Virus record (IMG/VR): IMGVR_UViG_3300031227_000023
Coordinates: 25,916 to 89,915 of that record
DNA length: 64,000 nt
Reading direction: 5' to 3' (one strand)
Origin: a virus
In this document: positions 1 through 64,000 of the stretch, one piece after another
Layout of the letters: every line of letters starts with the position of its first letter
How positions within the stretch are numbered: the stretch's first letter is position 1
The notes under the pieces: model-generated
Database searches by the model: none
The model's input: only the letters and a program-made list of their open reading frames with translations
Told to the model about the DNA's origin: nothing
Program-made: the position numbers and the translations under genes

Positions 1-1
1 A

Positions 2-529
2 TGGCAACGATCCAAGCACCTGCGAATAATTCAAGCCCGGTGGAAGCATTGGTTGGGAATACGTGACGCGCACCACCCGTGGGGCAATGGCCACCACGTT
101 GCTGATCATTGGCCGGGTCACATCTTCAATCGTGTAATACCACGTTTGATCAATCGTGTGCGCACCACCAACAACCTGCGAAGCACAACGCACCCGAACC
201 CGCGATAAAGAAACAAACCCATTGGGCACATGCACCGTGATCTTCAGCGTGTCTGCTGTATTCACATACGCGCTGCTTGCTCCGTCAAACCCGGATTGAA
301 ACACCCCGGCAGCAAACGCAAGCTGTTCATCAATCCACACCTGCGTGTTGGCCAAGTCAATGCCATCTGCCCCGAAATCCACAACCTCAAAACACACCAA
401 CGTTCCCGTGGGTACATCGGTTTCATACGGTTCAGGATCACGGTTTATGATCACCGGCCTTGTTGTATCAACGTCCAAAATAACGCTGTCAACGTACAAC
501 CCCGGCAGTTTCAGATTGCCTGCACTCAT
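2..529 (-). CDS. Ig-like-domain tail/baseplate protein (runs off the window end; partial)
   Basis: ATG at 529 overlaps the TGA of the upstream gene; manual translation MSAGNLKLPGLYVDSVILDVDTTRPVIINRDPEPYETDVPTGT...DVTRPMISNVVAIAPRVVRVTYSQPM resembles bacterial Ig-like repeats; open to the window edge. Confidence 0.6.
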   Translation of the reverse strand, partial: MSAGNLKLPGLYVDSVILDVDTTRPVIINRDPEPYETDVPTGTLVCFEVVDFGADGIDLANTQVWIDEQLAFAAGVFQSGFDGASSAYVNTADTLKITVHVPNGFVSLSRVRVRCASQVVGGAHTIDQTWYYTIEDVTRPMISNVVAIAPRVVRVTYSQPMLPPGLNYSQVLGSLP

Positions 530-1212
530 GCTGCTTCATCCAGTTTCACACGGAAGCCAATCCTGTGGCTGCCTGTGATTTTTGAAACATTGGCTGCCAT
601 GTCCACCCTGTCACGGCTGCGGATCGTATCCAACAGCATGGTGGCCACAGCAACATCATCAATTTCCAGGTTCATGCGCCACTGCAATTCAGGGCACTGC
701 ACAATCAACCCCGCTTCAACAGCAGCAAAGTTTGTGTGCAGAATGGCCCGCTCTGTGCTCTCTGTGACGCCTGCGGGCAAAACTGCATCAATTCTATACC
801 GTCCGTCATTGCCAAGACCCGAACCGCTTACAACGCAAATACGGCCCGTTCCGAAGTATCCCGTTGGGGTGGTTCCGTTGTACGTGATGAACGTGCCCTT
901 GGGAACACGCAGGATGTTCACGCCGGGGGTGGTCGCAACATATTTTTCAGCATCACCCGTGGCGTTGATTTCAGCAGGCAACGCTTCATCCACCCGGAAC
1001 CTGAACGCAGCACGGACAAGGTTTACAGATGAAGGAATGCTGATTGCTTGCGACACCAACGCGAAGTCATCAGGGGCAAGCGCAAATTCATGGGCTTCTT
1101 CTTCATCCAAGCCCAAGCAGAACACCCAACGCCCGTGTGGTGCGGTCCATCCTGCCGGGGCAATCCTGCCGTGCTTTGTTCCCAACGTTACTTGCCAAGG
1201 GCTTGCTGCCAT
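526..1212 (-). CDS. Hypothetical distal tail/virion protein
   Basis: ORF 526..1248, likely start MAASPW at 1212; lies in the tail module. Confidence 0.6.
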   Translation of the reverse strand: MAASPWQVTLGTKHGRIAPAGWTAPHGRWVFCLGLDEEEAHEFALAPDDFALVSQAISIPSSVNLVRAAFRFRVDEALPAEINATGDAEKYVATTPGVNILRVPKGTFITYNGTTPTGYFGTGRICVVSGSGLGNDGRYRIDAVLPAGVTESTERAILHTNFAAVEAGLIVQCPELQWRMNLEIDDVAVATMLLDTIRSRDRVDMAANVSKITGSHRIGFRVKLDEAA

Positions 1213-1220
1213 CTGATCAC

Positions 1221-1961
1221 CTATGCAGTTTGACGCAACACGCGGCAATGATCCACAAACGCACGGCTGCCTGCCGCACTGAATTCACAACCGAACCCTG
1301 CCCGGCCACCAATCAGGGGGATTGCCCCGCTGTTGTGCCCAAGCACATCATCAATATACGATTCACCCAACGTGTCATTGAACGGAACCAAAACCCAACT
1401 CGGAGCATCAACGTTGTTTGCCGTCAAATCGTTCCGGTAACAAGCCAAAACCACATCACCATTTTCATTGGTGATCAGATCCAACCGCAAGTGCGTCCAC
1501 ACATCGTTCAGCACCGTGCCCACGCTGTGCCGCAAGTTGTTCCCTGTGGCCACAGCAGGAACCCCGCTGTACAGATACCCCTTGCGCAGCACAATCTTGC
1601 ACGGGTCTTCATCGGACAAACCGAGCATATAGCACTGATCAGCCGTGGAATCACCTTGCAGCCCGGCAAACAGGAACGGGCTGAACCCTTCAGGGCTTGC
1701 AGACAGGCCACGCTTTATTGCGCCTTCAATCCTTATGCCCCGATCTGTTGGCCCAAAGTCAGTGACAGTGCAATACTTGCCGTGTGCAAGTTGCCCCCCC
1801 GGTGCAGCCGTGGGAGGTTCCAACGCATGCCACCCAAACACGAACAGGTTTGTGTCAGGCGCAGTTACCGGTGGACCGGTAACACCACCCGTGACACCTG
1901 CACGGAAAGATGCAGCTTCAGCAATGCTGCCCACCAAAGATGCCCAATCTGCCTGTGCCAT
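1221..1961 (-). CDS. Hypothetical virion protein (beta-rich, lectin/ConA-like look)
   Basis: Likely start MAQADW at 1961 after a GGAG RBS; WTHLRLDL-type beta-strand pattern. Confidence 0.6.
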   Translation of the reverse strand: MAQADWASLVGSIAEAASFRAGVTGGVTGPPVTAPDTNLFVFGWHALEPPTAAPGGQLAHGKYCTVTDFGPTDRGIRIEGAIKRGLSASPEGFSPFLFAGLQGDSTADQCYMLGLSDEDPCKIVLRKGYLYSGVPAVATGNNLRHSVGTVLNDVWTHLRLDLITNENGDVVLACYRNDLTANNVDAPSWVLVPFNDTLGESYIDDVLGHNSGAIPLIGGRAGFGCEFSAAGSRAFVDHCRVLRQTA

Positions 1962-1963
1962 TT

Positions 1964-2629
1964 TTATGCTCCAATATCTGCAAGGTTGTCCGGCCAATAC
2001 GCCGCATCAAACTGTTCAGCATCCAAGTGCCGTGGTGACTGATACGCAGGGGGTGCATCATCAAAATACGCCACTTCCGTGAACGCATATGTGACAACCC
2101 AATTATCATTGTACCAACCGGCTTCCATGTCTTCCGTATCTGTCGCATTATCAAACACAGCTTCCGTGAACCGGCCTGCCGCGTATTCCCACAAGTATGC
2201 ATCATTGCCCCAACCGGCTTCCATGTCTTCCGTATCTGTGCCGTTGTCAAACAATGCGGCAGTGGATTGGGTTGGCCAAGTAGACACCCACCCATCATTC
2301 AACCACCCTGATTCAAATGCCTCAATCGTTGCCGCCACGGTGTCACCACCGTTGAAAAAAGAAAAGTCAAAATATTCAGCATCGAATTCCCACAAGAAAC
2401 TTCCCCACCCGTCTTCAAACGATTCAACCCAAGACCCGGTGCCGAACGTTGCCAAGGAAACCAAAGACGCACTTGCAACATGCAACCACTGTGTGGCTGC
2501 ACCCTGACTGCCCAACTCAAAACTTCCGTTAATATCGGGCAGCCCGGTGTCAATCGTAACACCACCCCACGGACCACTGCCCCAAGGGATCGTGCCAAAC
2601 CCGCTTTCAGGTATCACAACCGGTGCCAT
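1964..2629 (-). CDS. Acidic Trp-rich virion protein with internal repeats
   Basis: 221 aa; repeated (E/D)xFExGW and FDNxTDTEDMEAGWxND units. Confidence 0.65.
   Translation of the reverse strand: MAPVVIPESGFGTIPWGSGPWGGVTIDTGLPDINGSFELGSQGAATQWLHVASASLVSLATFGTGSWVESFEDGWGSFLWEFDAEYFDFSFFNGGDTVAATIEAFESGWLNDGWVSTWPTQSTAALFDNGTDTEDMEAGWGNDAYLWEYAAGRFTEAVFDNATDTEDMEAGWYNDNWVVTYAFTEVAYFDDAPPAYQSPRHLDAEQFDAAYWPDNLADIGA
2114..2239. repeat. 30-bp exact direct repeat (2114-2143 and 2210-2239), 96-bp period, intragenic
   Basis: ccaaccggcttccatgtcttccgtatctgt occurs twice and encodes TDTEDMEAGW. Confidence 0.9.
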
Positions 2630-2632
2630 CTT

Positions 2633-4492
2633 CTATGCTCCAAACGCAGCGTGCAAGGGAATGATCGGTGTTTCATGCGTTCCGAACCCACCCGCATCCA
2701 CTTCTGTTTGCGACCGAATCAAGGCATCAGATGCCGTTCTGCCATCCCATCGGTTGCCCAACGGAAACGCAGGGGTGCCAATCTTGGCAAGGTCAATCAC
2801 AGACGCATCAGCCGCAGGGTATGCAGGGACACTAGGGGTGCTAGCAAATAGCACCTCGATATCAAACGCCTTTCCACCACCTGCAAACGGGAAGGTTGTC
2901 ACCCCCAGATCATCACTATATAAAAAGTTGTCCCACTGCCACCCAGTTGCCATCTGCGTGGGAGTCAACAACGCATCAGGAATGGCTTCTGTGACTGCCC
3001 CTGTGATCAAATCAGCCATGAAAAACAACCAAAAAACATTATCTGTCACCAACTGATTCAAAGAATCCCAGATGAAATAATTAGGATTCCAAACAGCATC
3101 ACCCGTGCCGAACGATGTTGAACCCAACGCCACAAGATTTGGCACATCAGGACTGCCCGCAATATCAGGAACAATCGAAAGATCCATAGTACCCATGGCT
3201 GTCATGTTCAAGTGTTTCAGTGCCACACCCTTCAGCGTGCCCGGCACAATCGTTTGTGAAGAGTAATAACCCCCAAGCTGCGTGAACCGAACCATAAACA
3301 GCCTGTTGTTGATAAACGCAGTGCCGACACCCGCAGCGGTTTTGTTTTCCACCAAATAAATTCCATACTCCGTGGCTGCACCGAATCGTTGCGACAATGA
3401 ACCATCAGCCTTGTCAGCAGACAAATACCCCACCTTGGCTTCACCACGCAGCACATACCCCGGAACCTGCGGGCCAACAACTTGCACCCGCGTGCCTGTG
3501 TAGTATTCACCCGTTCCCTTATCGGACAAGGTGCGTTCGCCAATCGGGATCACGTCACTGTTGGCAGCATCCAACAAGTGCCCCGGTGTGACTAGTAAAT
3601 TGAATTCGTTCCCTGAACCACCCAACTGATCCGCAAGAATATGCGCCCCTTTAACCTGATAAGCAGCAGACGAACCACTAACACCCATGCCCGGTGGACT
3701 TCCGATGTACATCTTGCTTCCACCCATCCCAATTCCAACCGGCCTGCCCGCGCCCTCTATCACCTGCCCCGCTGTGGAGTGAAGCGAAACCTGCGCCCCT
3801 TGTGTCAGTGTGCCGGAAGCAACAACAGAATGCACCGGACCATGGAACACCACGTTGCACAGCCCATCATCAGCAACAGCACTTGCGCCTTGCACCGGAA
3901 GCACAACCGCCCGGACACAACCAACGATCACATCAGCGGCATCAGCAGAACTTGCCTTTGCAATGGTTGGAACGGACGGGCCACCCGGCAAATCGTACCA
4001 CCCGGTTTGCTTCACAAAACTACCCTGTGCAATCGGTGCCCCGGTTTGGTTTATGCAAATGCGCCCCGGTGCTTGATCCAACAACAGTTCAAACAGTTCT
4101 GTTGAAATCTCCCGTGTTTCACCCCATCCACGCGCACCGGCTTGCTCATTCTCTTCTTCATAAGCAGGCAACCGTTGCGCTGTTAGTGGTGTTGTCACCC
4201 CCACAAGCGTGGTCAATTCTTGCGACCCATACGCGCCGAGTGTGGCCGTTAACTTAATCATCCACGTCCCGTAGTGGTCCAACTCCAACGTGGGGTTGGC
4301 TGCACTTGCACTTGACAACACAGCAGTGCTGTTCCGTGGGCTTGTCACAATCTCCCACGCATACACAGAAATGTTGGTGTCATCATCCACGCCCAACGTG
4401 ATGATGGTCAACGGATTTGTAATACGCAAATCAAGCACCGGCCCATTGCCTGCGCCCGGCCCTGAATCAATCGTGATGTTTGCAACGGTCAT
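2633..4492 (-). CDS. Putative tail fibre/receptor-binding protein with N-terminal PKD/Ig-like domain
   Basis: 619 aa directly after the baseplate wedge; N-terminal YAWEIVTSPRNSTAVLSSASAANPTLELDHYGTWMIKLT is PKD-like. Confidence 0.55.
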   Translation of the reverse strand: MTVANITIDSGPGAGNGPVLDLRITNPLTIITLGVDDDTNISVYAWEIVTSPRNSTAVLSSASAANPTLELDHYGTWMIKLTATLGAYGSQELTTLVGVTTPLTAQRLPAYEEENEQAGARGWGETREISTELFELLLDQAPGRICINQTGAPIAQGSFVKQTGWYDLPGGPSVPTIAKASSADAADVIVGCVRAVVLPVQGASAVADDGLCNVVFHGPVHSVVASGTLTQGAQVSLHSTAGQVIEGAGRPVGIGMGGSKMYIGSPPGMGVSGSSAAYQVKGAHILADQLGGSGNEFNLLVTPGHLLDAANSDVIPIGERTLSDKGTGEYYTGTRVQVVGPQVPGYVLRGEAKVGYLSADKADGSLSQRFGAATEYGIYLVENKTAAGVGTAFINNRLFMVRFTQLGGYYSSQTIVPGTLKGVALKHLNMTAMGTMDLSIVPDIAGSPDVPNLVALGSTSFGTGDAVWNPNYFIWDSLNQLVTDNVFWLFFMADLITGAVTEAIPDALLTPTQMATGWQWDNFLYSDDLGVTTFPFAGGGKAFDIEVLFASTPSVPAYPAADASVIDLAKIGTPAFPLGNRWDGRTASDALIRSQTEVDAGGFGTHETPIIPLHAAFGA

Positions 4493-4501
4493 CTTGTCAC
4501 C

Positions 4502-6040
4502 TTACATTTGCAGGCCGGTTGTACCATTAATCAGGATCACTGTGCCAAGCACAGGGAATTCACTGTTTTGCAAATCCACATCCTCATGCGACCCGTTCAG
4601 CAGAAAGCCGCTTGGCTGCGGTTCCATCTTGCGCACGCCCGTGACATCACGAACCGCGTTGTATATATCAGACAAGGCAATTTCCCCTGCTGAATTGCCG
4701 TCTTCATCCAAAAAGTTTCCACCAAAATCAACATGGGGATTTTCATCCCCTTCATCATCACCGGATGAAATCGTGATTTCAAAGAACGTGGCCAGTGCAG
4801 CTTCAACAGCAGCCTTCACCACGGCTTCAGTGTATCCAGAATGAAGGAACACTGTGGCCTGCACGTTGATTGTTTTATACCGTGCGCTTTGCACATCTAA
4901 CCTGAAGGTCAAAGTATTGGGGTATGTAACTGTCACAAGCGTTTCAACCGCAGCCAACAGCGCACTGCTTGCCGTTCCCCCACCCGCAGGAACAACATAA
5001 AGAATTCCCGCGTTTTCATCAATCCCACTATCCTGATTGCTTGTGTGCATCAGGACACGTGCGGCTGAAGAATTCCGCAGGGCATTGTTTTCATAATCAT
5101 CACGGGTAACAGTGCGGTTCAACGTGCGCAGGCTAGCAGGGGCACGCCTACGGGCAGCAGCAACCGTTTCACGATCAACCCCACCGCTTGCACTCGCCAC
5201 GTTGGTCACTGTGATATTCGCAACCGTTCCATTGGCGTCACGAAATGTTTCATCTATTGCCGTCAATGTGCCCGCGCCAACCTTGCCCACCGTGCCACCA
5301 CCGGTCTTGTACACAACCGTGATTGCGCCACTTGGCACTTGCCCAAGCACGCCATCCCCAAACGCAATCCAAGCCCTGTCATATTCATCAACCCGAATAG
5401 TACAATGCCTGTCTGTGTTTTCACTGAACAGCAACGTGCCTTGTTCATCCCACGTGCCTTCAGCCGTGCTGATCACCGTGTTTACAGTGCCGCCTTCAGG
5501 AGTTTCCAAGTATGGCGTGTATTGCAAGCTGAACAATTGATTGGGCAGCGTGGTGCTTGTGAACTGTTCCGTGTATGAAGTGCTGTGTTCAGCGGCAACA
5601 GTCTTTGCGCCCGTTTCACCTGCCGTCCAAACCACATCTGCCAACGTCTGAAAATAAATGGGATTTTCTGTCAGGGTGCGCACCACCGTGCCCGCAGGCA
5701 CCGTACATGTTGCAGGCAATGCTTCCTGCAATGTCAGGGTCAAATCAACCGTGGCTGCCACTGCGCCGGAAAGTTCATAGTTGATCAGCCGTGAAAGTTT
5801 GATCAGGCTTCCCCGCAACTGCGCCTGTGTGATCCTGCTTTCACGCACCTGCCGGTCAAGATAGTACACCACCACATCACCGGTGAAGGCAAAGGCTTCA
5901 AGCAGCACCACGCCAAAATCACCAACCTGTGAACTTGTCCACTCTGGAAATGCGTGCTTGATCAAATCAAGCAGCCGCAGTTTCAAGGAATCGAAATCCT
6001 TGTCTGTGTAATCCAAAGTGCCAGTGGGAAGAATTGCCAT
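4502..6040 (-). CDS. Baseplate wedge subunit (baseplate J / T4 gp6-like)
   Basis: LDYTDKDFDSLK, FGDGVLGQVP, YKTGGGTVGKV, ASGGVDRET...RTVTRDDYE motifs. Confidence 0.9.
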   Translation of the reverse strand: MAILPTGTLDYTDKDFDSLKLRLLDLIKHAFPEWTSSQVGDFGVVLLEAFAFTGDVVVYYLDRQVRESRITQAQLRGSLIKLSRLINYELSGAVAATVDLTLTLQEALPATCTVPAGTVVRTLTENPIYFQTLADVVWTAGETGAKTVAAEHSTSYTEQFTSTTLPNQLFSLQYTPYLETPEGGTVNTVISTAEGTWDEQGTLLFSENTDRHCTIRVDEYDRAWIAFGDGVLGQVPSGAITVVYKTGGGTVGKVGAGTLTAIDETFRDANGTVANITVTNVASASGGVDRETVAAARRRAPASLRTLNRTVTRDDYENNALRNSSAARVLMHTSNQDSGIDENAGILYVVPAGGGTASSALLAAVETLVTVTYPNTLTFRLDVQSARYKTINVQATVFLHSGYTEAVVKAAVEAALATFFEITISSGDDEGDENPHVDFGGNFLDEDGNSAGEIALSDIYNAVRDVTGVRKMEPQPSGFLLNGSHEDVDLQNSEFPVLGTVILINGTTGLQM

Positions 6041-6042
6041 TG

Positions 6043-6501
6043 TTATTGCTCCAACCGTGCAACCACTTGCGCTTCTTCCACCGTGGCAGACAAAGCACCT
6101 GCTGCACGCGGGGTGAACAGCACACGAATTTTTACAAAGTTTTTATGTGGGTCTTCAGGCTGATTGCTGCTTGCGAACCGCTCAACCTTCACGCCACGCA
6201 ATTGGATTCTTGGTTCATATTTGCGCAGCACTTCGGCAGTATAAAACCCGGCCACGTGCTGCATCGTTTCAATGGGCATTGTGCTGTGCAGCAGCGTGTG
6301 AATCCGGCTGCCCCGCTCTGTGTCCCAAGGCAGTTCCCCAACTTCCTGCCCATCAGGGCCACGTGTCATCAATAACTGTTCGATTGCAGCACGCAACTGA
6401 TCGATGCCACTTGCCGTGGAAAAATCACCTTTCCCATTCCGCTGAAACGGATGCGTTGGCCCGTTCCAAAATCGTTCTGTTCCGGTGGTAAAAGCCGTCA
6501 A
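6043..6501 (-). CDS. Baseplate wedge/sheath initiator (gpW/gp25 family)
   Basis: LLMTRG..GELPW...GSRIHTLL...LRKYEPRIQL motif and position. Confidence 0.88.
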   Translation of the reverse strand: MTAFTTGTERFWNGPTHPFQRNGKGDFSTASGIDQLRAAIEQLLMTRGPDGQEVGELPWDTERGSRIHTLLHSTMPIETMQHVAGFYTAEVLRKYEPRIQLRGVKVERFASSNQPEDPHKNFVKIRVLFTPRAAGALSATVEEAQVVARLEQ

Positions 6502-7256
6502 GGTAATTTCTCCAAAACGGTATACACCTGTTGCAGTGCAGACCGCAGTGCGTTCAGCGTGCTGCTGATTTCATCCAAAGCATCTGAATTCAAATTCACG
6601 ACCGGGCCACTCATCACAGAAAAATCAGGCGCAGGAATTTCCACGCCTGCCAACGAACCGAATTGCACCACAATGTCAAAAATCAATGACAGTTGGCCCA
6701 ACAAGGTGCCCGCATATTTGTACTGCTTACAGATCCGGCCCGCAGTTGTATGATACACACGTTCCAATTCAACGTCATTTAATTTGGCAACCGCAATTCC
6801 CATGGGTTTCAACTTAATAGAGGAACGCTTGACGGCTTCCACCATGCTTGCCACAGCATCAACAGCCTGAAGGATTGCGCACACCATCCCGCGCAACGTT
6901 GCCCCAAGGCTGTACACGGGCAGTAACTTCACCACACCCATCAGCTTTTCAATCAGGTTGGGCAGACATTCGGCCAAACCCACAAGCACCGTGATAGGAT
7001 TTGCCTGTGTCACCCCATCCTTGACAGATTCAACACAATCCAACAAAGCCTTCAGGATTTCCAGCACTTCAAAGATTGGGTGGAACGGCATGGATGCGGT
7101 GTTGATCTGATTCAGAATGGTACTGGCAATGGCTTCCGGTGTCGGATAGCCAATGGTCATGTTCAGCGCCAATTCCCCACCACCCGGAAAGACCAACGCA
7201 CAGTCACTTCCCGGATTCCTGCACACCACAAGAATGTCAGTTTCTTCATCAGCCAT
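6498..7256 (-). CDS. Hypothetical baseplate-region protein (helical)
   Basis: 252-aa ORF coupled between the spike and gp25 genes. Confidence 0.65.
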   Translation of the reverse strand: MADEETDILVVCRNPGSDCALVFPGGGELALNMTIGYPTPEAIASTILNQINTASMPFHPIFEVLEILKALLDCVESVKDGVTQANPITVLVGLAECLPNLIEKLMGVVKLLPVYSLGATLRGMVCAILQAVDAVASMVEAVKRSSIKLKPMGIAVAKLNDVELERVYHTTAGRICKQYKYAGTLLGQLSLIFDIVVQFGSLAGVEIPAPDFSVMSGPVVNLNSDALDEISSTLNALRSALQQVYTVLEKLP

Positions 7257-7259
7257 TAT

Positions 7260-7817
7260 TCACCCAAGGGGAACATCAGGGTTGGGCACAACGCCACGTT
7301 CCATAATTGTTACCGCGTTTGCGTCCAGATTAATTTCACCAATCGCCTTCAGCGTGATCTTTGTTGCCGCAGAAATCGTGATCGAATTGGCATCTGCATC
7401 AATTTCAATCTTGTCTTCTTCCACATCAATGCCCGTGCCAAGATTCTTTATTGACTTGATCGTGGCCTTGCGTTGGCCTTCCCGTTCATCAACAACCACC
7501 CGGAACGTTTCCGTTTCAAAAACAGACACCAACGGGCTTTCATACTCTGTCGGAACTTCCTGCCCCGGCTGCTTGCTATACGGGCCAATATCAAACAACG
7601 GGTCATCAATGTTGCCCCGGTTGAATTCCACCTTTACCAATTGCCCTTGCCGTGGCGTGTGCCGGGTGGCCAAACCAACCGGCCTTGCCCATCCACTTTT
7701 TGGTTCAAGCAAGCCTTCCACATTCACCTTGACACGGCGCAGGTTTTCCGGGTCTGCGGTGTCCATCACTTTCCCAACGTAGCTTCCCCAATACCTTGCT
7801 TCTGTCGGTGCTTGCAT
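7260..7817 (-). CDS. Baseplate central spike (gpV / gp5 OB-fold)
   Basis: YVGKVMDTADPENLRRVKVNV..WARP..P..GQLVKVEFNRGNIDDP OB-fold motif. Confidence 0.85.
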   Translation of the reverse strand: MQAPTEARYWGSYVGKVMDTADPENLRRVKVNVEGLLEPKSGWARPVGLATRHTPRQGQLVKVEFNRGNIDDPLFDIGPYSKQPGQEVPTEYESPLVSVFETETFRVVVDEREGQRKATIKSIKNLGTGIDVEEDKIEIDADANSITISAATKITLKAIGEINLDANAVTIMERGVVPNPDVPLG

Positions 7818-9145
7818 TAGGCTGCCCCTTTAAAACGTTCAATTGGATCACCCCACTTCACCACCTTGCCGGTGCCATCAACCCAATTCTCATACAGCCA
7901 CAGTTGCCCGCCAAAGGCATCGTTGTGGTGTGGCCTTGCCTTGGGTATTCCTTTGGTGATGCCACCGGCCTGCGGTGCCAATGCCGGATTAATCCGGGCA
8001 TGGTTTTCCTGCACCACCCTGCGCCGCAGGTTTCCAACAGCATCCTTGCGCAAAACCAAATCCTGCGTGTACCCGCCCGCTGTCACCGTTGACTTGCACG
8101 TCTTCACATAATAGCTTCCAGAAAGATAATCACTAATGCCCCACACTTCAACGATCTGCTTTGCGGCAACCATCGGATCACCTTTGACATTCAGCTTTAA
8201 TTCATAATGCCTTGCCGCACTGTTGATGTAATTGTTGCGTGCAATTTGTTCAGCCGTCGCACGGGTGCCCGGCACACCACGGGTCAGCCCACGCCCCACC
8301 CGCGCCATCACCTTGCTGCCGCCAATCCGTGCCGGGTCTTCCACTTCCAGGATCTTCCCCAACCCATCACGGTCTGTTTCTTGGTTCCCGGCTTTCACTT
8401 CAAACTCTTCACCGGTGATCGGATTGCGCCCAACAATTTTAATAATGCCCGCAGCCCGGCTGAAATCAGCCCTGAACGTTGGCTTGCCGATAATGTCGCC
8501 ACCGGGGTGCGAACCGTCCACTTCATATCCATAGCTGTACACTTTCACCGGTGGGCTCCACAGGGCCAAGCTGTGGAAATGGAACCCGGTGTGATCCGCA
8601 TACAGCCGCCACCCCAACCGGTTGGCCAGCCGCTTCAAAAACTTTGCATCCGTTTCCCCGGCCTGATGTATATGCGGCAGGATTTCACCCGAATCTTCAA
8701 CCCACACCCACGGGTTCACATATCCGTGCCGGGCAGCCATGATCTGTGCCACGTCACTGATTTTCATGTCAATGAACGTGTTGCTTTTTTCATCTATATC
8801 GGCCAGCACAATTTTGCTATGCCCTTCAATCTTCAACCTTTCAAAGCCTGTGATTTTCTTAATAACCAAATCACGCGGGGGTGTCATTGCACCGATGTAC
8901 CCCCATGATGCCCGGATGATTTCACCGGCCTTCAGCCGTTGGTCATCCAACATGGCAAGATCATGGTTGGCAAGTTCAACAATCAAACGATCAGCACCAG
9001 AATCCACATCTTCATGCATCAGCCGCAGGAATCGCTTGCCAGTTTCTTCCTGATCAAAATACACATCAGGCTCATCCCCATCAATCATGGATAGGGTAAG
9101 CACCGGCCCGCGCCTGTTGTATTCAGATTCCACACCCACGTTCAA
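7817..9145 (-). CDS. Baseplate hub / late control D-like protein
   Basis: SWGY, HQAGETDAKFLKRLANRLGW, KGDP.V.A..IVEVWG..LSGSYYV motifs. Confidence 0.85.
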   Translation of the reverse strand: MNVGVESEYNRRGPVLTLSMIDGDEPDVYFDQEETGKRFLRLMHEDVDSGADRLIVELANHDLAMLDDQRLKAGEIIRASWGYIGAMTPPRDLVIKKITGFERLKIEGHSKIVLADIDEKSNTFIDMKISDVAQIMAARHGYVNPWVWVEDSGEILPHIHQAGETDAKFLKRLANRLGWRLYADHTGFHFHSLALWSPPVKVYSYGYEVDGSHPGGDIIGKPTFRADFSRAAGIIKIVGRNPITGEEFEVKAGNQETDRDGLGKILEVEDPARIGGSKVMARVGRGLTRGVPGTRATAEQIARNNYINSAARHYELKLNVKGDPMVAAKQIVEVWGISDYLSGSYYVKTCKSTVTAGGYTQDLVLRKDAVGNLRRRVVQENHARINPALAPQAGGITKGIPKARPHHNDAFGGQLWLYENWVDGTGKVVKWGDPIERFKGAA

Positions 9146-9480
9146 AACTCCTTCAGTCTGCCATAATCCAAGATTTTATCACGCAACGTGCGCAGGCTTG
9201 GGATGTACACAACCGTTCCCATTGCCGGGGGAACAGTAGGATCAACCACCGGCACCGGCTGGAAGTCTGCGATTGCCCACCAAAAACCCGCAGGCCGGAC
9301 CATGCCCTTGAAATAAAATCCAGCAAGTGACATCCACGTGTCACCGCTGCGTGCAGTATGCACGGCATTGTCCACAAGATTTTGATACCTGTATGGTTCG
9401 TCTTCTGTCAGGAAGCGTTCACCACTAGCCAAGGTGACATCAGTGCACAGGAAGTGCCTGCTATTTGCTGCGGCTGGCAT
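9142..9480 (-). CDS. Tail X / LysM-like baseplate protein
   Basis: Likely start MPAAANSR at 9480; HTARSGDTWMSLA..YF...WWAIADFQP..VDP..GTVVYIPS LysM-like pattern. Confidence 0.75.
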   Translation of the reverse strand: MPAAANSRHFLCTDVTLASGERFLTEDEPYRYQNLVDNAVHTARSGDTWMSLAGFYFKGMVRPAGFWWAIADFQPVPVVDPTVPPAMGTVVYIPSLRTLRDKILDYGRLKEF

Positions 9481-9484
9481 ACGA

Positions 9485-10096
9485 TCACCCCCACTCTGTG
9501 CCGTTGGCACGCAAGTCTTCTGCATACATTCTGGAATCACGCACAGACTCAAGCGTGAACTTGGCCGTGTACGCCCAAAGGTCAAGCGTTCCGGTAAATC
9601 GCTTGTACTCGAAATGCAGCCCACGCATGACGCATTCCATTCCGAACAGACCCGGCCACACAAACAACAAGGAATCAGGTGCCCCACCAATGACGCCCGC
9701 GCCCGCATTACTCACAGCCATGAAAGACAACAGGAACTTCCTGAAATCCTTCACTTCACCCACGGCATCAGCAAGACCACGCTGCCGTTCGATTGCAGTG
9801 AAAAACTGATCCACATACAACTGAATTGGAATTTCATGATTGCCGGTGTGGCTGAAAGTCAATGGCTGATGTGACATCCCCATGATGTCATCTTTATTGT
9901 AATAGGCTTCAATGCTGTGTTCAAACGTTTCAGGGTTCAAAGGGAATTCCCTTTCTTCCCCATCACGCAAGTTTTTTATGAACGCCTTCGTTGGATCAGT
10001 TGTTGCAAATCCCCACCCTTCAAACACCGGGGGTTCCCGCTGTTCCTGCCCCTGCTGATCTATCGGTGGAAACAAATCACCTTGTAATACAGGCAT
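9485..10096 (-). CDS. Tail tube initiator (contractile injection system tube-like)
   Basis: FPLNPETFEH...PDSLLFVWPG..FEYKRF..FTLE motifs; directly after the tape measure gene. Confidence 0.7.
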   Translation of the reverse strand: MPVLQGDLFPPIDQQGQEQREPPVFEGWGFATTDPTKAFIKNLRDGEEREFPLNPETFEHSIEAYYNKDDIMGMSHQPLTFSHTGNHEIPIQLYVDQFFTAIERQRGLADAVGEVKDFRKFLLSFMAVSNAGAGVIGGAPDSLLFVWPGLFGMECVMRGLHFEYKRFTGTLDLWAYTAKFTLESVRDSRMYAEDLRANGTEWG

Positions 10097-10105
10097 GGCT
10101 TCTTC

Positions 10106-12838
10106 CTATGTTGCAGGCGATGGTTCAAGCATTCTAGCATCACGGGCTTCCCTAGCATTGGCCACTGCTTCTGCCACCACATCACCATCAATTTCCACCG
10201 TCACCTGTGTTGGCCTGTCTATCGCTGCCTTCATATCAGCACGCAACGCATCCCACTGTTTCTGATAGTCTGCTTGCGCACGTGCAGCTATCTTGCTTTG
10301 CGCTGCAACTCTTGCCGCCACATTATTCACACCTGTTGGATCTGGAATCACAGCCTGCCGCGCCTGCTGCACCACTTCCGGGCCACCGTTGGCAGCAACC
10401 TGCAATGTAGCTTCAGCAGCAGCGGCTTCCCGTTGCCGCCTCTTTACAATACGGAAAGCAAACTGCCGTTCAAGCCGTTCCTGTGTCTGCCCATTAACAG
10501 TATCGGTTTCCTTCATTTGTGCGAACATTGCCGCTGCACGTTTCTGAATGTCCGCACGCTGCGCCTGATTCATTGACTGCAACGCTTCTTCACCGGTTGC
10601 CGCAAACTTTTCTGTTACGCTTTTTTCCAACCCCAATTTTTCACGGATGTGGGTGATGGTTTCCTTGATTTCATCCCACTTGTGTGCCAGCAACAACAGC
10701 CCTGCGGCAATGGCAGCAATGGCCAAAGAAATTGCACCAAACGGGGTGACGGACCACGCCAAGGAAATGGCTGCACCCATCATGCGCATGAACAGCAACA
10801 GCGGCTTTAAGATAATCAGCCCGGCAGTAACGGCAAGAATGCCGGTTGCAATTCCGCCCAACACCTTGCCAGTGATTTCACCGGCCCCGTTCCACCCAAC
10901 AATCGCATCCTTGTTTTTATCAAATTCCCCCGTGCCGCCATTGATAATATCCCACACCAAACTGAACGCATCACCCATCATGCCGAGCATGGGAAGTAAA
11001 TAATTGTCAGCAGCATCAGCAATGCCTTCCACCATCCCATCAAAGAACTTCCCAACCCTTGTGAAAAACTGGCTTGCATTATCCACAAACTTCAGCAGCC
11101 CTTCATTTTCCGCCTTCCCCAACTCCTTTGTCATAGCATCAGACAAATGGCCATCAACCAACAACTGCACCAACGCTTGGAATCCAAGCTTGACCTTTTG
11201 CAACGGTCCAAGGAATTTATCCAAATCATCACTGCCCTTGCTGAACTGTTCCCGCACCACCTTGAACATCTTGTACATCACCCACCCAATTGCAACGATG
11301 GGAAGAATGGTCAACATCAACTTGCCCATCATCAACATCATCCCCTTGGCACTGATGCCAAGCAAGCCCATCACGCCCTTCACCAACAGGATTGTTCCGG
11401 CCAACATCAGGAAAGAACCTGTAAGCACTACAACCTTGGAAATCAACCGCTTTGTTCCATCATCCAACCCGCGCCACGTAACAATCAGCTTGTTCAAATT
11501 TTCAATCATCCACTCAATGGCAGGCCGCATGACCTGTGCAAACGCCTTGCCAAACACAATTTCAAACGTCTGCGCAGAACCCTGCAACAGAATCATTTGC
11601 CCCTTGAACGTATCCAACAGCTTCTTCCTGAATTCTTCAGCCGCGCCTTCTGCACCTTCAATTGCAAACCGCATGGCATTGACTGCCGCCCGACCCTTCA
11701 CCAACATCTTGGTTGCCGGATCAAGTGCATTAGTCAGGAACACCACGGCATCTGCATTTTTCAACACCGATCCGCTGCCGGTCTTAATCGCGCCACCACT
11801 CTTTTCAATCTCTGCCCGCAGATCCCTATAACCCTTTTCACCAATGATCATTTCACCGTTGGCCAGCTTCACTGCTTCCCGGTTGGCAAGAATGGCTTTA
11901 GTAACGGCACGGGTCACACCGGAAAATGAAAGGATTCCGCGCCTGCCCGCAAGGGTGGCTTCAAGACTCTGCCGCTTTTCATCCGTCCAATCTTTTGTGA
12001 CTTCAGCAAGATCCAAAATGATATCCATCATCGGGCGCATTTGCTTAGTTTCTTCATCGAAAACCTTTGCAAACGGCTTGATTGCATCCTGCACGCGACG
12101 TTCAGAGCCCAACCGCATGAACGCAGCAGACAACGCTGTCTGCGCCGTGAAGGCATCAATGCCCACGTTTCGCATCAGACCCATTGCAATCAGCATGTCA
12201 TCAAAAGACTGCCGGAACGGGGAACCCTTACCCATCAACTTGGGGAACGCCCCGATCATGTCGCGTGTTTGAAAGTTGGTAAGCTGTGTCACCCGCAACA
12301 GCTTGTCAGTCATAAGTGCCGCTTCCCCAACATCACGCCCGTATGCCTTCAGTGAAGCAGACGCAATGGCAGCAGCATCAGCCACGCCCAACTGACCCAT
12401 GGAACCGGCAGCAAGATCCAAAGACGAACGCAGCACGGTCATGGAATCAGCCGCATCAAAGCCCGTAGCACCCAAGACTTCCAAGCCTTCAGCGGCTTCC
12501 AGTGGGCTAAACTGCGTGGCAATACCAGCACTGATTGCAGCGTTTTCAAGCAGTTTCAATTCCCGCGTGGTGGCCTGCGTGATCCCACTGACTGATGCCA
12601 TCTTGAATTCAAATTCAGAAAAACCCTTTGCTGCGCTGAACGCACCTGAAAGCAACTTGGCACCGGCAGTGAAAGCAGCAAACCCCTGCCCCATCAGTTT
12701 CAGTGAAGCCGTGGCCGAACGGGTATGCCCGGCAAAGCCCATCATGCCGGAAGACATGTGGCGCATCATTTTGCCAAGGCCACCATCCTTGCCTTGAAAC
12801 AAAAACCCCGTGCCCATCAGGCCGCCATTCAGTGCCAT
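10106..12838 (-). CDS. Tail tape measure protein
   Basis: 910 aa Ala-rich; TQFSPLEAAEGLEVLGATGF TP901-type core; hydrophobic segments. Confidence 0.93.
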   Translation of the reverse strand: MALNGGLMGTGFLFQGKDGGLGKMMRHMSSGMMGFAGHTRSATASLKLMGQGFAAFTAGAKLLSGAFSAAKGFSEFEFKMASVSGITQATTRELKLLENAAISAGIATQFSPLEAAEGLEVLGATGFDAADSMTVLRSSLDLAAGSMGQLGVADAAAIASASLKAYGRDVGEAALMTDKLLRVTQLTNFQTRDMIGAFPKLMGKGSPFRQSFDDMLIAMGLMRNVGIDAFTAQTALSAAFMRLGSERRVQDAIKPFAKVFDEETKQMRPMMDIILDLAEVTKDWTDEKRQSLEATLAGRRGILSFSGVTRAVTKAILANREAVKLANGEMIIGEKGYRDLRAEIEKSGGAIKTGSGSVLKNADAVVFLTNALDPATKMLVKGRAAVNAMRFAIEGAEGAAEEFRKKLLDTFKGQMILLQGSAQTFEIVFGKAFAQVMRPAIEWMIENLNKLIVTWRGLDDGTKRLISKVVVLTGSFLMLAGTILLVKGVMGLLGISAKGMMLMMGKLMLTILPIVAIGWVMYKMFKVVREQFSKGSDDLDKFLGPLQKVKLGFQALVQLLVDGHLSDAMTKELGKAENEGLLKFVDNASQFFTRVGKFFDGMVEGIADAADNYLLPMLGMMGDAFSLVWDIINGGTGEFDKNKDAIVGWNGAGEITGKVLGGIATGILAVTAGLIILKPLLLFMRMMGAAISLAWSVTPFGAISLAIAAIAAGLLLLAHKWDEIKETITHIREKLGLEKSVTEKFAATGEEALQSMNQAQRADIQKRAAAMFAQMKETDTVNGQTQERLERQFAFRIVKRRQREAAAAEATLQVAANGGPEVVQQARQAVIPDPTGVNNVAARVAAQSKIAARAQADYQKQWDALRADMKAAIDRPTQVTVEIDGDVVAEAVANAREARDARMLEPSPAT

Positions 12839-12878
12839 TAGTCACGCCTTCCAATTGGCCAATGGCTGCCCGCGTTCG

Positions 12879-13064
12879 CTATCCTCTTGCCGCACGCGCT
12901 TCTTTTTGCCGCTGTTCTGTCACCCGATTCAACAGCCACAAGAATTGCTGCATGTCCAGTTCCCAAGCTTCCTTCCACGATATGTTCAGGCCACTGCCGT
13001 CTTGCTGCCACATCAGCCCAAACACGCCTTCAAGAATTTGTTCCCGGCTCATCACCGGGAACAT
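12879..13064 (-). CDS. Tail assembly chaperone 'T' portion (probably reached by -1 frameshift)
   Basis: 61-aa ORF before the tape measure gene, in the -1 frame of 13073..13933; this frame is open back to the slippery site at 13145-13151. Confidence 0.65.
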   Translation of the reverse strand: MFPVMSREQILEGVFGLMWQQDGSGLNISWKEAWELDMQQFLWLLNRVTEQRQKEARAARG

Positions 13065-13072
13065 GGCACCGA

Positions 13073-13933
13073 TCAGTTCCGCTGCCGTCGCATCCGTGCC
13101 CTTTTCGATATACCAACCGCCGGAATCAGGAACCGTGAATCGCCAAAAGGGATGTCGAAATCATAGGTTTCCCCGCAGGATGGGCAAGCCACATCAATGG
13201 TAGTGTCAACACCACAGTCCACCTGATCCATGTAATCACGCAACGCTTCTGCATCCTGCGTGTACATTTCCGATTCAATCCACTTGGGCAGATCCACACC
13301 CTTCACCCCTTCCACTTCCAGCACACGCATGCGCAGGGCTGCGCTTGATAGCTTCTGTCGCTGTTGGTGCTGTATCTTGGCAAACTTCAGTTCATCTTCG
13401 CCGGTGGCCAGCTTGAACCAACACGTGCGCTTTGCAACTTCCAGCCCGAACGCAAACTTGTTGTCACCGGATTCCAGTATCGCCCGGCTTGCCTTCGGAA
13501 GTTCCTGCACGGTCAGTGCGTCAAGGTCCACTGCATTAGACTGATCCTTTTCCCCGCATTCCGTACACGTGGCGGGAATTTCATAATTCTTCCCATCCTT
13601 CACGCTGATCTTCCTGAGATTAACCAACATGTGGAACCTGTCACCCTGCAACAGTTTCAGCGGGTTCAGCCGCGCACCGTCTTCAATTCCCCACCCCGCA
13701 TACACGCCCGGATCATCGACACCCAACAGGCAGGCGTCAAGGATTTGGGAAAGGGCAACGCCGCTGCGCATCTTGGCCCGATCCGCCAACGCATTCTGTT
13801 CCTTCACCTTCATTGGCCTGATCCGGTACACCATCCCAGACGGTGCCGTGAACTGTTGGCCATCACCCCCAATGGGTACTTCTTTTATGGGATCTTCTTT
13901 GGATGTCTTGGGCGGGTCTTTCTGTGGCATCAC
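13073..13933 (-). CDS. Tail/baseplate assembly chaperone (T4 gp26-like, two CxxC)
   Basis: IRPMKVKEQNAL, LLQGDRFHMLVNLRKIS, CTEC, FKLATGEDE, CPSC; lies between tube and tape measure genes. Confidence 0.75.
   Translation of the reverse strand: MMPQKDPPKTSKEDPIKEVPIGGDGQQFTAPSGMVYRIRPMKVKEQNALADRAKMRSGVALSQILDACLLGVDDPGVYAGWGIEDGARLNPLKLLQGDRFHMLVNLRKISVKDGKNYEIPATCTECGEKDQSNAVDLDALTVQELPKASRAILESGDNKFAFGLEVAKRTCWFKLATGEDELKFAKIQHQQRQKLSSAALRMRVLEVEGVKGVDLPKWIESEMYTQDAEALRDYMDQVDCGVDTTIDVACPSCGETYDFDIPFGDSRFLIPAVGISKRARMRRQRN
13145..13151 (-). promoter_or_regulatory. Candidate -1 programmed ribosomal frameshift heptamer C CCT TTT
   Basis: Minus strand atc cct ttt fits X XXY YYZ; the -1 frame opens three codons upstream (after a TGA) and continues into 12879..13064. 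Confidence 0.65.
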
Positions 13934-14028
13934 ATTGCCCTTTCATTTGATTGTTTCATTGTCCATTAAGTTAGCACCGACACGGGGCACCGGAATGCCC
14001 CGCATCAGCTAAGGGTTGACAGCCTTGA

Positions 14029-14481
14029 TCAAGCCGCTTCTTCCCAATAGTCACAGGCAATCACCACCGACTCTGCCCGGTGGTCATCACTTGTTGCGTC
14101 AAAGTCACCTTCACTGAACCGCTTGCACCATGCGTTGAAACACCTGATGCGCTTCACGTCGTTCCCGGCCCGATCCAACTGCACAACGTCAATCGTGCGG
14201 TACAGATCAGACGGGTTGGCACCGGTGCCTTCAGCCACAGCAACGCATTCCTTCATCCACTGAAGCAGATCAGTGTCATCATCGAACACGCCCCGTTCCA
14301 ACGTGATGTCAGGGAACGTGACAGTGGCACCCGGCTGCTTCTTAGCAATCAGGGAACCGCCTTGCTTGTAACTCGATTCACCGACTTCCACAGCAAGTTC
14401 CGAACAGCTTTGGAATTCGGCAGACACCACCTTGTCAATCTCAACAAGGAAAGTGCCTTTCAACATGAAATCGCGTGCCAT
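14029..14481 (-). CDS. Tail tube protein (T4 gp19-like)
   Basis: FLVEID..FQSCSEL..PG..TFPDITLERG...NAWCKRFSEGDFDATS motifs. Confidence 0.92.
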   Translation of the reverse strand: MARDFMLKGTFLVEIDKVVSAEFQSCSELAVEVGESSYKQGGSLIAKKQPGATVTFPDITLERGVFDDDTDLLQWMKECVAVAEGTGANPSDLYRTIDVVQLDRAGNDVKRIRCFNAWCKRFSEGDFDATSDDHRAESVVIACDYWEEAA

Positions 14482-14529
14482 GGTAGCAACCCTTTCACTT
14501 TAAATCAGACGGCAAAAACAGCACACCGA

Positions 14530-16770
14530 TCATGCTGCTTCGTCAAACGCCCGCGTGTCTTTCGATACTTCCACATTGATGAACTCAGCAGGCGTGGCCA
14601 TGGCCAAGCCCATACGAACCTTCAGCTTCCCCTTCGCAACCTGCGGTGCCGGGTTCAACTCCTCGGATACATCCACAAAGAAAGCCGTTTCCGGGTTCTT
14701 CGAAGCAAACGCGCCAATGCCCATCTGCCCGCGCAAGTAGATTTCCACCATACGCTTGACCCGCGCACGCAGTTCCGGGGTGTTGTTTTCGTGCTTCACG
14801 AATTGCAACAGTTCCACCACATCGTGCTTGATATGGATCACGCCCCGGCTTTGGTTCACGAACGGCCAATTGCTGTTGCTATCCAACGCCCGTCCACCGT
14901 CCACATGCCGTGGCCCGGCTGCATACTGCGTGATGGGGTTGATGCGTTCGGGGTAAAGCAAATCCCTGATTTCATCCCGCAGCACTGCTTCATCCTGGAA
15001 GCCAATGCACCCACGCAGGTGCCCGTTTTCCGTGCCAGCCGGTGACTTGTAAATGCCACCCTTTTTGGTGTTATCCAATCGAGACATCAGACCCATGATC
15101 CCACCGGACGGGGGAACATCAACGCTGTCTTCATTGCCGTACACCGACACGGACGGGTTCACAACCTTGTACCATGGCCAATAAACCGAACCGTTGCCCG
15201 CACCGTCTTTCAACGCTGCCGTGGTTCCAACATACGTGATGGCCTGCGTGTACGTGTTGCCCGTGGGGGTGTCAAAGACCACATACACCATGCCTTCACG
15301 GTACGTGTCTGCGTACACGATCAGGCCGGACGCAACGCCCGCTGTGGCCCTACCAGGAACGGCCAACAGGGAAAGGTTGTGGATTGCGTTTAAGCCATAC
15401 AGGCCATTCACACCGGCTTCACTGCCAATGAAATCTGCATCAGCAATGCTTGCCAATCCATCGTTGCCACCGGTCATTGCGGCAGACGTGGCATTTGCCG
15501 GACGTTGCGCAGTGACGGAACCAGCCGCATCTTGATCTGTCACACTGATCAGGCTGCTGCCCGTGTCCGCGTGATTGATCACGGTTTCACAGAAGTTGGC
15601 AAGGGTATCACCCATGGAAATATTCTTCCACCGCTCCTTTACCAACCCGGACACCAACACGTACAGGTTGAATTCACTGGCAGTGCCGCTTGTTGCGGCT
15701 GCCACCTGCACGGTGATGTTCGCGGCAAAAACGCCTTCAGTCTTGCCGTTGCATACCAACGTGTTGACTGCCGTGCCTGCGCTGCCGTAGTTCACCGCAT
15801 TGTCAAAGCCAATTTCATCATCAGCCGTGGAAGCCGCAAGGATCTGCACGCTTGACGCTGCGCCGGTGGTGTTGGAAGTGATCGTGATGGTGGTGGTGCC
15901 GGAAACGGTAACACCGCTGCCTTGCGTCACTGCCAATTCAATGATCGTCTTCAATTCCGCACCCGTCACGTTGGCCACATCAGCCACGTTGCCTGTGCCG
16001 GTATTCAGATCCACAGGGAAGCCCAACACCGCGTTGGACGTGCCACCGGTAATCTGCACCTTGGAACTTGTGCCCAACACATCAGATATGATCCGAACGG
16101 TGTTGCCACCAATCACGGTGCAGCTTGCACCGATCAGACCCGCGTTGATCACTGCCGCCACTTCTTCAGCGGTTGCAGCACCAATTGCGGAAAAGGAACC
16201 GGTCAAAAAAGTTACGGTCTGCGTGCTGCCGCCATCAATCTGCACGGTCAGGGTTTCCGCATTGCTAAGGGCAAACGTTTCCGTGCTTACGCACGTTTCA
16301 ACAGCGGCAACCGCAGTGATCGTTGCCGTTTCTTCCGTTCCGGGTATTGCGGTGTCAACCAAGACTTCCAGGGTGTCACCACTGGCCAACGCGAATGTGG
16401 CACTGTTGGTGCTGATCACGGCACCGGCAGACGCACTTGCCGCAGCCGTTTGCAACGTGACAGCACCCTTAGCAGCCGTGGCCAACGTGCCAGCATCCAC
16501 ATCCGAATAATGGACCACGCGCACGATCCAAGCATACTTGCCGCCTTCACGGAAAAACTGCGCAACGGCCAAGGCCATGTCACTGTTGGCGTTGTAGCCA
16601 CCGAACTTTTCCACATATTCCGTCCAAGAGGTGACAAGGGTGGCTGCACCAATCGGGCCACGGTCAGCAACCCCAATGAACCCGGCCACTGCTGTTGGCT
16701 TTTCAGCCAAATCTTTCATCAATGGCGTGGCATCAGAAGCCTTCACGCCCGGACTAAGTTGCGTCGTCAT
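14530..16770 (-). CDS. Tail sheath protein
   Basis: LSPGV, RGPIGAATLVTSWTEYVEKFGG, VYWPW..VPPSG..KSPAG, INPI, PAEFI. Confidence 0.95.
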   Translation of the reverse strand: MTTQLSPGVKASDATPLMKDLAEKPTAVAGFIGVADRGPIGAATLVTSWTEYVEKFGGYNANSDMALAVAQFFREGGKYAWIVRVVHYSDVDAGTLATAAKGAVTLQTAAASASAGAVISTNSATFALASGDTLEVLVDTAIPGTEETATITAVAAVETCVSTETFALSNAETLTVQIDGGSTQTVTFLTGSFSAIGAATAEEVAAVINAGLIGASCTVIGGNTVRIISDVLGTSSKVQITGGTSNAVLGFPVDLNTGTGNVADVANVTGAELKTIIELAVTQGSGVTVSGTTTITITSNTTGAASSVQILAASTADDEIGFDNAVNYGSAGTAVNTLVCNGKTEGVFAANITVQVAAATSGTASEFNLYVLVSGLVKERWKNISMGDTLANFCETVINHADTGSSLISVTDQDAAGSVTAQRPANATSAAMTGGNDGLASIADADFIGSEAGVNGLYGLNAIHNLSLLAVPGRATAGVASGLIVYADTYREGMVYVVFDTPTGNTYTQAITYVGTTAALKDGAGNGSVYWPWYKVVNPSVSVYGNEDSVDVPPSGGIMGLMSRLDNTKKGGIYKSPAGTENGHLRGCIGFQDEAVLRDEIRDLLYPERINPITQYAAGPRHVDGGRALDSNSNWPFVNQSRGVIHIKHDVVELLQFVKHENNTPELRARVKRMVEIYLRGQMGIGAFASKNPETAFFVDVSEELNPAPQVAKGKLKVRMGLAMATPAEFINVEVSKDTRAFDEAA

Positions 16771-16782
16771 GTTTGATGCTCC

Positions 16783-17133
16783 TTATTTCTTGGGTTCGGG
16801 CTTGGGTGCCACCCTGCCTGCCTGTGCAGCCTTGGGTGCCTGCGCCTGAACCGGTTTCTTTTTCGCTGGGGGGATGGCCACATTGGCCTTGATACGACCA
16901 CGCGCCAACGCAGCGGCAACATCGGGGCATTCCAAAACCGAGTCATGGAACGGGCCAGCCTTCACGCCAACCATCAGGTGAATGGCAAACGGAACGCGCC
17001 GCACCTTCCCCTTGCCAGCATCACCGGGCAACTTCTGCCGCGTACACAAGCACTTCCCGGATTGCACACAATACACATCGTGTTCCAAGTGCAAACTGAT
17101 CGGTGCCCTTGTCAAATTCTCAAGCCTAATCAT
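16783..17133 (-). CDS. Hypothetical protein (Cys motif, basic tail)
   Basis: 116-aa ORF coupled to the neck genes. Confidence 0.6.
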   Translation of the reverse strand: MIRLENLTRAPISLHLEHDVYCVQSGKCLCTRQKLPGDAGKGKVRRVPFAIHLMVGVKAGPFHDSVLECPDVAAALARGRIKANVAIPPAKKKPVQAQAPKAAQAGRVAPKPEPKK

Positions 17134-18059
17134 GGTAATTGCTCCTGTGTCACTGTCGGATCATCTGTTACGGTCCACCCGCGTTCAACAACTGCACGGT
17201 CATCATCTTCATGCCTGAACCCGCGCACAACAAACGGGCAAGAAAACTGATGAACACGGTTGCGCCCACCGGTGGTTGCAAGCTGCAACTTGGGCGGATC
17301 GGTCAAAATCAGCGGGAACGATTCAGCGTCTTCATCCTCAAATGTTAGCCACACGTGCTTCACAGTCAGAAAGAAACGATTCACCACCTTCTTCAAGGCC
17401 ATCAATTCGTTCCTGTTGTCACTGGCAACAACCAAAGTGAACAACAACTTGACCCATTCAACGGGTGCCTTCTGCACCCACTGCGGACCTGTTGCCGTTC
17501 GCTTCCTTGCTTGCTGATTCCTGTAAAGCCGGTCCCACTCTTCATCCGGCCCTTCAACAATCACAATCGGCAAACCTGCGCTTGCAACATCCACAGAAGC
17601 AACACCAAGTTCATCCACTTCTGCGTGATCCAAGTCAGTCAGCCAAGCCACGTTTGGCAAGCTATGACGTTTTAAAAGAACGAGCAACGCACGGACAATT
17701 GCCGAATCTCTCGATTCCCCAACCAATGCGGTCAGTTGATATGTGAACGCATCGGGTCCTATAACGGTTTCAGTTGTGTTGCCATCATCATCAAGCCGAT
17801 TCACCACAATGTCAACATTCTTGGGCAAATCAGAAACGCTGTCTACATACACCGGAACCACAAAATACAGCAGCGTTGGGGCAACAACCTGCACCTTTGA
17901 AGACAGCACCCCATTGACGGAAACACTCATGGTCAACTGTTCATCACCACCACCCGTGCCGGACACAGGCAACCGGAAGTCTTCACCCCACAGCCGTACC
18001 AAATACCCACCTGTGGGTGGTCCAACGATTCGGTCCAAATGATCAAAGCGCAATGCCAT
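17130..18059 (-). CDS. Tail terminator/completion protein with N-terminal IPT/TIG-like domain
   Basis: Likely start MALRF at 18059 (TGATG overlap); GPPTGGYLVRLWGEDF...DAFTY is TIG-like; position before sheath. Confidence 0.6.
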   Translation of the reverse strand: MALRFDHLDRIVGPPTGGYLVRLWGEDFRLPVSGTGGGDEQLTMSVSVNGVLSSKVQVVAPTLLYFVVPVYVDSVSDLPKNVDIVVNRLDDDGNTTETVIGPDAFTYQLTALVGESRDSAIVRALLVLLKRHSLPNVAWLTDLDHAEVDELGVASVDVASAGLPIVIVEGPDEEWDRLYRNQQARKRTATGPQWVQKAPVEWVKLLFTLVVASDNRNELMALKKVVNRFFLTVKHVWLTFEDEDAESFPLILTDPPKLQLATTGGRNRVHQFSCPFVVRGFRHEDDDRAVVERGWTVTDDPTVTQEQLP

Positions 18060-18556
18060 CACAACCCCAACGCTTTCTGCCAATCCTTGGGCAATTCCTG
18101 CAACTTCTTCTTCACCCACGTATCATAGGTTTGCTGAAGAAAGCTGCGCCGGGGAATGATCACATTTTTGCTTCTGCCTGCGCGGTGCGTTCCAAACTCA
18201 TGCACAGCCGCAATGTTTGCCAATGACCGCGTGCCGCTCTTATCCCTGTGTTGCGCCTGCCTTAATACTCCCACAAAATATCCCTGCCCAACCTTGCGCA
18301 CAATCACGCTGCGCCGCAGTTGCCCGGTAACAATCAGGATCTTCGGATTGCGCACCTTTTCCTTGCGCTGCCGTTGCATCAACGTGCTGGCAGCAAGCGG
18401 TTCCCATGGCGTGCCGCCCGGCTTCTGATTGGTAATTCCCTTGACCACTTCAGCCTGAAACTCATGCGCATACAAAGCTGTCAGCCTGCCTTCTGCAACC
18501 TGAACCTTCTTTGCCAGTGACGCCATGAACCCCGCAGCCTGACCGGAAGACATCAT
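18059..18556 (-). CDS. Neck / virion morphogenesis protein (Mu gpG-like)
   Basis: PWEPLAASTL, ILIVTGQLRRS, IAAVHEFG, IPRRSFL. Confidence 0.85.
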   Translation of the reverse strand: MMSSGQAAGFMASLAKKVQVAEGRLTALYAHEFQAEVVKGITNQKPGGTPWEPLAASTLMQRQRKEKVRNPKILIVTGQLRRSVIVRKVGQGYFVGVLRQAQHRDKSGTRSLANIAAVHEFGTHRAGRSKNVIIPRRSFLQQTYDTWVKKKLQELPKDWQKALGL

Positions 18557-19053
18557 TGCTGCTGCCTGTCATCAATAGTGATTGCCAAAATATTCCGCTT
18601 GGGATTATGCAACGCCAACCCGTAACTGTCGGGCACCGCCTTCACAACGTATTGCCCCGGTGGGTTTGTGAATGTTTCAATCAACGTTCCATCCTTCTGA
18701 TACAACGCCGCAATTCGATCACCGGGTTTGATCAATGCCCGGCCATCAGTCCCAACCAAGCCGTTCCGTTCCAACCACTTAAAATGCGCAAGATACACCG
18801 TGCGGGTCTTTGGAGTCTGCCCACCCGCCATCTGCTGCTGTTCGTTGACCCGTTCTGTATGGATCTGAACAGGCACCCGCACTTCAGCCATTTCCCTGCG
18901 GCTGGATTGGCCAACAGGATTCCCCGCCACTGCGGTTTTGATTGGTTCCCGGAAATCTTCATCGTACCCACCACCGACAACATCAGCAGTGGCTTGGGTA
19001 TCCAGCCTGCACACCCCAATTAAAAATTTGCTAATCAACCGTCCTCTTGGCAT
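18553..19053 (-). CDS. Head closure / head-tail joining protein (putative)
   Basis: Position; likely start MPRGRL; GYDEDFREP motif. Confidence 0.6.
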   Translation of the reverse strand: MPRGRLISKFLIGVCRLDTQATADVVGGGYDEDFREPIKTAVAGNPVGQSSRREMAEVRVPVQIHTERVNEQQQMAGGQTPKTRTVYLAHFKWLERNGLVGTDGRALIKPGDRIAALYQKDGTLIETFTNPPGQYVVKAVPDSYGLALHNPKRNILAITIDDRQQQ

Positions 19054-19535
19054 GTGGCACACCTTTGAAGATTTATGACTTTTTTAATTGCACGCAGCAA
19101 TCCGTCATATTTTGCCAACTCTGAATTGCTGTAAGCAATCGCAAGCACGCCTGCCCGCGCCTGATCACAATCAATCCAGAATTCAAATCTTCCATTGGTC
19201 TGCTTGTTGGCCCGCAGCAACGCATGACCCTTGGCCATCATGAACGCTGCAAGTGCTAAATCTTCCACTTTTATACCACACGAACCGCCTTGACGCATAA
19301 CATTAGTGCCACTCCCAAACCTGACCGCGTGCCGTAACTCTTGCACCCGTTGGTCAAATTGAAAGCATGCCCCGTTGCGCCACTTATCCTTGGCTTCACT
19401 GTGCAGCAGATCGTTTTCATCAAACACAAAGTCATGCTTTTCACGCCTTGACTGCGCCAACTCCACGCCCTTCAACGGAACCCCTTCAAGCAACAGCCAC
19501 GCGGCAAACCCGATTGAATGCGTATGGTATATCAC
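19035..19535 (-). CDS. Tandem DUF5659-like domain protein
   Basis: Two copies of T/DxxxAAF/WLxxxGxxL...FxF. Confidence 0.6.
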   Translation of the reverse strand: MIYHTHSIGFAAWLLLEGVPLKGVELAQSRREKHDFVFDENDLLHSEAKDKWRNGACFQFDQRVQELRHAVRFGSGTNVMRQGGSCGIKVEDLALAAFMMAKGHALLRANKQTNGRFEFWIDCDQARAGVLAIAYSNSELAKYDGLLRAIKKVINLQRCATCQEDG

Positions 19536-20584
19536 ACAACCCCCATTTCTGTTGGCCTATGAAACTGCGCAATAACATCATCAATTTCGGGATCACCAGT
19601 GGGGTAAGAATTGACATTGCTGCCCTGCCCCGCGCCCGCCCGTGGGGCAAAGGAAACTGACTGTGTTTTTGTTTTGATAGAACTGACCCTGTGCGCTTCA
19701 CGCCTGTCTTCCATTTCATCCGGGTCATCAAATGTCGGCAGCATGCGCCACACGATCTTCACCGCTGCATCACGCAATTCTTGGGGTGGCGTGTTCACCA
19801 CCAAAATATTATCCTCATCTTCATACACTTCCGTGTACCCGAACACACCCTTGACTTCCACGTTGTGCCTGCCTTCAGGAAATTTGTACGCGGGATCGTA
19901 GAAGGCAATGTGCGGATCTGCACGGTCATCTTCCAGCGTGTTCCTGTTCCTGATGTGCCGGTTGCCAACCCGCATCACTTCATCATCAACATCCCACACC
20001 GGATCATAATCCTTGTCTAAATAATTCACTTCTTCCAACGCATCAATCGGGTGCCTGAACGGCAGCCGGTCCATGCCGTTGCCATCGAACCGGGCCACGA
20101 TGTACCGCAGATCAAAGATGTTTGCCGTGGCCCTGTAAATCAGGCTTGTTGCTGCCTGCAACTTGCTGCCAACTTCAGCATCCGTGGCATCAGCTTCAGC
20201 AATTCCCCAATTCCTGACATCCTGAACCGTGGCCACCTGCTGCCTGTACCGGTTGGCACCCGGATCTGCCACGCACAATTCATACCCGTGTGTGGTCCAT
20301 TCATCTGCTGCCGCAATCTTCCACCGAACCGCAACCAAGTAGTGCCCCTTGTCAGCATCAGCCGGAACAGTCCATGGGATCACGTACCGGCCAACGCCCA
20401 ACAGGGTGGCACTCAAATCAATAACAGCCCAATCAACCACTTCGGTCAGGCCAGTGGCTTCACGAAGGAACACCTTGAAGTCAGCAGAACTTGCAGCCTG
20501 CAAGAATCCGTTCGCATCCATTGCAAAAAACCACAACCTTGGATTGGTTGTGGATACCACTTCGCTCTGCTTCAGGTGTTCCAT
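19532..20584 (-). CDS. Head-tail adaptor (with N-terminal extra domain)
   Basis: ATVQDVR..LQAATSLIYRAT..F; FPEGRHNVEVKGVFGY..PPQELRDAAV; TGDPEIDDVIAQF. Confidence 0.75.
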   Translation of the reverse strand: MEHLKQSEVVSTTNPRLWFFAMDANGFLQAASSADFKVFLREATGLTEVVDWAVIDLSATLLGVGRYVIPWTVPADADKGHYLVAVRWKIAAADEWTTHGYELCVADPGANRYRQQVATVQDVRNWGIAEADATDAEVGSKLQAATSLIYRATANIFDLRYIVARFDGNGMDRLPFRHPIDALEEVNYLDKDYDPVWDVDDEVMRVGNRHIRNRNTLEDDRADPHIAFYDPAYKFPEGRHNVEVKGVFGYTEVYEDEDNILVVNTPPQELRDAAVKIVWRMLPTFDDPDEMEDRREAHRVSSIKTKTQSVSFAPRAGAGQGSNVNSYPTGDPEIDDVIAQFHRPTEMGVV

Positions 20585-20597
20585 GTTCGATGCTCCG

Positions 20598-21032
20598 TTA
20601 TTTCTTCGCCGGGTCTGAATCTAAACCATTCAGCTGCCCATGGATGACTCCCGGTGCCACTTCAACTGCATCCATTGTGTCTTCCCCGGCCTGCGGTTGT
20701 CCACTTTCCGCTGCCTGCGCTTCTTCAGCAGCAGCCTTGTGCAAGCTAATCATATTGAACAGCACGCCCCTGAAATTGCTGAACCCTGTGTGAAGCCCGG
20801 TGACAACCGCATGTCTTAACGGGGCAACAGCAGACTGCGGCAACTGGCCACCATGCATCTTCAGGCTGATGTTTTCTGCAATCTCCTTTTCTTGGAATTC
20901 AACCAAAAACGCACACATGGCATCGAACAGCACAACCTGTTCCGTTGTAAGCGTTGGTCCGCCCAACGCAGCCTTCAGCCTGTCCTTCAACGGGGCAGCA
21001 TCAGGTGCCTGCGCCTTCTTTTCTTCCGACAT
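20598..21032 (-). CDS. Hypothetical protein
   Basis: 144-aa ORF with RBS in the late operon. Confidence 0.6.
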   Translation of the reverse strand: MSEEKKAQAPDAAPLKDRLKAALGGPTLTTEQVVLFDAMCAFLVEFQEKEIAENISLKMHGGQLPQSAVAPLRHAVVTGLHTGFSNFRGVLFNMISLHKAAAEEAQAAESGQPQAGEDTMDAVEVAPGVIHGQLNGLDSDPAKK

Positions 21033-21044
21033 GGGTCTTTCCCT

Positions 21045-21512
21045 TCATAAATTTACAAGACGCTTCAGGGCACGCATGCATGCGTCAAACCCTGTGCATT
21101 CACTGTTGGTGTAATTAATCGCAAGCCGCTTCCACAGGCTGCCGCCCGGATCGTCAAAAATAAACCGGTACGCGCCACGATTCGGCTTACACGCAACCAC
21201 CAACTTCACATCGTTCACGATCATCCATGCAGCCAATCCCAAGTCACTGGCAATCACCTGCCCACGTTCAGCATCACGGTACTGTGGATTTGACTGCGCA
21301 ATTTCACGCAGGGTGCGCACTTCCCTATCGTACCGGAACAGATCGCGTGAAGCATATGCACCAATATCAGATTCCCACTTCCGTTGCTCGCTTGGCAGGA
21401 ATGTGAAAGTATACCTGTAACGGTCATCCATCACGGCATCCTTCAGCATCCAACCAAGCTGCAACAAGAAGGAAGCAACCCCAAGATTCGTGGTTTGTAA
21501 TTGATCAGCCAT
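21045..21512 (-). CDS. Tandem DUF5659-like domain protein (paralog of 19035..19535)
   Basis: TTNLGVASFLLQLG..YTFTF and SDLGLAAWMIVND..YRFIF. Confidence 0.6.
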   Translation of the reverse strand: MADQLQTTNLGVASFLLQLGWMLKDAVMDDRYRYTFTFLPSEQRKWESDIGAYASRDLFRYDREVRTLREIAQSNPQYRDAERGQVIASDLGLAAWMIVNDVKLVVACKPNRGAYRFIFDDPGGSLWKRLAINYTNSECTGFDACMRALKRLVNL

Positions 21513-21519
21513 TGGGTTC

Positions 21520-22275
21520 CTATCCCTTCGTGGTGGACGCCTTGCGTTTGGCCGGTGCTTTTCGTTTGGCCTTGGCCGGGGCCCTTTTCTTTGCCACAGG
21601 CTTCACGACCGGGGGGGAAGCAGGGGCAGGGGCAACCGCTTCAGCCAACGTGCCCGCATCTTGCGTGGCACCGTGATCAACCAATTCCCCTTTCTCGTTC
21701 ACTTCAACCATCTTCGGTGTGGAAGCACGGGATGCCCGCGCCCCAAGGTCTGTGTTTTCATTCAACGTCACTTCATCCAACCCCGCATCCCAATCCTTAC
21801 TGCCGTCCACTTCACCCTTCACCACCTCGCTTGTGCGGGTTGGAACATCCGGGTGGACTTGTTCCGGTTCCGGCAACGCCTGCACAACACCGGGAAGGTC
21901 CGCACCCGGCCCAACCAAGTCACGTGTCCGGCCAACAGGGCTGGCCTTGATTACCACCGGGGCAGCAGCGGGTTCATCCTGGAAATCAACAGCACTTTCA
22001 GGATTACCCTGCGGAATAAACCCGGCCTGCTGCATCTGCTTCCTGCGCCGTTCCTTGATTTGTTCCTGCAATTCTGCCGGGGTGATGGACTCGAAAACCG
22101 GCAGACTGTCAGGGTCAGCGGGGTTGGTCAGTGCCGTTTTCAGGTAAGGAACAACCCCCGCATCAACCGTGTACCACCCCTTGTCTTTGTGAAAAATCGT
22201 TGACCCAATCGTGTACGTTTTACACTTGGCCTGCACCCTGATCCGCACCAACAGTTTGTCTTGTCCCATCGTCAT
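21520..22275 (-). CDS. Hypothetical virion protein with Lys/Ala/Pro-rich tail
   Basis: 251 aa; N-terminal domain shared with 22329..22724. Confidence 0.65.
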   Translation of the reverse strand: MTMGQDKLLVRIRVQAKCKTYTIGSTIFHKDKGWYTVDAGVVPYLKTALTNPADPDSLPVFESITPAELQEQIKERRRKQMQQAGFIPQGNPESAVDFQDEPAAAPVVIKASPVGRTRDLVGPGADLPGVVQALPEPEQVHPDVPTRTSEVVKGEVDGSKDWDAGLDEVTLNENTDLGARASRASTPKMVEVNEKGELVDHGATQDAGTLAEAVAPAPASPPVVKPVAKKRAPAKAKRKAPAKRKASTTKG

Positions 22276-22328
22276 TGCTCCTTCTTATTTCACAATGCCA
22301 CGTTCACAACGAACGCAGCCAACCATCT

Positions 22329-22724
22329 TCAATTAACATCATTCCGAACCCCCGGAACAACAACAGGCACGCCACCACGCCCACCCATTGCAGTCAGCCC
22401 GCCAATACTATAAACAGGCTTTGCTGTGGCCACCCACGCAGCCATTTTCCTGCCACCCGTGCCAGTTGCACGCGGCAAGTCTTGCTTCGCTTTGCCATCT
22501 TCCACAACACCGGCACGTTCAGGTTCAACGGCAACGGCTATTTTCTCTTGCGATCTGACTTCAAACACCGCACCGCTGTCAGGATTTGAAGGATTCACCA
22601 ACACTCCACGGAACACTTCAGCCGCACTATCTTCCACCACGAACCATCCCGCACCCTTGTGGTAAACCCTGCCACCCATCGTGTATGTTTTACATTTCAT
22701 GTCCGGCTTGATTCGTACCTGCAT
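22329..22724 (-). CDS. Hypothetical protein, paralog of the 21520..22275 N-terminal domain
   Basis: VRI..KCKTYT.G...HK..GW..V.....NP..PDS..VFE shared; likely start MQVRIK at 22724. Confidence 0.65.
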   Translation of the reverse strand: MQVRIKPDMKCKTYTMGGRVYHKGAGWFVVEDSAAEVFRGVLVNPSNPDSGAVFEVRSQEKIAVAVEPERAGVVEDGKAKQDLPRATGTGGRKMAAWVATAKPVYSIGGLTAMGGRGGVPVVVPGVRNDVN

Positions 22725-22737
22725 GGATCTGCCTGCT

Positions 22738-23682
22738 TTATTTTCGATCAGCAACAACAAACAATTCAACGCCATCACTGCCAAGGTGCAGCACTTCTTT
22801 CTGTGTCACATTCTTCAATACTTCTTCCAACAAATCCTTCCCAATAGCACCACCGACAAACAAAAATTTTGTTTCCTGAATCATGCAATTCAACCGGTTC
22901 CTTGCCAGTTCAATTTCACCACTGCCAAGCACCCGATCCAAAACGCCAACACAGACAGCAACTACAGCCCTGCGCGGGATTCCATTATCTTCAAACACAT
23001 CACCATGCCTGTATGATACAAGCGAATCAAAGACCCAATTTAAATGCTCTGCCACAGCCCGCTTCTGCGGATCTTTTTCAATTCCAATCACACTAAAGCC
23101 AATCTCTTGCAGCATCCTGCTTTTCCCACCAGTGCTCGACCCAACGTCATACGCACGCCCCGCACGCAAATTGTTTTCGTTGCAGAAACGATGAACATGT
23201 TGAAACCACCCGGACGAATTCACAACATCCCAATCGCCAAAGGCAGGATGATCAATCTGTTCCCGCAGTACATGCCCGTTCTGAAATTGCACCAACCTGT
23301 CTTCCAAATCAACCCACATCTGATTCACTTGCTTGACTTCAACCGGAACAGGAAGCCCGCAAACAATGAACCGGCCACTTCTATGATGCCCGTCGAGCAT
23401 TTCATATTGCCCATTCCCGTGCAAAATAGCTGGTGCAGCAAATTCCGAATCTATCTCTTCGCCTTGAAGCGCACGCAAGGCTTCAATTCTTCCCACCGCT
23501 TCATCTTCTGTCATCCCGTATGCACCACGTATCGCCTTGAAATACGTTGTTGATCGGTAATCACCACCACTTTCCAATGCCCGGTAAACATCACACACGG
23601 CAAGATTTGCAGCATTCCCCCGCCTTGCTCCGTCAATGCTTAACCACCGTACGGGAACTTGATGAATGATGCGCTCTGTCAT
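22738..23682 (-). CDS. ParB/Srx-like + class I SAM methyltransferase fusion
   Basis: YEMLDGHHR ParB/Srx motif; AYDVGSSTG..FSVIGIEKD SAM-binding motifs. Confidence 0.75.
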   Translation of the reverse strand: MTERIIHQVPVRWLSIDGARRGNAANLAVCDVYRALESGGDYRSTTYFKAIRGAYGMTEDEAVGRIEALRALQGEEIDSEFAAPAILHGNGQYEMLDGHHRSGRFIVCGLPVPVEVKQVNQMWVDLEDRLVQFQNGHVLREQIDHPAFGDWDVVNSSGWFQHVHRFCNENNLRAGRAYDVGSSTGGKSRMLQEIGFSVIGIEKDPQKRAVAEHLNWVFDSLVSYRHGDVFEDNGIPRRAVVAVCVGVLDRVLGSGEIELARNRLNCMIQETKFLFVGGAIGKDLLEEVLKNVTQKEVLHLGSDGVELFVVADRK

Positions 23683-24749
23683 TTCTTTAATATTCCAGGC
23701 TTGGCCAACGCAAAAACATCACGCTTTTCCGTCTGCCCGATGTGAACAACTTCCCTGTTGGTCACTTCACCAAGCCACTTCATGTATGGTTCTGTCTCAA
23801 AGGAAACAATCGACTTGTTCAAGGAAACGTCACCAACAGCACCACCATCAGTGATGAATACCCGTGTTTCCTGCACCATGCGCTTCAGCCGGTCAATCAC
23901 AAGCTGATGATACCCTTGGCCAAGAAACCGGTGCAGCACACTGACACACACAGTCAACGCTGCCCCACCCCCGTGTGGTGGCACGCCTGTTTCATTGGTC
24001 AAGTCGCCACTCCGGTACGATACAAGCGAATCAAAAATCCAATTGCAATACGATGCCACAGCACGCGCATTGTCATCAATTTCCACGCCGATCACGCTGA
24101 AACCAAGCCCGCGCAACATCCTGCTGATGTGCCCCGTGCAAGATCCAAGATCCCACGCCGTGCCCGCGCTGCCTTCATTCACACTAAACATCTCTTGATA
24201 AACAAGCCAATCCTTGATCAATTCCGTGCGCCTGCCTGACCTGTCAATTTCCCAATCCCTGAATTCAGGATGTTCAATCGGCTGATACAGCAACCGCCTT
24301 CCACTATAAATTCTTTCCAACCGATCCTTGAACGCAAGCCACATCGGGTCAACCTGATTCAAATCAACGGGAATTTCAGTGTGCCCATCAACGATCATCT
24401 TGCAAACCCGGTGATGGGCATCACGAAGTTCATAGACACCATTGGCGTGCAGGATCACAGGCGCAGCAAAGTCTTCCCATATTTCAGATTCAAACAAACC
24501 CCGCAGCTTGTTGATCCGCGCCCGTGCCTGTTCAGGCGACATGCCCAACCCATCAGTGATCACTTTGAAATATTCCGAACCTTCCCCGGATTCGCCACGC
24601 TTCATTGCCCGGAACAAACCACAAGCCGCCAACTCTGTTGGCACCGTCCCCAAGGCACCTTCAACACGCAGCCACGGAACGGGAACAAGATATTTTTCGC
24701 CCATATCAATCACCATGTTTTTCCTGTGAAGTGCCGAACCAATGCCCAC
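23679..24749 (-). CDS. ParB/Srx-like + class I SAM methyltransferase fusion (paralog)
   Basis: YELRDAHHR; LYQPIEHP; AWDLGSCTG..FSVIGVEID; SVLHRF. Confidence 0.75.
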   Translation of the reverse strand: MGIGSALHRKNMVIDMGEKYLVPVPWLRVEGALGTVPTELAACGLFRAMKRGESGEGSEYFKVITDGLGMSPEQARARINKLRGLFESEIWEDFAAPVILHANGVYELRDAHHRVCKMIVDGHTEIPVDLNQVDPMWLAFKDRLERIYSGRRLLYQPIEHPEFRDWEIDRSGRRTELIKDWLVYQEMFSVNEGSAGTAWDLGSCTGHISRMLRGLGFSVIGVEIDDNARAVASYCNWIFDSLVSYRSGDLTNETGVPPHGGGAALTVCVSVLHRFLGQGYHQLVIDRLKRMVQETRVFITDGGAVGDVSLNKSIVSFETEPYMKWLGEVTNREVVHIGQTEKRDVFALAKPGILKK

Positions 24750-27700
24750 CCTGGAAGATTATCGTATTCACTAAACCGTTTTTCTTGATCAACAACATCA
24801 GCAGCCATGCCAGCAATCGCACCACTCAGGGCATACCAATCATACACATCCCCTGTACGCCTGAACCGTTCCAATATCTTCCCAACTGCCCCATGCACCC
24901 ACGTCATTGATTCAGGCCGGAAACGGGCTTTCTGCGCCAAGCTGAAATAACGCTCATAAATTCCAAGCAACGTCCACTTCGGGCTGTGCTGCCCAAGTAT
25001 CCCACAATGGATCGGGTCAACATGGTGCAGAACGTTTGCAACAGCGACCCTTCCCCCATCCTCTTGCAACTTTTTCATTTGCCCAACGTCGCAAGACAGG
25101 CCATCTGTGAACGTGTATTTTCTGATCAAGTCTGCATCATACGCCTTCACCCCAAAAATTGCCCGCCCAAGATGCACATCCCACAACCCCGCGCACGCAA
25201 TGGCAACATCATCTGTTTCGTTGATCATCCGGAACAGCGTGGCAATGGCGTTGGGATACAACACCATGTCATCATCAACTTGCACAAAATACTTTGTTTT
25301 GCACCGATCAATCATCTGCTGAAAGGCAGCACTCATTGGTTCAATATTCTTGATTTCCCTGACAGCGAACCGCGCCGTTTGCCCATGCAAAGCTTCCACC
25401 ACATCGCTGTAATTAATCCCTCCCGTTGTCACAACGAACACTGTAAGCATTTCAGTCAAGTCATACGACCGGGCAAAATCAGGAATCAAACAGTGCTTCC
25501 GAACAGCCTTGAACGAGACCGGGGCAGGGGCAGGCGTGGAAGGAACAGGCACCATCGCACCTTCACCACTTTTCGCTTTTCCTTTTTCCGTTTCCACAAC
25601 CCGGCACAATTCACGCAACGACTCTGCCCTAATTGACCAATCCCACGCACGGACCATTTCCGCACGGTTCGCACGACCCATTGCAGGAAGCAAGTGCCGG
25701 TTGTCACGCAACCGAACCAACTCCTTCTGCACCGCTTCAACCGTCCTATCCACAATGATTGCACCGCTGGAAAAAACTTCCGGGGCAATGCCGGTGCGCG
25801 TGCTTATCCACGCCCGCCCGCAGGCTGCCGCTTCAAGCAACATATTGGGGGTGCCTTCAATCCATTCCTGCGAACAGCACAGCACCACATCAACGCCTGC
25901 GTAAAACTCAGGCATTTCTTCAATCGGACGCCACCTGTCTTTCCTGTCTGCCATCACAAGTTCAACACCATCAACGCCATCAATTGCAGCATGCAACAAT
26001 GGCATGCCCTTCACATCAGCCCAACGCCAATCAGTATTTGTGGACCCTGCCCACCCCACACGCAGCGGCGTGTCATTCAAATCGGTGCGGTATTCACTGA
26101 ACCGGAACAGGCCGGTATCAACCCCATCTTGACAGAATCCAAACTGATGTTCACCAACCGCATACCCAATTTCAGAACTGACAATCCGAAACAGATTGAA
26201 GTTGGCAAACATATGATAAGGGGTGAACTTCAAGCCTGCCACCAACTGTTCGCGTTCCCACGTTCCCACACCCCACGTGGCTGCATCATAGTGCGCAATG
26301 ATCACAGCGGTGTGTGGACCCAACTTGTCTTTGATGTCTGCAAGTGCTGCATACCACATCAGAACAACAATATCATAATCAAGCACCGCAACATCGGGCA
26401 ATTCAAGCAGTGACAGCCTGTCAACAATAAATTCATCAGACAGGAACCGGGCTTGCTGTTGTGCTATTCTGGAAAATGCCCAATTAGGACGGTCATACAC
26501 GATCAGCACACGCTTTTTCCCGCCACCTGAACAACCACCCGTGGAAGCACAAGCAACAGGGGATTCAACTTCCCCTGCACAATCACATTCATTTCCAACC
26601 ACGCCACCCCCGTCAACTGCCCCGATCTGCACCGCAGGCTTGCCGCTGTGGCCGTCACTGCCATCAGCAGGAACATCTGGCAGCACATCTTCACACTTGG
26701 CCTTCACGGGCAAAATACGAAGGTTCAAATTCCTCTTGGCCAGTGCTGTTCCAAACTTTCCAACCTTCAACCACGCTTCGCCACGTCCGATCTGTTCCAC
26801 TTCATCCATCAGCCGGAACCATTCACCAAACCCACCCTTGTACGTTTTCACTGCGAACGGATACCCCGCCAACCCATGCATGGAAGGCACGTGGAATTTT
26901 CCAGCCCGTGCTTTGCACCCCAACGTCACCACGGGGCAACCCAACCGGATCACATCCAACACCGTGCTGCCCCATGACTCTTCCACCAACGGGTTCACAA
27001 ACCCCGTGGCCTGTGACAGCACGTTGCCGATATTTTCCACATCAGCAGCAGCGTGGAACCGGAACTGCGCAGTGCCCGCCCCACGGAACAGTTCAGGCTG
27101 CCCACCGGAACCGTACACCCACAGCAATGAATCCGGGTGCTTAGGCGCATAGTGCTTCTTCCAGCTATTCACGAACCGGACCACCTGCGAATTGATCACC
27201 CCCGCGTACACCCACAAGTGCTTACCACTCCGGACCAATTGCCGGGCTTCAACATCAGCCTGCCCAACAGCCAACCTGCGAACAGGAAGCACGCACGGCT
27301 TCACATCCATCCATGGGTAACGCTTTTCCAATTGGCCAGCATATGGGGTGAACGGGGTGAATACCCTTGCGCCTTCCAGCGCACTGCGCACATCGTTCCG
27401 TTCAAACCAACCATCAGGCATCAGCGGAATGATCACGGTGTGATCAGGCCACGGCACCAACTCGTCATTGACAGCGGGAAACACGGTCAAGTTCCCATCG
27501 AACCCACCCCACACAGTATCAGCATCAGACGCCACACCCGGCCTGCACCAACGCTTGGCACCGTGCCGCACCGGCAACACGTCCTGCGCCAACAGATCAT
27601 CAGCAACGGCTTCCACCACTTCCACATGATCAGGGTTTGGATACACGCCACGATCCGCAGCGAACCTTCCCGTGACAACAAACTTGCGCCGCTCCGCATC

Positions 27701-28609
27701 ACCGAACAGATCACGGTAATGCAGCACTCTTTCTTCCCATCGAAACGATTCAACACTCGACCGGGCAACATGCGCCAAAGTTTCAAGTTTCACCCGATCT
27801 GTCACCAAAGAAGAAATGGCGTCTGCAATCGAGCCAACAGACCGGCCAACAAAGATCCCGTTATAATTCGGCACAATCACTTCAGGCATAATCCCCACCT
27901 GCGTGGTAATCACAGGCTTGCCGGATGCAAGTGATTCCAACGGTGGGTTGGGGGTGCCTTCCCCTTCAGCACTTGCGCACACATAACAATTAATTTTCTT
28001 GTAAAATGTTTCACACATCTGATCATGCGGAATGATCACCCCGCTGTGGCTGTCTGCCACCACCAACTTCACGCCCGTCTTCTTCACCGCCTGCCGGATC
28101 AGATCAAAGCCCTTAATATTTCCACCGGCCTGACTGTTGCCCGCCCACCCCACAGTGAAATCCTGCGGCAGCGGTGTCTGATGGAACTTGTCAAAATCAA
28201 CCCCATCCATGGTGGTCACAATGCGCAGCCGCATCCTGTCTTCATGATCCAACCCATCCCACAGCCGCTTCCTGATCCTGTCATTGGCCACGGCAAACCC
28301 ATCAGCACGCTTCACGATCAAGTTCCAAAACACAGGATTGTCAGGCCAACTGAACCCATCGTACAGGCCAATGTAAACCTTGTCCGCAATCAGCCCGCGC
28401 TGATCCAACCACGGGAAGCAAGCCCACCACAGGCAAAACACAGCGTCAAAACGCTTCTGTTCCAATTGCGGAAACTCCCCAAACGGAATGGCGGTGAATT
28501 TGTAAAGGTTGGCCAGATGGAACATGATCTGCTGCGCTATTCGATCAAACGCCCAATCACGTTGTTCCATCGTGATCAGCATAGTTGGCTTTTCGGTCAT
28601 TGAAGCCAC
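24710..28609 (-). CDS. Multi-module glycosyltransferase (three GT4/GT-B modules + C-terminal GT2/GT-A module)
   Basis: EGTPNPPLESLASGKPVITTQVG; ESWGSTVLDVIRLGCPVV; EGTPNMLLEAAACGRAWISTRTG; C-terminal TKYFVQVDDDMVL (DxD). Confidence 0.88.
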   Translation of the reverse strand: MASMTEKPTMLITMEQRDWAFDRIAQQIMFHLANLYKFTAIPFGEFPQLEQKRFDAVFCLWWACFPWLDQRGLIADKVYIGLYDGFSWPDNPVFWNLIVKRADGFAVANDRIRKRLWDGLDHEDRMRLRIVTTMDGVDFDKFHQTPLPQDFTVGWAGNSQAGGNIKGFDLIRQAVKKTGVKLVVADSHSGVIIPHDQMCETFYKKINCYVCASAEGEGTPNPPLESLASGKPVITTQVGIMPEVIVPNYNGIFVGRSVGSIADAISSLVTDRVKLETLAHVARSSVESFRWEERVLHYRDLFGDAERRKFVVTGRFAADRGVYPNPDHVEVVEAVADDLLAQDVLPVRHGAKRWCRPGVASDADTVWGGFDGNLTVFPAVNDELVPWPDHTVIIPLMPDGWFERNDVRSALEGARVFTPFTPYAGQLEKRYPWMDVKPCVLPVRRLAVGQADVEARQLVRSGKHLWVYAGVINSQVVRFVNSWKKHYAPKHPDSLLWVYGSGGQPELFRGAGTAQFRFHAAADVENIGNVLSQATGFVNPLVEESWGSTVLDVIRLGCPVVTLGCKARAGKFHVPSMHGLAGYPFAVKTYKGGFGEWFRLMDEVEQIGRGEAWLKVGKFGTALAKRNLNLRILPVKAKCEDVLPDVPADGSDGHSGKPAVQIGAVDGGGVVGNECDCAGEVESPVACASTGGCSGGGKKRVLIVYDRPNWAFSRIAQQQARFLSDEFIVDRLSLLELPDVAVLDYDIVVLMWYAALADIKDKLGPHTAVIIAHYDAATWGVGTWEREQLVAGLKFTPYHMFANFNLFRIVSSEIGYAVGEHQFGFCQDGVDTGLFRFSEYRTDLNDTPLRVGWAGSTNTDWRWADVKGMPLLHAAIDGVDGVELVMADRKDRWRPIEEMPEFYAGVDVVLCCSQEWIEGTPNMLLEAAACGRAWISTRTGIAPEVFSSGAIIVDRTVEAVQKELVRLRDNRHLLPAMGRANRAEMVRAWDWSIRAESLRELCRVVETEKGKAKSGEGAMVPVPSTPAPAPVSFKAVRKHCLIPDFARSYDLTEMLTVFVVTTGGINYSDVVEALHGQTARFAVREIKNIEPMSAAFQQMIDRCKTKYFVQVDDDMVLYPNAIATLFRMINETDDVAIACAGLWDVHLGRAIFGVKAYDADLIRKYTFTDGLSCDVGQMKKLQEDGGRVAVANVLHHVDPIHCGILGQHSPKWTLLGIYERYFSLAQKARFRPESMTWVHGAVGKILERFRRTGDVYDWYALSGAIAGMAADVVDQEKRFSEYDNLPGWALVRHFTGKTW

Positions 28610-28645
28610 TCCTGTTATTCTGTCTTATTTCGCCAACTGCGTATC

Positions 28646-28693
28646 AAGAAAAGGGTGCCCGCCTGTATTACCAACAACAAGCAGGCACGCCTT
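28646..28693 (-). terminator. Probable intrinsic terminator after the capsid/decoration genes
   Basis: Minus strand gtgcctgcttgt...acaggcgggcac 12-bp stem (with GU pairs) followed by ccttttctt. Confidence 0.6.
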
Positions 28694-28714
28694 GTGCCGC
28701 ATTAAAACGCGGGC

Positions 28715-29038
28715 TTAAAGCTGCGCCCGAACGATGAACTTCAACCCGGTGGTTGCCGTCACCTTCACGTTCGTGGCGTCGTGTGTTCCTTCGGTGATGA
28801 TGAACCCGGCACCGGCAATGTAACCGGCACTGGTATCCACAGGGATCACCAACACTTCATCTGGAACCGCGCCCAACCCATGGGGGATGCTCTGTTCCGA
28901 ACCATCCGCAGTTTGCTCCGCACTCTTGAAACTGTTCCCACGCGCAACAAGCGATTGAAGCAGCGAGTACAGATCGGGTGCGTGCTGTTTTGCCGCGCCG
29001 CTTCCGGGGAAATCAGCAGGCATTGAAATATTGGCCAT
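28715..29038 (-). CDS. Putative head decoration/fibre protein
   Basis: IPHGLGAVPDEVLV short beta-domain motif; downstream of the capsid gene. Confidence 0.5.
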   Translation of the reverse strand: MANISMPADFPGSGAAKQHAPDLYSLLQSLVARGNSFKSAEQTADGSEQSIPHGLGAVPDEVLVIPVDTSAGYIAGAGFIITEGTHDATNVKVTATTGLKFIVRAQL

Positions 29039-29107
29039 GTTCCTTGCTCCTTATTCAGCAGCCCGCAAGCCATGCAGGATGCAATTCAAACAGAACCGGC
29101 CCGGTGC

Positions 29108-29434
29108 CTAGTAAATCACCAACGCCTTCAAGATCACACCGGTCAGATCCACGCCGTTGCCCACTTCCACACCGGTGGAATACAGGTACACCTTAACCTT
29201 GGCGTTGGCTGCGTCATAAACGCCATAATGCGCCCCGGTATACGGGAACAGCACAAGCTGCGCTTCGCCGGTGATCAGTGCCGCAATGACTGCCGGTGGC
29301 AGGGTGTCTGAGAAATCAGCAGCTTCACCGCCGGTGGGGTAACTGGCATCCATGGTGATGCCGAACGTGTCCAGGAATGTGGGTGCAGACGCCTGCCCGC
29401 CAAACTTCTTTGCTCGCGTGATGGTAGCAGCCAT
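29108..29434 (-). CDS. Putative capsid decoration protein
   Basis: DASYPTGGE..YD....KVKVY..EVGNGVDL; immediately after the capsid gene. Confidence 0.55.
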   Translation of the reverse strand: MAATITRAKKFGGQASAPTFLDTFGITMDASYPTGGEAADFSDTLPPAVIAALITGEAQLVLFPYTGAHYGVYDAANAKVKVYLYSTGVEVGNGVDLTGVILKALVIY

Positions 29435-29522
29435 TTTGCTTGCTCCTTCTATTCAGAATTAAGGGGCACCACAAGGGCACCCCACGGTTTGTTCACTTCA
29501 GCACGTTGTTCGCTTCAGCCGA

Positions 29523-30455
29523 TCAGGTAGCGATGGCAGACGTGTTCACAACGGCATCTTCTTCCTGGTAATTCGCGCCGACCCGGAACGTGGCCACGAT
29601 AATCACCACACCCGCGCTGATATCCTTGTCGGTTTCCAGCATGATGTTTCGCCAAATACCACCGATGAAATTCTTGGGGTTCATCAACAGGCAGGAAGTT
29701 TGGTTGGTCCCAATCCCCTGATCTTCAGGCATCATGTCAAAGGCACGGACGGGAATGCCGTGGAATCCAGGCTCACGGGTTCCGGTCAGGAACGCATCAC
29801 CCAACGCGGTGCCGCGATTGGAAAGCTGATCGATGTAATCATGCTGCGCGTTGTGCGAAGTCATGTACACCATCTTGGCCTTGTCGCGCCGGTACTTGTT
29901 GGGCATGGATTTCTTGATACTGGAAAGCAGCGTGGTTTCCAGGGCTGCACCCGCGGCATTCACCGCGTGACTTGTGGCAGCAGCCAACCCGCCGTTGAAC
30001 ATGGCAAGGTAGGGATCGGCAGATGTGGTGATGCCCTGGATGAACAGTTCATCCAAGTCAACGCCAACCCGTTCACGCAAGGCTGCCATGATGGTGTTCT
30101 CCATCTGCTTGCCTTCAATGTTGTCTTCCAACACATCGTAGGGCAGCCGGATTTCCGCCTTGGCTTCATGCGTGGTGATGGTGACGGTTTCAGTGGTGGC
30201 CTTGCTGCGTTGCGATTCCGGCAAAGCCTGTCCGGACGTGGCCGCATGCATCACCCGGCTGCCAAACCCGATCTTTTCGAGCTTCGCCGTGTGACTCTTC
30301 AGTCCGCGCATAAAGACAGCGGGCATGAAGTTGGCCTGTTCGATCATTTTCCTCAGAAACTTTTTGGCCTTCTCATCCAACAGATAACCACCGTCATTGA
30401 TCAGATCAGTGACGGTCATGTCTGCTTTCGCCAACACATCTTTGTTGCTCCGCAT
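29523..30455 (-). CDS. Major capsid protein (HK97 fold; P2/XkdG-like)
   Basis: GGYLLDEKAKKF, YDVLEDNIEG, DLDELFIQG, KSMPNKY, LMNPKNFIGG, YQEEDAVV. Confidence 0.92.
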   Translation of the reverse strand: MRSNKDVLAKADMTVTDLINDGGYLLDEKAKKFLRKMIEQANFMPAVFMRGLKSHTAKLEKIGFGSRVMHAATSGQALPESQRSKATTETVTITTHEAKAEIRLPYDVLEDNIEGKQMENTIMAALRERVGVDLDELFIQGITTSADPYLAMFNGGLAAATSHAVNAAGAALETTLLSSIKKSMPNKYRRDKAKMVYMTSHNAQHDYIDQLSNRGTALGDAFLTGTREPGFHGIPVRAFDMMPEDQGIGTNQTSCLLMNPKNFIGGIWRNIMLETDKDISAGVVIIVATFRVGANYQEEDAVVNTSAIAT

Positions 30456-30497
30456 GACTTTCCTCCAACTGTGAAAGGTGGGCTTCTCTGCCCGGTG

Positions 30498-31238
30498 TTA
30501 CTTTTCAGACAAATCAACAGGCCATGGCGTTCCACCACCATCGCCGGAACTCGAGCCCTGCCCACGTTCACCGGGTTCCGGTGATGCTGGCAAGGGGAAA
30601 TCAGAAGCCATCTTGGCCAGTGTGGTGCGGGCTTCACTGCCCTGCTTCTTCAAGCCTTCAACCACTCCGGTCAACTTGATCACCGAATCTTGAACCCCGG
30701 CAACCGGTTCCGCGTACCCGTCCAGGATGGCCTTCACCGCTTCCGGATCTTCCACGCCGAACAAAGCCTTGCGCAACGCCTTCTGCACGGCTTCATCTGA
30801 TCCGATGAACTGCGCCAACAGCTTTCCGCTGAACGCACCCGTTTCCAATTGTTCCTGCAATTTGTCAATCCGTTGGCCGATCACGGCCACACCATCTTCA
30901 CTGCCGGTGGGACTATCACCGCTATCATCAACAGGCGCAGCACCAACCAACAGCTTGACCACTTCAGCCAATCCTGCGGGCACCGCATCCTGCTTGTTCA
31001 AATCCTGCATGTCTTCCAACACGACGGTCAGTTTCTCAAGGGCATCCTGCACCCTGTTCACAGCCTTGTCTTCAAACCCACCATCAGCCTTGGCAATCAG
31101 CCATGCCGTTTCACCGTTTGCACCACGCGGCACAAAGCTGATTTCATCCACACCCAAGCCAACCAATTCCGTGATGTCGTTTGGGTCTTTCCGGGTGGGG
31201 ATTCCGGCCTTTGCAATCTTCTGCTTTTTCTTGGGCAT
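30498..31238 (-). CDS. Scaffold-like protein carrying the C-terminal prohead-protease strand (EISFV..GAN)
   Basis: Likely start MPKKKQ at 31238; ITELVGLGVDEISFVPRGAN..LIAK followed by coiled coil; ends WPVDLS. Confidence 0.65.
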   Translation of the reverse strand: MPKKKQKIAKAGIPTRKDPNDITELVGLGVDEISFVPRGANGETAWLIAKADGGFEDKAVNRVQDALEKLTVVLEDMQDLNKQDAVPAGLAEVVKLLVGAAPVDDSGDSPTGSEDGVAVIGQRIDKLQEQLETGAFSGKLLAQFIGSDEAVQKALRKALFGVEDPEAVKAILDGYAEPVAGVQDSVIKLTGVVEGLKKQGSEARTTLAKMASDFPLPASPEPGERGQGSSSGDGGGTPWPVDLSEK

Positions 31239-31248
31239 CGTTTTGTTC

Positions 31249-33870
31249 CTATTCCACAGGCACCCGGTACGAAGTGCCACCAATGCTGAAAGCGTTCAGA
31301 TGTCCATCATCAATAAGTTCCCACAAAGTGCCATCAACTTCAGCCCGAACCAACCAAGTACCTGCCTTGATCGTTCTGCCTGCAATTTCCAAGTCAGTTG
31401 GTGCCAAGTAGCTTTCAAGCACTTGCGCTTCACCAACCGCCCGGCCCTCATGGTAAACTTTAAAATGTCTGTAATCCCGCAGCCAGTTCCAAGCAGCACG
31501 CTGAATTTCTTCTGCACTGACCACATCACCCTGCCTGTCAGGGTCTACTTCATCACCATCACCCCCGTTGTTGGGGATCATGACAACGCCAAGCACATGG
31601 TGCCGGTCATCTGCAATGCCATCAGCTTTGCTCAAATGAACGTTCAACTGATTGCTGTCTGCAACTGGATTGGGCTTGTCAAGGATCGGTGCTACAGATC
31701 CACTGTAAGGGCACCCATTTTCAGTGTCAACATTTCCACGCCCAAATCCCAAACCTTTTGCAACCGCTTCCACCCGTTCATACTGCCCACCCACCATCAA
31801 AAGGTTTTCGTTTTGGAACCATCCGGCCTTCACCAAACCATCACGCATCCCACGCGCCGCTTCACCACCGGCCTGCCAATACCGCAAATGTTCAGGCACA
31901 CACTTTTCCAACGCTTCAGGCAGCCAACTGATTCCATCGGGCGGCATCAGACCCTTGGCCACAGCACGATCAGACAGCACAGCAGGCAACAGCTTGCCAC
32001 GGAAGCACTGCCACCCTTCATCACCCTTCCAAGTGAACACCAACCGGCCACCCGCATCACCTTCCAAAAAGTATTCATGGAATCCTTCACGCTGCACGCC
32101 GAATTCAACAGCCACGTCTGCAAGATCCACTGACTTGTCAACCGCTTCCGGTATGACCTGCACCGCTGCTGATCGGTGTGACTTGAACAGCCCGGTTGGC
32201 AGCACGCTGCTTTCCCATCCATCTTCAACCTTGCCAGCCGGAACAGCCCACCCGATCTGATCAACACCCACTGTGGTGGTGAAACCATAGAACAAATCTT
32301 TGCCAATCGCATGCACCACCACCTTTCCGGGCTTGGCACCAAACGGCACGCGCATAAATGCGTCATGGTCTTTGGCAACGCTATGAACCGCAGCCTGCAC
32401 CGCAGGCGTCAACACCAAATCGTATGCACCACGCACAAGCCCGGCCCTGTCTTCCCCACCACCAACGGCAGCCGGAAGTTCATGGTGATCCTTCAGCAGC
32501 CGGGCAAGGGCATCAGCCGCAGGCCGGGTGAACCCGTCACCCTTGACCACGAACAGCAACCCATCATCATCAGCTTCGATCTGTACGGCATTGGGCTGAA
32601 CAAGAAACGCCCCATCCAACTTCACCTGCCCAAGATTATCCAACCCCTTCTGCACCTGCTGTGCAGCATCCTGTATTGCTTTTTCAACACCGGAAACGGC
32701 AGCCTTGCCAACCCTGGATTTTTGCCTGCCTGACAAGGAAAAAACGGCAGCCCGTTCATCGTGGCACTTGACACACGCGAACGGACCTAATCCAAACAAG
32801 GCTGCCGGTTCCACTGTGCCGGGATCATCCAAACCACCCGACTTCAGCAACCGGGAAACAACACGGTTCACATCATACGTTTCTGCAAATTCATCCACTG
32901 CTGCTGCAAGCCCATCACCATACTTGCGCACGGCAACCACAGCACGTGCCCGATCAGCCGCACCGGAACTGACCAACCCTGTGTCAATGGCACGGATGCT
33001 TGCACTGCCATCGGGGGAATCAAAATCAAGCGTGCCCAACCCATCATCCACATAATAATCATCGGGTGGAACGCCCAACCGGCTAATCTGCCGAATCACC
33101 GCCACGGCATCACCATCACCGCGAACCCGCAGCACATCACCGGCAATACTCTTGACATCAAAGCCCTGTTCAATCAGCAAATCGTAAACTTCGTTTGGAT
33201 CAACCCGCAACGTGGTTGTGATGTAAACAGATTTGCCGTCTTCCCCCGGCATAATCATGGAAACATCAGACAACGGAAGTTCACCCGCTTCAAGCCCTGA
33301 ACTATCCTGCAACCCACGGATTTGTTCAGCCTTCCACCGGGCTTCCCGCACGGCATTGCGGGCTTGATCAATCTCCTTCGGTCCACCTGTTCGATCCGCA
33401 CGCCTGACAAGCTGCGCTGCATTTGACAACTGCCGCTGCGCCTGCGCCAAATCTTCGTTGGTGTGCTTGGTATCACCCGGCACGAACCGGTCGGTGATGG
33501 AAGGCATTTCTTCACTCAGGAACTTCACGCGATTTTCCAACGCAACCTGCGTTTGTACCATCCGGCTGTGCTTATCATGCGCCCGATCATCAACAGACTT
33601 GGCTTGGCGAAACTCTGCCCATGCAGAATCATACACGGCAGCGTCAACCCCGTTCGGCACTGCACGCATTTTCTCTTCTGCTTGTTGCCGCAACGCTGTA
33701 GTTTGCCGCACTTCGCCCTGCTGATCACGGACCTTGTTGCCGTATTCACGAACATCAGCCTGCTTGGGGTTGGGATTGCCAAGCGGGCCAAGGAACCTGC
33801 CCCATTCATCACGTTCACTGTAATAAGCTGGATCAGATTTCTTGACTATATGCTTGGCCATTGTTCCCAT
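31249..33870 (-). CDS. Large head protein with C-terminal XkdF-like prohead protease domain
   Basis: GVVMIP..DRQGDVVSAEEIQRAA..H..ESYLAP..GTWLV..LWELIDDGHLNAFSIGG. Confidence 0.78.
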   Translation of the reverse strand: MGTMAKHIVKKSDPAYYSERDEWGRFLGPLGNPNPKQADVREYGNKVRDQQGEVRQTTALRQQAEEKMRAVPNGVDAAVYDSAWAEFRQAKSVDDRAHDKHSRMVQTQVALENRVKFLSEEMPSITDRFVPGDTKHTNEDLAQAQRQLSNAAQLVRRADRTGGPKEIDQARNAVREARWKAEQIRGLQDSSGLEAGELPLSDVSMIMPGEDGKSVYITTTLRVDPNEVYDLLIEQGFDVKSIAGDVLRVRGDGDAVAVIRQISRLGVPPDDYYVDDGLGTLDFDSPDGSASIRAIDTGLVSSGAADRARAVVAVRKYGDGLAAAVDEFAETYDVNRVVSRLLKSGGLDDPGTVEPAALFGLGPFACVKCHDERAAVFSLSGRQKSRVGKAAVSGVEKAIQDAAQQVQKGLDNLGQVKLDGAFLVQPNAVQIEADDDGLLFVVKGDGFTRPAADALARLLKDHHELPAAVGGGEDRAGLVRGAYDLVLTPAVQAAVHSVAKDHDAFMRVPFGAKPGKVVVHAIGKDLFYGFTTTVGVDQIGWAVPAGKVEDGWESSVLPTGLFKSHRSAAVQVIPEAVDKSVDLADVAVEFGVQREGFHEYFLEGDAGGRLVFTWKGDEGWQCFRGKLLPAVLSDRAVAKGLMPPDGISWLPEALEKCVPEHLRYWQAGGEAARGMRDGLVKAGWFQNENLLMVGGQYERVEAVAKGLGFGRGNVDTENGCPYSGSVAPILDKPNPVADSNQLNVHLSKADGIADDRHHVLGVVMIPNNGGDGDEVDPDRQGDVVSAEEIQRAAWNWLRDYRHFKVYHEGRAVGEAQVLESYLAPTDLEIAGRTIKAGTWLVRAEVDGTLWELIDDGHLNAFSIGGTSYRVPVE

Positions 33871-33912
33871 CCCACTGTTGGTTCAATTCATCCCCCGGCT
33901 TGCAGGCTGCAA

Positions 33913-34608
33913 TCAGTCCTTCTTGACCGGTTCCGGGGTGGAAAGATCACCGGACCAATCCGTGGTGTCACTCTTTTCCACGCCTTCCTTGGCGGGTTCA
34001 CCACCCGCGCCGGTGTCCGTGGCGGGATCGGTGGTGGCCGGATCGGTGGTGGAATTGGCCGGGTCAGTGGTGCCTTCCTTTTCCAAGGCATCCATACGCT
34101 TCTTCAACTCCGCGTTTTCCGCGTGCAGCTTGGCCACTTCAGCACTGTCGCCCGGTGCAGCGTACTGATCGGCCAACGCCATGGCAGCCTTGGCAAACTC
34201 ACCCAGTGCAGACGCGGCTGATTCATCAACCTTGCCCACTTCGGTGACATGCGCGGAAATCCGCATGGCGGTTTCACCCAAGCCCATCAGCATGCCTTCC
34301 ACGGTGGCATCCTTGCGGATCACATCATGCTGCTTGGCCACGGCACCCGCCATCACGGCAGTGGCCTTCAGCACCGGCAGCATGTCTTCAGGCATCTTGC
34401 CGTCTTCACCAATCTTGCCGATCAGATCGGCAGCCGATTTGGCCACGAACGCGGTCTGCTGCATGGTGTCCGAACCTTCCAGCCCGGCATCTTTCAGCAA
34501 CGCGGTTGCTGTTTCGCTGAATTCTGTGGCCAGTTCCGGGGTGATCGTGGCACCATCCACCTTCAGGGCTTCACCGACTTTGGCCATTTTTTCGAGCAAG
34601 AGTTTCAT
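33913..34608 (-). CDS. Scaffold-like coiled-coil protein
   Basis: Ala/Glu/Lys-rich; TTDPA repeats; ends WSGDLS like the 30498 ORF. Confidence 0.6.
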   Translation of the reverse strand: MKLLLEKMAKVGEALKVDGATITPELATEFSETATALLKDAGLEGSDTMQQTAFVAKSAADLIGKIGEDGKMPEDMLPVLKATAVMAGAVAKQHDVIRKDATVEGMLMGLGETAMRISAHVTEVGKVDESAASALGEFAKAAMALADQYAAPGDSAEVAKLHAENAELKKRMDALEKEGTTDPANSTTDPATTDPATDTGAGGEPAKEGVEKSDTTDWSGDLSTPEPVKKD

Positions 34609-34610
34609 GA

Positions 34611-34991
34611 TTATTCCCTTTCATCGTTATCCAAAAAGCCATCAGGCATCATTTCAGCTTGCCCTTTTTCCCCTGCCCACATTCTATCGCGGACGGGTTC
34701 AAATGGCTTGCCATCTAATTCACTTTGCAACGCCTTTGGTAAATTGTCTATTATTCTACGCACGGACCACCCGTGATCACCGCGCAGCTTTTCAAACACA
34801 TCAGTGCAAATCCGCACCCGATTCTTCACGTGCACCCCGTTGTCATTGCACACGATCCGTGGGGGGTTCGTCCTGAATGACTGCGACACCGCAACAATAA
34901 AACCCCTGGAAACCAACGCCACCTGCTTCTGATCTTCCAGCTTGAATTTCTGAACCAACGCATTAACAAATTCCATCCCTTGACTTCCCAT
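34611..34991 (-). CDS. Hypothetical protein
   Basis: Likely start MGSQGM at 34991 after a GGAAAG RBS. Confidence 0.6.
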   Translation of the reverse strand: MGSQGMEFVNALVQKFKLEDQKQVALVSRGFIVAVSQSFRTNPPRIVCNDNGVHVKNRVRICTDVFEKLRGDHGWSVRRIIDNLPKALQSELDGKPFEPVRDRMWAGEKGQAEMMPDGFLDNDERE

Positions 34992-35016
34992 TGATCTTTC
35001 CTTTTTCCAGCTTTGA

Positions 35017-35376
35017 TTATTCGACCCGTTCGAAATCCCACCCAAGTTCATCTTCAAGAATTGCAGGATGCACGCCAACCCCGTAGTACTCCATGTACCA
35101 CCCATTGGTCACAACCACAAGATGCGCCAACGATGCAGCAACCACATCAGGATCTTCAACCATCGAAAATGGAACCTGATCTTGTGTGCCAATCGGTGGG
35201 TCTGCATCAATCACATCCTTCACCTGCACCGCAATCGTTTCCCCGCCTTCCACAATGACATCATCCCCTTCAACGTAGAAAAAGACAGCCGTGCTGCCAT
35301 CAATTTCAACCTGCCAATATTCACCCTGTGGCACCCCGCCTGAATGTTCCCTGAATTCAATCTTGACCTTTGCCAT
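35017..35376 (-). CDS. Small acidic protein, candidate immunity protein for the MuF toxin
   Basis: 119 aa, very acidic, starts 9 nt after the MuF stop. Confidence 0.45.
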   Translation of the reverse strand: MAKVKIEFREHSGGVPQGEYWQVEIDGSTAVFFYVEGDDVIVEGGETIAVQVKDVIDADPPIGTQDQVPFSMVEDPDVVAASLAHLVVVTNGWYMEYYGVGVHPAILEDELGWDFERVE

Positions 35377-35385
35377 TGGTCTTCC

Positions 35386-38300
35386 TTACTTGTACGCGCC
35401 GGTGTTAATTGATCCCAGCACACGCGTGAAATGGTCAACGTCTTGCATCACCTTCCCCGCAGACTTCCCATCAAAATATTCCATGCCCATGGATGTCACT
35501 TCTGTTGCATCCAAATCCTTCACGCTTCCACCACGTGGCGTTTTCACAGTCCCTTCCCTGTAATACAACCTACCAACATAGTGGTCTGTGAATTCAGGAT
35601 TACCCCGTTCGACTTTCACAACAATTTCATTCAACTTATATGCTTTGTTTCTTGTCAAATAACGCAGCGGGGTTTCCCCTCCTACAAATCCATCAGCATC
35701 TACTTTGGCGCGCTGCCACAGGAACCACTGCCCATTCTTCAGTGAATCAGAATTGAGTTCATCAAAATGATGTCCATATTCGTGCAGGAACTTGCGCCGT
35801 ACTTCTTCCTTTGACCACTCCGCATATTTCCGAACACGCACGTTTTTTGTTCCAATTGAAATAAACGCACGTTCATCAACCCCCTGGCTTGCTATTGATT
35901 TTGCAGACTCATAGAACGCCCCGCTTTTTGTTGGATCAACATCAACCCTGACAGCAGGCAACCGGCCACGAACAACACCACGACCGTACCGCGTCACATA
36001 ATCATAAATCGCACACCCTTCTTCAATCCCATCACGAACAGGCTTTGGAATTTTTGACCATTGTGCATAAGCCCCGGCATCATCCAAAAACTGTGCTTTG
36101 ATCCTGCCAAACAGCCGGGCTTGTTCAGGTATCGTTTCAACATACGCAAGGGATTTTTCTGCAATCTCACCAGCAACCTTGTGGTGCGCGACACTATCTA
36201 GTGCAAGAGTTCCGGAGGATTCCTTTCTAATCAAATCCTTCAATACCCACTCCCCACGCTTTCTGATCTGATCCACCCTGCCACTTTTCCTTGCCGACCC
36301 CCAACGCGCATCAACAGCCGGTGGCCTTGTACTTGACAACGGGCCAAGCACTTCATCACCACGCAAGCCTTCTTCAGGAACCAACTGCCATGGCTGTTCA
36401 TGCGGCTTCAACGGTGCAGGTACAGCAGGCTTGGGCACAGCAGCGGCAGTCCTGGCAGCAGCCGCACCCCCTGCCCATGGACCCAACCCACCGGGCACCG
36501 CAGTCTGTATGGCCTTCTGATTGTAAATAACAGTGGTCCTGCATAGCGGGTGGTACGGTGGCAAACTCATGCCCAAATCACGCATTTCCTTCACGGTGGA
36601 ATACTGCGAAGCATACTTGCCCGCATCCCATGTTCCCGCACCCGGCTTTGTGACAGTCATGATACTGTTGAACTGCCCCTGTTTATTCATCACCCCCCAG
36701 TCAGCACCCCGCCTGCGCACCCATGGCATTTCAAATTTAATATCTTCAGGATCAGCCAAGTTGTCAGTTGACGTTTGGTGTTCATGCGCAACCTCAACAT
36801 CTATTACTTTACCATGGATGTACCGGCAATTATGAACAACAACCCCTTCTGCAATGTATGTTGGGTCATCTTCCACTTCAAGGTTGTACACGTAACATGC
36901 ACGCCGCACCTTGCGAACGGCAACAACCTTTTCTAGCCTAGTGCCCCTGCAATACTCTTCAACACTACGTTCTCCGGATTCCCTTGATTCAATTGCTCGC
37001 CCGTAATCCTGATCAGTTTCCACCCCATGCCTGCAATTGCTTGTTCTTTTCTTTCCGTCGCATCCTCCCTGAACCCTTCCCTGTGCCAATACTCCCCGTC
37101 CACCTCGATTGCGAGACCGTGCTCCGGTAGAAAGAAATCTACATTGAATCGGTCGACGGGCTTCTCTAGCTCGTAATTGATTCGATTCTTTTCCAACACT
37201 TCCGCAACGATTTCTTCCAACCCCGTTGCCCCCTTCCCAATCAAAAGGCATCTGCGCGAACAATGCTGCCTCTTGACCACTTCCGATTTCTTGATAACAA
37301 ACTTTTTCCCGCACTCCTCGCACGTTATCGTTTCCCTTTGATCCTTCCACCGGCATGCCCGTGAACACGTAGTGCGGGTTTTCCCGGAAAAAAATTCCAC
37401 TGGCTTTATTCTGAACTCCCCCCCACATACAACGCACCGCTTCACCAACAATGCCGGATTCAACCCCTTCCTTCCAGCTTCCACCCTGCACTGATCCGAA
37501 CAATGCTTCATCTGCCCCCGTTTCACATAACACTGCCTTGCCGTGAATGCCTTGCCGCACCATTGACAAACCATTTCCACATTGTTCATCCGATATTTGT
37601 TGTAACAATCCGTGCCGCAATACTGAGCCCTGTTCCCCACCGCTTGAAACGTCTTTCCGCAACCCTTGCATTTCTTCTCTATAGACAAGGCTGTCTCCTT
37701 TCCGCAATTCTCCAATAGGTCTCCATCCATCTGCGGTAAGGATACGATGTTTTTTTGTTGCAATCAAATGATTGCCGGACTGGAGTTGCACTTCAATCAA
37801 CTCTTCATCAACAAATCTTTTCGATACAGCCAACACGTGCCTCAACACCCCTGATCCCGTCACGACAACATCACCCGCATCAATGCTGTCTATACGTTTT
37901 TCCCCTAACTCTGTTTTTACTTTTGTTTCGCCAGAAAAACACCATTCTGTGGTTCGTTCATCCATCACCGCATAGGCAATTACCTCTGTAATGCCCGCTT
38001 CCATGAAGCCGTGCAACTGCGCCCGTGAACGGGAACGCGCAACCAAGTTGTGCGCCACCACCGTCCAATAATTCTTCATCTGCTGTTCATACCCGACACC
38101 AACCGCACTACGCAGGTTGTCCCCGATTTGGCCCGCACCCAACCCTTCACGCAAGCCCTGTTCAATGATCCCCCGTGACTTGTTGGCCATACTCATGGAC
38201 ACGCGCCCGGCCTGATTCCGTACATAAAAGTTCTGATCTTTGACCAACGCTTTGATGGCTTCAGTGTCCTGAAGGTTCAAGCGTGCAGATATCCCAAGGT

Positions 38301-38991
38301 CAGGGCCAATCTGCTTCTTCACTTCACCCATTACTTCACGTGCAGACGTTGACAGGCTGCTTGTAAATGATGCAGACACGGATGCCCACTTTGATGCCGG
38401 AACAAACACCGACACAGCAGACAATGCAGATTCACGCTGCGCCGCTGTCATCCCCTTCCAATTCCTGCCAAGCAGGCCAAGGATTCCACGAATATGCGCC
38501 TGCGTGGCAGGCTTTGACAGGTTGGCCAACTGCCTGCCCAAGCTGTTGGTAATTGCAAGATACCCTTCAGGCGTCAACGGGTTTGCGGCTTTCTCCAACC
38601 GGTACAACGCATGGGCAAGTTCATCACTGGCATCAATCGCGTTGATTGCACTCTGCAAGTTCCCGCAACACATTTCATGGTACTGCGCCACGTCTTCACA
38701 CAGCAGGCTGCCACCAATCACACCCTTCACCATGCACACCGTCACGGGGAACGCCCGTGCTTCACCAACAGCACTGTGCAAACGATCCTGCCCAACGCCT
38801 TCAGTGAACCTGCGCACCAACTGCCCCTGCCCATCAACCACTGCCATTCCGCTTGCCTGCGCAGTGATCCCGCCCACAATACCCTTGGCAATCAGTTCAT
38901 TTTGGAACCGGGCAGGAACAGACCCAACCACCCGCATCCCCTGCGCATCATGCTTGGCCAGCAAGTGCCCGCCAATCAGCACAGTTTTCAT
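35386..38991 (-). CDS. MuF (SPP1 gp7-like) head morphogenesis protein with intein and C-terminal HExxH metallopeptidase-like domain
   Basis: AVMDERTTEW|intein|CRYIHGK...PPYHPLCRTTV MuF motifs; C-terminal FLHEYGHHFD...TEVTSMGMEYF. Confidence 0.88.
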   Translation of the reverse strand: MKTVLIGGHLLAKHDAQGMRVVGSVPARFQNELIAKGIVGGITAQASGMAVVDGQGQLVRRFTEGVGQDRLHSAVGEARAFPVTVCMVKGVIGGSLLCEDVAQYHEMCCGNLQSAINAIDASDELAHALYRLEKAANPLTPEGYLAITNSLGRQLANLSKPATQAHIRGILGLLGRNWKGMTAAQRESALSAVSVFVPASKWASVSASFTSSLSTSAREVMGEVKKQIGPDLGISARLNLQDTEAIKALVKDQNFYVRNQAGRVSMSMANKSRGIIEQGLREGLGAGQIGDNLRSAVGVGYEQQMKNYWTVVAHNLVARSRSRAQLHGFMEAGITEVIAYAVMDERTTEWCFSGETKVKTELGEKRIDSIDAGDVVVTGSGVLRHVLAVSKRFVDEELIEVQLQSGNHLIATKKHRILTADGWRPIGELRKGDSLVYREEMQGLRKDVSSGGEQGSVLRHGLLQQISDEQCGNGLSMVRQGIHGKAVLCETGADEALFGSVQGGSWKEGVESGIVGEAVRCMWGGVQNKASGIFFRENPHYVFTGMPVEGSKGNDNVRGVREKVCYQEIGSGQEAALFAQMPFDWEGGNGVGRNRCGSVGKESNQLRAREARRPIQCRFLSTGARSRNRGGRGVLAQGRVQGGCDGKKRTSNCRHGVETDQDYGRAIESRESGERSVEEYCRGTRLEKVVAVRKVRRACYVYNLEVEDDPTYIAEGVVVHNCRYIHGKVIDVEVAHEHQTSTDNLADPEDIKFEMPWVRRRGADWGVMNKQGQFNSIMTVTKPGAGTWDAGKYASQYSTVKEMRDLGMSLPPYHPLCRTTVIYNQKAIQTAVPGGLGPWAGGAAAARTAAAVPKPAVPAPLKPHEQPWQLVPEEGLRGDEVLGPLSSTRPPAVDARWGSARKSGRVDQIRKRGEWVLKDLIRKESSGTLALDSVAHHKVAGEIAEKSLAYVETIPEQARLFGRIKAQFLDDAGAYAQWSKIPKPVRDGIEEGCAIYDYVTRYGRGVVRGRLPAVRVDVDPTKSGAFYESAKSIASQGVDERAFISIGTKNVRVRKYAEWSKEEVRRKFLHEYGHHFDELNSDSLKNGQWFLWQRAKVDADGFVGGETPLRYLTRNKAYKLNEIVVKVERGNPEFTDHYVGRLYYREGTVKTPRGGSVKDLDATEVTSMGMEYFDGKSAGKVMQDVDHFTRVLGSINTGAYK
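36933..37688 (-). CDS. Nested out-of-frame endonuclease: four Zn-ribbon repeats + DUF559/Vsr-like PD-(D/E)xK domain
   Basis: +1 frame within the intein; TTG start at 37688; CxxCGKxF...CSxxC x4; VDFFLPEHGLAIEVDGEYWH...GWKLIRI. Confidence 0.85.
   Translation of the reverse strand: MSIEKKCKGCGKTFQAVGNRAQYCGTDCYNKYRMNNVEMVCQWCGKAFTARQCYVKRGQMKHCSDQCRVEAGRKGLNPALLVKRCVVCGGEFRIKPVEFFSGKTRTTCSRACRWKDQRETITCEECGKKFVIKKSEVVKRQHCSRRCLLIGKGATGLEEIVAEVLEKNRINYELEKPVDRFNVDFFLPEHGLAIEVDGEYWHREGFREDATERKEQAIAGMGWKLIRITGEQLNQGNPENVVLKSIAGALG
37689..37700 (-). promoter_or_regulatory. Internal Shine-Dalgarno (AAGGAG) for the nested endonuclease
   Basis: Minus strand AAGGAG-acagcc-TTG, embedded in intein codons for RKGDSL. 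Confidence 0.7.
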
Positions 38992-40904
38992 TTCACACCC
39001 AACTCTGCACGCTGTTGGTCAAAGTCAATTTCAATCTGCTGTTGCACACCGGCCTGATGCTGCACCTTCATCAGATGCGCCAGCAGAACACGCACTGCCC
39101 CGTTCACATCCAAATCTGCCGCCTGTGTCACGACCTGTCTGCTTGCAGCACCTTCACCTTCTCCCCCGTCTTCTGCCCCATCCTGCCCGCCCTGCTGCAC
39201 AGAACCGTCACCCTGTGCATCATCAGGTTCCACGTTCGGGTCTTCCCAGAAAGCAAATCCCTGTTGGGTCAAGGCCAACGGCTGCTGTGTCCACAATTCC
39301 ATGATCTTGTCAAAGTCCCTATTGAACACACCGGATACAATTTCCCGTGCTTCAGCAGGCGTCAAGATCCCCTGCTGCACCATCAGTGCCACCAATTTCC
39401 CAAGCACTTCCGGGTCTTGTGTGGTGGGTGACAATGAACGGAACTTCACCAACCTGATACCCAACTCATTGACCAACAACGTTTTGTTCAGGAACGCATC
39501 AAAGGCTTCCCGTTCGGGCTGAAACACTTGCTCCTCAGCTTGCCGCATTGCCGCACTTGCTGTGGCCTTGTTAAAATCTTTTGTGTCACCGATCACAATG
39601 GGTGGCAACCGGAATGCGCTGCGGATCTTGTCTGTGGCCTGTAAGTCATATTCAAGAAACAGCCCATCCTTTTCCTGTGCATGCGTCAACGGCTGAATTT
39701 CAATCTTGACCACCCCCGGCTTTTCACCCGGCACACTGAACGGTTCCCCTTCCAGCACCAAAACACTCTGGAAACTTTCACTGCCCTTCAGCTTCTTAAT
39801 ATGGTCTTTGATATTCTTGACGGTTTCGGCAGTGGCCCGCCCACCATGAACCATCACTGCCAATGCAGGCACGGTATTATTGTCTGCATATGCCCGGTTG
39901 ACGCCATCAAACTTGCGCTGCCCAACCACGGATTCACTTGTGCCGATCCAACGCGGCTGCCCGTAACTTGAACCCGCTGCGTACAGCTTAAAATGAATCA
40001 CTTCCGTGGCAGGCAAATCACCATCGGGCTTGTCCTGATCAGCATCAAAGGCAGCCATGTCAACATACACCTTGCCGGTTTTCCTGCTGATCACGCGGGT
40101 GTCGCCAAATTCTTTGAAATAGACCAATTTCCCATCACCCAAGGCTTCCACGAACGTGCGGAACTTCTTGTTGATTTTCCTGTCTTTCCACGTCAACGGG
40201 GAAACCTGCACCCGTTCTTCTATCTGCACCGGTGCCGCAATCTTCGGACGCAGCCGCATGTTTTCCGCAGGCAGGTGATTGACACGCCTTGGCTTGTTGT
40301 CTTTGGTGCGCAGGATTTCCCAATACCCATTGCCGCAGGTTTCCAAGTCAATCCGAGTCTTCCTGCGCAGGGCAATGAACGTTCCTTCACACAGACTGTC
40401 AAACCAAGTTTTTAAGGCAAACCGTTCAACCGCTTCCCTGCGCCGCAACCCATCCATCACCACCAACACTTCTTCATCAGTGGGCACGGTTGCTTCCGGC
40501 ACGTCATTATCCAACGCCAACAGCGGGTCATCCGTATCACCAAGGTACTGTTCAAGCACCATGGCTTGCCGCACGGCTTCAATGTCTTCATCCCCTGCCA
40601 ACTCATAAATGGACTCGATCCGATTCCCAAACCCATCAATGTTGGTGGCGTATGCTTCAAAGCAGCGTGGCAGGGTGGGGGAATGATCCCCCCAAAAAAA
40701 CATATGGGACAACTTCACCGGTGGCGTGATCACCCCGGCACCGCCAAACACCTTGGCATCTTCTTCTTCCGGGTCAATGTATGCCGTTGTCAACCAATCG
40801 GCAACCGCGTCTGCGGCATCTTCCTTCTGCACGCTGATCACATGCAGGGTTCCGTTTTTCCGTGTATCTTCAGCGGGCATGGCACTTGCTCCATTCGGTT
40901 GCAA
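38988..40904 (-). CDS. Portal protein (PBSX-like)
   Basis: DLETCGNGYWEI, EVIHFK..YGQPRW, IRSAFRLPPIVIG..FNKATA, GILTPAEAR. Confidence 0.92.
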   Translation of the reverse strand: MQPNGASAMPAEDTRKNGTLHVISVQKEDAADAVADWLTTAYIDPEEEDAKVFGGAGVITPPVKLSHMFFWGDHSPTLPRCFEAYATNIDGFGNRIESIYELAGDEDIEAVRQAMVLEQYLGDTDDPLLALDNDVPEATVPTDEEVLVVMDGLRRREAVERFALKTWFDSLCEGTFIALRRKTRIDLETCGNGYWEILRTKDNKPRRVNHLPAENMRLRPKIAAPVQIEERVQVSPLTWKDRKINKKFRTFVEALGDGKLVYFKEFGDTRVISRKTGKVYVDMAAFDADQDKPDGDLPATEVIHFKLYAAGSSYGQPRWIGTSESVVGQRKFDGVNRAYADNNTVPALAVMVHGGRATAETVKNIKDHIKKLKGSESFQSVLVLEGEPFSVPGEKPGVVKIEIQPLTHAQEKDGLFLEYDLQATDKIRSAFRLPPIVIGDTKDFNKATASAAMRQAEEQVFQPEREAFDAFLNKTLLVNELGIRLVKFRSLSPTTQDPEVLGKLVALMVQQGILTPAEAREIVSGVFNRDFDKIMELWTQQPLALTQQGFAFWEDPNVEPDDAQGDGSVQQGGQDGAEDGGEGEGAASRQVVTQAADLDVNGAVRVLLAHLMKVQHQAGVQQQIEIDFDQQRAELGVK

Positions 40905-40947
40905 TGATCACCACCCCGATGATAAAGCCCTACCCCGCACCGGTCAA

Positions 40948-41454
40948 TTATTCGGAATCACTTGCAGGCAGCAAGCCCATAGCACGCACGTCAACCAACA
41001 CCCTGTGTAATTCGCCAAGCAACTTCCCTTCTTCACAGTCCACCGGACACGTTGCCGGGAACCGGCCTGCAAGCCTTGCTAACACGGAAGCCATCCGTTT
41101 TGCTATATCGTACACTTCACCTGTTGCTTTTTCCTGATCGGCAAGCAGCCGCGTGAACGTGTCCACATGCGTCTGTATTTGCGCCACAATCTTCTCATCA
41201 AACACTTCAACACCTTCATTCTCCGGGCAGCACTCACAGTTCCCATGCAGGCACGCTTCACACACCCGGTTGTACTCCATAGAACCGTGATTGACAAATC
41301 TCATGCCCCGATTGGTGGCCAGCACCTTCAAGTCATCCGAATCATCACTATGAACTTCCACAATCCTATCACGCACCGATTCACGCAACGCAGGAAGAAA
41401 CACACGGAACACCACCGCAGCCACAGCAACCCTGAGCAGCTTGCTTCTCATCAT
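40948..41454 (-). CDS. Hypothetical protein with Cys cluster
   Basis: Likely start MMRSKL at 41454; CEACLHGNCECCP. Confidence 0.5.
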   Translation of the reverse strand: MMRSKLLRVAVAAVVFRVFLPALRESVRDRIVEVHSDDSDDLKVLATNRGMRFVNHGSMEYNRVCEACLHGNCECCPENEGVEVFDEKIVAQIQTHVDTFTRLLADQEKATGEVYDIAKRMASVLARLAGRFPATCPVDCEEGKLLGELHRVLVDVRAMGLLPASDSE

Positions 41455-41455
41455 G

Positions 41456-41731
41456 TCATTCCCCGCAATCCATCTGGACACCGCCATACGCTCCATTAAC
41501 GAACGCAACGCACTGCCGATAATTCCCATACCTGTTGGGGCACATGCAGTTGTAAACATGCCTGAAGTCTTCCATGTCCAGCACCACGCAATCACACTGC
41601 CCGTCAACCCGCCCGGATTCGTTCCGCTGCACATGCTCTGCCGCAACCTGATCAGCCGGGCACCCCACGTTCAGCACCACAAGCCCGATCACCACGAACG
41701 CCAACACAAGCAACCACTTATTCACCATCAT
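41456..41731 (-). CDS. Putative small Cys-rich lipoprotein
   Basis: Basic N-terminus + hydrophobic stretch + LNVGC lipobox-like motif. Confidence 0.5.
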   Translation of the reverse strand: MMVNKWLLVLAFVVIGLVVLNVGCPADQVAAEHVQRNESGRVDGQCDCVVLDMEDFRHVYNCMCPNRYGNYRQCVAFVNGAYGGVQMDCGE

Positions 41732-42000
41732 GATTCATTCCCTTCGCTTTGATCTTGATCACCATCACACTTTGCCATGCAGCTTGCACACCATACATGA
41801 CCCAATATTCCGTTCGTCCACCCTTCAGGAAACGGGATGCTTGCAACCACGTCCATGCTCAATTCACCAACCCTGTGCCCCTTAATCGACACATCACCGC
41901 ACACCTGCTTCAAAACCCCACACCCCGCGCACCGGTAATTCCACACCCGTGACAGTTCAGCCATCACCACCCCACCTTTCACCACTTTGGCAAATACCAA
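41728..42000 (-). CDS. Small zinc-finger-like protein
   Basis: CAGC...PEGW...WCASC. Confidence 0.5.
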   Translation of the reverse strand: MVFAKVVKGGVVMAELSRVWNYRCAGCGVLKQVCGDVSIKGHRVGELSMDVVASIPFPEGWTNGILGHVWCASCMAKCDGDQDQSEGNES

Positions 42001-42212
42001 TGCTCAAGTTTATCCACGTTATCAAGCACGCGCTGCCTGTCTGCATCAACCGTTTCCCCGGCCTTGCACTTCTGTTCAAGGATTTGCAGTTGCAGCTTGG
42101 CTAATTCCACCTTGGCAAGCACCGTTTGCGCAGCAGCCAATTCCTTGGCAGCACTAACCAACGTCTTCCCATCATTGTAATCAAGCCTGAATGCATCCGA
42201 CATCACACACAC
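41979..42212 (-). CDS. Hypothetical protein
   Basis: 77-aa coupled ORF. Confidence 0.5.
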   Translation of the reverse strand: MCVMSDAFRLDYNDGKTLVSAAKELAAAQTVLAKVELAKLQLQILEQKCKAGETVDADRQRVLDNVDKLEHWYLPKW

Positions 42213-42628
42213 CCGTTGTAAATTTTGTTGATCATGTCACCGCACCATTCAACCCGGTGCCGGTGGATCTTCTCTTGCACCGGATCAATGCTGCCCGGCA
42301 CGCGGCACGCCCTTTCACCCTTCAACTCTTCTTCCCGGATAGCACTGAACACCCCTGCCAGCCGCGCCCGTTCATCCATCACGCCCCGCGCATGCGCTTC
42401 TTCATGGCCTTCCACCACGTCGCCATCCTGATACCCCATGATCGCACTCGGCACCCCGTCAACCCACGGTCCACTCGACTGCACAGGCGCATCAACCAAA
42501 TCCTGATCTTCCCCATGCGCCTTCACCTTGGCTGCCGCATCAATCAAAGCCTGTTCAATCGCACCCACCAACGTCTTCCCCGGATACGCTTGCCGCAACG
42601 GTTCTGTCTTGATTATTACCCTGAACAT
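42203..42628 (-). CDS. Hypothetical protein
   Basis: 141-aa ORF with RBS. Confidence 0.55.
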   Translation of the reverse strand: MFRVIIKTEPLRQAYPGKTLVGAIEQALIDAAAKVKAHGEDQDLVDAPVQSSGPWVDGVPSAIMGYQDGDVVEGHEEAHARGVMDERARLAGVFSAIREEELKGERACRVPGSIDPVQEKIHRHRVEWCGDMINKIYNGCV

Positions 42629-42729
42629 GGCACTTCACCCCTTCCTGTTTTTCACTGAAAAGAAACCATTCATGTCCGGGAGTTTTCGCACCCGGTTCAT
42701 TTCCCATTGTTCCTTCTTCCTTCATTCAT

Positions 42730-43092
42730 TCAATAACAACCTGCGGCTTGCCGTTCCTTCACAACACGTGCGGACAACAGGCCACCACATTTCTTGCTGC
42801 ACGTCTTCACCTTGTACAGACCCGGTTCAAACATCTCCCCGCATACAGGGCACTTCGCTACGGTAATTCCATACTGCCGCCTATCCGTGGCACGGAAGCA
42901 TTCTTCCAGCTTCCTTTCAACACCAGGGAGATACTTTTTATAATACACCACAGCGATACCGCGCAAACACCCCGGACAATCCATGGCTTCGCTCCGGTTG
43001 ATGCACTGCACCGCTGTCAGTTCCCGGCCTGTATACTTACACTGCACCACCGACACCACAGGCCGGGGTTCCAATAAGCTATTCACCCTCAT
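42730..43092 (-). CDS. Zinc-ribbon protein
   Basis: CPGC, CPVCGEMF..TCSKKC; likely start MRVNS. Confidence 0.55.
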   Translation of the reverse strand: MRVNSLLEPRPVVSVVQCKYTGRELTAVQCINRSEAMDCPGCLRGIAVVYYKKYLPGVERKLEECFRATDRRQYGITVAKCPVCGEMFEPGLYKVKTCSKKCGGLLSARVVKERQAAGCY

Positions 43093-43579
43093 CTTCTTCA
43101 CCCCTTTCATCAACAAGCACCGGCCCGGACGGCTGCCCACCGGGAAGAAAATTCCCACGGTGCGGTTCAGTCAACCCACGCCACCCTTCAATATTCTTAA
43201 AAGGCACCGGCCCTTCAACCAACCCATCCATATCAACGATGAACTCTTTAATGTCCAATTCCACCAACGGGGAACGCATCAACGCTTCCGTGGTCTGCAT
43301 CATTATCACAAGACCCCTGCGCCACTGTTCAAATGCCTTCACCACATACGCAACAGATTCCCCTTCACCTTCAGGGAACTGGAAGCACGGGCCATGGTGC
43401 CCGTTCCTTGTCAGCACAAACGCCCAATCAACCTGTGCATGTTCATCAGGCTTCCACCCCTTACCAAGCCCAACATAAAGCCGGTGCCGTTCGCACTCTG
43501 TCACCCACATGCTGCCAAACAAATTCACCCACCCCCGCCAATGCATGCCCTGCAATTCATGAACATCAACCAACATCAC
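43079..43579 (-). CDS. Hypothetical protein
   Basis: 166-aa coupled ORF. Confidence 0.55.
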   Translation of the reverse strand: MMLVDVHELQGMHWRGWVNLFGSMWVTECERHRLYVGLGKGWKPDEHAQVDWAFVLTRNGHHGPCFQFPEGEGESVAYVVKAFEQWRRGLVIMMQTTEALMRSPLVELDIKEFIVDMDGLVEGPVPFKNIEGWRGLTEPHRGNFLPGGQPSGPVLVDERGEEDEGE

Positions 43580-43824
43580 TTGCCCCTTTCATGCGCACCG
43601 CTTTCAAGCAGCGTGGCCATCTGATCAAGCACAACCCACCGATCCCCCGCCCTGATCGAATCCAGCTTTTTCCCGGCAGCCCGCGCCGCAACAGCCTTCT
43701 TCTTCCACGTGGCAGCAACACCGCGCACCACCTGCACGCAGGCTTCCCGCTCGTCATCAATTCCATCTTCAAACGTTTGCATTATTCGGTTACACTCCCA
43801 CCCTTCGCCACCGTCCTGAACCAC
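43576..43824 (-). CDS. Hypothetical protein
   Basis: GIDDEREAC small phage-protein motif. Confidence 0.45.
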   Translation of the reverse strand: MVQDGGEGWECNRIMQTFEDGIDDEREACVQVVRGVAATWKKKAVAARAAGKKLDSIRAGDRWVVLDQMATLLESGAHERGK

Positions 43825-44195
43825 GGCCAGAAATGTTCTATAACCCCAGAATCAGCGGACGGACCAAACCACACCCACGCAACCAAAGGCTTCACTGCAC
43901 AGTGCTTGCCTTCTTCCGTGGTCAGAACATAATCGCCGGGGCACACAATCCCGTTCCCCCCGTTCACCCCACACCGCTGATCAATCCAACCATGTTCATG
44001 GTATGTCTGCCCGCACATCGGACACAGGGCAGTGCCCGGTGCATCAGGGTGCCCACGGAACCTGCGCACAACCAACCCTTCAGGATCAGGGATGCTGCCA
44101 ACCCGCATTTCCCCACCACCCCCGCCTTCACGATCATCGGGGTGGTCGCCATTCTTGAACCACCTACAGAACCGGATCGTTTTGCTTCCCATCAC
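43782..44195 (-). CDS. Hypothetical phage protein (WFKNGDHP...HGWID...VCPGD family)
   Basis: Motif pattern common in phage accessory genes. Confidence 0.6.
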   Translation of the reverse strand: MMGSKTIRFCRWFKNGDHPDDREGGGGGEMRVGSIPDPEGLVVRRFRGHPDAPGTALCPMCGQTYHEHGWIDQRCGVNGGNGIVCPGDYVLTTEEGKHCAVKPLVAWVWFGPSADSGVIEHFWPWFRTVAKGGSVTE

Positions 44196-44205
44196 CCACC
44201 ACCTT

Positions 44206-44673
44206 TCAAATGATCAAGCCCATTTTTATAAACTCTTCACGCACCGCGCCGGTATCAATGCCCATGATTGCATCATGCAAGTCTTGTATTGAACGCACGT
44301 TTTCAGGCAGCCCGCACCACTTCTTCACTTGCCGCAGCCGGTGGACCATATCAATGGCAACACACGTTCCCATCACATGGACACGGGGCAGTTCCTTCAA
44401 CCCCTTCCCCAACACGAACCCAAGTGCAAGCTGTGTTAGCTTATACACATCACGCACAGCAGGGGCATCACCATCCCTGAAGCCCGGCAGCAAATCAAAC
44501 TGTTTCTGCATGTCTGCTTCAGACCGGCACGCCCGCATGTTCAATACACTGATAATGGGAAGGCCACCAATGCTTTCCCCGCGCACCGCACGCCTGAACG
44601 CTGCCCGCAACTCGTCTTCAGTATCCATGGCCACCGCTTCTTCTTCCGACATCACAGCACCCCTTTCATCCAT
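44206..44673 (-). CDS. Hypothetical protein
   Basis: 155-aa ORF. Confidence 0.5.
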   Translation of the reverse strand: MDERGAVMSEEEAVAMDTEDELRAAFRRAVRGESIGGLPIISVLNMRACRSEADMQKQFDLLPGFRDGDAPAVRDVYKLTQLALGFVLGKGLKELPRVHVMGTCVAIDMVHRLRQVKKWCGLPENVRSIQDLHDAIMGIDTGAVREEFIKMGLII

Positions 44674-44771
44674 GCAACCAAAGGAACCAACACCCCGAAC
44701 ACCACCACATTCCGTTCACGATCAGGTTCATCGAACCCCCACAGCACGGGCAGAATTTCAACACCATGGCT

Positions 44772-45101
44772 TCAACCCTTCACCGAACGGTTCAACTCTG
44801 CATTTTCCGCAAGTGCTCGATACCGACCACGCACATCATCCAACCTCAACATGTCAGCAAGCCGCACCACTTCCCAATAAAACCCCGCCGCCCATCCCCA
44901 CAGGTACGGTGCCAATTCAACAGCAAGCATTGCTTCATCAGCCTGCAATTTCCCACGGAATGCCGCAGTTGTCATTTCCCACAACAACTTTTCTTCAACA
45001 CTGCCCGTGATCAATCGACCCCTCGAAGGAATATTCTGCTTGCGCACCTTTGCCATAGAATCAAAACACCGCACAGCTTTAGCAACACTTGATTCACCCA
45101 T
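44772..45101 (-). CDS. Hypothetical protein
   Basis: 109-aa ORF with GGAG RBS. Confidence 0.55.
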   Translation of the reverse strand: MGESSVAKAVRCFDSMAKVRKQNIPSRGRLITGSVEEKLLWEMTTAAFRGKLQADEAMLAVELAPYLWGWAAGFYWEVVRLADMLRLDDVRGRYRALAENAELNRSVKG

Positions 45102-45104
45102 GAT

Positions 45105-45464
45105 TCAACTCCTTTCAGTCCTGCGCTTCTGCGCCTTCAGGTTTCGCACTTGCCGCTTCAACTCTGCAATCTCTTCACCGTGCCGTGTCCGCTGTGCCTT
45201 GAACCACGCAAGGTGCTGTTCGTAGTATTCCCAGTGGCGTGCGAACTCCACCACCACATCGAACGGGTCAAGGAACGCGCCGCACGTCTTGCATTCAACA
45301 ACGCGCTGTTCCACGTTCACATTCTTCAGCTTGTGCTTGCACTGCTTGTGAAGACCCTGAACACGGAACAGTATTTCTTCCCGCTGCTCCGATCCAACAG
45401 AAGGAAAGAACACAACCCGATCCCCCAACCCATCATCTTTGCTTTCATCACCCATGACTTGCAC
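45105..45464 (-). CDS. Zinc-ribbon + coiled-coil protein
   Basis: CKH..VECKTCGAFLDPFD. Confidence 0.6.
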   Translation of the reverse strand: MQVMGDESKDDGLGDRVVFFPSVGSEQREEILFRVQGLHKQCKHKLKNVNVEQRVVECKTCGAFLDPFDVVVEFARHWEYYEQHLAWFKAQRTRHGEEIAELKRQVRNLKAQKRRTERS

Positions 45465-45476
45465 CCCGCAATCAGT

Positions 45477-45656
45477 TCACTTCATAGTGCGGCACCCACC
45501 AACAATCAACGACTTGACCTTTTTTCCATCACCAACGCACCGACTAGAAAGACATTCATCGTTCCGGTAATGTGGAATTGAATGCGCACACTCATCCACA
45601 CCCTGCACCTTGCACTCTGCCGTGCCCGCCTTCGGGCAAACAATTTTAGCACCCAT
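45477..45656 (-). CDS. 59-aa Cys/His-rich protein (below the ORF-track cutoff)
   Basis: Manual translation MGAKIVCPKAGTAECKVQGVDECAHSIPHYRNDECLSSRC... Confidence 0.5.
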   Translation of the reverse strand: MGAKIVCPKAGTAECKVQGVDECAHSIPHYRNDECLSSRCVGDGKKVKSLIVGGCRTMK

Positions 45657-45678
45657 ACCGCACCACCGTTTCTTCTAG

Positions 45679-45912
45679 CTATTCAGCCACAGGAACACAA
45701 CTACATAAAACATTCGGGTGGACAAGTTCACACACTGTTTCTTCAGAACAACACCAATCAGAGCGGACAAGTTCATCATGAGGATTTGCATGATAGCAAA
45801 CTGAATGACGCCCACCATCCGTCATGTAATCACAGCGTTCGGACTGCCTTGCATGATCACAAACGACCTTACCCGCCTTGCTGCATGTAGTCTTGTCTTC
45901 ACCCATGGCCAT
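45679..45912 (-). CDS. Cys/His-rich small protein
   Basis: AAGGAG RBS; CSKAG..C...CYHANPH..CC..C. Confidence 0.55.
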   Translation of the reverse strand: MAMGEDKTTCSKAGKVVCDHARQSERCDYMTDGGRHSVCYHANPHDELVRSDWCCSEETVCELVHPNVLCSCVPVAE

Positions 45913-45971
45913 TGCTCCTTCAATTGATCCAACCGAACACACCCGTACCATACGCACTGCACAGCCACCTG

Positions 45972-47210
45972 TCACCCGTTGTCAACCTGCACCGATCCAT
46001 CTTCAATCACAATTCCAACCTTGCCGGTCTCATCAACCACTTCCACCCACACCTGATACCCACCGGAACCTGCCATCTCCTCTATAATCTCCATTGATTT
46101 GGAATCCAACAAGCTGCCATCAGTGATGAGGATCACCTTCAACTCTGGGTTTGCCGCCATGGCAATGGCAAGGGAAACACGCAACTGTTCTGCACTGCTA
46201 GCCTGATCCAAGGGAAGCCCGTTGTAAGTCACTTCACCATCACCAAAACTCAACCCATCAACAGGGAAGGTTGCGGATTCCAGGGCATCAGCCTTGCGCT
46301 TATCAATCGCCTTCATCTTGTCTGTCAGTGTACCGGACAACGCCACGGCTTTCTCATGCTCTGCCTTGACCCGTTCGTGATCATCGTACATTGCAGCAAG
46401 CCTGTTCGTTTCCCCGGCATTGGCAATCTTTGCCCTGATGGAATCGACATCCTTGTCAACCCTGGAAGTAACCTCATCCTGTGCTTTACGCACCGCTTCT
46501 TCCACATCACTTTTCTCTGCACTCAGATCCTTGATCTTTTTATTTATCTCAATGATCTGATCCAACTTGACTTTCAGGTAATCCCCGAACCGCTTGTTTT
46601 CTTCGTTGTATTCCCGCCCCGCATCCAATTCCTTCATCAACTCTGCGGTGTCCACCCGCACCGGAACCACATCGCAATCGTCAAGATTGCTTTCATCCCT
46701 CTTAACACGCAACCGCTTGACATCCCGGTTGGTATCAGCACGCTGGCTTTCAGCAAACGCCCGCTGCCCGTTCAGCGTGTCAATGTCAACGTCCAACGTC
46801 ACCATGGATTGCAACGTATCGAACTGCGCACGCTTGTCCTGCCTGATGAACTCGGTTGGATCAAAACTCAACCCGTTGAACAGCTTGTTAAGCATTGCCT
46901 GCGGCTTTTTGAATACCGATAAAAGCCCTTTTGACTCCACCGTAAGCACACCGCCGCCTGCCTCCGTAAACGTTCGCTCCACCACCATGTCGCCAAGGTC
47001 AAGCTTAATCTTGCCCTTCTTTTCACCCTTGCGCAACGGCACATCAGGAATGTTTTTTGCGCCGCCAATCGCACACATGATGGAATCAAGCACACTCGAT
47101 TTGCCAACCCCGTTCGCGCCGGTGATCACAACGGTGCTCCGATCCCCCGGAAAGATTTGAATGGCCTTTAATCGCTTGACGTTTTCCACACAAAGTTCAA
47201 TGATTTTCAT
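45972..47210 (-). CDS. SMC/Rad50-like AAA ATPase with coiled coil (phage recombination-type)
   Basis: ENVKRLK, Walker A GANGVGKSS, ASSAEQLRVSLAI signature, ILITDGSLLD. Confidence 0.85.
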   Translation of the reverse strand: MKIIELCVENVKRLKAIQIFPGDRSTVVITGANGVGKSSVLDSIMCAIGGAKNIPDVPLRKGEKKGKIKLDLGDMVVERTFTEAGGGVLTVESKGLLSVFKKPQAMLNKLFNGLSFDPTEFIRQDKRAQFDTLQSMVTLDVDIDTLNGQRAFAESQRADTNRDVKRLRVKRDESNLDDCDVVPVRVDTAELMKELDAGREYNEENKRFGDYLKVKLDQIIEINKKIKDLSAEKSDVEEAVRKAQDEVTSRVDKDVDSIRAKIANAGETNRLAAMYDDHERVKAEHEKAVALSGTLTDKMKAIDKRKADALESATFPVDGLSFGDGEVTYNGLPLDQASSAEQLRVSLAIAMAANPELKVILITDGSLLDSKSMEIIEEMAGSGGYQVWVEVVDETGKVGIVIEDGSVQVDNG

Positions 47211-47293
47211 CGTTCACCCTTTCGATTGGTCCAACAGTACAATACGAACCATACACACCCCCCATCCACACTGCAAGAAAATTCTTCCACCTG

Positions 47294-48835
47294 TTAATCC
47301 AGACTGTACGCCCGCACGCCACCCCTGTCTTGCTGATCCTTGACACCAAAGAAGACATCAGTGCCCCACAGCACACCCTGCGTGAACGCATCACGCATAT
47401 CGTTGCCCTGCTTTATGGCATCCAACAACTGCGTGATCAGGCACCCCCGGCTGCCGTCCACCACATCAGGCTTCAACGTGTCGCTGAACAGCACGTTGCC
47501 CCGCTGCATGTATGGCGTCACCATCTTTGTCCGCTCATCCTTGGACACGTGCGGCTTGAACCCATGCGCCCTAATCCAAGGTTCTTCCCTGTGCAGGAAC
47601 TTCAACAGGCTTTCTTGATAGCCAATGGTTTCAATCACGACTTCAGCACCCAACCGCTTGGCATCACCCTTGATACTATCAACCTGTTCGGGGAAGTCCA
47701 TGCGCTTGCGCCACGCATCCAACACCACCATTTTGCGCTGCCGCGAATCCAATGCAATCAACACGCAGGCTGTGTAATTCGCATCATCACCCTTGCTGCT
47801 TGCAAGGTCATATGAAAGCAAGAATATCTTGTTGGCCCTGCCCATCTTGGCAAGGTTCACATACTTGATCCACTCTTCACGCACCAACGTTTCATCGTCT
47901 GCACTTGGCAGAAGTTGGAACGCACGGGCATATTCCACTGCCCCAATATCAACGTATTTTTCCCGCAGGATTCGTTCGGGCCAACGCTCTGGCCAAATCG
48001 AACCAAACAGCCCGTCAACGGGGAATGATAAGTGTTTATAGTTTGGGTTTGTTTTGATGTCGGCAGACAGATCAGCCCGGTGCCATGGCGTGAACAGATA
48101 CCAGATGCGCCCGCTTGGCTCAAGTGTGTTCATCCAATCCGATTTCCACGCCCTGATAACTTCCGGCCTTAACTTTGGTTGCGTCAACGCATTCCTGCGC
48201 CCCACCGGGTCATCACCGAACAGCAGATCAGCACGGCTGCCCGTACCCGGTGACAGCACACCACGCCCTTCCAATGACGGGTCACGCATGATCTTGCGCC
48301 GGTGCAGGGTCAACCTTGCCTTGCTCCAATCCCCCTCATCAGCAGCACGCAGGTGCGGGAACACCTTCTGCACCCGGTGGTTGTGCGTGATCAACTGCCG
48401 CACCTCCCACACCCTATCACGGGCACGCGGGTCTGATTCTCCAATCACCTTCACGCGCAAATCAGGGTTGTGCCCAAACTCCCACACCAACCGATCAACA
48501 CCCTGTGAAGTCTTGCCGCCATCACGAATTACTTCAACAGCCACCTTCTGATGCTTGCCAAGTGCAGCTTGCATTTCTTCATGAAACCAAGCCTGCCTCA
48601 TAAAATCAGGATCATCCCCATTGATATATTCAATAAATGCGTTCGGGTCTGTGCGGGCTTCACGCTTGCGGATTTCATCCACAATCTTTGTGGCACTGAC
48701 CAACTCTGCCCGTGAATATTTGTGCAGATCCTTGTCAGGGATGGTGGTTAAATAAGAACGGGGTGGCCGCCAACGCTTGGCAACCTGCCCCATCCCATTG
48801 CTTGGAATTCGTTTGCCCAATGTACCTTCACACAC
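47294..48835 (-). CDS. terL: Terminase large subunit
   Basis: RDGGKTS Walker A, RADLLFGDDP Walker B, TPWHRADL, WPERWP, SYDLAS and DMRDA RNase H motifs. Confidence 0.9.
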   Translation of the reverse strand: MCEGTLGKRIPSNGMGQVAKRWRPPRSYLTTIPDKDLHKYSRAELVSATKIVDEIRKREARTDPNAFIEYINGDDPDFMRQAWFHEEMQAALGKHQKVAVEVIRDGGKTSQGVDRLVWEFGHNPDLRVKVIGESDPRARDRVWEVRQLITHNHRVQKVFPHLRAADEGDWSKARLTLHRRKIMRDPSLEGRGVLSPGTGSRADLLFGDDPVGRRNALTQPKLRPEVIRAWKSDWMNTLEPSGRIWYLFTPWHRADLSADIKTNPNYKHLSFPVDGLFGSIWPERWPERILREKYVDIGAVEYARAFQLLPSADDETLVREEWIKYVNLAKMGRANKIFLLSYDLASSKGDDANYTACVLIALDSRQRKMVVLDAWRKRMDFPEQVDSIKGDAKRLGAEVVIETIGYQESLLKFLHREEPWIRAHGFKPHVSKDERTKMVTPYMQRGNVLFSDTLKPDVVDGSRGCLITQLLDAIKQGNDMRDAFTQGVLWGTDVFFGVKDQQDRGGVRAYSLD

Positions 48836-49403
48836 CGATTCGTTCGGGCACCTTGCCCGTGGTCAACTCCTCCAACAACTCTTCATCCGTGTACGCTTCA
48901 AAGCCCTCCATCTGAATTGCTTCACGGTGATCAGGGCCACCCATTGCAAACGATTCAGCCCGGATCAATGTGCAAATCTGCCGCACGTACCGTTCACCCA
49001 CACGATCCAAAGCCTTGTAATCATCATCACCAATGGCCTTCAGCCGCACACGGATCTTGCGCTTCATGGTGCCGATCAAGCCCAAGGAATCATTCATTGC
49101 TGCGCTGTACTTCACCACAATTTCCGCAGCCGCTTCACGGGCAAGTTCCTGTTCCCGCGCAATATCCGCTTCTTCCTTCAAGACCCGTAGGGCAGGCCAC
49201 CCCTTCACCTTATTCCCCTTGTTGATCAGCCTGCTGATTGTGGCACTATTCCGCCCAACCTCAACAGCAACCTTCTCAGCCTGCATCCCTCCCACATAAA
49301 GCACCTTTATTTGTTCCCATTCTTCCTGCTGCACCCTGCGGTTGGTAATCTTTTTGACGGGCTTTTTGGTGGGCTTCTTGGCCTGCTTCTTCTTCTTTGC
49401 CAT
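48828..49403 (-). CDS. terS: Terminase small subunit (HTH), putative
   Basis: N-terminal HTH (AEKVAVEVGRNSATISRLI); overlaps the terL start; YTDEELLE tail. Confidence 0.65.
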   Translation of the reverse strand: MAKKKKQAKKPTKKPVKKITNRRVQQEEWEQIKVLYVGGMQAEKVAVEVGRNSATISRLINKGNKVKGWPALRVLKEEADIAREQELAREAAAEIVVKYSAAMNDSLGLIGTMKRKIRVRLKAIGDDDYKALDRVGERYVRQICTLIRAESFAMGGPDHREAIQMEGFEAYTDEELLEELTTGKVPERIGV

Positions 49404-49705
49404 TGTTCAGCTATACCCTTGTGGTTTCAATAAGTTGCACGCAGCCTGTACTTGCTGTTGCCCGCGTCGTTTCCCTGTGCGCTGCCCCGTGTTGTGGCAC
49501 GTATCGTGTACACCGGATCAGTTGCACAGTGCAAGTGTACCGGTTCTGCAAGGGATCGGCAAACTTTCACTCAGGGGTTGGTTGTGCAACTTGTTCTGCA
49601 ACCGGTTGCTATTCGCCAAAGACAATAAAACGCATGGCATGGAACGGAGCGATAACCACCCAAACAGCAACAGCAGCCCGTGGCCACGTCATTGGGTCTT
49701 TCATG

Positions 49706-50218
49706 TCAATCACCGGCATTGTTCACCCCTTTCAACACCTCGCATTCCACAGTTTCAATTACGTTGTACCTGAACCCCTGTGAACCCTTCCATGGTATTG
49801 CCCTTGCAAACACCTGCACATTATCCAACACCCACCCCCACCCGCCGTTGTGCCAATTCGTGATTCCATCCGCAAGATGGGGGAACTTGTTCACTGCCCG
49901 CATCTTGTCATGATCACAATGAGTAAACACAAGATCAGCACACCCCACAATTGCCCCGAACGAAGCAGCAGGGGCATCAGGGTCAAAGGAGTACAACTCC
50001 CCTTCCCCATCTTCAACATACAAATCATGTGGATACCCCACAAGATCAATCATGCCCTGTTTCGTCTTGGTTGCATGCAGCAACACTTTGCCACGGTACG
50101 GGGTTGCATACCCCCGATTTTCAACCCGCTTACCACAGCAACAAATGGCATACGCCCAAGGCTGCCATATTGACAGAACAGGTGCCGTCACACTGATTGC
50201 TTCCCTCATTATCCACAA
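49706..50218 (-). CDS. ASCH domain protein
   Basis: LSIWQPWA..GKRVENR..YRGKVLLHA..GAIVG..IPWKGSQG. Confidence 0.88.
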   Translation of the reverse strand: MWIMREAISVTAPVLSIWQPWAYAICCCGKRVENRGYATPYRGKVLLHATKTKQGMIDLVGYPHDLYVEDGEGELYSFDPDAPAASFGAIVGCADLVFTHCDHDKMRAVNKFPHLADGITNWHNGGWGWVLDNVQVFARAIPWKGSQGFRYNVIETVECEVLKGVNNAGD

Positions 50219-50223
50219 CCTTT

Positions 50224-50634
50224 CTACCGCACAGCCGAGTCTTCCAATATCAATGGGAAGATCAATACATTCCCCCCTTCCCCCAATACAACCTTCACCA
50301 CAGTCTTTGCTGCATCCTCCTTCATGAATTCTTCCCCAAAGCTACCCCCAAGGCCAACATGCACTTTCATATTGTCCAACAGCACAGATGGAACTTGGCT
50401 TACCTTATCCCCCAGTGCTTTGCGCACCCGATCCTTCAGCATCACAACAAGATCATCCAACATCTTCTGCCGGGCATCACCCTGTTCCCTCATCACAGCA
50501 CGCAAGTCACCACCCCCGGCAACACTAATAACCGTGTTCGCCAACGCCAGTTCCAACACATTCAGTGCCCCGCCCTCGGATGTATCTTCTTTCTCCCTTC
50601 CCCAGAATTCCTTCACTTCACCGGTCATTTCCAT
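50224..50634 (-). CDS. Hypothetical protein
   Basis: Likely start MEMTG after an AAGGA RBS. Confidence 0.55.
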   Translation of the reverse strand: MEMTGEVKEFWGREKEDTSEGGALNVLELALANTVISVAGGGDLRAVMREQGDARQKMLDDLVVMLKDRVRKALGDKVSQVPSVLLDNMKVHVGLGGSFGEEFMKEDAAKTVVKVVLGEGGNVLIFPLILEDSAVR

Positions 50635-50843
50635 TGGCCTATCCTTTCCTTGATTGGCACCGTCTTCTTCCCACACGAAGGATCAAGCAACACCGTACAC
50701 CACTGCTTGATTGCATCAGCAACCGTGTCAGCCCGATCACCCTGGAATCCGCACAGATTCAAGCACACAACACCTGCACCATCTTCACCACTCTTCACAC
50801 CCAACCCACCACCACAGCCGGGGCATTCACCTAACTGTTCCAT
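50625..50843 (-). CDS. Lar-like (restriction alleviation) zinc-finger protein
   Basis: LGECPGCGG...VVCLNLCGFQG....ADAIKQW pattern. Confidence 0.5.
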   Translation of the reverse strand: MEQLGECPGCGGGLGVKSGEDGAGVVCLNLCGFQGDRADTVADAIKQWCTVLLDPSCGKKTVPIKERIGQWK

Positions 50844-50952
50844 TCCGCGCCGCACTTCCAGGATCACCGGGAAAACCAAGGATTCACCAACGCCTTTCCC
50901 AAATGTAACCTTGACCACCATGCGGCTTGCATATTCTTCCCCAACACCCCCG

Positions 50953-51120
50953 CTTCCCCATGCCTTAATGAAAAAATTCCCATCTTGCTTGCTCCTTGTA
51001 ATTAGTATCCCTTTCGATGATAACGGGACAGCGTACTTCTGATCCGCATCGTTCTTCCACGGCGCACATCAACCCCACGCTCCCACCTTCGCGCCTTCCA
51101 TACCCTCGCCCGCTCCTTTT
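50953..51120. repeat. Direct repeat copy 1 flanking the Cas island (45 bp exact at 50953-50997, then diverged)
   Basis: cttccccatgccttaatgaaaaaattcccatcttgcttgctcctt is identical to 58560-58604. Confidence 0.9.
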
Positions 51121-51280
51121 GATCCAGCGCCTCCCACTCATGCGGCTTGATTTCGTACCTATCAATCATTGCGCGGAGGCGATCCTCTGCCGCCATCCGA
51201 AGACCAGGATCGGTATTGCCATCGTCGACAATCGCCACAGCCTTCCGCGCTCGCCTCAGCACTCTCTGTCGTCCCATCAT
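51002..51280 (-). CDS. Hypothetical protein, paralog of 58609..58893
   Basis: Shared C-terminus ERARVW...VDVR.G.TMRIRSTL.RYHRKGY. Confidence 0.6.
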   Translation of the reverse strand: MMGRQRVLRRARKAVAIVDDGNTDPGLRMAAEDRLRAMIDRYEIKPHEWEALDQKERARVWKARRWERGVDVRRGRTMRIRSTLSRYHRKGY

Positions 51281-51491
51281 GACGCCACCGATCGACCGTC
51301 CTCAGATAGCCATCGATCTCGACCCTTTGATCCTCTCTCAACTTCACGAACCGATTCAGCCCTCCATCGCCTCCAGCCCACCAGATGCAAGGGATGGGGC
51401 CATCCTCTTCATCCGGCTCAAAACTGAATTTGATAGGGATCTTTCTCCCTGCCGGGATACTCACGCTCAGAACCGTACCTTTGTATTTCAT
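51162..51491 (-). CDS. OB-fold/SSB-like small protein (possibly truncated)
   Basis: GTV..F...IPCIWW...KLREDQRVEIDGYLRT.DRW resembles the SSB OB-fold; GAGG RBS. Confidence 0.45.
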   Translation of the reverse strand: MKYKGTVLSVSIPAGRKIPIKFSFEPDEEDGPIPCIWWAGGDGGLNRFVKLREDQRVEIDGYLRTVDRWRHDGTTESAEASAEGCGDCRRWQYRSWSSDGGRGSPPRND

Positions 51492-51556
51492 TCCAACACC
51501 TCTTCCTTCGCAGCTTTAACGACGGTATCGCCAAGAGCCTTTTGCACAACCACAAA

Positions 51557-52234
51557 CTATTTCGTAAATCCAACAGCCCACGCTGGCGCATCCTGCCCAA
51601 CATCACAATGATTCACGCGCCCGGTATTGTTCCAATATGGAGCACGTGGCCGAACAAACCGTACTCCATCATTCATCGGCAAATAACGCATCGCCATCCC
51701 ATCGCGCACCATGCTCCAGTCCTCATCGCACCACTCCACATCGATCGACAGCACGCGTCCATAACCACGCGCCCTCTCCCTCCCGACATAACGAATGTTT
51801 TTTCTGAGAAGTTGATCCACACGCTTCCGATTTCCAAGGGCGTAACCAACAAGCGAATGACACAGCGTAACAGGAACAGGGACGTTCCATTCTCGCATCG
51901 TCCCAATTTCACCGTTGACCGTCCCACCTATAAGCTCAATGCGATCGCGCTGCATCTTGCGCCGCCGATAGAATACAGACTCAGCTACAACACCGATCGG
52001 AGCAAGCGCCGACGCACACCATCCCCAAGCTTCTGGTTCGTGACATTTCCAGCGTCCAAGCGGCAACGGTATCTCCACCGGCTCCTGATCGCGGTCAGGA
52101 GGTACGCTTGTGTCACAGTGCATCGGAGCAAGCGCCCACGCTAAAAGTCCGTCCAGATGTGTTGGATTATTCGGATCATAAATCACACCCGTCCCATCAA
52201 ACGAAAACGTAACTTTAATCGGCTTAATCGCCAT
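51557..52234 (-). CDS. csf3: Type IV CRISPR RAMP Csf3 (Cas5-like)
   Basis: HLDGLLAWA, IPLPL..W.WCAS, Gly-rich loop YVGRERARGYGRV, RPRAPYW; TGATG-coupled to the cysH-like gene. Confidence 0.8.
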   Translation of the reverse strand: MAIKPIKVTFSFDGTGVIYDPNNPTHLDGLLAWALAPMHCDTSVPPDRDQEPVEIPLPLGRWKCHEPEAWGWCASALAPIGVVAESVFYRRRKMQRDRIELIGGTVNGEIGTMREWNVPVPVTLCHSLVGYALGNRKRVDQLLRKNIRYVGRERARGYGRVLSIDVEWCDEDWSMVRDGMAMRYLPMNDGVRFVRPRAPYWNNTGRVNHCDVGQDAPAWAVGFTK

Positions 52235-52965
52235 CAGATAATTCCTTCCTGCTGAAGCCGAGCCCATACCAACGGGTAGAAACGACGAAGATATTCAAAC
52301 TCTCCCCACCGCTCTCGGTTGCTGTCCCACAACCAACTCACACGCCTCTCATGCCGTTCCGATTTCCCCCACTCCCGATCATATGCAGGATGCAACGGCA
52401 ACCCATGCTCATCAATGTACGCCAACGAATCTGATCCATCCCAACGGCGCATGGGCCACGCGACCGCACAACCCCATCGCTTGCTCTGATAGACCGGACC
52501 AATCTTTGTAATTACTATTCGACGCGTTCTGCTCTCCGAAGATCGCAACCCGACAAACTCCAACACCACACCGCACTCCTGAATCACTTTGCGCACCGGA
52601 CCAATGATCGCTAGGTTGTCCGTCCCAGCGGCTGTGCGATGCGCATTATATCTACCCTTATCTAGTTTGATGTTGAGAGCGTCGCCAGTGGCAACTGCTA
52701 ATTCCAAACCGAGCTGATCGCACACCGCGCGCACCACACCCTCGCTCTCTGGTAGCTCCAATCCGCTATCGTTCCAGATCACCAACGGATCACAATATTG
52801 CGCCACAATGTGCGCCATGCTCACAGAATCTTTTCCTCCACTTACTGCAACAGCGATCTGCCCTGGATAGCGCGCTACGCAGTCACGCACGATACGATGA
52901 GCGTCATCGATAACGGACTGGTAGTGCGCAACATGCGACAGACGGTATGCTCGATCTTCTATCAT
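52234..52965 (-). CDS. cysH: CysH/PAPS reductase-like protein (type IV-B associated)
   Basis: PP-loop VAVSGGKDS, DSGLELPE, VGLRSSESRTR, PMRRW..YIDEHGLPLHPAYD. Confidence 0.85.
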   Translation of the reverse strand: MIEDRAYRLSHVAHYQSVIDDAHRIVRDCVARYPGQIAVAVSGGKDSVSMAHIVAQYCDPLVIWNDSGLELPESEGVVRAVCDQLGLELAVATGDALNIKLDKGRYNAHRTAAGTDNLAIIGPVRKVIQECGVVLEFVGLRSSESRTRRIVITKIGPVYQSKRWGCAVAWPMRRWDGSDSLAYIDEHGLPLHPAYDREWGKSERHERRVSWLWDSNRERWGEFEYLRRFYPLVWARLQQEGII

Positions 52966-53456
52966 TTCTCAGGCTTCCATGAGTTTGAATATTGATGATC
53001 GCGAAAGGCATGGGCAATCCCAAGTTGCTGCTTCAACCGCATAAATTCCTCCGGCTCCATCCCCAAGTTTTCACAAATCTCCTCATCTACAACACCGAGA
53101 TCTTCAAGCTGCACAACCAGCTCACTCATTCCCTCGACCTGGTGCATACCCTTGATCCGATTCATCAGCACGGTAAGCTGCACCGCGTCGTGATATGGGA
53201 TATCCATTACGACCGCAGACACCTCTTCCGCACCCATGCGCTTGAGCACTTCTAGCCTGTGATATCCATCCACAATCCGATACTTTTCCTTATCCGCATC
53301 CCACACCACGATCAGCGGAAAAAGAAACCCGTACTTCCCAATGCACTCCTGGAGCAAATTCATTTCCGTCGTCGGCATCCTGTTCGGGTTGTAGTCGTTT
53401 GCTATCACATCCACAAGCTTGATTACCCGCGATTCTCTTATAACAATTGATCCCAT
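52962..53456 (-). CDS. ibrB: IbrB-like ParB/Srx domain protein
   Basis: ANDYNPNRM..E..LL...I..YGF..P..YRIVDGYHR..NRIKG.H..LGMEPEE..RL. Confidence 0.85.
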   Translation of the reverse strand: MGSIVIRESRVIKLVDVIANDYNPNRMPTTEMNLLQECIGKYGFLFPLIVVWDADKEKYRIVDGYHRLEVLKRMGAEEVSAVVMDIPYHDAVQLTVLMNRIKGMHQVEGMSELVVQLEDLGVVDEEICENLGMEPEEFMRLKQQLGIAHAFRDHQYSNSWKPEK

Positions 53457-54517
53457 TTTTCCCTCGTTCGTTTCGCGCGTTCCGATCCCTTAGTATCGAA
53501 GTGCCGACTGTCCTCATAATCATTGATGAGCAGCTGGCCTACCTGTCCCTTATAAATTCTCTCATTCTTCTCTTGCCTAGAAAACCTATTGGAAAACCGT
53601 TCGCGATGTTCCTGCTCTTGAACGTTCTCCAACAAAAAATCCCGAAACTCCAACCAACTCGAATAATGCTTAGGCAGCGTCTTGTTATCGAACACCAATT
53701 TCTCTGCACCGTACCGCGCGGCTGTAGAAATTCCGCCAATTCTCCGACACAACTTTTCGTATGTATCCGGCTCGTACTTCGGTAATGGGACAAGGCATCG
53801 AAAAGACTTCTCGTGGACGAGATTGGAGACACGCATTCCACGATAAATCGACTCCCCATTCATGAACATCAGATCGTAGACCTTGTTATATTTTATGCTG
53901 TAATCATAAAGGAATTTCCAAACATCGTACACCGTCCAATCGTACAACGGATAGAATTTCTTGACATCTCCATCCATCGTTCCCCACAAAATCCCACGCC
54001 ATCCAGGATACTTCGTCACCGCCCGATAGCGGAGAACTCCTTCCTCTGCACGAATCCCAACTAGATATGCAGCATCAGTATTTAGCTGCTCATACCATTT
54101 GAAAAATGTATAGAACCGATCTCCGTACTCACCTTCGATACTGTGAATTGCCAGCGGATCTTTCTCACGCATCCACTTCTCACCAGGCCCCCACGCGTGA
54201 AGAAAGTAATCGGTATACGATGTGGCATTGGTCAAATACACAGGAACCTGATACCACGCCGGGATCACATTCGGATGTTGCATCATATCTTGCATCACAT
54301 CAATGGACGCCTGGTACTCTGCTTCCTGATCCTGGAAAAACGCCACGATTTTTCTTCCACGCTTAATCGCCTCTTGCAAACACAGATAGTAAAGCACGCA
54401 ACTATCCTTGCCGCTCGACACCGAAACATTAATTGTCTCGAATTCATCGAACAGCATCGAAATGCGCTCTCGCGCCGCATCAAGCGTGTTTTGCTCTTGA
54501 TAGACTTTCCCGGCCAT
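53438..54517 (-). CDS. ibrA: IbrA-like PAPS reductase / DUF3440 protein
   Basis: AARERI..F..VSSGKDS, DQEAEY, GIRAEE..R, YPLYDW..DVW, YNKVYDLM..G..MRVS, EPDTY. Confidence 0.85.
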   Translation of the reverse strand: MAGKVYQEQNTLDAARERISMLFDEFETINVSVSSGKDSCVLYYLCLQEAIKRGRKIVAFFQDQEAEYQASIDVMQDMMQHPNVIPAWYQVPVYLTNATSYTDYFLHAWGPGEKWMREKDPLAIHSIEGEYGDRFYTFFKWYEQLNTDAAYLVGIRAEEGVLRYRAVTKYPGWRGILWGTMDGDVKKFYPLYDWTVYDVWKFLYDYSIKYNKVYDLMFMNGESIYRGMRVSNLVHEKSFRCLVPLPKYEPDTYEKLCRRIGGISTAARYGAEKLVFDNKTLPKHYSSWLEFRDFLLENVQEQEHRERFSNRFSRQEKNERIYKGQVGQLLINDYEDSRHFDTKGSERAKRTREKWDQLL

Positions 54518-55265
54518 ACCGAATCACCTCGTTATAGATTTTCATCCGCCGCTCTGATTCCTCGATTACGAATCGATACACTCCCAGGTTCGGCGCACTA
54601 ACCACGCCATTACCAAGAAACGAATCGTAAGATATCTTGATCCCATATCGCCTGTTCGCCAGCGATAAAAGTGAGTTGATCAACAACTTCGGCGTCGCGT
54701 ACCTTGCAAACACATCATCCTTAGCTGCCTGATACCACGCATCATCATCAGCATTCATCTCATACAACTCAAACTTCGTTGTCAGACAATCAAGATCAGA
54801 TATGGTGTCTGCAAGAAGTAGTCGAATATTTGGACCAGAAAGTCTGCAATCATTTTGATCACGATAAAACCATTTCTTCCACTCCGTCTCAAACGCATAG
54901 CTATGCGGGACATTAAATTTACCAACATTGGATATGGAGTAGTGATACCACAACCGCCACGGCTCGCCGATAAATGGCTTAGTATCCAGACAGATTTTCG
55001 GAATGCTTTTTGTCATGGTCTGCAAATACTCGTTAACCATCTCGCACCGGTTGCTCGGAGTGATGATCCGATTGAGCCCAACGACAACGATGAACGGTGG
55101 CGTCAGAGCCGTGTACCGCGCCTTGTATGCGCGGAACTCCATGTACTCTGCTCCCTTGATGTCCGGTATCCCATACCCAAATCCATCACGGTACAGCACC
55201 AGCGTCCCCGCCGGAAGCTCTGGCAGATATGGACACGCCGTATCACGCAGGAACTGTACGCGCAT
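54480..55265 (-). CDS. Hypothetical protein within the Cas operon
   Basis: Likely start MRVQFL at 55265 after GGAGG; overlaps both neighbours. Confidence 0.65.
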   Translation of the reverse strand: MRVQFLRDTACPYLPELPAGTLVLYRDGFGYGIPDIKGAEYMEFRAYKARYTALTPPFIVVVGLNRIITPSNRCEMVNEYLQTMTKSIPKICLDTKPFIGEPWRLWYHYSISNVGKFNVPHSYAFETEWKKWFYRDQNDCRLSGPNIRLLLADTISDLDCLTTKFELYEMNADDDAWYQAAKDDVFARYATPKLLINSLLSLANRRYGIKISYDSFLGNGVVSAPNLGVYRFVIEESERRMKIYNEVIRYGRESLSRAKHA

Positions 55266-55893
55266 ACCGCCCTCCCAACTTGTTGACCAGATCAATTGCG
55301 ACAGCAAGCTTACGCGGATTAAGCTCTGCGCCGAGGAAGCATATACTCTCCCGATATGCAGCCACAGCCGTAAGCCCTCTGCCAGTACACATATCGCCAA
55401 CCACAAGTGGTCTCTCGTTTGCAATCACCGCACCCGGAGTATCCTCATCGTCCATCCCCGTGTAATTCTGCAACACAGGGGATGCGCCTCCGTACAACAA
55501 ATAGCATGAATGCTTACGATAGTATGTGATTTCCCACTGCTGCACGACCGGGAATAACGCTTCCAACCCAGCACGAAAATCAACACGATGCTGTTTTCCG
55601 ATCTCTAGATAACATGCGCGAGGCGCAATTGCACCAATCACTCTGAATAGATCCAGCATGAACGCATGGAACGAATTGACGTAATCACTACGGCCAGCAT
55701 TGGTAATGAACGCATTGACTTTCCCCTGACTCCATGGCGGGTCGCAATACAAAAGCTCGCATCCGAGCATGTGCGACGGCGCGCCATCTCGCAGATCATG
55801 CACAGCGACCGCCGACCGTCGTTCCTCATCCGTCCACAGTTCACCCTCCATAATCGGGTATCGCTCCCAACTGTCACCGTATCGCCATTTCAT
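55243..55893 (-). CDS. Compact N6A/N4C-type methyltransferase
   Basis: Catalytic LLYCDPPW, then SAM-binding VGDMCTGRGLT..FLGAELNP (beta-type motif order). Confidence 0.75.
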   Translation of the reverse strand: MKWRYGDSWERYPIMEGELWTDEERRSAVAVHDLRDGAPSHMLGCELLYCDPPWSQGKVNAFITNAGRSDYVNSFHAFMLDLFRVIGAIAPRACYLEIGKQHRVDFRAGLEALFPVVQQWEITYYRKHSCYLLYGGASPVLQNYTGMDDEDTPGAVIANERPLVVGDMCTGRGLTAVAAYRESICFLGAELNPRKLAVAIDLVNKLGGRYARTVPA

Positions 55894-56566
55894 CTATTAT
55901 CACACCCTTTCCAGGCAGCAAATACGACATCATGCGATACAGACCGCTTGACTGCTTGTCGCACGCCCACCGATGGAACTCCAACCACACCACTGGATCA
56001 CCACCAGCCAAATTATCGTACGCGCCACCCTGCACCGCAGCGCGTGGAACACCAGCAACGATAAAATCTTGCATCCGCTCAAACCACTCGGCCATACACT
56101 CGCGGTCAGAACAATCCACCACATCGGTTTCAAACGCCCATCGAACTGATCCATGAGCATTAACCGGAGCCACAAGCGCGCCGTGTTTCTTGTAGCTCGT
56201 AGTCACATACCCGCACCACTGACCTGTCGGAGGATCTGTAAACAGCATCTCCCGCGCCGCAGCATGATCAAGCAACACGAACCGCTCACCGTCACACCAC
56301 CACGATCCAAGCGCCTCTTTCCCGTGCTTGAGCGCAGTGTAAGCATCCACACCAATCCATGCGCTGTTCGGTGCCGGCAATCCACCCTGCGATGTAAACG
56401 ACGGACCAATGCTCTCAATACGCGGTACGCATTCCACCCGTTCACCTGTGATGCAGCAAATTTCCATCTTCCGTTTCTCCGGCAATTCGACCAGTCGGCC
56501 AAAGCGGTTTACGGCACCGCCCTGATTTCTCAGGGCTGCGGCAATGAGTTGAACAGCGTGCATCAT
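55874..56566 (-). CDS. csf1: Type IV CRISPR Csf1 (Cas8-like) subunit
   Basis: CCITG, SFT, PP...YVTTSYKKHG..APVN; directly downstream of csf2. Confidence 0.65.
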   Translation of the reverse strand: MMHAVQLIAAALRNQGGAVNRFGRLVELPEKRKMEICCITGERVECVPRIESIGPSFTSQGGLPAPNSAWIGVDAYTALKHGKEALGSWWCDGERFVLLDHAAAREMLFTDPPTGQWCGYVTTSYKKHGALVAPVNAHGSVRWAFETDVVDCSDRECMAEWFERMQDFIVAGVPRAAVQGGAYDNLAGGDPVVWLEFHRWACDKQSSGLYRMMSYLLPGKGVIIDEMAIR

Positions 56567-57795
56567 GATTCCTCAATCAGCGCACCGAACTCACGAAGGA
56601 ACTGTAGCACCTCATCCTTCCGATCGGCAAGGAAAGAATCATAAAGTTCTGAATCAGGCACATCGCGGAATTCGATTTCCACCTCTCCCATCCCACGCCG
56701 ATTCTCAGCACCGATCTTTCCACGCTCCTGCAAGAGAATCAGCCCACGCCCAAGCGCCGCCAATTCCACTGGCTGAATGTGCCTATCGTAATCTATGCCA
56801 CCATCCATAACCACGCCCGCCTTCATGCACTCGGCGTTCGCAATCATTCCACTATGATCCTCGTTCGGATCACGGACCTCCCTGTCATCTCTCCGGGTAA
56901 GAAACGTCCATGTCATCAGGTCAGAAACATCCAACACACCCGTACCCCACTGGATGCATCTCGGACGCAAATCAGCAATCTGTAGCCTACCTGGAATGAT
57001 CTTATTTCCAAGCGCAGTGCCCAGCAACGACAAGGCAGGAAGCATGTCGCGCAGCATCCTAAATCCATCAGTACGCAATGCACCGTTATTACCCAACAGC
57101 TTGCCAACCCGCTTCGAACTTTTTGCTCCACGCTCTTCAAGCGTACCTCCCGAATAGATCGACTGGAAAAACCACTGCTCAATTACAGGTCGATCACGCC
57201 GCGCCGACAAACCAAGTGATCGCAAAAAATGATCAGCAAGCAAGTCACGCATCTGGCCACGCAGCGCATTCGCCGCGTAGTATGGCAGTGCATCCACACG
57301 GCCATCCGTCGTAAGCGCATCCATCCGCCGAAATAGAGTAGAGTTTCCAGCCTTGCGATCATCCCCATGCACCAGCGGAGACAGGCACGTAACAGTCACT
57401 CCGACGTCATAAGAAGCACGCGGCATGACAATGCATCCGCTCACCTTCTCTTCGTCTAGCGGGATCGATTCAGCACACTCCGCACGTTGCTTATCATCCT
57501 GGATACCAGCGATCATCGCAGCAAGCCGTGGATGCAATCGCAGCCAACGGAGCACCATAGGCGCATCATCATTCCCGATGACTCGCAAAAAATTGTTCGT
57601 CGTATCCTCTGCAATATCACCAGAACCGGCATCCATCACAGAACAAAGCTGTTCAATACACAGCGCCATAGTAGGCTCTGTTGCCGCCTTGCGAATACGA
57701 TCAGAAAGCACATCTATTTTATTGCGCTTAGCCTTTAGGTTCGATGCCAACAAAATAGCTCTGATCATCTCGATCGTTCGAAGCAAAATGTACAT
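56563..57795 (-). CDS. csf2: Csf2 (Cas7) with fused N-terminal helical Cas11-like domain
   Basis: CLSPLVHG..GN..LFRR, PYYAANALRGQMRD, YSGGTL, PALSLLG..PGRL, FLTRRDD, IGAENRRGMG; ~120-aa helical N-terminal extension. Confidence 0.82.
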   Translation of the reverse strand: MYILLRTIEMIRAILLASNLKAKRNKIDVLSDRIRKAATEPTMALCIEQLCSVMDAGSGDIAEDTTNNFLRVIGNDDAPMVLRWLRLHPRLAAMIAGIQDDKQRAECAESIPLDEEKVSGCIVMPRASYDVGVTVTCLSPLVHGDDRKAGNSTLFRRMDALTTDGRVDALPYYAANALRGQMRDLLADHFLRSLGLSARRDRPVIEQWFFQSIYSGGTLEERGAKSSKRVGKLLGNNGALRTDGFRMLRDMLPALSLLGTALGNKIIPGRLQIADLRPRCIQWGTGVLDVSDLMTWTFLTRRDDREVRDPNEDHSGMIANAECMKAGVVMDGGIDYDRHIQPVELAALGRGLILLQERGKIGAENRRGMGEVEIEFRDVPDSELYDSFLADRKDEVLQFLREFGALIEES

Positions 57796-57804
57796 TTCAA
57801 CACC

Positions 57805-58590
57805 TCAAAAATAGTAAGAAAAAACACTCGCCTTATTCACCCTGACCACATAGCCAGAGCCGACATCCGGCTCACTCCATCGATGACTTCCATCCGGCTT
57901 CGGAGCCATCCGCTTCACGTCGTCGTCGCAGCACCAGACCTCGCAGTGGTCCTTGAAATCCCTACAGACATGCCCCTCGATCAGGCAGGTTTCTCCGCCA
58001 GCCTTGATCAACCGGGCATCAATGCCAACCCCGTGCCTGCACACGCCCTTGTCTGCCTGCACGTGCATGGGCAACCCTTCTTCCTTTTTCGTGACCAACC
58101 CACCCCGCCTGTCACACCCATCACAAGCCGCATCATAACGGATTCCATGCCTGCAACAATCATCAGCCGGGGATTGCAACACCATGCTTGGTTCCGTTGT
58201 CCACTTGTGATCACGCCCATGCGCATCAGATGCCTGCCCGATCTTCAGCCAATACCACGTATCAGGCTGCGCCCCATCACGCATCCAATCAAGGAACCAA
58301 CCACCCAACAATTCACCGGTTTCAGGGTCAGGACGAATGAAAGACACACCCCCCTGCGTTGGTCCCATCAGGCAAATACTCAACGCCTTCCCTGACCCAT
58401 GACCGCATTCATCCAACGCCCGATCAACAACAATAACCTTCAGGCTTGTTCCCAACAATTCACCCGCTGCATTCCGTGGCAAATCGAGCATAGAAAAGTT
58501 CACCAAATACAGATCACGGCTGCCATCAGGCTTCTGATCAAACTGATACAACGCCCCAACTTCCCCATGCCTTAATGAAAAAATTCCCAT
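57805..58590 (-). CDS. Hypothetical Cys-rich protein (probably chimeric)
   Basis: AAGGAG RBS inside repeat copy 2; two CRHG units; composition switches near 58000. Confidence 0.55.
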   Translation of the reverse strand: MGIFSLRHGEVGALYQFDQKPDGSRDLYLVNFSMLDLPRNAAGELLGTSLKVIVVDRALDECGHGSGKALSICLMGPTQGGVSFIRPDPETGELLGGWFLDWMRDGAQPDTWYWLKIGQASDAHGRDHKWTTEPSMVLQSPADDCCRHGIRYDAACDGCDRRGGLVTKKEEGLPMHVQADKGVCRHGVGIDARLIKAGGETCLIEGHVCRDFKDHCEVWCCDDDVKRMAPKPDGSHRWSEPDVGSGYVVRVNKASVFSYYF

Positions 58591-58727
58591 CTTGCTTGCT
58601 CCTTTTGATTAGTACCCTTTTCGATGATAGCGAAACAACGTGCTTCTAATTCGCATCGTGTTCCCCACGCGCACATCAACCAACTTCGCCCGGCTTTGCG
58701 CCCTCCACACCCTTGCCCGTTCCCGCT
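58560..58727. repeat. Direct repeat copy 2 flanking the Cas island
   Basis: 45 bp exact match to 50953-50997 plus diverged continuation. Confidence 0.9.
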
Positions 58728-58893
58728 GATTCAACACCTGCCACAACACTTGCGGCTTCATTGCAATCGCAATTTCCCACAGCCGATCAACGGATGGTAA
58801 ATATGCAACCACCACATCTGCCATTGCAGCAAGGAATGCGTCTTGACTCGCATGCACATCCGTCCTGTGCCTTTCATGGTCACTACGGTTCAT
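58609..58893 (-). CDS. Hypothetical protein (paralog of 51002..51280)
   Basis: Likely start MNRSDH (ATGA overlap). Confidence 0.6.
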   Translation of the reverse strand: MNRSDHERHRTDVHASQDAFLAAMADVVVAYLPSVDRLWEIAIAMKPQVLWQVLNQRERARVWRAQSRAKLVDVRVGNTMRIRSTLFRYHRKGY

Positions 58894-59552
58894 GACTTCC
58901 CCCCCCCAAACCATTGCTTCCAACAATCGGTGCAGTCATCAACCACACCAGGGCATTCATCATAATCGAACGGGCACACACCCCTTGCCACGTGCCGCAG
59001 GAACGCTTCAAGATTATCCCGTGGCACCCGAACCATCACACTCCGATCATGCGGCTTGGTTGAAAAAACAGGATCATCTTTGGCAGGAACGTCTGAACAT
59101 TGGGCACCACCTTCAATGTCTTCAATCAGGGCACTACATATCTTTATAACACCACCACACCAACACCTGTTTTCAACGGTGTTCGCTCTGCTTAAAAAAA
59201 TGGTTGCCCTTTCCAACTCTGCTTTTAATTTCGCAATGATTCCCTGTGACGCGTCCACCACACCTTGCTCATAAGTCTGCACCGGAACAGCAGGAACGTC
59301 TTCCGGTTGGGTGTCACTTGGGAACGGGTCAGGGATCGGATACCAACGCAGGATGCAATCAACATTGATTCCACCACAACTGCCAAACCCGTACACGTAC
59401 CCTTCCCCCAGATCCACCCGACCAATATCAATCTTCGGATGTTCCGGGTCAATCTCATTCAGCGCCCTGCAACCCAAATCATACTGAAACATAACACAAG
59501 CACTATCATCAGGCATGGCTTCCTGCGCATTGATCCAACGTGGCCTTGTCAT
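58890..59552 (-). CDS. DUF551-like hypothetical protein
   Basis: WINAQEAMPDD...ILRWYPIPDP. Confidence 0.55.
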   Translation of the reverse strand: MTRPRWINAQEAMPDDSACVMFQYDLGCRALNEIDPEHPKIDIGRVDLGEGYVYGFGSCGGINVDCILRWYPIPDPFPSDTQPEDVPAVPVQTYEQGVVDASQGIIAKLKAELERATIFLSRANTVENRCWCGGVIKICSALIEDIEGGAQCSDVPAKDDPVFSTKPHDRSVMVRVPRDNLEAFLRHVARGVCPFDYDECPGVVDDCTDCWKQWFGGGKS

Positions 59553-59794
59553 GGCTTCACCAACCTTGCCAGTTCTTCACAGTCTGCCAAGACCGGAAGC
59601 ACCCGGTGCTTCAAAGCAGCACCAACCGCCATGATTAAATATTCATCAGTGATCCCTTCGCAATCACACACGTGTTTACTGATCCAATTGCGCCTTCCTT
59701 CAGTTCTGGAAGAAACCAAATCAAGCGCATCCCGAATCGGCATTACCCGCAACCCATCAATCACATCTTGAAACTTGTTAGCCATCTGATTCAC
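59549..59794 (-). CDS. Hypothetical protein
   Basis: 81-aa coupled ORF. Confidence 0.5.
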   Translation of the reverse strand: MNQMANKFQDVIDGLRVMPIRDALDLVSSRTEGRRNWISKHVCDCEGITDEYLIMAVGAALKHRVLPVLADCEELARLVKP

Positions 59795-60291
59795 CCCGCT
59801 TTCACTTTTTTTGCATTGGTCCTTTTCGTACCCCTTGGGCCACTAAACTTTTTCATCCACTCCAACGATGCAACCCGCTGCTTCAGCTTTTCAGGATCAT
59901 CCCGCAGTTCTTCAACACCCGCCTTCCTTAATCCATAAATCAATTGAAAGCACCGGTCTGAACAAGTCTTAGCACGCTTGCCCATTTCATCAGTGAACTT
60001 CCCCCCACACAGCACACATTCACGCACAGCCAACCGCCCACGCCCCCACGTGCCGTCAGCATGGTGCAACTTCGCATGGCACGCACGGCACATCGTCTTC
60101 AGATTTCCTTCACTGTTGTTTCTTATGTTTCCATCCATGTGGTGAACATCAAACGCAGGCTTGCCGCCAACATGCCCCTTGCCACACGCTTCACAATAAT
60201 CCTTCCTGAATTCCCCATACACATATTCGCCCGGCCTGCTCATTGGTTGGAACCCTCCCACATGATCTGTGATGCAATCCGGTAATGCCAT
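59791..60291 (-). CDS. HNH endonuclease with extra zinc ribbon
   Basis: CEAC..VHHMDGNIRNNSEGNLKTMCRACHAKLH; CVLCGGKF..TCSDRC. Confidence 0.85.
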   Translation of the reverse strand: MALPDCITDHVGGFQPMSRPGEYVYGEFRKDYCEACGKGHVGGKPAFDVHHMDGNIRNNSEGNLKTMCRACHAKLHHADGTWGRGRLAVRECVLCGGKFTDEMGKRAKTCSDRCFQLIYGLRKAGVEELRDDPEKLKQRVASLEWMKKFSGPRGTKRTNAKKVKAG

Positions 60292-60653
60292 GGTTCCAAG
60301 TCACATGCCCGGCCCAAATAATTCAGGAATCCCCCAAGGGAACGCACCGTTGACAACTCAGGATCATAGACACGTTCACCATCAAACGCCACGGTGTGCC
60401 CGCCCCACCCCGGCTTGCCACGCAGCCGCAGCAGACTTGCAACCGGCAATGGGTAATAGTTCCACAGCCGCTTCCACCGAACATTCCTGAACCCCAACTG
60501 CCCAAGCACTTCAATCTGCTTCCTGTTCGTGGTCCCACCCCTTGTGCCAAACATCTGTATTATATCGGCCACCGGCTTGCCGGATACGATAGCAACAGAC
60601 GCCTGCCCACAACTGCGCCGGTATGGCTGTTTGATTAGTTCCACATCATTCAC
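60240..60653 (-). CDS. Peptidase C39-like protein
   Basis: KQP..SCGQASVAI (Q..C), HTVAFDG..YDP (H, D). Confidence 0.75.
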   Translation of the reverse strand: MNDVELIKQPYRRSCGQASVAIVSGKPVADIIQMFGTRGGTTNRKQIEVLGQLGFRNVRWKRLWNYYPLPVASLLRLRGKPGWGGHTVAFDGERVYDPELSTVRSLGGFLNYLGRACDLEPWHYRIASQIMWEGSNQ

Positions 60654-60656
60654 CTT

Positions 60657-61178
60657 TCAGCCAATCCACATCTGCTTGAACACAATGCCATACCCTAACT
60701 GCTTCCGAATCAAGCACTGCAAATTGCGGATCTTCAGCCAATTTTCTGACAGATTCCATGACACCTGCAACACATCAACTTCTTCAAACCTGTCTTCAAG
60801 GCAAAAGTTCAGTGCTGCGGTTGTATAAGAAATGGCATCCACAACGAACGGCAACCCGGCCAACTCTTCTGCCCATTCCTTTGCCGTGAAATAATTACCA
60901 CCATCCACTTCCCCACCCCTGATCACTGCTGTTTCTTCAACAATAATCCTTGCATGAAAAACGTCACCATCGCCAAGTACACGCACACGGTGCTTGTACA
61001 ACCCACCGTCAACAGGGAAGGCTGCTTGAAGCACAAGATTGTTGCGCATCCACTGCGACACCACTGCCTTGATTTCATTCCGTACAAGTTCACCCACCGG
61101 CCTGCCAACGAACCGGTCAGCAAGCAGTGATCCAAGCTGAACCAGCAGCCCTTCTTCCATGTCATCCAATTCATCCAT
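60657..61178 (-). CDS. Hypothetical protein
   Basis: Likely start MDELDD (TGATG overlap). Confidence 0.55.
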   Translation of the reverse strand: MDELDDMEEGLLVQLGSLLADRFVGRPVGELVRNEIKAVVSQWMRNNLVLQAAFPVDGGLYKHRVRVLGDGDVFHARIIVEETAVIRGGEVDGGNYFTAKEWAEELAGLPFVVDAISYTTAALNFCLEDRFEEVDVLQVSWNLSENWLKIRNLQCLIRKQLGYGIVFKQMWIG

Positions 61179-62296
61179 CACACCACCCCCTGCACCGGGC
61201 ACGCTGCACAATTGCTGAACCCTCTTGCTTCCGGTCCATCGCAGTCTTCACATTCCGGCATCAACCCACGGTCATCATCATTCACGTGGCAGGAATCCCA
61301 ATCGCCATCACACCCACACGGGCAACCCATGTTTTCACACCACCCCCCTTTGCCATCATCCAAAAACCACGAACAGGAAACGCCAAGGCCATCAAAGCCG
61401 CCATCATCCACAAGCTGCACCGTACCTTCTTCCAACGGCACAGGGTCAGACTCAGACCACCACCGACAATCACCAGCAACACACAGCCCATCACCGCCTT
61501 CACTAAACCGCAACGAATCGCACTTTCCACACCACTCTCGCCGCCCATGATCAACCGATGTATACACAGAACGGCCACCAACACAGTATTCAGACCGGCA
61601 CACATACATGCTTTTTCTGTCATCCCACTTGAACTTGCGGCACACCTTGCACGCCGGTGGCCCGTCCACCTTATCCAACGGCACCGCTTCACCCGTCACC
61701 TTTGCCCACAACCTGCCAACCTTCCCCGGCAAACCCGACACCCACCCGATTGCACGCAGCAACACGAACCGCACCCAACGGGCTGCACGATAGTGCCAGC
61801 CGCGTGGCGTTTGCTTTTTATAATCCCACCACCCGCGCACCCATCGGGCCACAACGTTTTGATCGGCAATGATTCCGTGCCCAACAGGGAAGAATGCATG
61901 CATTCCCTTCACATTCCCCGCACCACACCGCTGGCAAATCCGCGCCGGATACATTAAATAATTATCTTCAGCCACACCGAATATCTGCGGCTGAACCCAC
62001 ATATACTGCCACTCATGCCGGGTGTAAAAACAGGCCATCTTGTTCAACACCCGTGCCCGCATGCGCATCCATCGTGTTTCAACAATCGCCACGGACTGTT
62101 CCGGGTGTCGCACCGCATCAACAGTTCTTAATGGTTCCCATTCTTCAGGATCTTGCCCATGATACCCACACCGGCTGCACCGATCACCAATCTTTGTAAT
62201 GAATTCACCATCCGCAGCGATGAACCACACCGCACGCGGATCATGCCCGAACACCGCGCACACGAACATGCACCACCACCGTTTAATCTTGCTCAT
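61178..62296 (-). CDS. Cys/Trp-rich multi-zinc-motif hypothetical protein
   Basis: Repeated C..FGH..CSRCG / CFYTRHEW..CQRCG units and further Cys clusters. Confidence 0.55.
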   Translation of the reverse strand: MSKIKRWWCMFVCAVFGHDPRAVWFIAADGEFITKIGDRCSRCGYHGQDPEEWEPLRTVDAVRHPEQSVAIVETRWMRMRARVLNKMACFYTRHEWQYMWVQPQIFGVAEDNYLMYPARICQRCGAGNVKGMHAFFPVGHGIIADQNVVARWVRGWWDYKKQTPRGWHYRAARWVRFVLLRAIGWVSGLPGKVGRLWAKVTGEAVPLDKVDGPPACKVCRKFKWDDRKSMYVCRSEYCVGGRSVYTSVDHGRREWCGKCDSLRFSEGGDGLCVAGDCRWWSESDPVPLEEGTVQLVDDGGFDGLGVSCSWFLDDGKGGWCENMGCPCGCDGDWDSCHVNDDDRGLMPECEDCDGPEARGFSNCAACPVQGVV

Positions 62297-62910
62297 TTCT
62301 TGCCCCGTTTCTTCAGCAGTCCTGTTGGTTCCAACGCCCCCGCTGCAATCACAGACCCGTCACGTGCTTCCACGTCAACCGGCACGGCTGCGCTTTCAAA
62401 TATATGTTGCAGTGCTTCAACCCCTGCACCCAAAATCCCTGTCAGATATTCTTCCCACGTGATCTGCCCCGTGGCCAAGCCCACCATCACCGGATCTTGT
62501 GCAACGTCTTCCGGTGAATCTTCCCACGGGGTGCCATCCAAGGAATTGCGTTCCTGCCACCGTGTGAATTCAAGCCGCACAGCCTTCAACAATTCCCTGT
62601 ATCCACGGTTGACACCGGCAACACCGGCACCATGCTCATACGTTTCAAGGGCAGCATGCGCCAACACATCATTGGCACCCAACACGAACCATGGCCAGTC
62701 AGGCACGGTGCCATCCATTCGAGTAACCAAATACTTGCCCAATTTTTTCTGCGGCCCGTGTGCTGCTGATTTTTCAGACTCCCACTTGTGCCGCACGCCT
62801 GCCTTCAACGCAGCCTGCACCGGAACGCGCAGGTTGGTTGGTACATCTGCCAACAATTCCTGCAACGCTTCCACATCCCGTTCATCAATGTACACTCTGA
62901 TTTTTGTCAT
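62293..62910 (-). CDS. Hypothetical protein
   Basis: Likely start MTKIRV at 62910; KYLVTRMDG..WFVLGAND..A..AL..Y motif. Confidence 0.6.
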   Translation of the reverse strand: MTKIRVYIDERDVEALQELLADVPTNLRVPVQAALKAGVRHKWESEKSAAHGPQKKLGKYLVTRMDGTVPDWPWFVLGANDVLAHAALETYEHGAGVAGVNRGYRELLKAVRLEFTRWQERNSLDGTPWEDSPEDVAQDPVMVGLATGQITWEEYLTGILGAGVEALQHIFESAAVPVDVEARDGSVIAAGALEPTGLLKKRGKK

Positions 62911-62942
62911 GTTCACCCCTTCACGCTTGCTGCTTGCAACTG

Positions 62943-63090
62943 AAAAAAACGATGCCCCGCAACACAACATCCTGCCTGTGAAGGCTGAACGGTGCCACGG
63001 GGCATACGGGGTGCGGGTACTCCCACCAATGGGGTGGATCGGTGGGGCAGCAGTTGGTTTTTACGCGGGCAGCGCAAGGCAACCAACCTT
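62943..63090 (-). ncRNA. Candidate structured RNA/attenuator ending in a terminator-like hairpin + U7
   Basis: Inverted repeats gttggtt/aaccaac, cccacc/ggtggg, atgccccg/cggggcat, then TTTTTTT on the minus strand. Confidence 0.4.
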
Positions 63091-63148
63091 CTTTCAAGCA
63101 AGCACAGTGTAAACCCCAACCGCTGCACAGTCAACCTTTCCATCCCCA

Positions 63149-63691
63149 TTATTCATCACCCGCACTTAGCTGCACAGCCCTTTTGAAAGCCTGCACACAG
63201 CCCACAATTTTGGATACCCACAATTGTATTTCTTCACCAATCAAGAATGCTTCATGCTCTGTCTTCAGCCCGTCGCACGCATCCACGCACCGGGCCAAAC
63301 TGCCCTGCATGCCAACAAGTTCTGCCCGCAGTGATTCGTGGTGTGCAGCCACATCAACCGGGTGCCGCATCACGTTCCGCACACCATCACCCTGCACCTG
63401 CTCCGTGTCCACCACCTGCACCACCACGTCTTCCTGATCCTGCCCTTGATTGGCCATCAGGGCCAGCCCGCCTTGCTCCGTGACTCCCCACACCCGGACA
63501 TCATGCACGCTGTTCGCCACGATAAGCCACCCAACCATCACGCACCGGGCCAACGCTGATTCAACCTGATCCCACGACACCCCAACCCCAACTTGCTGGA
63601 AGTTGTCTTGCAACGCGGATTCCCCAACACTGCCGCTTTCATGCGCAACACCACAGAACCATTCCAAAACTTTTATATTTGTCAGATCCAT
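63149..63691 (-). CDS. Hypothetical protein (possible winged-helix N-terminus + coiled coil)
   Basis: Likely start MDLTNIK after AGGTGG; VESALARCVMVGWL..WGVTEQG pattern. Confidence 0.5.
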   Translation of the reverse strand: MDLTNIKVLEWFCGVAHESGSVGESALQDNFQQVGVGVSWDQVESALARCVMVGWLIVANSVHDVRVWGVTEQGGLALMANQGQDQEDVVVQVVDTEQVQGDGVRNVMRHPVDVAAHHESLRAELVGMQGSLARCVDACDGLKTEHEAFLIGEEIQLWVSKIVGCVQAFKRAVQLSAGDE

Positions 63692-64000
63692 TTTCCACCT
63701 GTGATTTTCGACACAACCCAAACCGCTGCCCGCAGAACAACCAAGCACACACCGAACAGCACCTTGTTCCGCCATCCACGCAATATGTACATTGCTCGAT
63801 CCCACGCAGCAGGCCACACACAGAACGATTAAAACAACAACACACAACACACATCACACACATTTCAAATTAAAATGGCTTAAATCGTAAAATTCTAATT
63901 GCACGGGCTTCTGATTTTTTGACGCATCGGGGGTTATCTAATCTTTCCATTGTTCACTTCAAGCCGCCAAGCCCGCAACAAGAATAAACCATCCAAGGGG

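Follow-up and report, generated by a model that had tools for sequence, protein, structure and literature searches.

Our analysis indicates that the putative MuF gene in the window carries a mobile intein whose homing endonuclease is a separate gene, which overlaps the central region of the intein on the same strand in the +1 frame (we put the probability of this reading at roughly 0.85). The window is the whole stretch of 64,000 nucleotides that was analysed, taken from IMG/VR virus record IMGVR_UViG_3300031227_000023, and the positions of its features are listed in Table 1. The same offset, with both frames open, was found in the window and in the lineages L069, L134, L002, L003, L004, L007 and L241, giving eight IMG/VR phage lineages, and the nucleases of the other lineages are 30-76% identical to that of the window.

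Table 1. Features of the intein-containing gene and of the nested nuclease gene, with positions in the window.
Feature	Position	Strand	Evidence
Host gene, 1201-aa precursor of a putative MuF/SPP1-gp7-like minor head (morphogenesis) protein	35386..38991	-	Single continuous ORF including the intein
N-extein, C-terminal end ...AVMDERTTEW	37942..38991	-	Motif AVLDERTT kept in MuF relatives
Class-1 intein, 371 aa (C1 ... H370 N371)	36829..37941	-	Intein_splicing 49.3 bits, Hint_2 39.4 bits; invariant splicing residues
N-terminal splicing region of the intein (residues 1-94), comprising blocks A and B with TxxH	37660..37941	-	pLDDT; Hint_2 match
Shine-Dalgarno (SD) sequence AAGGAG of the nested nuclease	37695..37700	-	Made by intein Lys-Gly-Asp codons; conserved in L069, L134, L004, L241
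Predicted TTG start of the nuclease (+1 frame)	37686..37688	-	TTG at the homologous intein position in L069, L134, L002, L004, L241
Nested gene of the putative homing endonuclease (251 aa and TAG), in +1 frame to the intein	36933..37688	-	ORF, profile and fold evidence
Four CxxC...CxxxC zinc-ribbon modules, nuclease residues 7-147, presumed DNA-binding region	37248..37670	-	Invariant Cys; pLDDT >90
Intein-frame linker, residues 95-322, stop-free passenger translation of the nuclease gene	36976..37659	-	pLDDT <50; no Pfam domain
Vsr-like/EDxHD-family nuclease domain, residues about 156-251	36936..37223	-	3r3p and Vsr matches; DUF559
C-terminal splicing region of the intein (residues 323-371), comprising blocks F and G, ...YNLEVEDDPTYIAEGVVVHN	36829..36975	-	pLDDT; YNLEVE conserved
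+1 Cys codon, first C-extein residue (CRYIHGK...)	36826..36828	-	Intein-less alleles read ...TTxx/CRxLDG at the same point (slash, insertion point)

Host gene and intein

The ORF listing shows that the 1201-aa host ORF stays open across the intein region, and the gene lies directly downstream of a portal gene (ORF 38991-40904, Phage_portal, E 7.9e-22). PHROG profiles of head morphogenesis and minor head proteins gave weak matches to the host protein (E 2e-4 to 2.5e-3), while TIGR01641, whose domain is split by the intein, scored 14.3 bits on the N-extein alone, below its cut-off of 39.65. No match was obtained in a Pfam scan of the two exteins taken separately or in a scan of viral contigs with the N-extein, and the N-extein alignment comprised four sequences. 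These weak profile matches and the synteny suggest, tentatively, a MuF/SPP1-gp7-like protein. The AVLDERTT motif was conserved in the approximately 60 MuF relatives where it was located, of which 55 are intein-less and read ...DERTTxx/CRxLDG... without an insert.

The intein runs from CFSGETKV to VVVHN and is followed by the +1 Cys. The splicing blocks that had been reported as intact (C1, TxxH and HN/C+1) are indeed so, since an alignment of 14 inteins shows no variation at C1, T62/H65 (TxxH) or H370/N371, and YNLEVE in the C-terminal region is conserved there as well. In the intein frame, Pfam matches were confined to the Hint/Intein_splicing ends (Intein_splicing 49.3 bits, cut-off 35.8; Hint_2 at residues 1-47, E 1e-9). 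In the predicted fold, residues 1-90 are all beta strands with pLDDT 90-96, and the C-terminal part from about residue 330 to 371 has pLDDT 88-96. The N-terminal (1-94) and C-terminal (323-371) parts hold all splicing residues and together form a confident predicted Hint fold. The stretch between them, described earlier as about 250 residues without recognisable motifs, proved to have no Pfam domain and, at residues 95-322, pLDDT below 50 with no confident predicted structure; its conservation in the intein frame is no higher than in the closed third frame. These data show the 228 residues to be a structureless read-through of the nuclease gene, which behaves as a passenger linker. Because its splicing residues are intact, its Hint fold is predicted with confidence and the host frame is open, the intein would be capable of protein splicing.

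The nested nuclease

The +1-frame ORF spans 36933-37763 (276 aa counted from the first TTG). It had been read by eye as four zinc ribbons followed by a DUF559/Vsr-like nuclease, and both parts were recovered by profile and fold comparison. DUF559 scored 27.8 bits (Pfam cut-off 20.6), and MTES_1575 and Vsr also matched, each below its own cut-off. In 55 nuclease relatives the cysteines of three modules are invariant (C41/44/63/67, C85/88/108/112 and C123/126/143/147), as are the presumed catalytic residues D184, E195, D197 and H202, with E158 nearly so; the first module (C7, C10, C24 and C28) was read directly from the sequence. The nuclease fold was predicted with pLDDT 94.7. Its profile matched 3r3p (I-Bth0305I) with E 1.8e-15 and Vsr (1cw0) with E 2.4e-4, and 3r3p was also the best solved match in Foldseek (target TM 0.76). 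An exhaustive search yielded 4,955 relatives at E 1e-3 or better, compared with one weak match in a word-based search. The TAG (36933-36935) falls 35 codons before the intein end, at the first C-terminal Hint strand, which agrees with its predicted place just before block F. The evidence supports a Vsr-like/EDxHD homing endonuclease of free-standing type, which occupies the canonical endonuclease insertion site.

Start site and expression

The spacer between AAGGAG and TTG is 6 nt, and the whole element, which sits where the N-terminal splicing region ends, is built from the K-G-D-S-L codons of the intein; the proposal that an AAGGAG-N6-TTG start is made out of the RKGDSL codons holds, and its position is conserved across lineages. 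In five lineages AAGGAG or AAGGAGG is followed by TTG at intein residue ~84. The start in L002 is a TTG with a weaker purine-rich SD, and L003 and L007 have ATG at intein residues 79-87 without a clear SD. Elsewhere in the window, further long ORFs have AAGGAG 8 nt ahead of their candidate start codons. L134 has a nuclease-frame stop 4 codons upstream of the TTG, so that this TTG is the first possible start, and in L003 such a stop overlaps the ATG as TGATG; because of these stops, only these starts are possible in the two lineages. In non-nested relatives of the nuclease the protein has a few residues ahead of the first CxxC, and a product begun at the TTG would match them in this.

These starts bear on another route of expression, namely programmed +1 frameshifting by the ribosome or slippage during transcription. 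Either of these, at a site such as the A7 run in ACAAAAAAACAT, would give a fusion of N-extein, N-intein and nuclease, not a free protein. In the window the open +1 frame does have the A7 run at its 5' end, and in both the window and L069 it stays open over about 25 codons ahead of the TTG. However, the run is not conserved (A5 in L069 and absent in the others), the upstream stops of L134 and L003 lie so close to the start that a shift has hardly any room, and the conserved element is the SD-TTG. Taken with the starts of the non-nested relatives, this makes a shifted fusion product most improbable, and initiation at the SD-TTG, internal to a translated ORF, is what the sequence would suggest.

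A sigma-70-like promoter was sought inside the intein upstream of the nuclease and not found, so the nuclease would most likely ride on the late MuF mRNA. Nor was conserved RNA structure found around the SD and start (-2.9 kcal/mol, one covarying pair). The original prediction that nuclease expression is uncoupled from the host protein therefore fits for translation and does not for transcription.

Dual coding and selection by frame

Synonymous codons of the nuclease ORF were permuted and the stops arising in the intein frame were counted. For the window, the permuted sequences had 12.9 intein-frame stops on average and none of 20,000 was open. Across six loci the permutation mean ranged from 6.8 to 12.9 stops, while the observed number was 0 in 6/6 (P(open) <=2e-4 each); the third frame of these loci has 10-22 stops. 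The earlier crude estimate for both frames staying open, (61/64)^252 or about 6e-6, was of the right order, and the absence of intein-frame stops requires selection, as had been argued from it. The intein frame is free of stops only because no T-ending nuclease codon precedes a codon starting with AA, AG or GA. At such at-risk codons T was never used at the third position in the nested genes (0/416, against 27% at their other codons), whereas antisense-nested and free-standing relatives have T at 26% and 35% of them. The constraint on the intein frame can always be satisfied by synonymous choice in the nuclease.

When the window is compared with L069, the nuclease-frame translations are 76% identical, against 56% for the intein frame and 53% for the closed third frame, and differences at nuclease codon positions 1, 2 and 3 amount to 0.16, 0.17 and 0.36. 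Purifying selection thus acts in the nuclease frame only and not in the overlapping intein frame. Together with stop avoidance, the sequence comparisons support dual coding that is real and kept by selection.

Selection also bears on whether the nuclease is a silent relic, in an intein that is now inherited only vertically and whose nuclease frame stayed open through recent ancestry. L008, nearly identical to L007, has a nonsense codon in the nuclease while its intein frame is still open, so an intein can outlast its nuclease. Among the nested lineages, though, the nuclease frame is open, its 12 core Cys and the D/E/D/H residues are invariant at 30-40% identity, and substitutions are concentrated at nuclease third codon positions; moreover, the intein is sporadic among MuF alleles. 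A relic is accordingly very unlikely.

Distribution, relatives and origin

The possibility, raised with the original prediction, that an in-frame nuclease domain was displaced by two compensating frameshift errors in sequencing or assembly has a negligible probability. The window is a metagenomic contig and the region does contain short homopolymer runs, but the offset is common to eight diverged, independently assembled contigs, the nuclease frame comes with an SD, a start and a stop of its own, and an intein frame with zero stops needs selection. In addition, contigs of four further salt-lake runs reproduce the stretch 36600-38200 without an indel. In low-depth contigs of these runs, the extein flanks have 18 SNPs in run X4 and 7 in run X5, and the 1113-nt intein has 0; this lack of variation inside the intein in other runs counts among the signs of mobility, but it could also reflect double constraint on that DNA.

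Relatives at the same MuF site include an intein-less allele in L214, which reads TTDI/CRCLDG exactly where L004 has its intein and matches L004 across the junction, and a mini-intein in L072. These alleles, the 55 intein-less relatives and the broken nuclease of L008 are further signs of mobility. In L005 and L006 the nucleases are nested antisense in the MuF inteins, in L015/L168 a DUF559-type nuclease is in frame within MuF inteins, and in L011/L160 the nuclease is in frame with the N-intein only. In the nuclease tree the in-frame forms fall in the other half, and the sense-nested cluster lies near free-standing and antisense-nested genes.

The in-frame forms (L015/L168 and L011/L160) would suit a different origin with the same present function, in which an ordinary in-frame domain was put out of frame by indels and got its own start and stop later. 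We regard this origin as unlikely, because the in-frame forms are placed away from the sense-nested cluster in the tree, indels cannot produce the antisense-nested siblings that share this MuF intein site, and a mini-intein occupies the site in L072. Most likely a free-standing endonuclease gene would have settled in a mini-intein. The invasion of a mini-intein out of frame, as originally proposed, is plausible in light of L072, although we infer the event itself.

No cultured example of this arrangement was found by blastn or tblastn against cultured phages. Blastn of the region gave no match, tblastn of the whole precursor gave one short intein match only, and with the nuclease the tblastn matches were all distant genes of mycobacteriophages and a Microcystis phage that are annotated as stand-alone.

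Discussion

For the mobile intein with a separate, overlapping endonuclease gene, the following cycle can be proposed. Ribosomes starting at the MuF ATG would make the precursor, whose Hint domain would fold despite the disordered loop between its halves and remove that loop by splicing to give a functional head protein, while initiation at the internal SD-TTG on the same late mRNA would give the free endonuclease. In mixed infection the endonuclease would cut intein-less MuF alleles at or near the conserved DERTT/CR (the target is assumed from the insertion site), and recombinational repair would copy the intein and the nuclease gene together (homing).

The sense-nested inteins are independent evidence, from uncultured phages, that an intein and a homing endonuclease can pair as two overlapping genes and not as one fused protein; such an association supports the view that splicing came first and that endonucleases invade later. 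Since the SD-TTG is conserved, translation of the hidden gene is directly testable, and the lack of T-ending codons before AA, AG or GA offers a simple screen of 'mini' or 'degenerate' inteins for endonucleases missed by gene callers. With its linker, the intein is a natural example of predicted tolerance to 228 unstructured inserted residues, which makes it interesting for intein engineering, and the four zinc ribbons with an EDxHD domain may represent an uncharacterised type of DNA-recognition architecture.

Comparison with known systems

Inteins with out-of-frame or antisense endonucleases are already known as a class from preprints of 2025-26, and the statement in the original prediction that this overlapping architecture had not been characterised does not stand. 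Gosselin, Arsenault & Gogarten (bioRxiv 10.1101/2025.01.02.630785) described actinobacteriophage inteins whose endonucleases are antisense or are read in a separate frame, in hosts that include minor capsid (SPP1 gp7-family) proteins, and proposed invasion by a free-standing endonuclease gene as the origin. As in the present case, those inteins are contiguous, with the endonuclease at the insertion site in another frame or strand and an intein-frame insert without recognisable structure; theirs are splicing-competent. In that study, however, the Vsr-like endonuclease was antisense only, and same-strand out-of-frame endonucleases were only endonuclease VII-like, in frame 3. Here a Vsr-like/EDxHD nuclease with zinc ribbons lies on the sense strand in the +1 frame, in uncultured phages, with a conserved SD-TTG made from intein codons and a quantified stop-avoidance signature. 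What is new here is a Vsr-like version that lies on the same strand in the +1 frame and whose start is made of intein codons.

Phillips, DeSimone & Gogarten (bioRxiv 10.64898/2026.09.14.751524) reported an out-of-frame LAGLIDADG endonuclease in a cyanobacterial dnaX intein, with selection analysed per frame. That intein also has overlapping frames, a disordered intein-frame segment against a high-confidence endonuclease, frame-dependent purifying selection and a proposed secondary invasion of a mini-intein, and differs in its LAGLIDADG family, +2 ORF, host gene (dnaX) and occurrence in cyanobacteria.

Against this background, we consider it moderately probable, for the reading taken as a whole, that the sense-strand, +1-frame Vsr-like/EDxHD gene is a fifth, unreported organisation of intein and endonuclease. 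Under this joint reading the overlap would be old and stable and no transient accident, having persisted while the nuclease diverged to about 30% identity; the conserved Lys/Glu-Gly-Asp-x-Leu codons of the intein would have been co-opted as ribosome-binding site and TTG; and the +1 offset would be favoured because every intein-frame stop is avoidable by synonymous nuclease changes. The sense-nested inteins and their antisense siblings at the same MuF site would then form a natural series for the passage from free-standing endonuclease to intein domain.

Dassa et al. 2009 (PMC2677866) described fractured genes in which split inteins are accompanied by free-standing genes of Vsr-like endonucleases; short overlaps occur where the 3' end of the endonuclease runs into the intein part downstream. 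There too, a related Vsr-like endonuclease sits at the endonuclease site of the intein as a separate gene with its own signals. In those systems the host gene and intein are broken into two separately translated ORFs whose products are rejoined by trans-splicing, whereas here the intein frame is open across the nuclease in a single, contiguous ORF of 1201 aa.

I-Bth0305I, the prototype EDxHD homing endonuclease (Taylor et al. 2011, PMC3239194; PDB 3r3p), cleaves the uninterrupted allele beside the insertion site. Its catalytic domain is homologous to that of the nested nuclease by profile and by fold, but it resides in a group I intron and carries N-terminal NUMOD/helix-turn-helix motifs, where the nuclease studied here has four zinc ribbons and lies inside an intein. 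Finally, a 2025 study (PMC11855218) found an insertion that is stop-free in the frame of the host gene and conceals a homing endonuclease in an alternative frame. Both systems combine an alternative-frame endonuclease with a host frame kept free of stops; that insertion has an HNH nuclease and no splicing domain, so the read-through peptide stays in the host protein.

Nuclease and host intein

Read from a TTG, the +1-frame ORF on the intein strand encodes a 251-aa nuclease that combines four CxxC...CxxxC modules with a DUF559/Vsr-like domain; the coordinates and motifs in the original prediction were all confirmed by ORF scan, Pfam and alignment. Exhaustive HMMER search with this protein retrieved 4,955 relatives at E <=1e-3, most of them 230-400 aa long, and in an alignment of 55 relatives twelve Cys as well as D184, E195, D197 and H202 are invariant. 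The profile from this alignment best matched the I-Bth0305I catalytic domain (3r3p, E 1.8e-15), followed by Vsr, and 3r3p was again the first Foldseek hit (target TM 0.76) of the AlphaFold2 model (mean pLDDT 94.7). Judging from sequence and predicted structure, the nuclease is a member of the Vsr-like/EDxHD homing endonuclease family, which was defined via fractured genes (Dassa et al. 2009, PMC2677866) and I-Bth0305I (Taylor et al. 2011, PMC3239194), with zinc ribbons where I-Bth0305I has NUMOD/HTH motifs.

One 60-nt low-depth contig from the salt-lake metagenome run X4 fuses 37386 to 37501. The skipped 114 nt (37387-37500; 38 codons, in frame for both nuclease and intein) amount to about one zinc-ribbon module, and may represent a minor deletion variant or an assembly-graph artefact at the repeats. 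A terminator-like hairpin also lies within the nuclease/intein overlap (37434-37454, minus strand), the hairpin count being not above shuffled expectation.

The window belongs to an 89.9-kb IMG/VR viral contig. The host ORF, preceded by a portal gene (Phage_portal, E 7.9e-22), gave weak head-morphogenesis and minor-head-protein matches, and TIGR01641 scored under threshold on the N-extein (the N-terminal host-protein part) alone; the best reading of the host ORF is a MuF/SPP1-gp7-like protein. Its C-terminal ~330 aa (35386-36400) follow PPYHPLCRT and a linker rich in Ala and Pro; the HExxH motif FLHEYGHHF appears in their translation. Pfam matches in the intein frame (Hint_2 and Intein_splicing) are confined to the two intein ends, and an alignment of 14 inteins shows no variation at C1, T62/H65 (TxxH) or H370/N371. 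In the predicted fold, residues 1-90 and ~330-371 form beta strands (pLDDT 88-96), and residues 95-322 have pLDDT <50.

Features of the window and of related loci (L-numbers, other contigs or loci; SD, Shine-Dalgarno; a slash marks a predicted splice junction or an insertion point here and in the text)
Locus	Feature	Position	Strand	Remark
Window	Host ORF, 1201 aa, uninterrupted	35386-38991	minus	ORF scan
Window	Intein, CFSGETKV...VVVHN then Cys	36829-37941 (host ORF residues 351-721)	minus	
Window	+1-frame ORF	36933-37763	minus (intein strand)	ORF scan
Window	Nuclease start TTG	37686-37688	minus	
Window	SD AAGGAG	37695-37700	minus	six bases before TTG
L069, L134, L004	AAGGAG-N6-TTG	homologous position		
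L241	AAGGAGG-N5-TTG	homologous position		
L002	TTG with weaker purine-rich SD	homologous position		
L003, L007	ATG	intein residues 79-87		
L007	Intein, DEVT/C...HN/TDQCRF	2806-4041		
L122, L139 (=L005), L142 (=L006), L145-L149, L153-L155, L159	Antisense-nested nuclease	MuF site		
L167	Antisense-nested nuclease			in MuF-like fusion

Dual coding of the intein region

The same architecture was detected in seven other IMG/VR contigs (L069, L134, L002, L003, L004, L007 and L241), each with a MuF-like ORF containing an intein, a nuclease at +1 and both frames open. Compensating frameshift errors of assembly could also place a nuclease out of frame; however, these diverged contigs (nucleases 30-76% identical to that of the window) share the +1 arrangement, and the stretch 36600-38200 recurs without an indel in contigs of four other salt-lake metagenome runs, so this explanation is disposed of.

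Synonymous codons were permuted within each nuclease gene, with protein and codon usage preserved. The expected number of intein-frame stops was 6.8-12.9, while none was observed in 6/6 loci tested (P(open) = 0 in 20,000 permutations at five loci and 2e-4 at one); the third frame contains 10-22 stops, matching expectation. An intein-frame stop arises only where a nuclease codon with T in third position precedes one that begins with AA, AG or GA, and any stop so created is removable by a synonymous nuclease change. Among the seven sense-nested genes analysed (nuclease on the intein strand, +1 frame), 0/416 codons before AA/AG/GA end in T, versus 27% of the remaining codons. For antisense-nested (opposite strand) and free-standing relatives, the values at such codons are 26% and 35%, equal to their own background.

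Identity between the window and L069 is 76% in the nuclease frame, 56% in the intein frame and 53% in the closed third frame, with differences at nuclease codon positions 1, 2 and 3 of 0.16, 0.17 and 0.36; the nuclease frame, not the intein frame, is conserved. Selection, which had been predicted from the open frames, is thus borne out by permutation stop counts, T avoidance and frame-wise identity. Purifying selection on sequence acts on the nuclease frame only, and the intein frame is selected only for staying open. At the sequence level, the dual coding is real, statistically secure and mechanistically coherent.

Probable start site and expression of the nuclease

The SD-TTG of the window is encoded by the intein codons ...R-K-G-D-S-L... 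(intein residue ~84). Frameshifting from the MuF frame could in principle produce the nuclease, but the nuclease frame of L134 and of L003 has a stop just upstream of the start, so that the listed starts are the first possible ones, which argues for internal initiation instead. AAGGAG also stands 8 bases ahead of a candidate start in at least four other long ORFs of the window, where the frequency of this hexamer is not above chance. Searches revealed neither a promoter-like site within the intein nor conserved RNA structure around the nuclease start; therefore, the nuclease is most probably translated from the late MuF mRNA. Its expression, originally predicted to be uncoupled from that of the host protein, would be so at translation but not at transcription. 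The nuclease TAG coincides with the first C-terminal Hint strand and is 35 codons ahead of the intein end (27-40 codons ahead in other lineages).

Indications of mobility and alternative configurations

Among ~60 MuF relatives retrieved via the conserved flank, 55 have no intein and read ...DERTTxx/CRxLDG.... One intein-less allele, L214, belongs to the same MuF subgroup as the intein-bearing L004 (81% amino-acid identity across the 70-residue N-flank, 65% DNA identity across the 600 nt surrounding the junction), and this junction coincides exactly with the insertion point. L072 has a mini-intein of 175 aa at the same MuF site. In L008, nearly identical to L007, a single substitution (4417-4421) turns LACY into LAC-stop in the nuclease and Pro into Thr in the still open intein frame, which resembles endonuclease decay at an early stage. 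The extein flanks (36600-36828, 37942-38200) contain 18 SNPs over 229 nt in X4 and 7, upstream, in X5 (another salt-lake run), and the 1113-nt intein contains zero SNPs in other salt-lake runs; this pattern is expected if one intein spread among diverged MuF alleles, but is only suggestive because the contigs are low-depth.

The insertion point of the L007 intein lies three residues upstream of that of the others, its +1 residue is Thr, and its nuclease is likewise in the +1 frame. In the nuclease tree (built before L241 was found and excluding it), the six other sense-nested genes form a well-supported clade (SH-aLRT 97), and L007 falls outside, grouping with L137. The zinc-ribbon/Vsr-like family is often antisense-nested in inteins at the same MuF site (CFP...HN/C..C..DG), with a host ORF of 500-1750 aa open on the opposite strand; in L123 (Gordoniibacillus kamchatkensis genome), the nuclease is antisense in an intein of a different host protein. 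In the 1523-aa MuF-like protein of L015 (= L168), a second site (PVHFN/CFIDG...VVHN/CRC) holds an intein with an in-frame DUF559-type nuclease, and some relatives appear free-standing. In L011 (= L160), around 3560-3700, the N-terminal intein part shares its frame with the nuclease, which terminates at a stop codon. The C-terminal part (SVYNLAVEEDESYVAENVVVHN, then C) lies in another frame overlapping the last ~20 nuclease codons; possible readings are a split intein ("fractured gene"), a half-shifted intermediate and one sequencing error.

Comparison with known systems

Gosselin, Arsenault & Gogarten (bioRxiv 10.1101/2025.01.02.630785) described inteins of actinophages whose endonuclease is either a LAGLIDADG or Vsr-like gene in antisense orientation or an endonuclease VII-like gene on the same strand in frame 3, and they found only such non-canonical forms in minor capsid inteins; our antisense-nested relatives match their antisense Vsr-like type. 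In dnaX inteins, Phillips et al. (bioRxiv 10.64898/2026.09.14.751524) described a LAGLIDADG gene lying out of frame and analysed selection per frame. Because of these two reports, the initial view that the architecture was not characterised no longer holds. What is apparently new is the combination of a same-strand +1-frame Vsr-like gene, a conserved SD-TTG that makes use of codons of the intein, and the signature of T avoidance, for which the literature examined contains no report; the arrangement adds a variant to the recently described kind of intein with an out-of-frame endonuclease.
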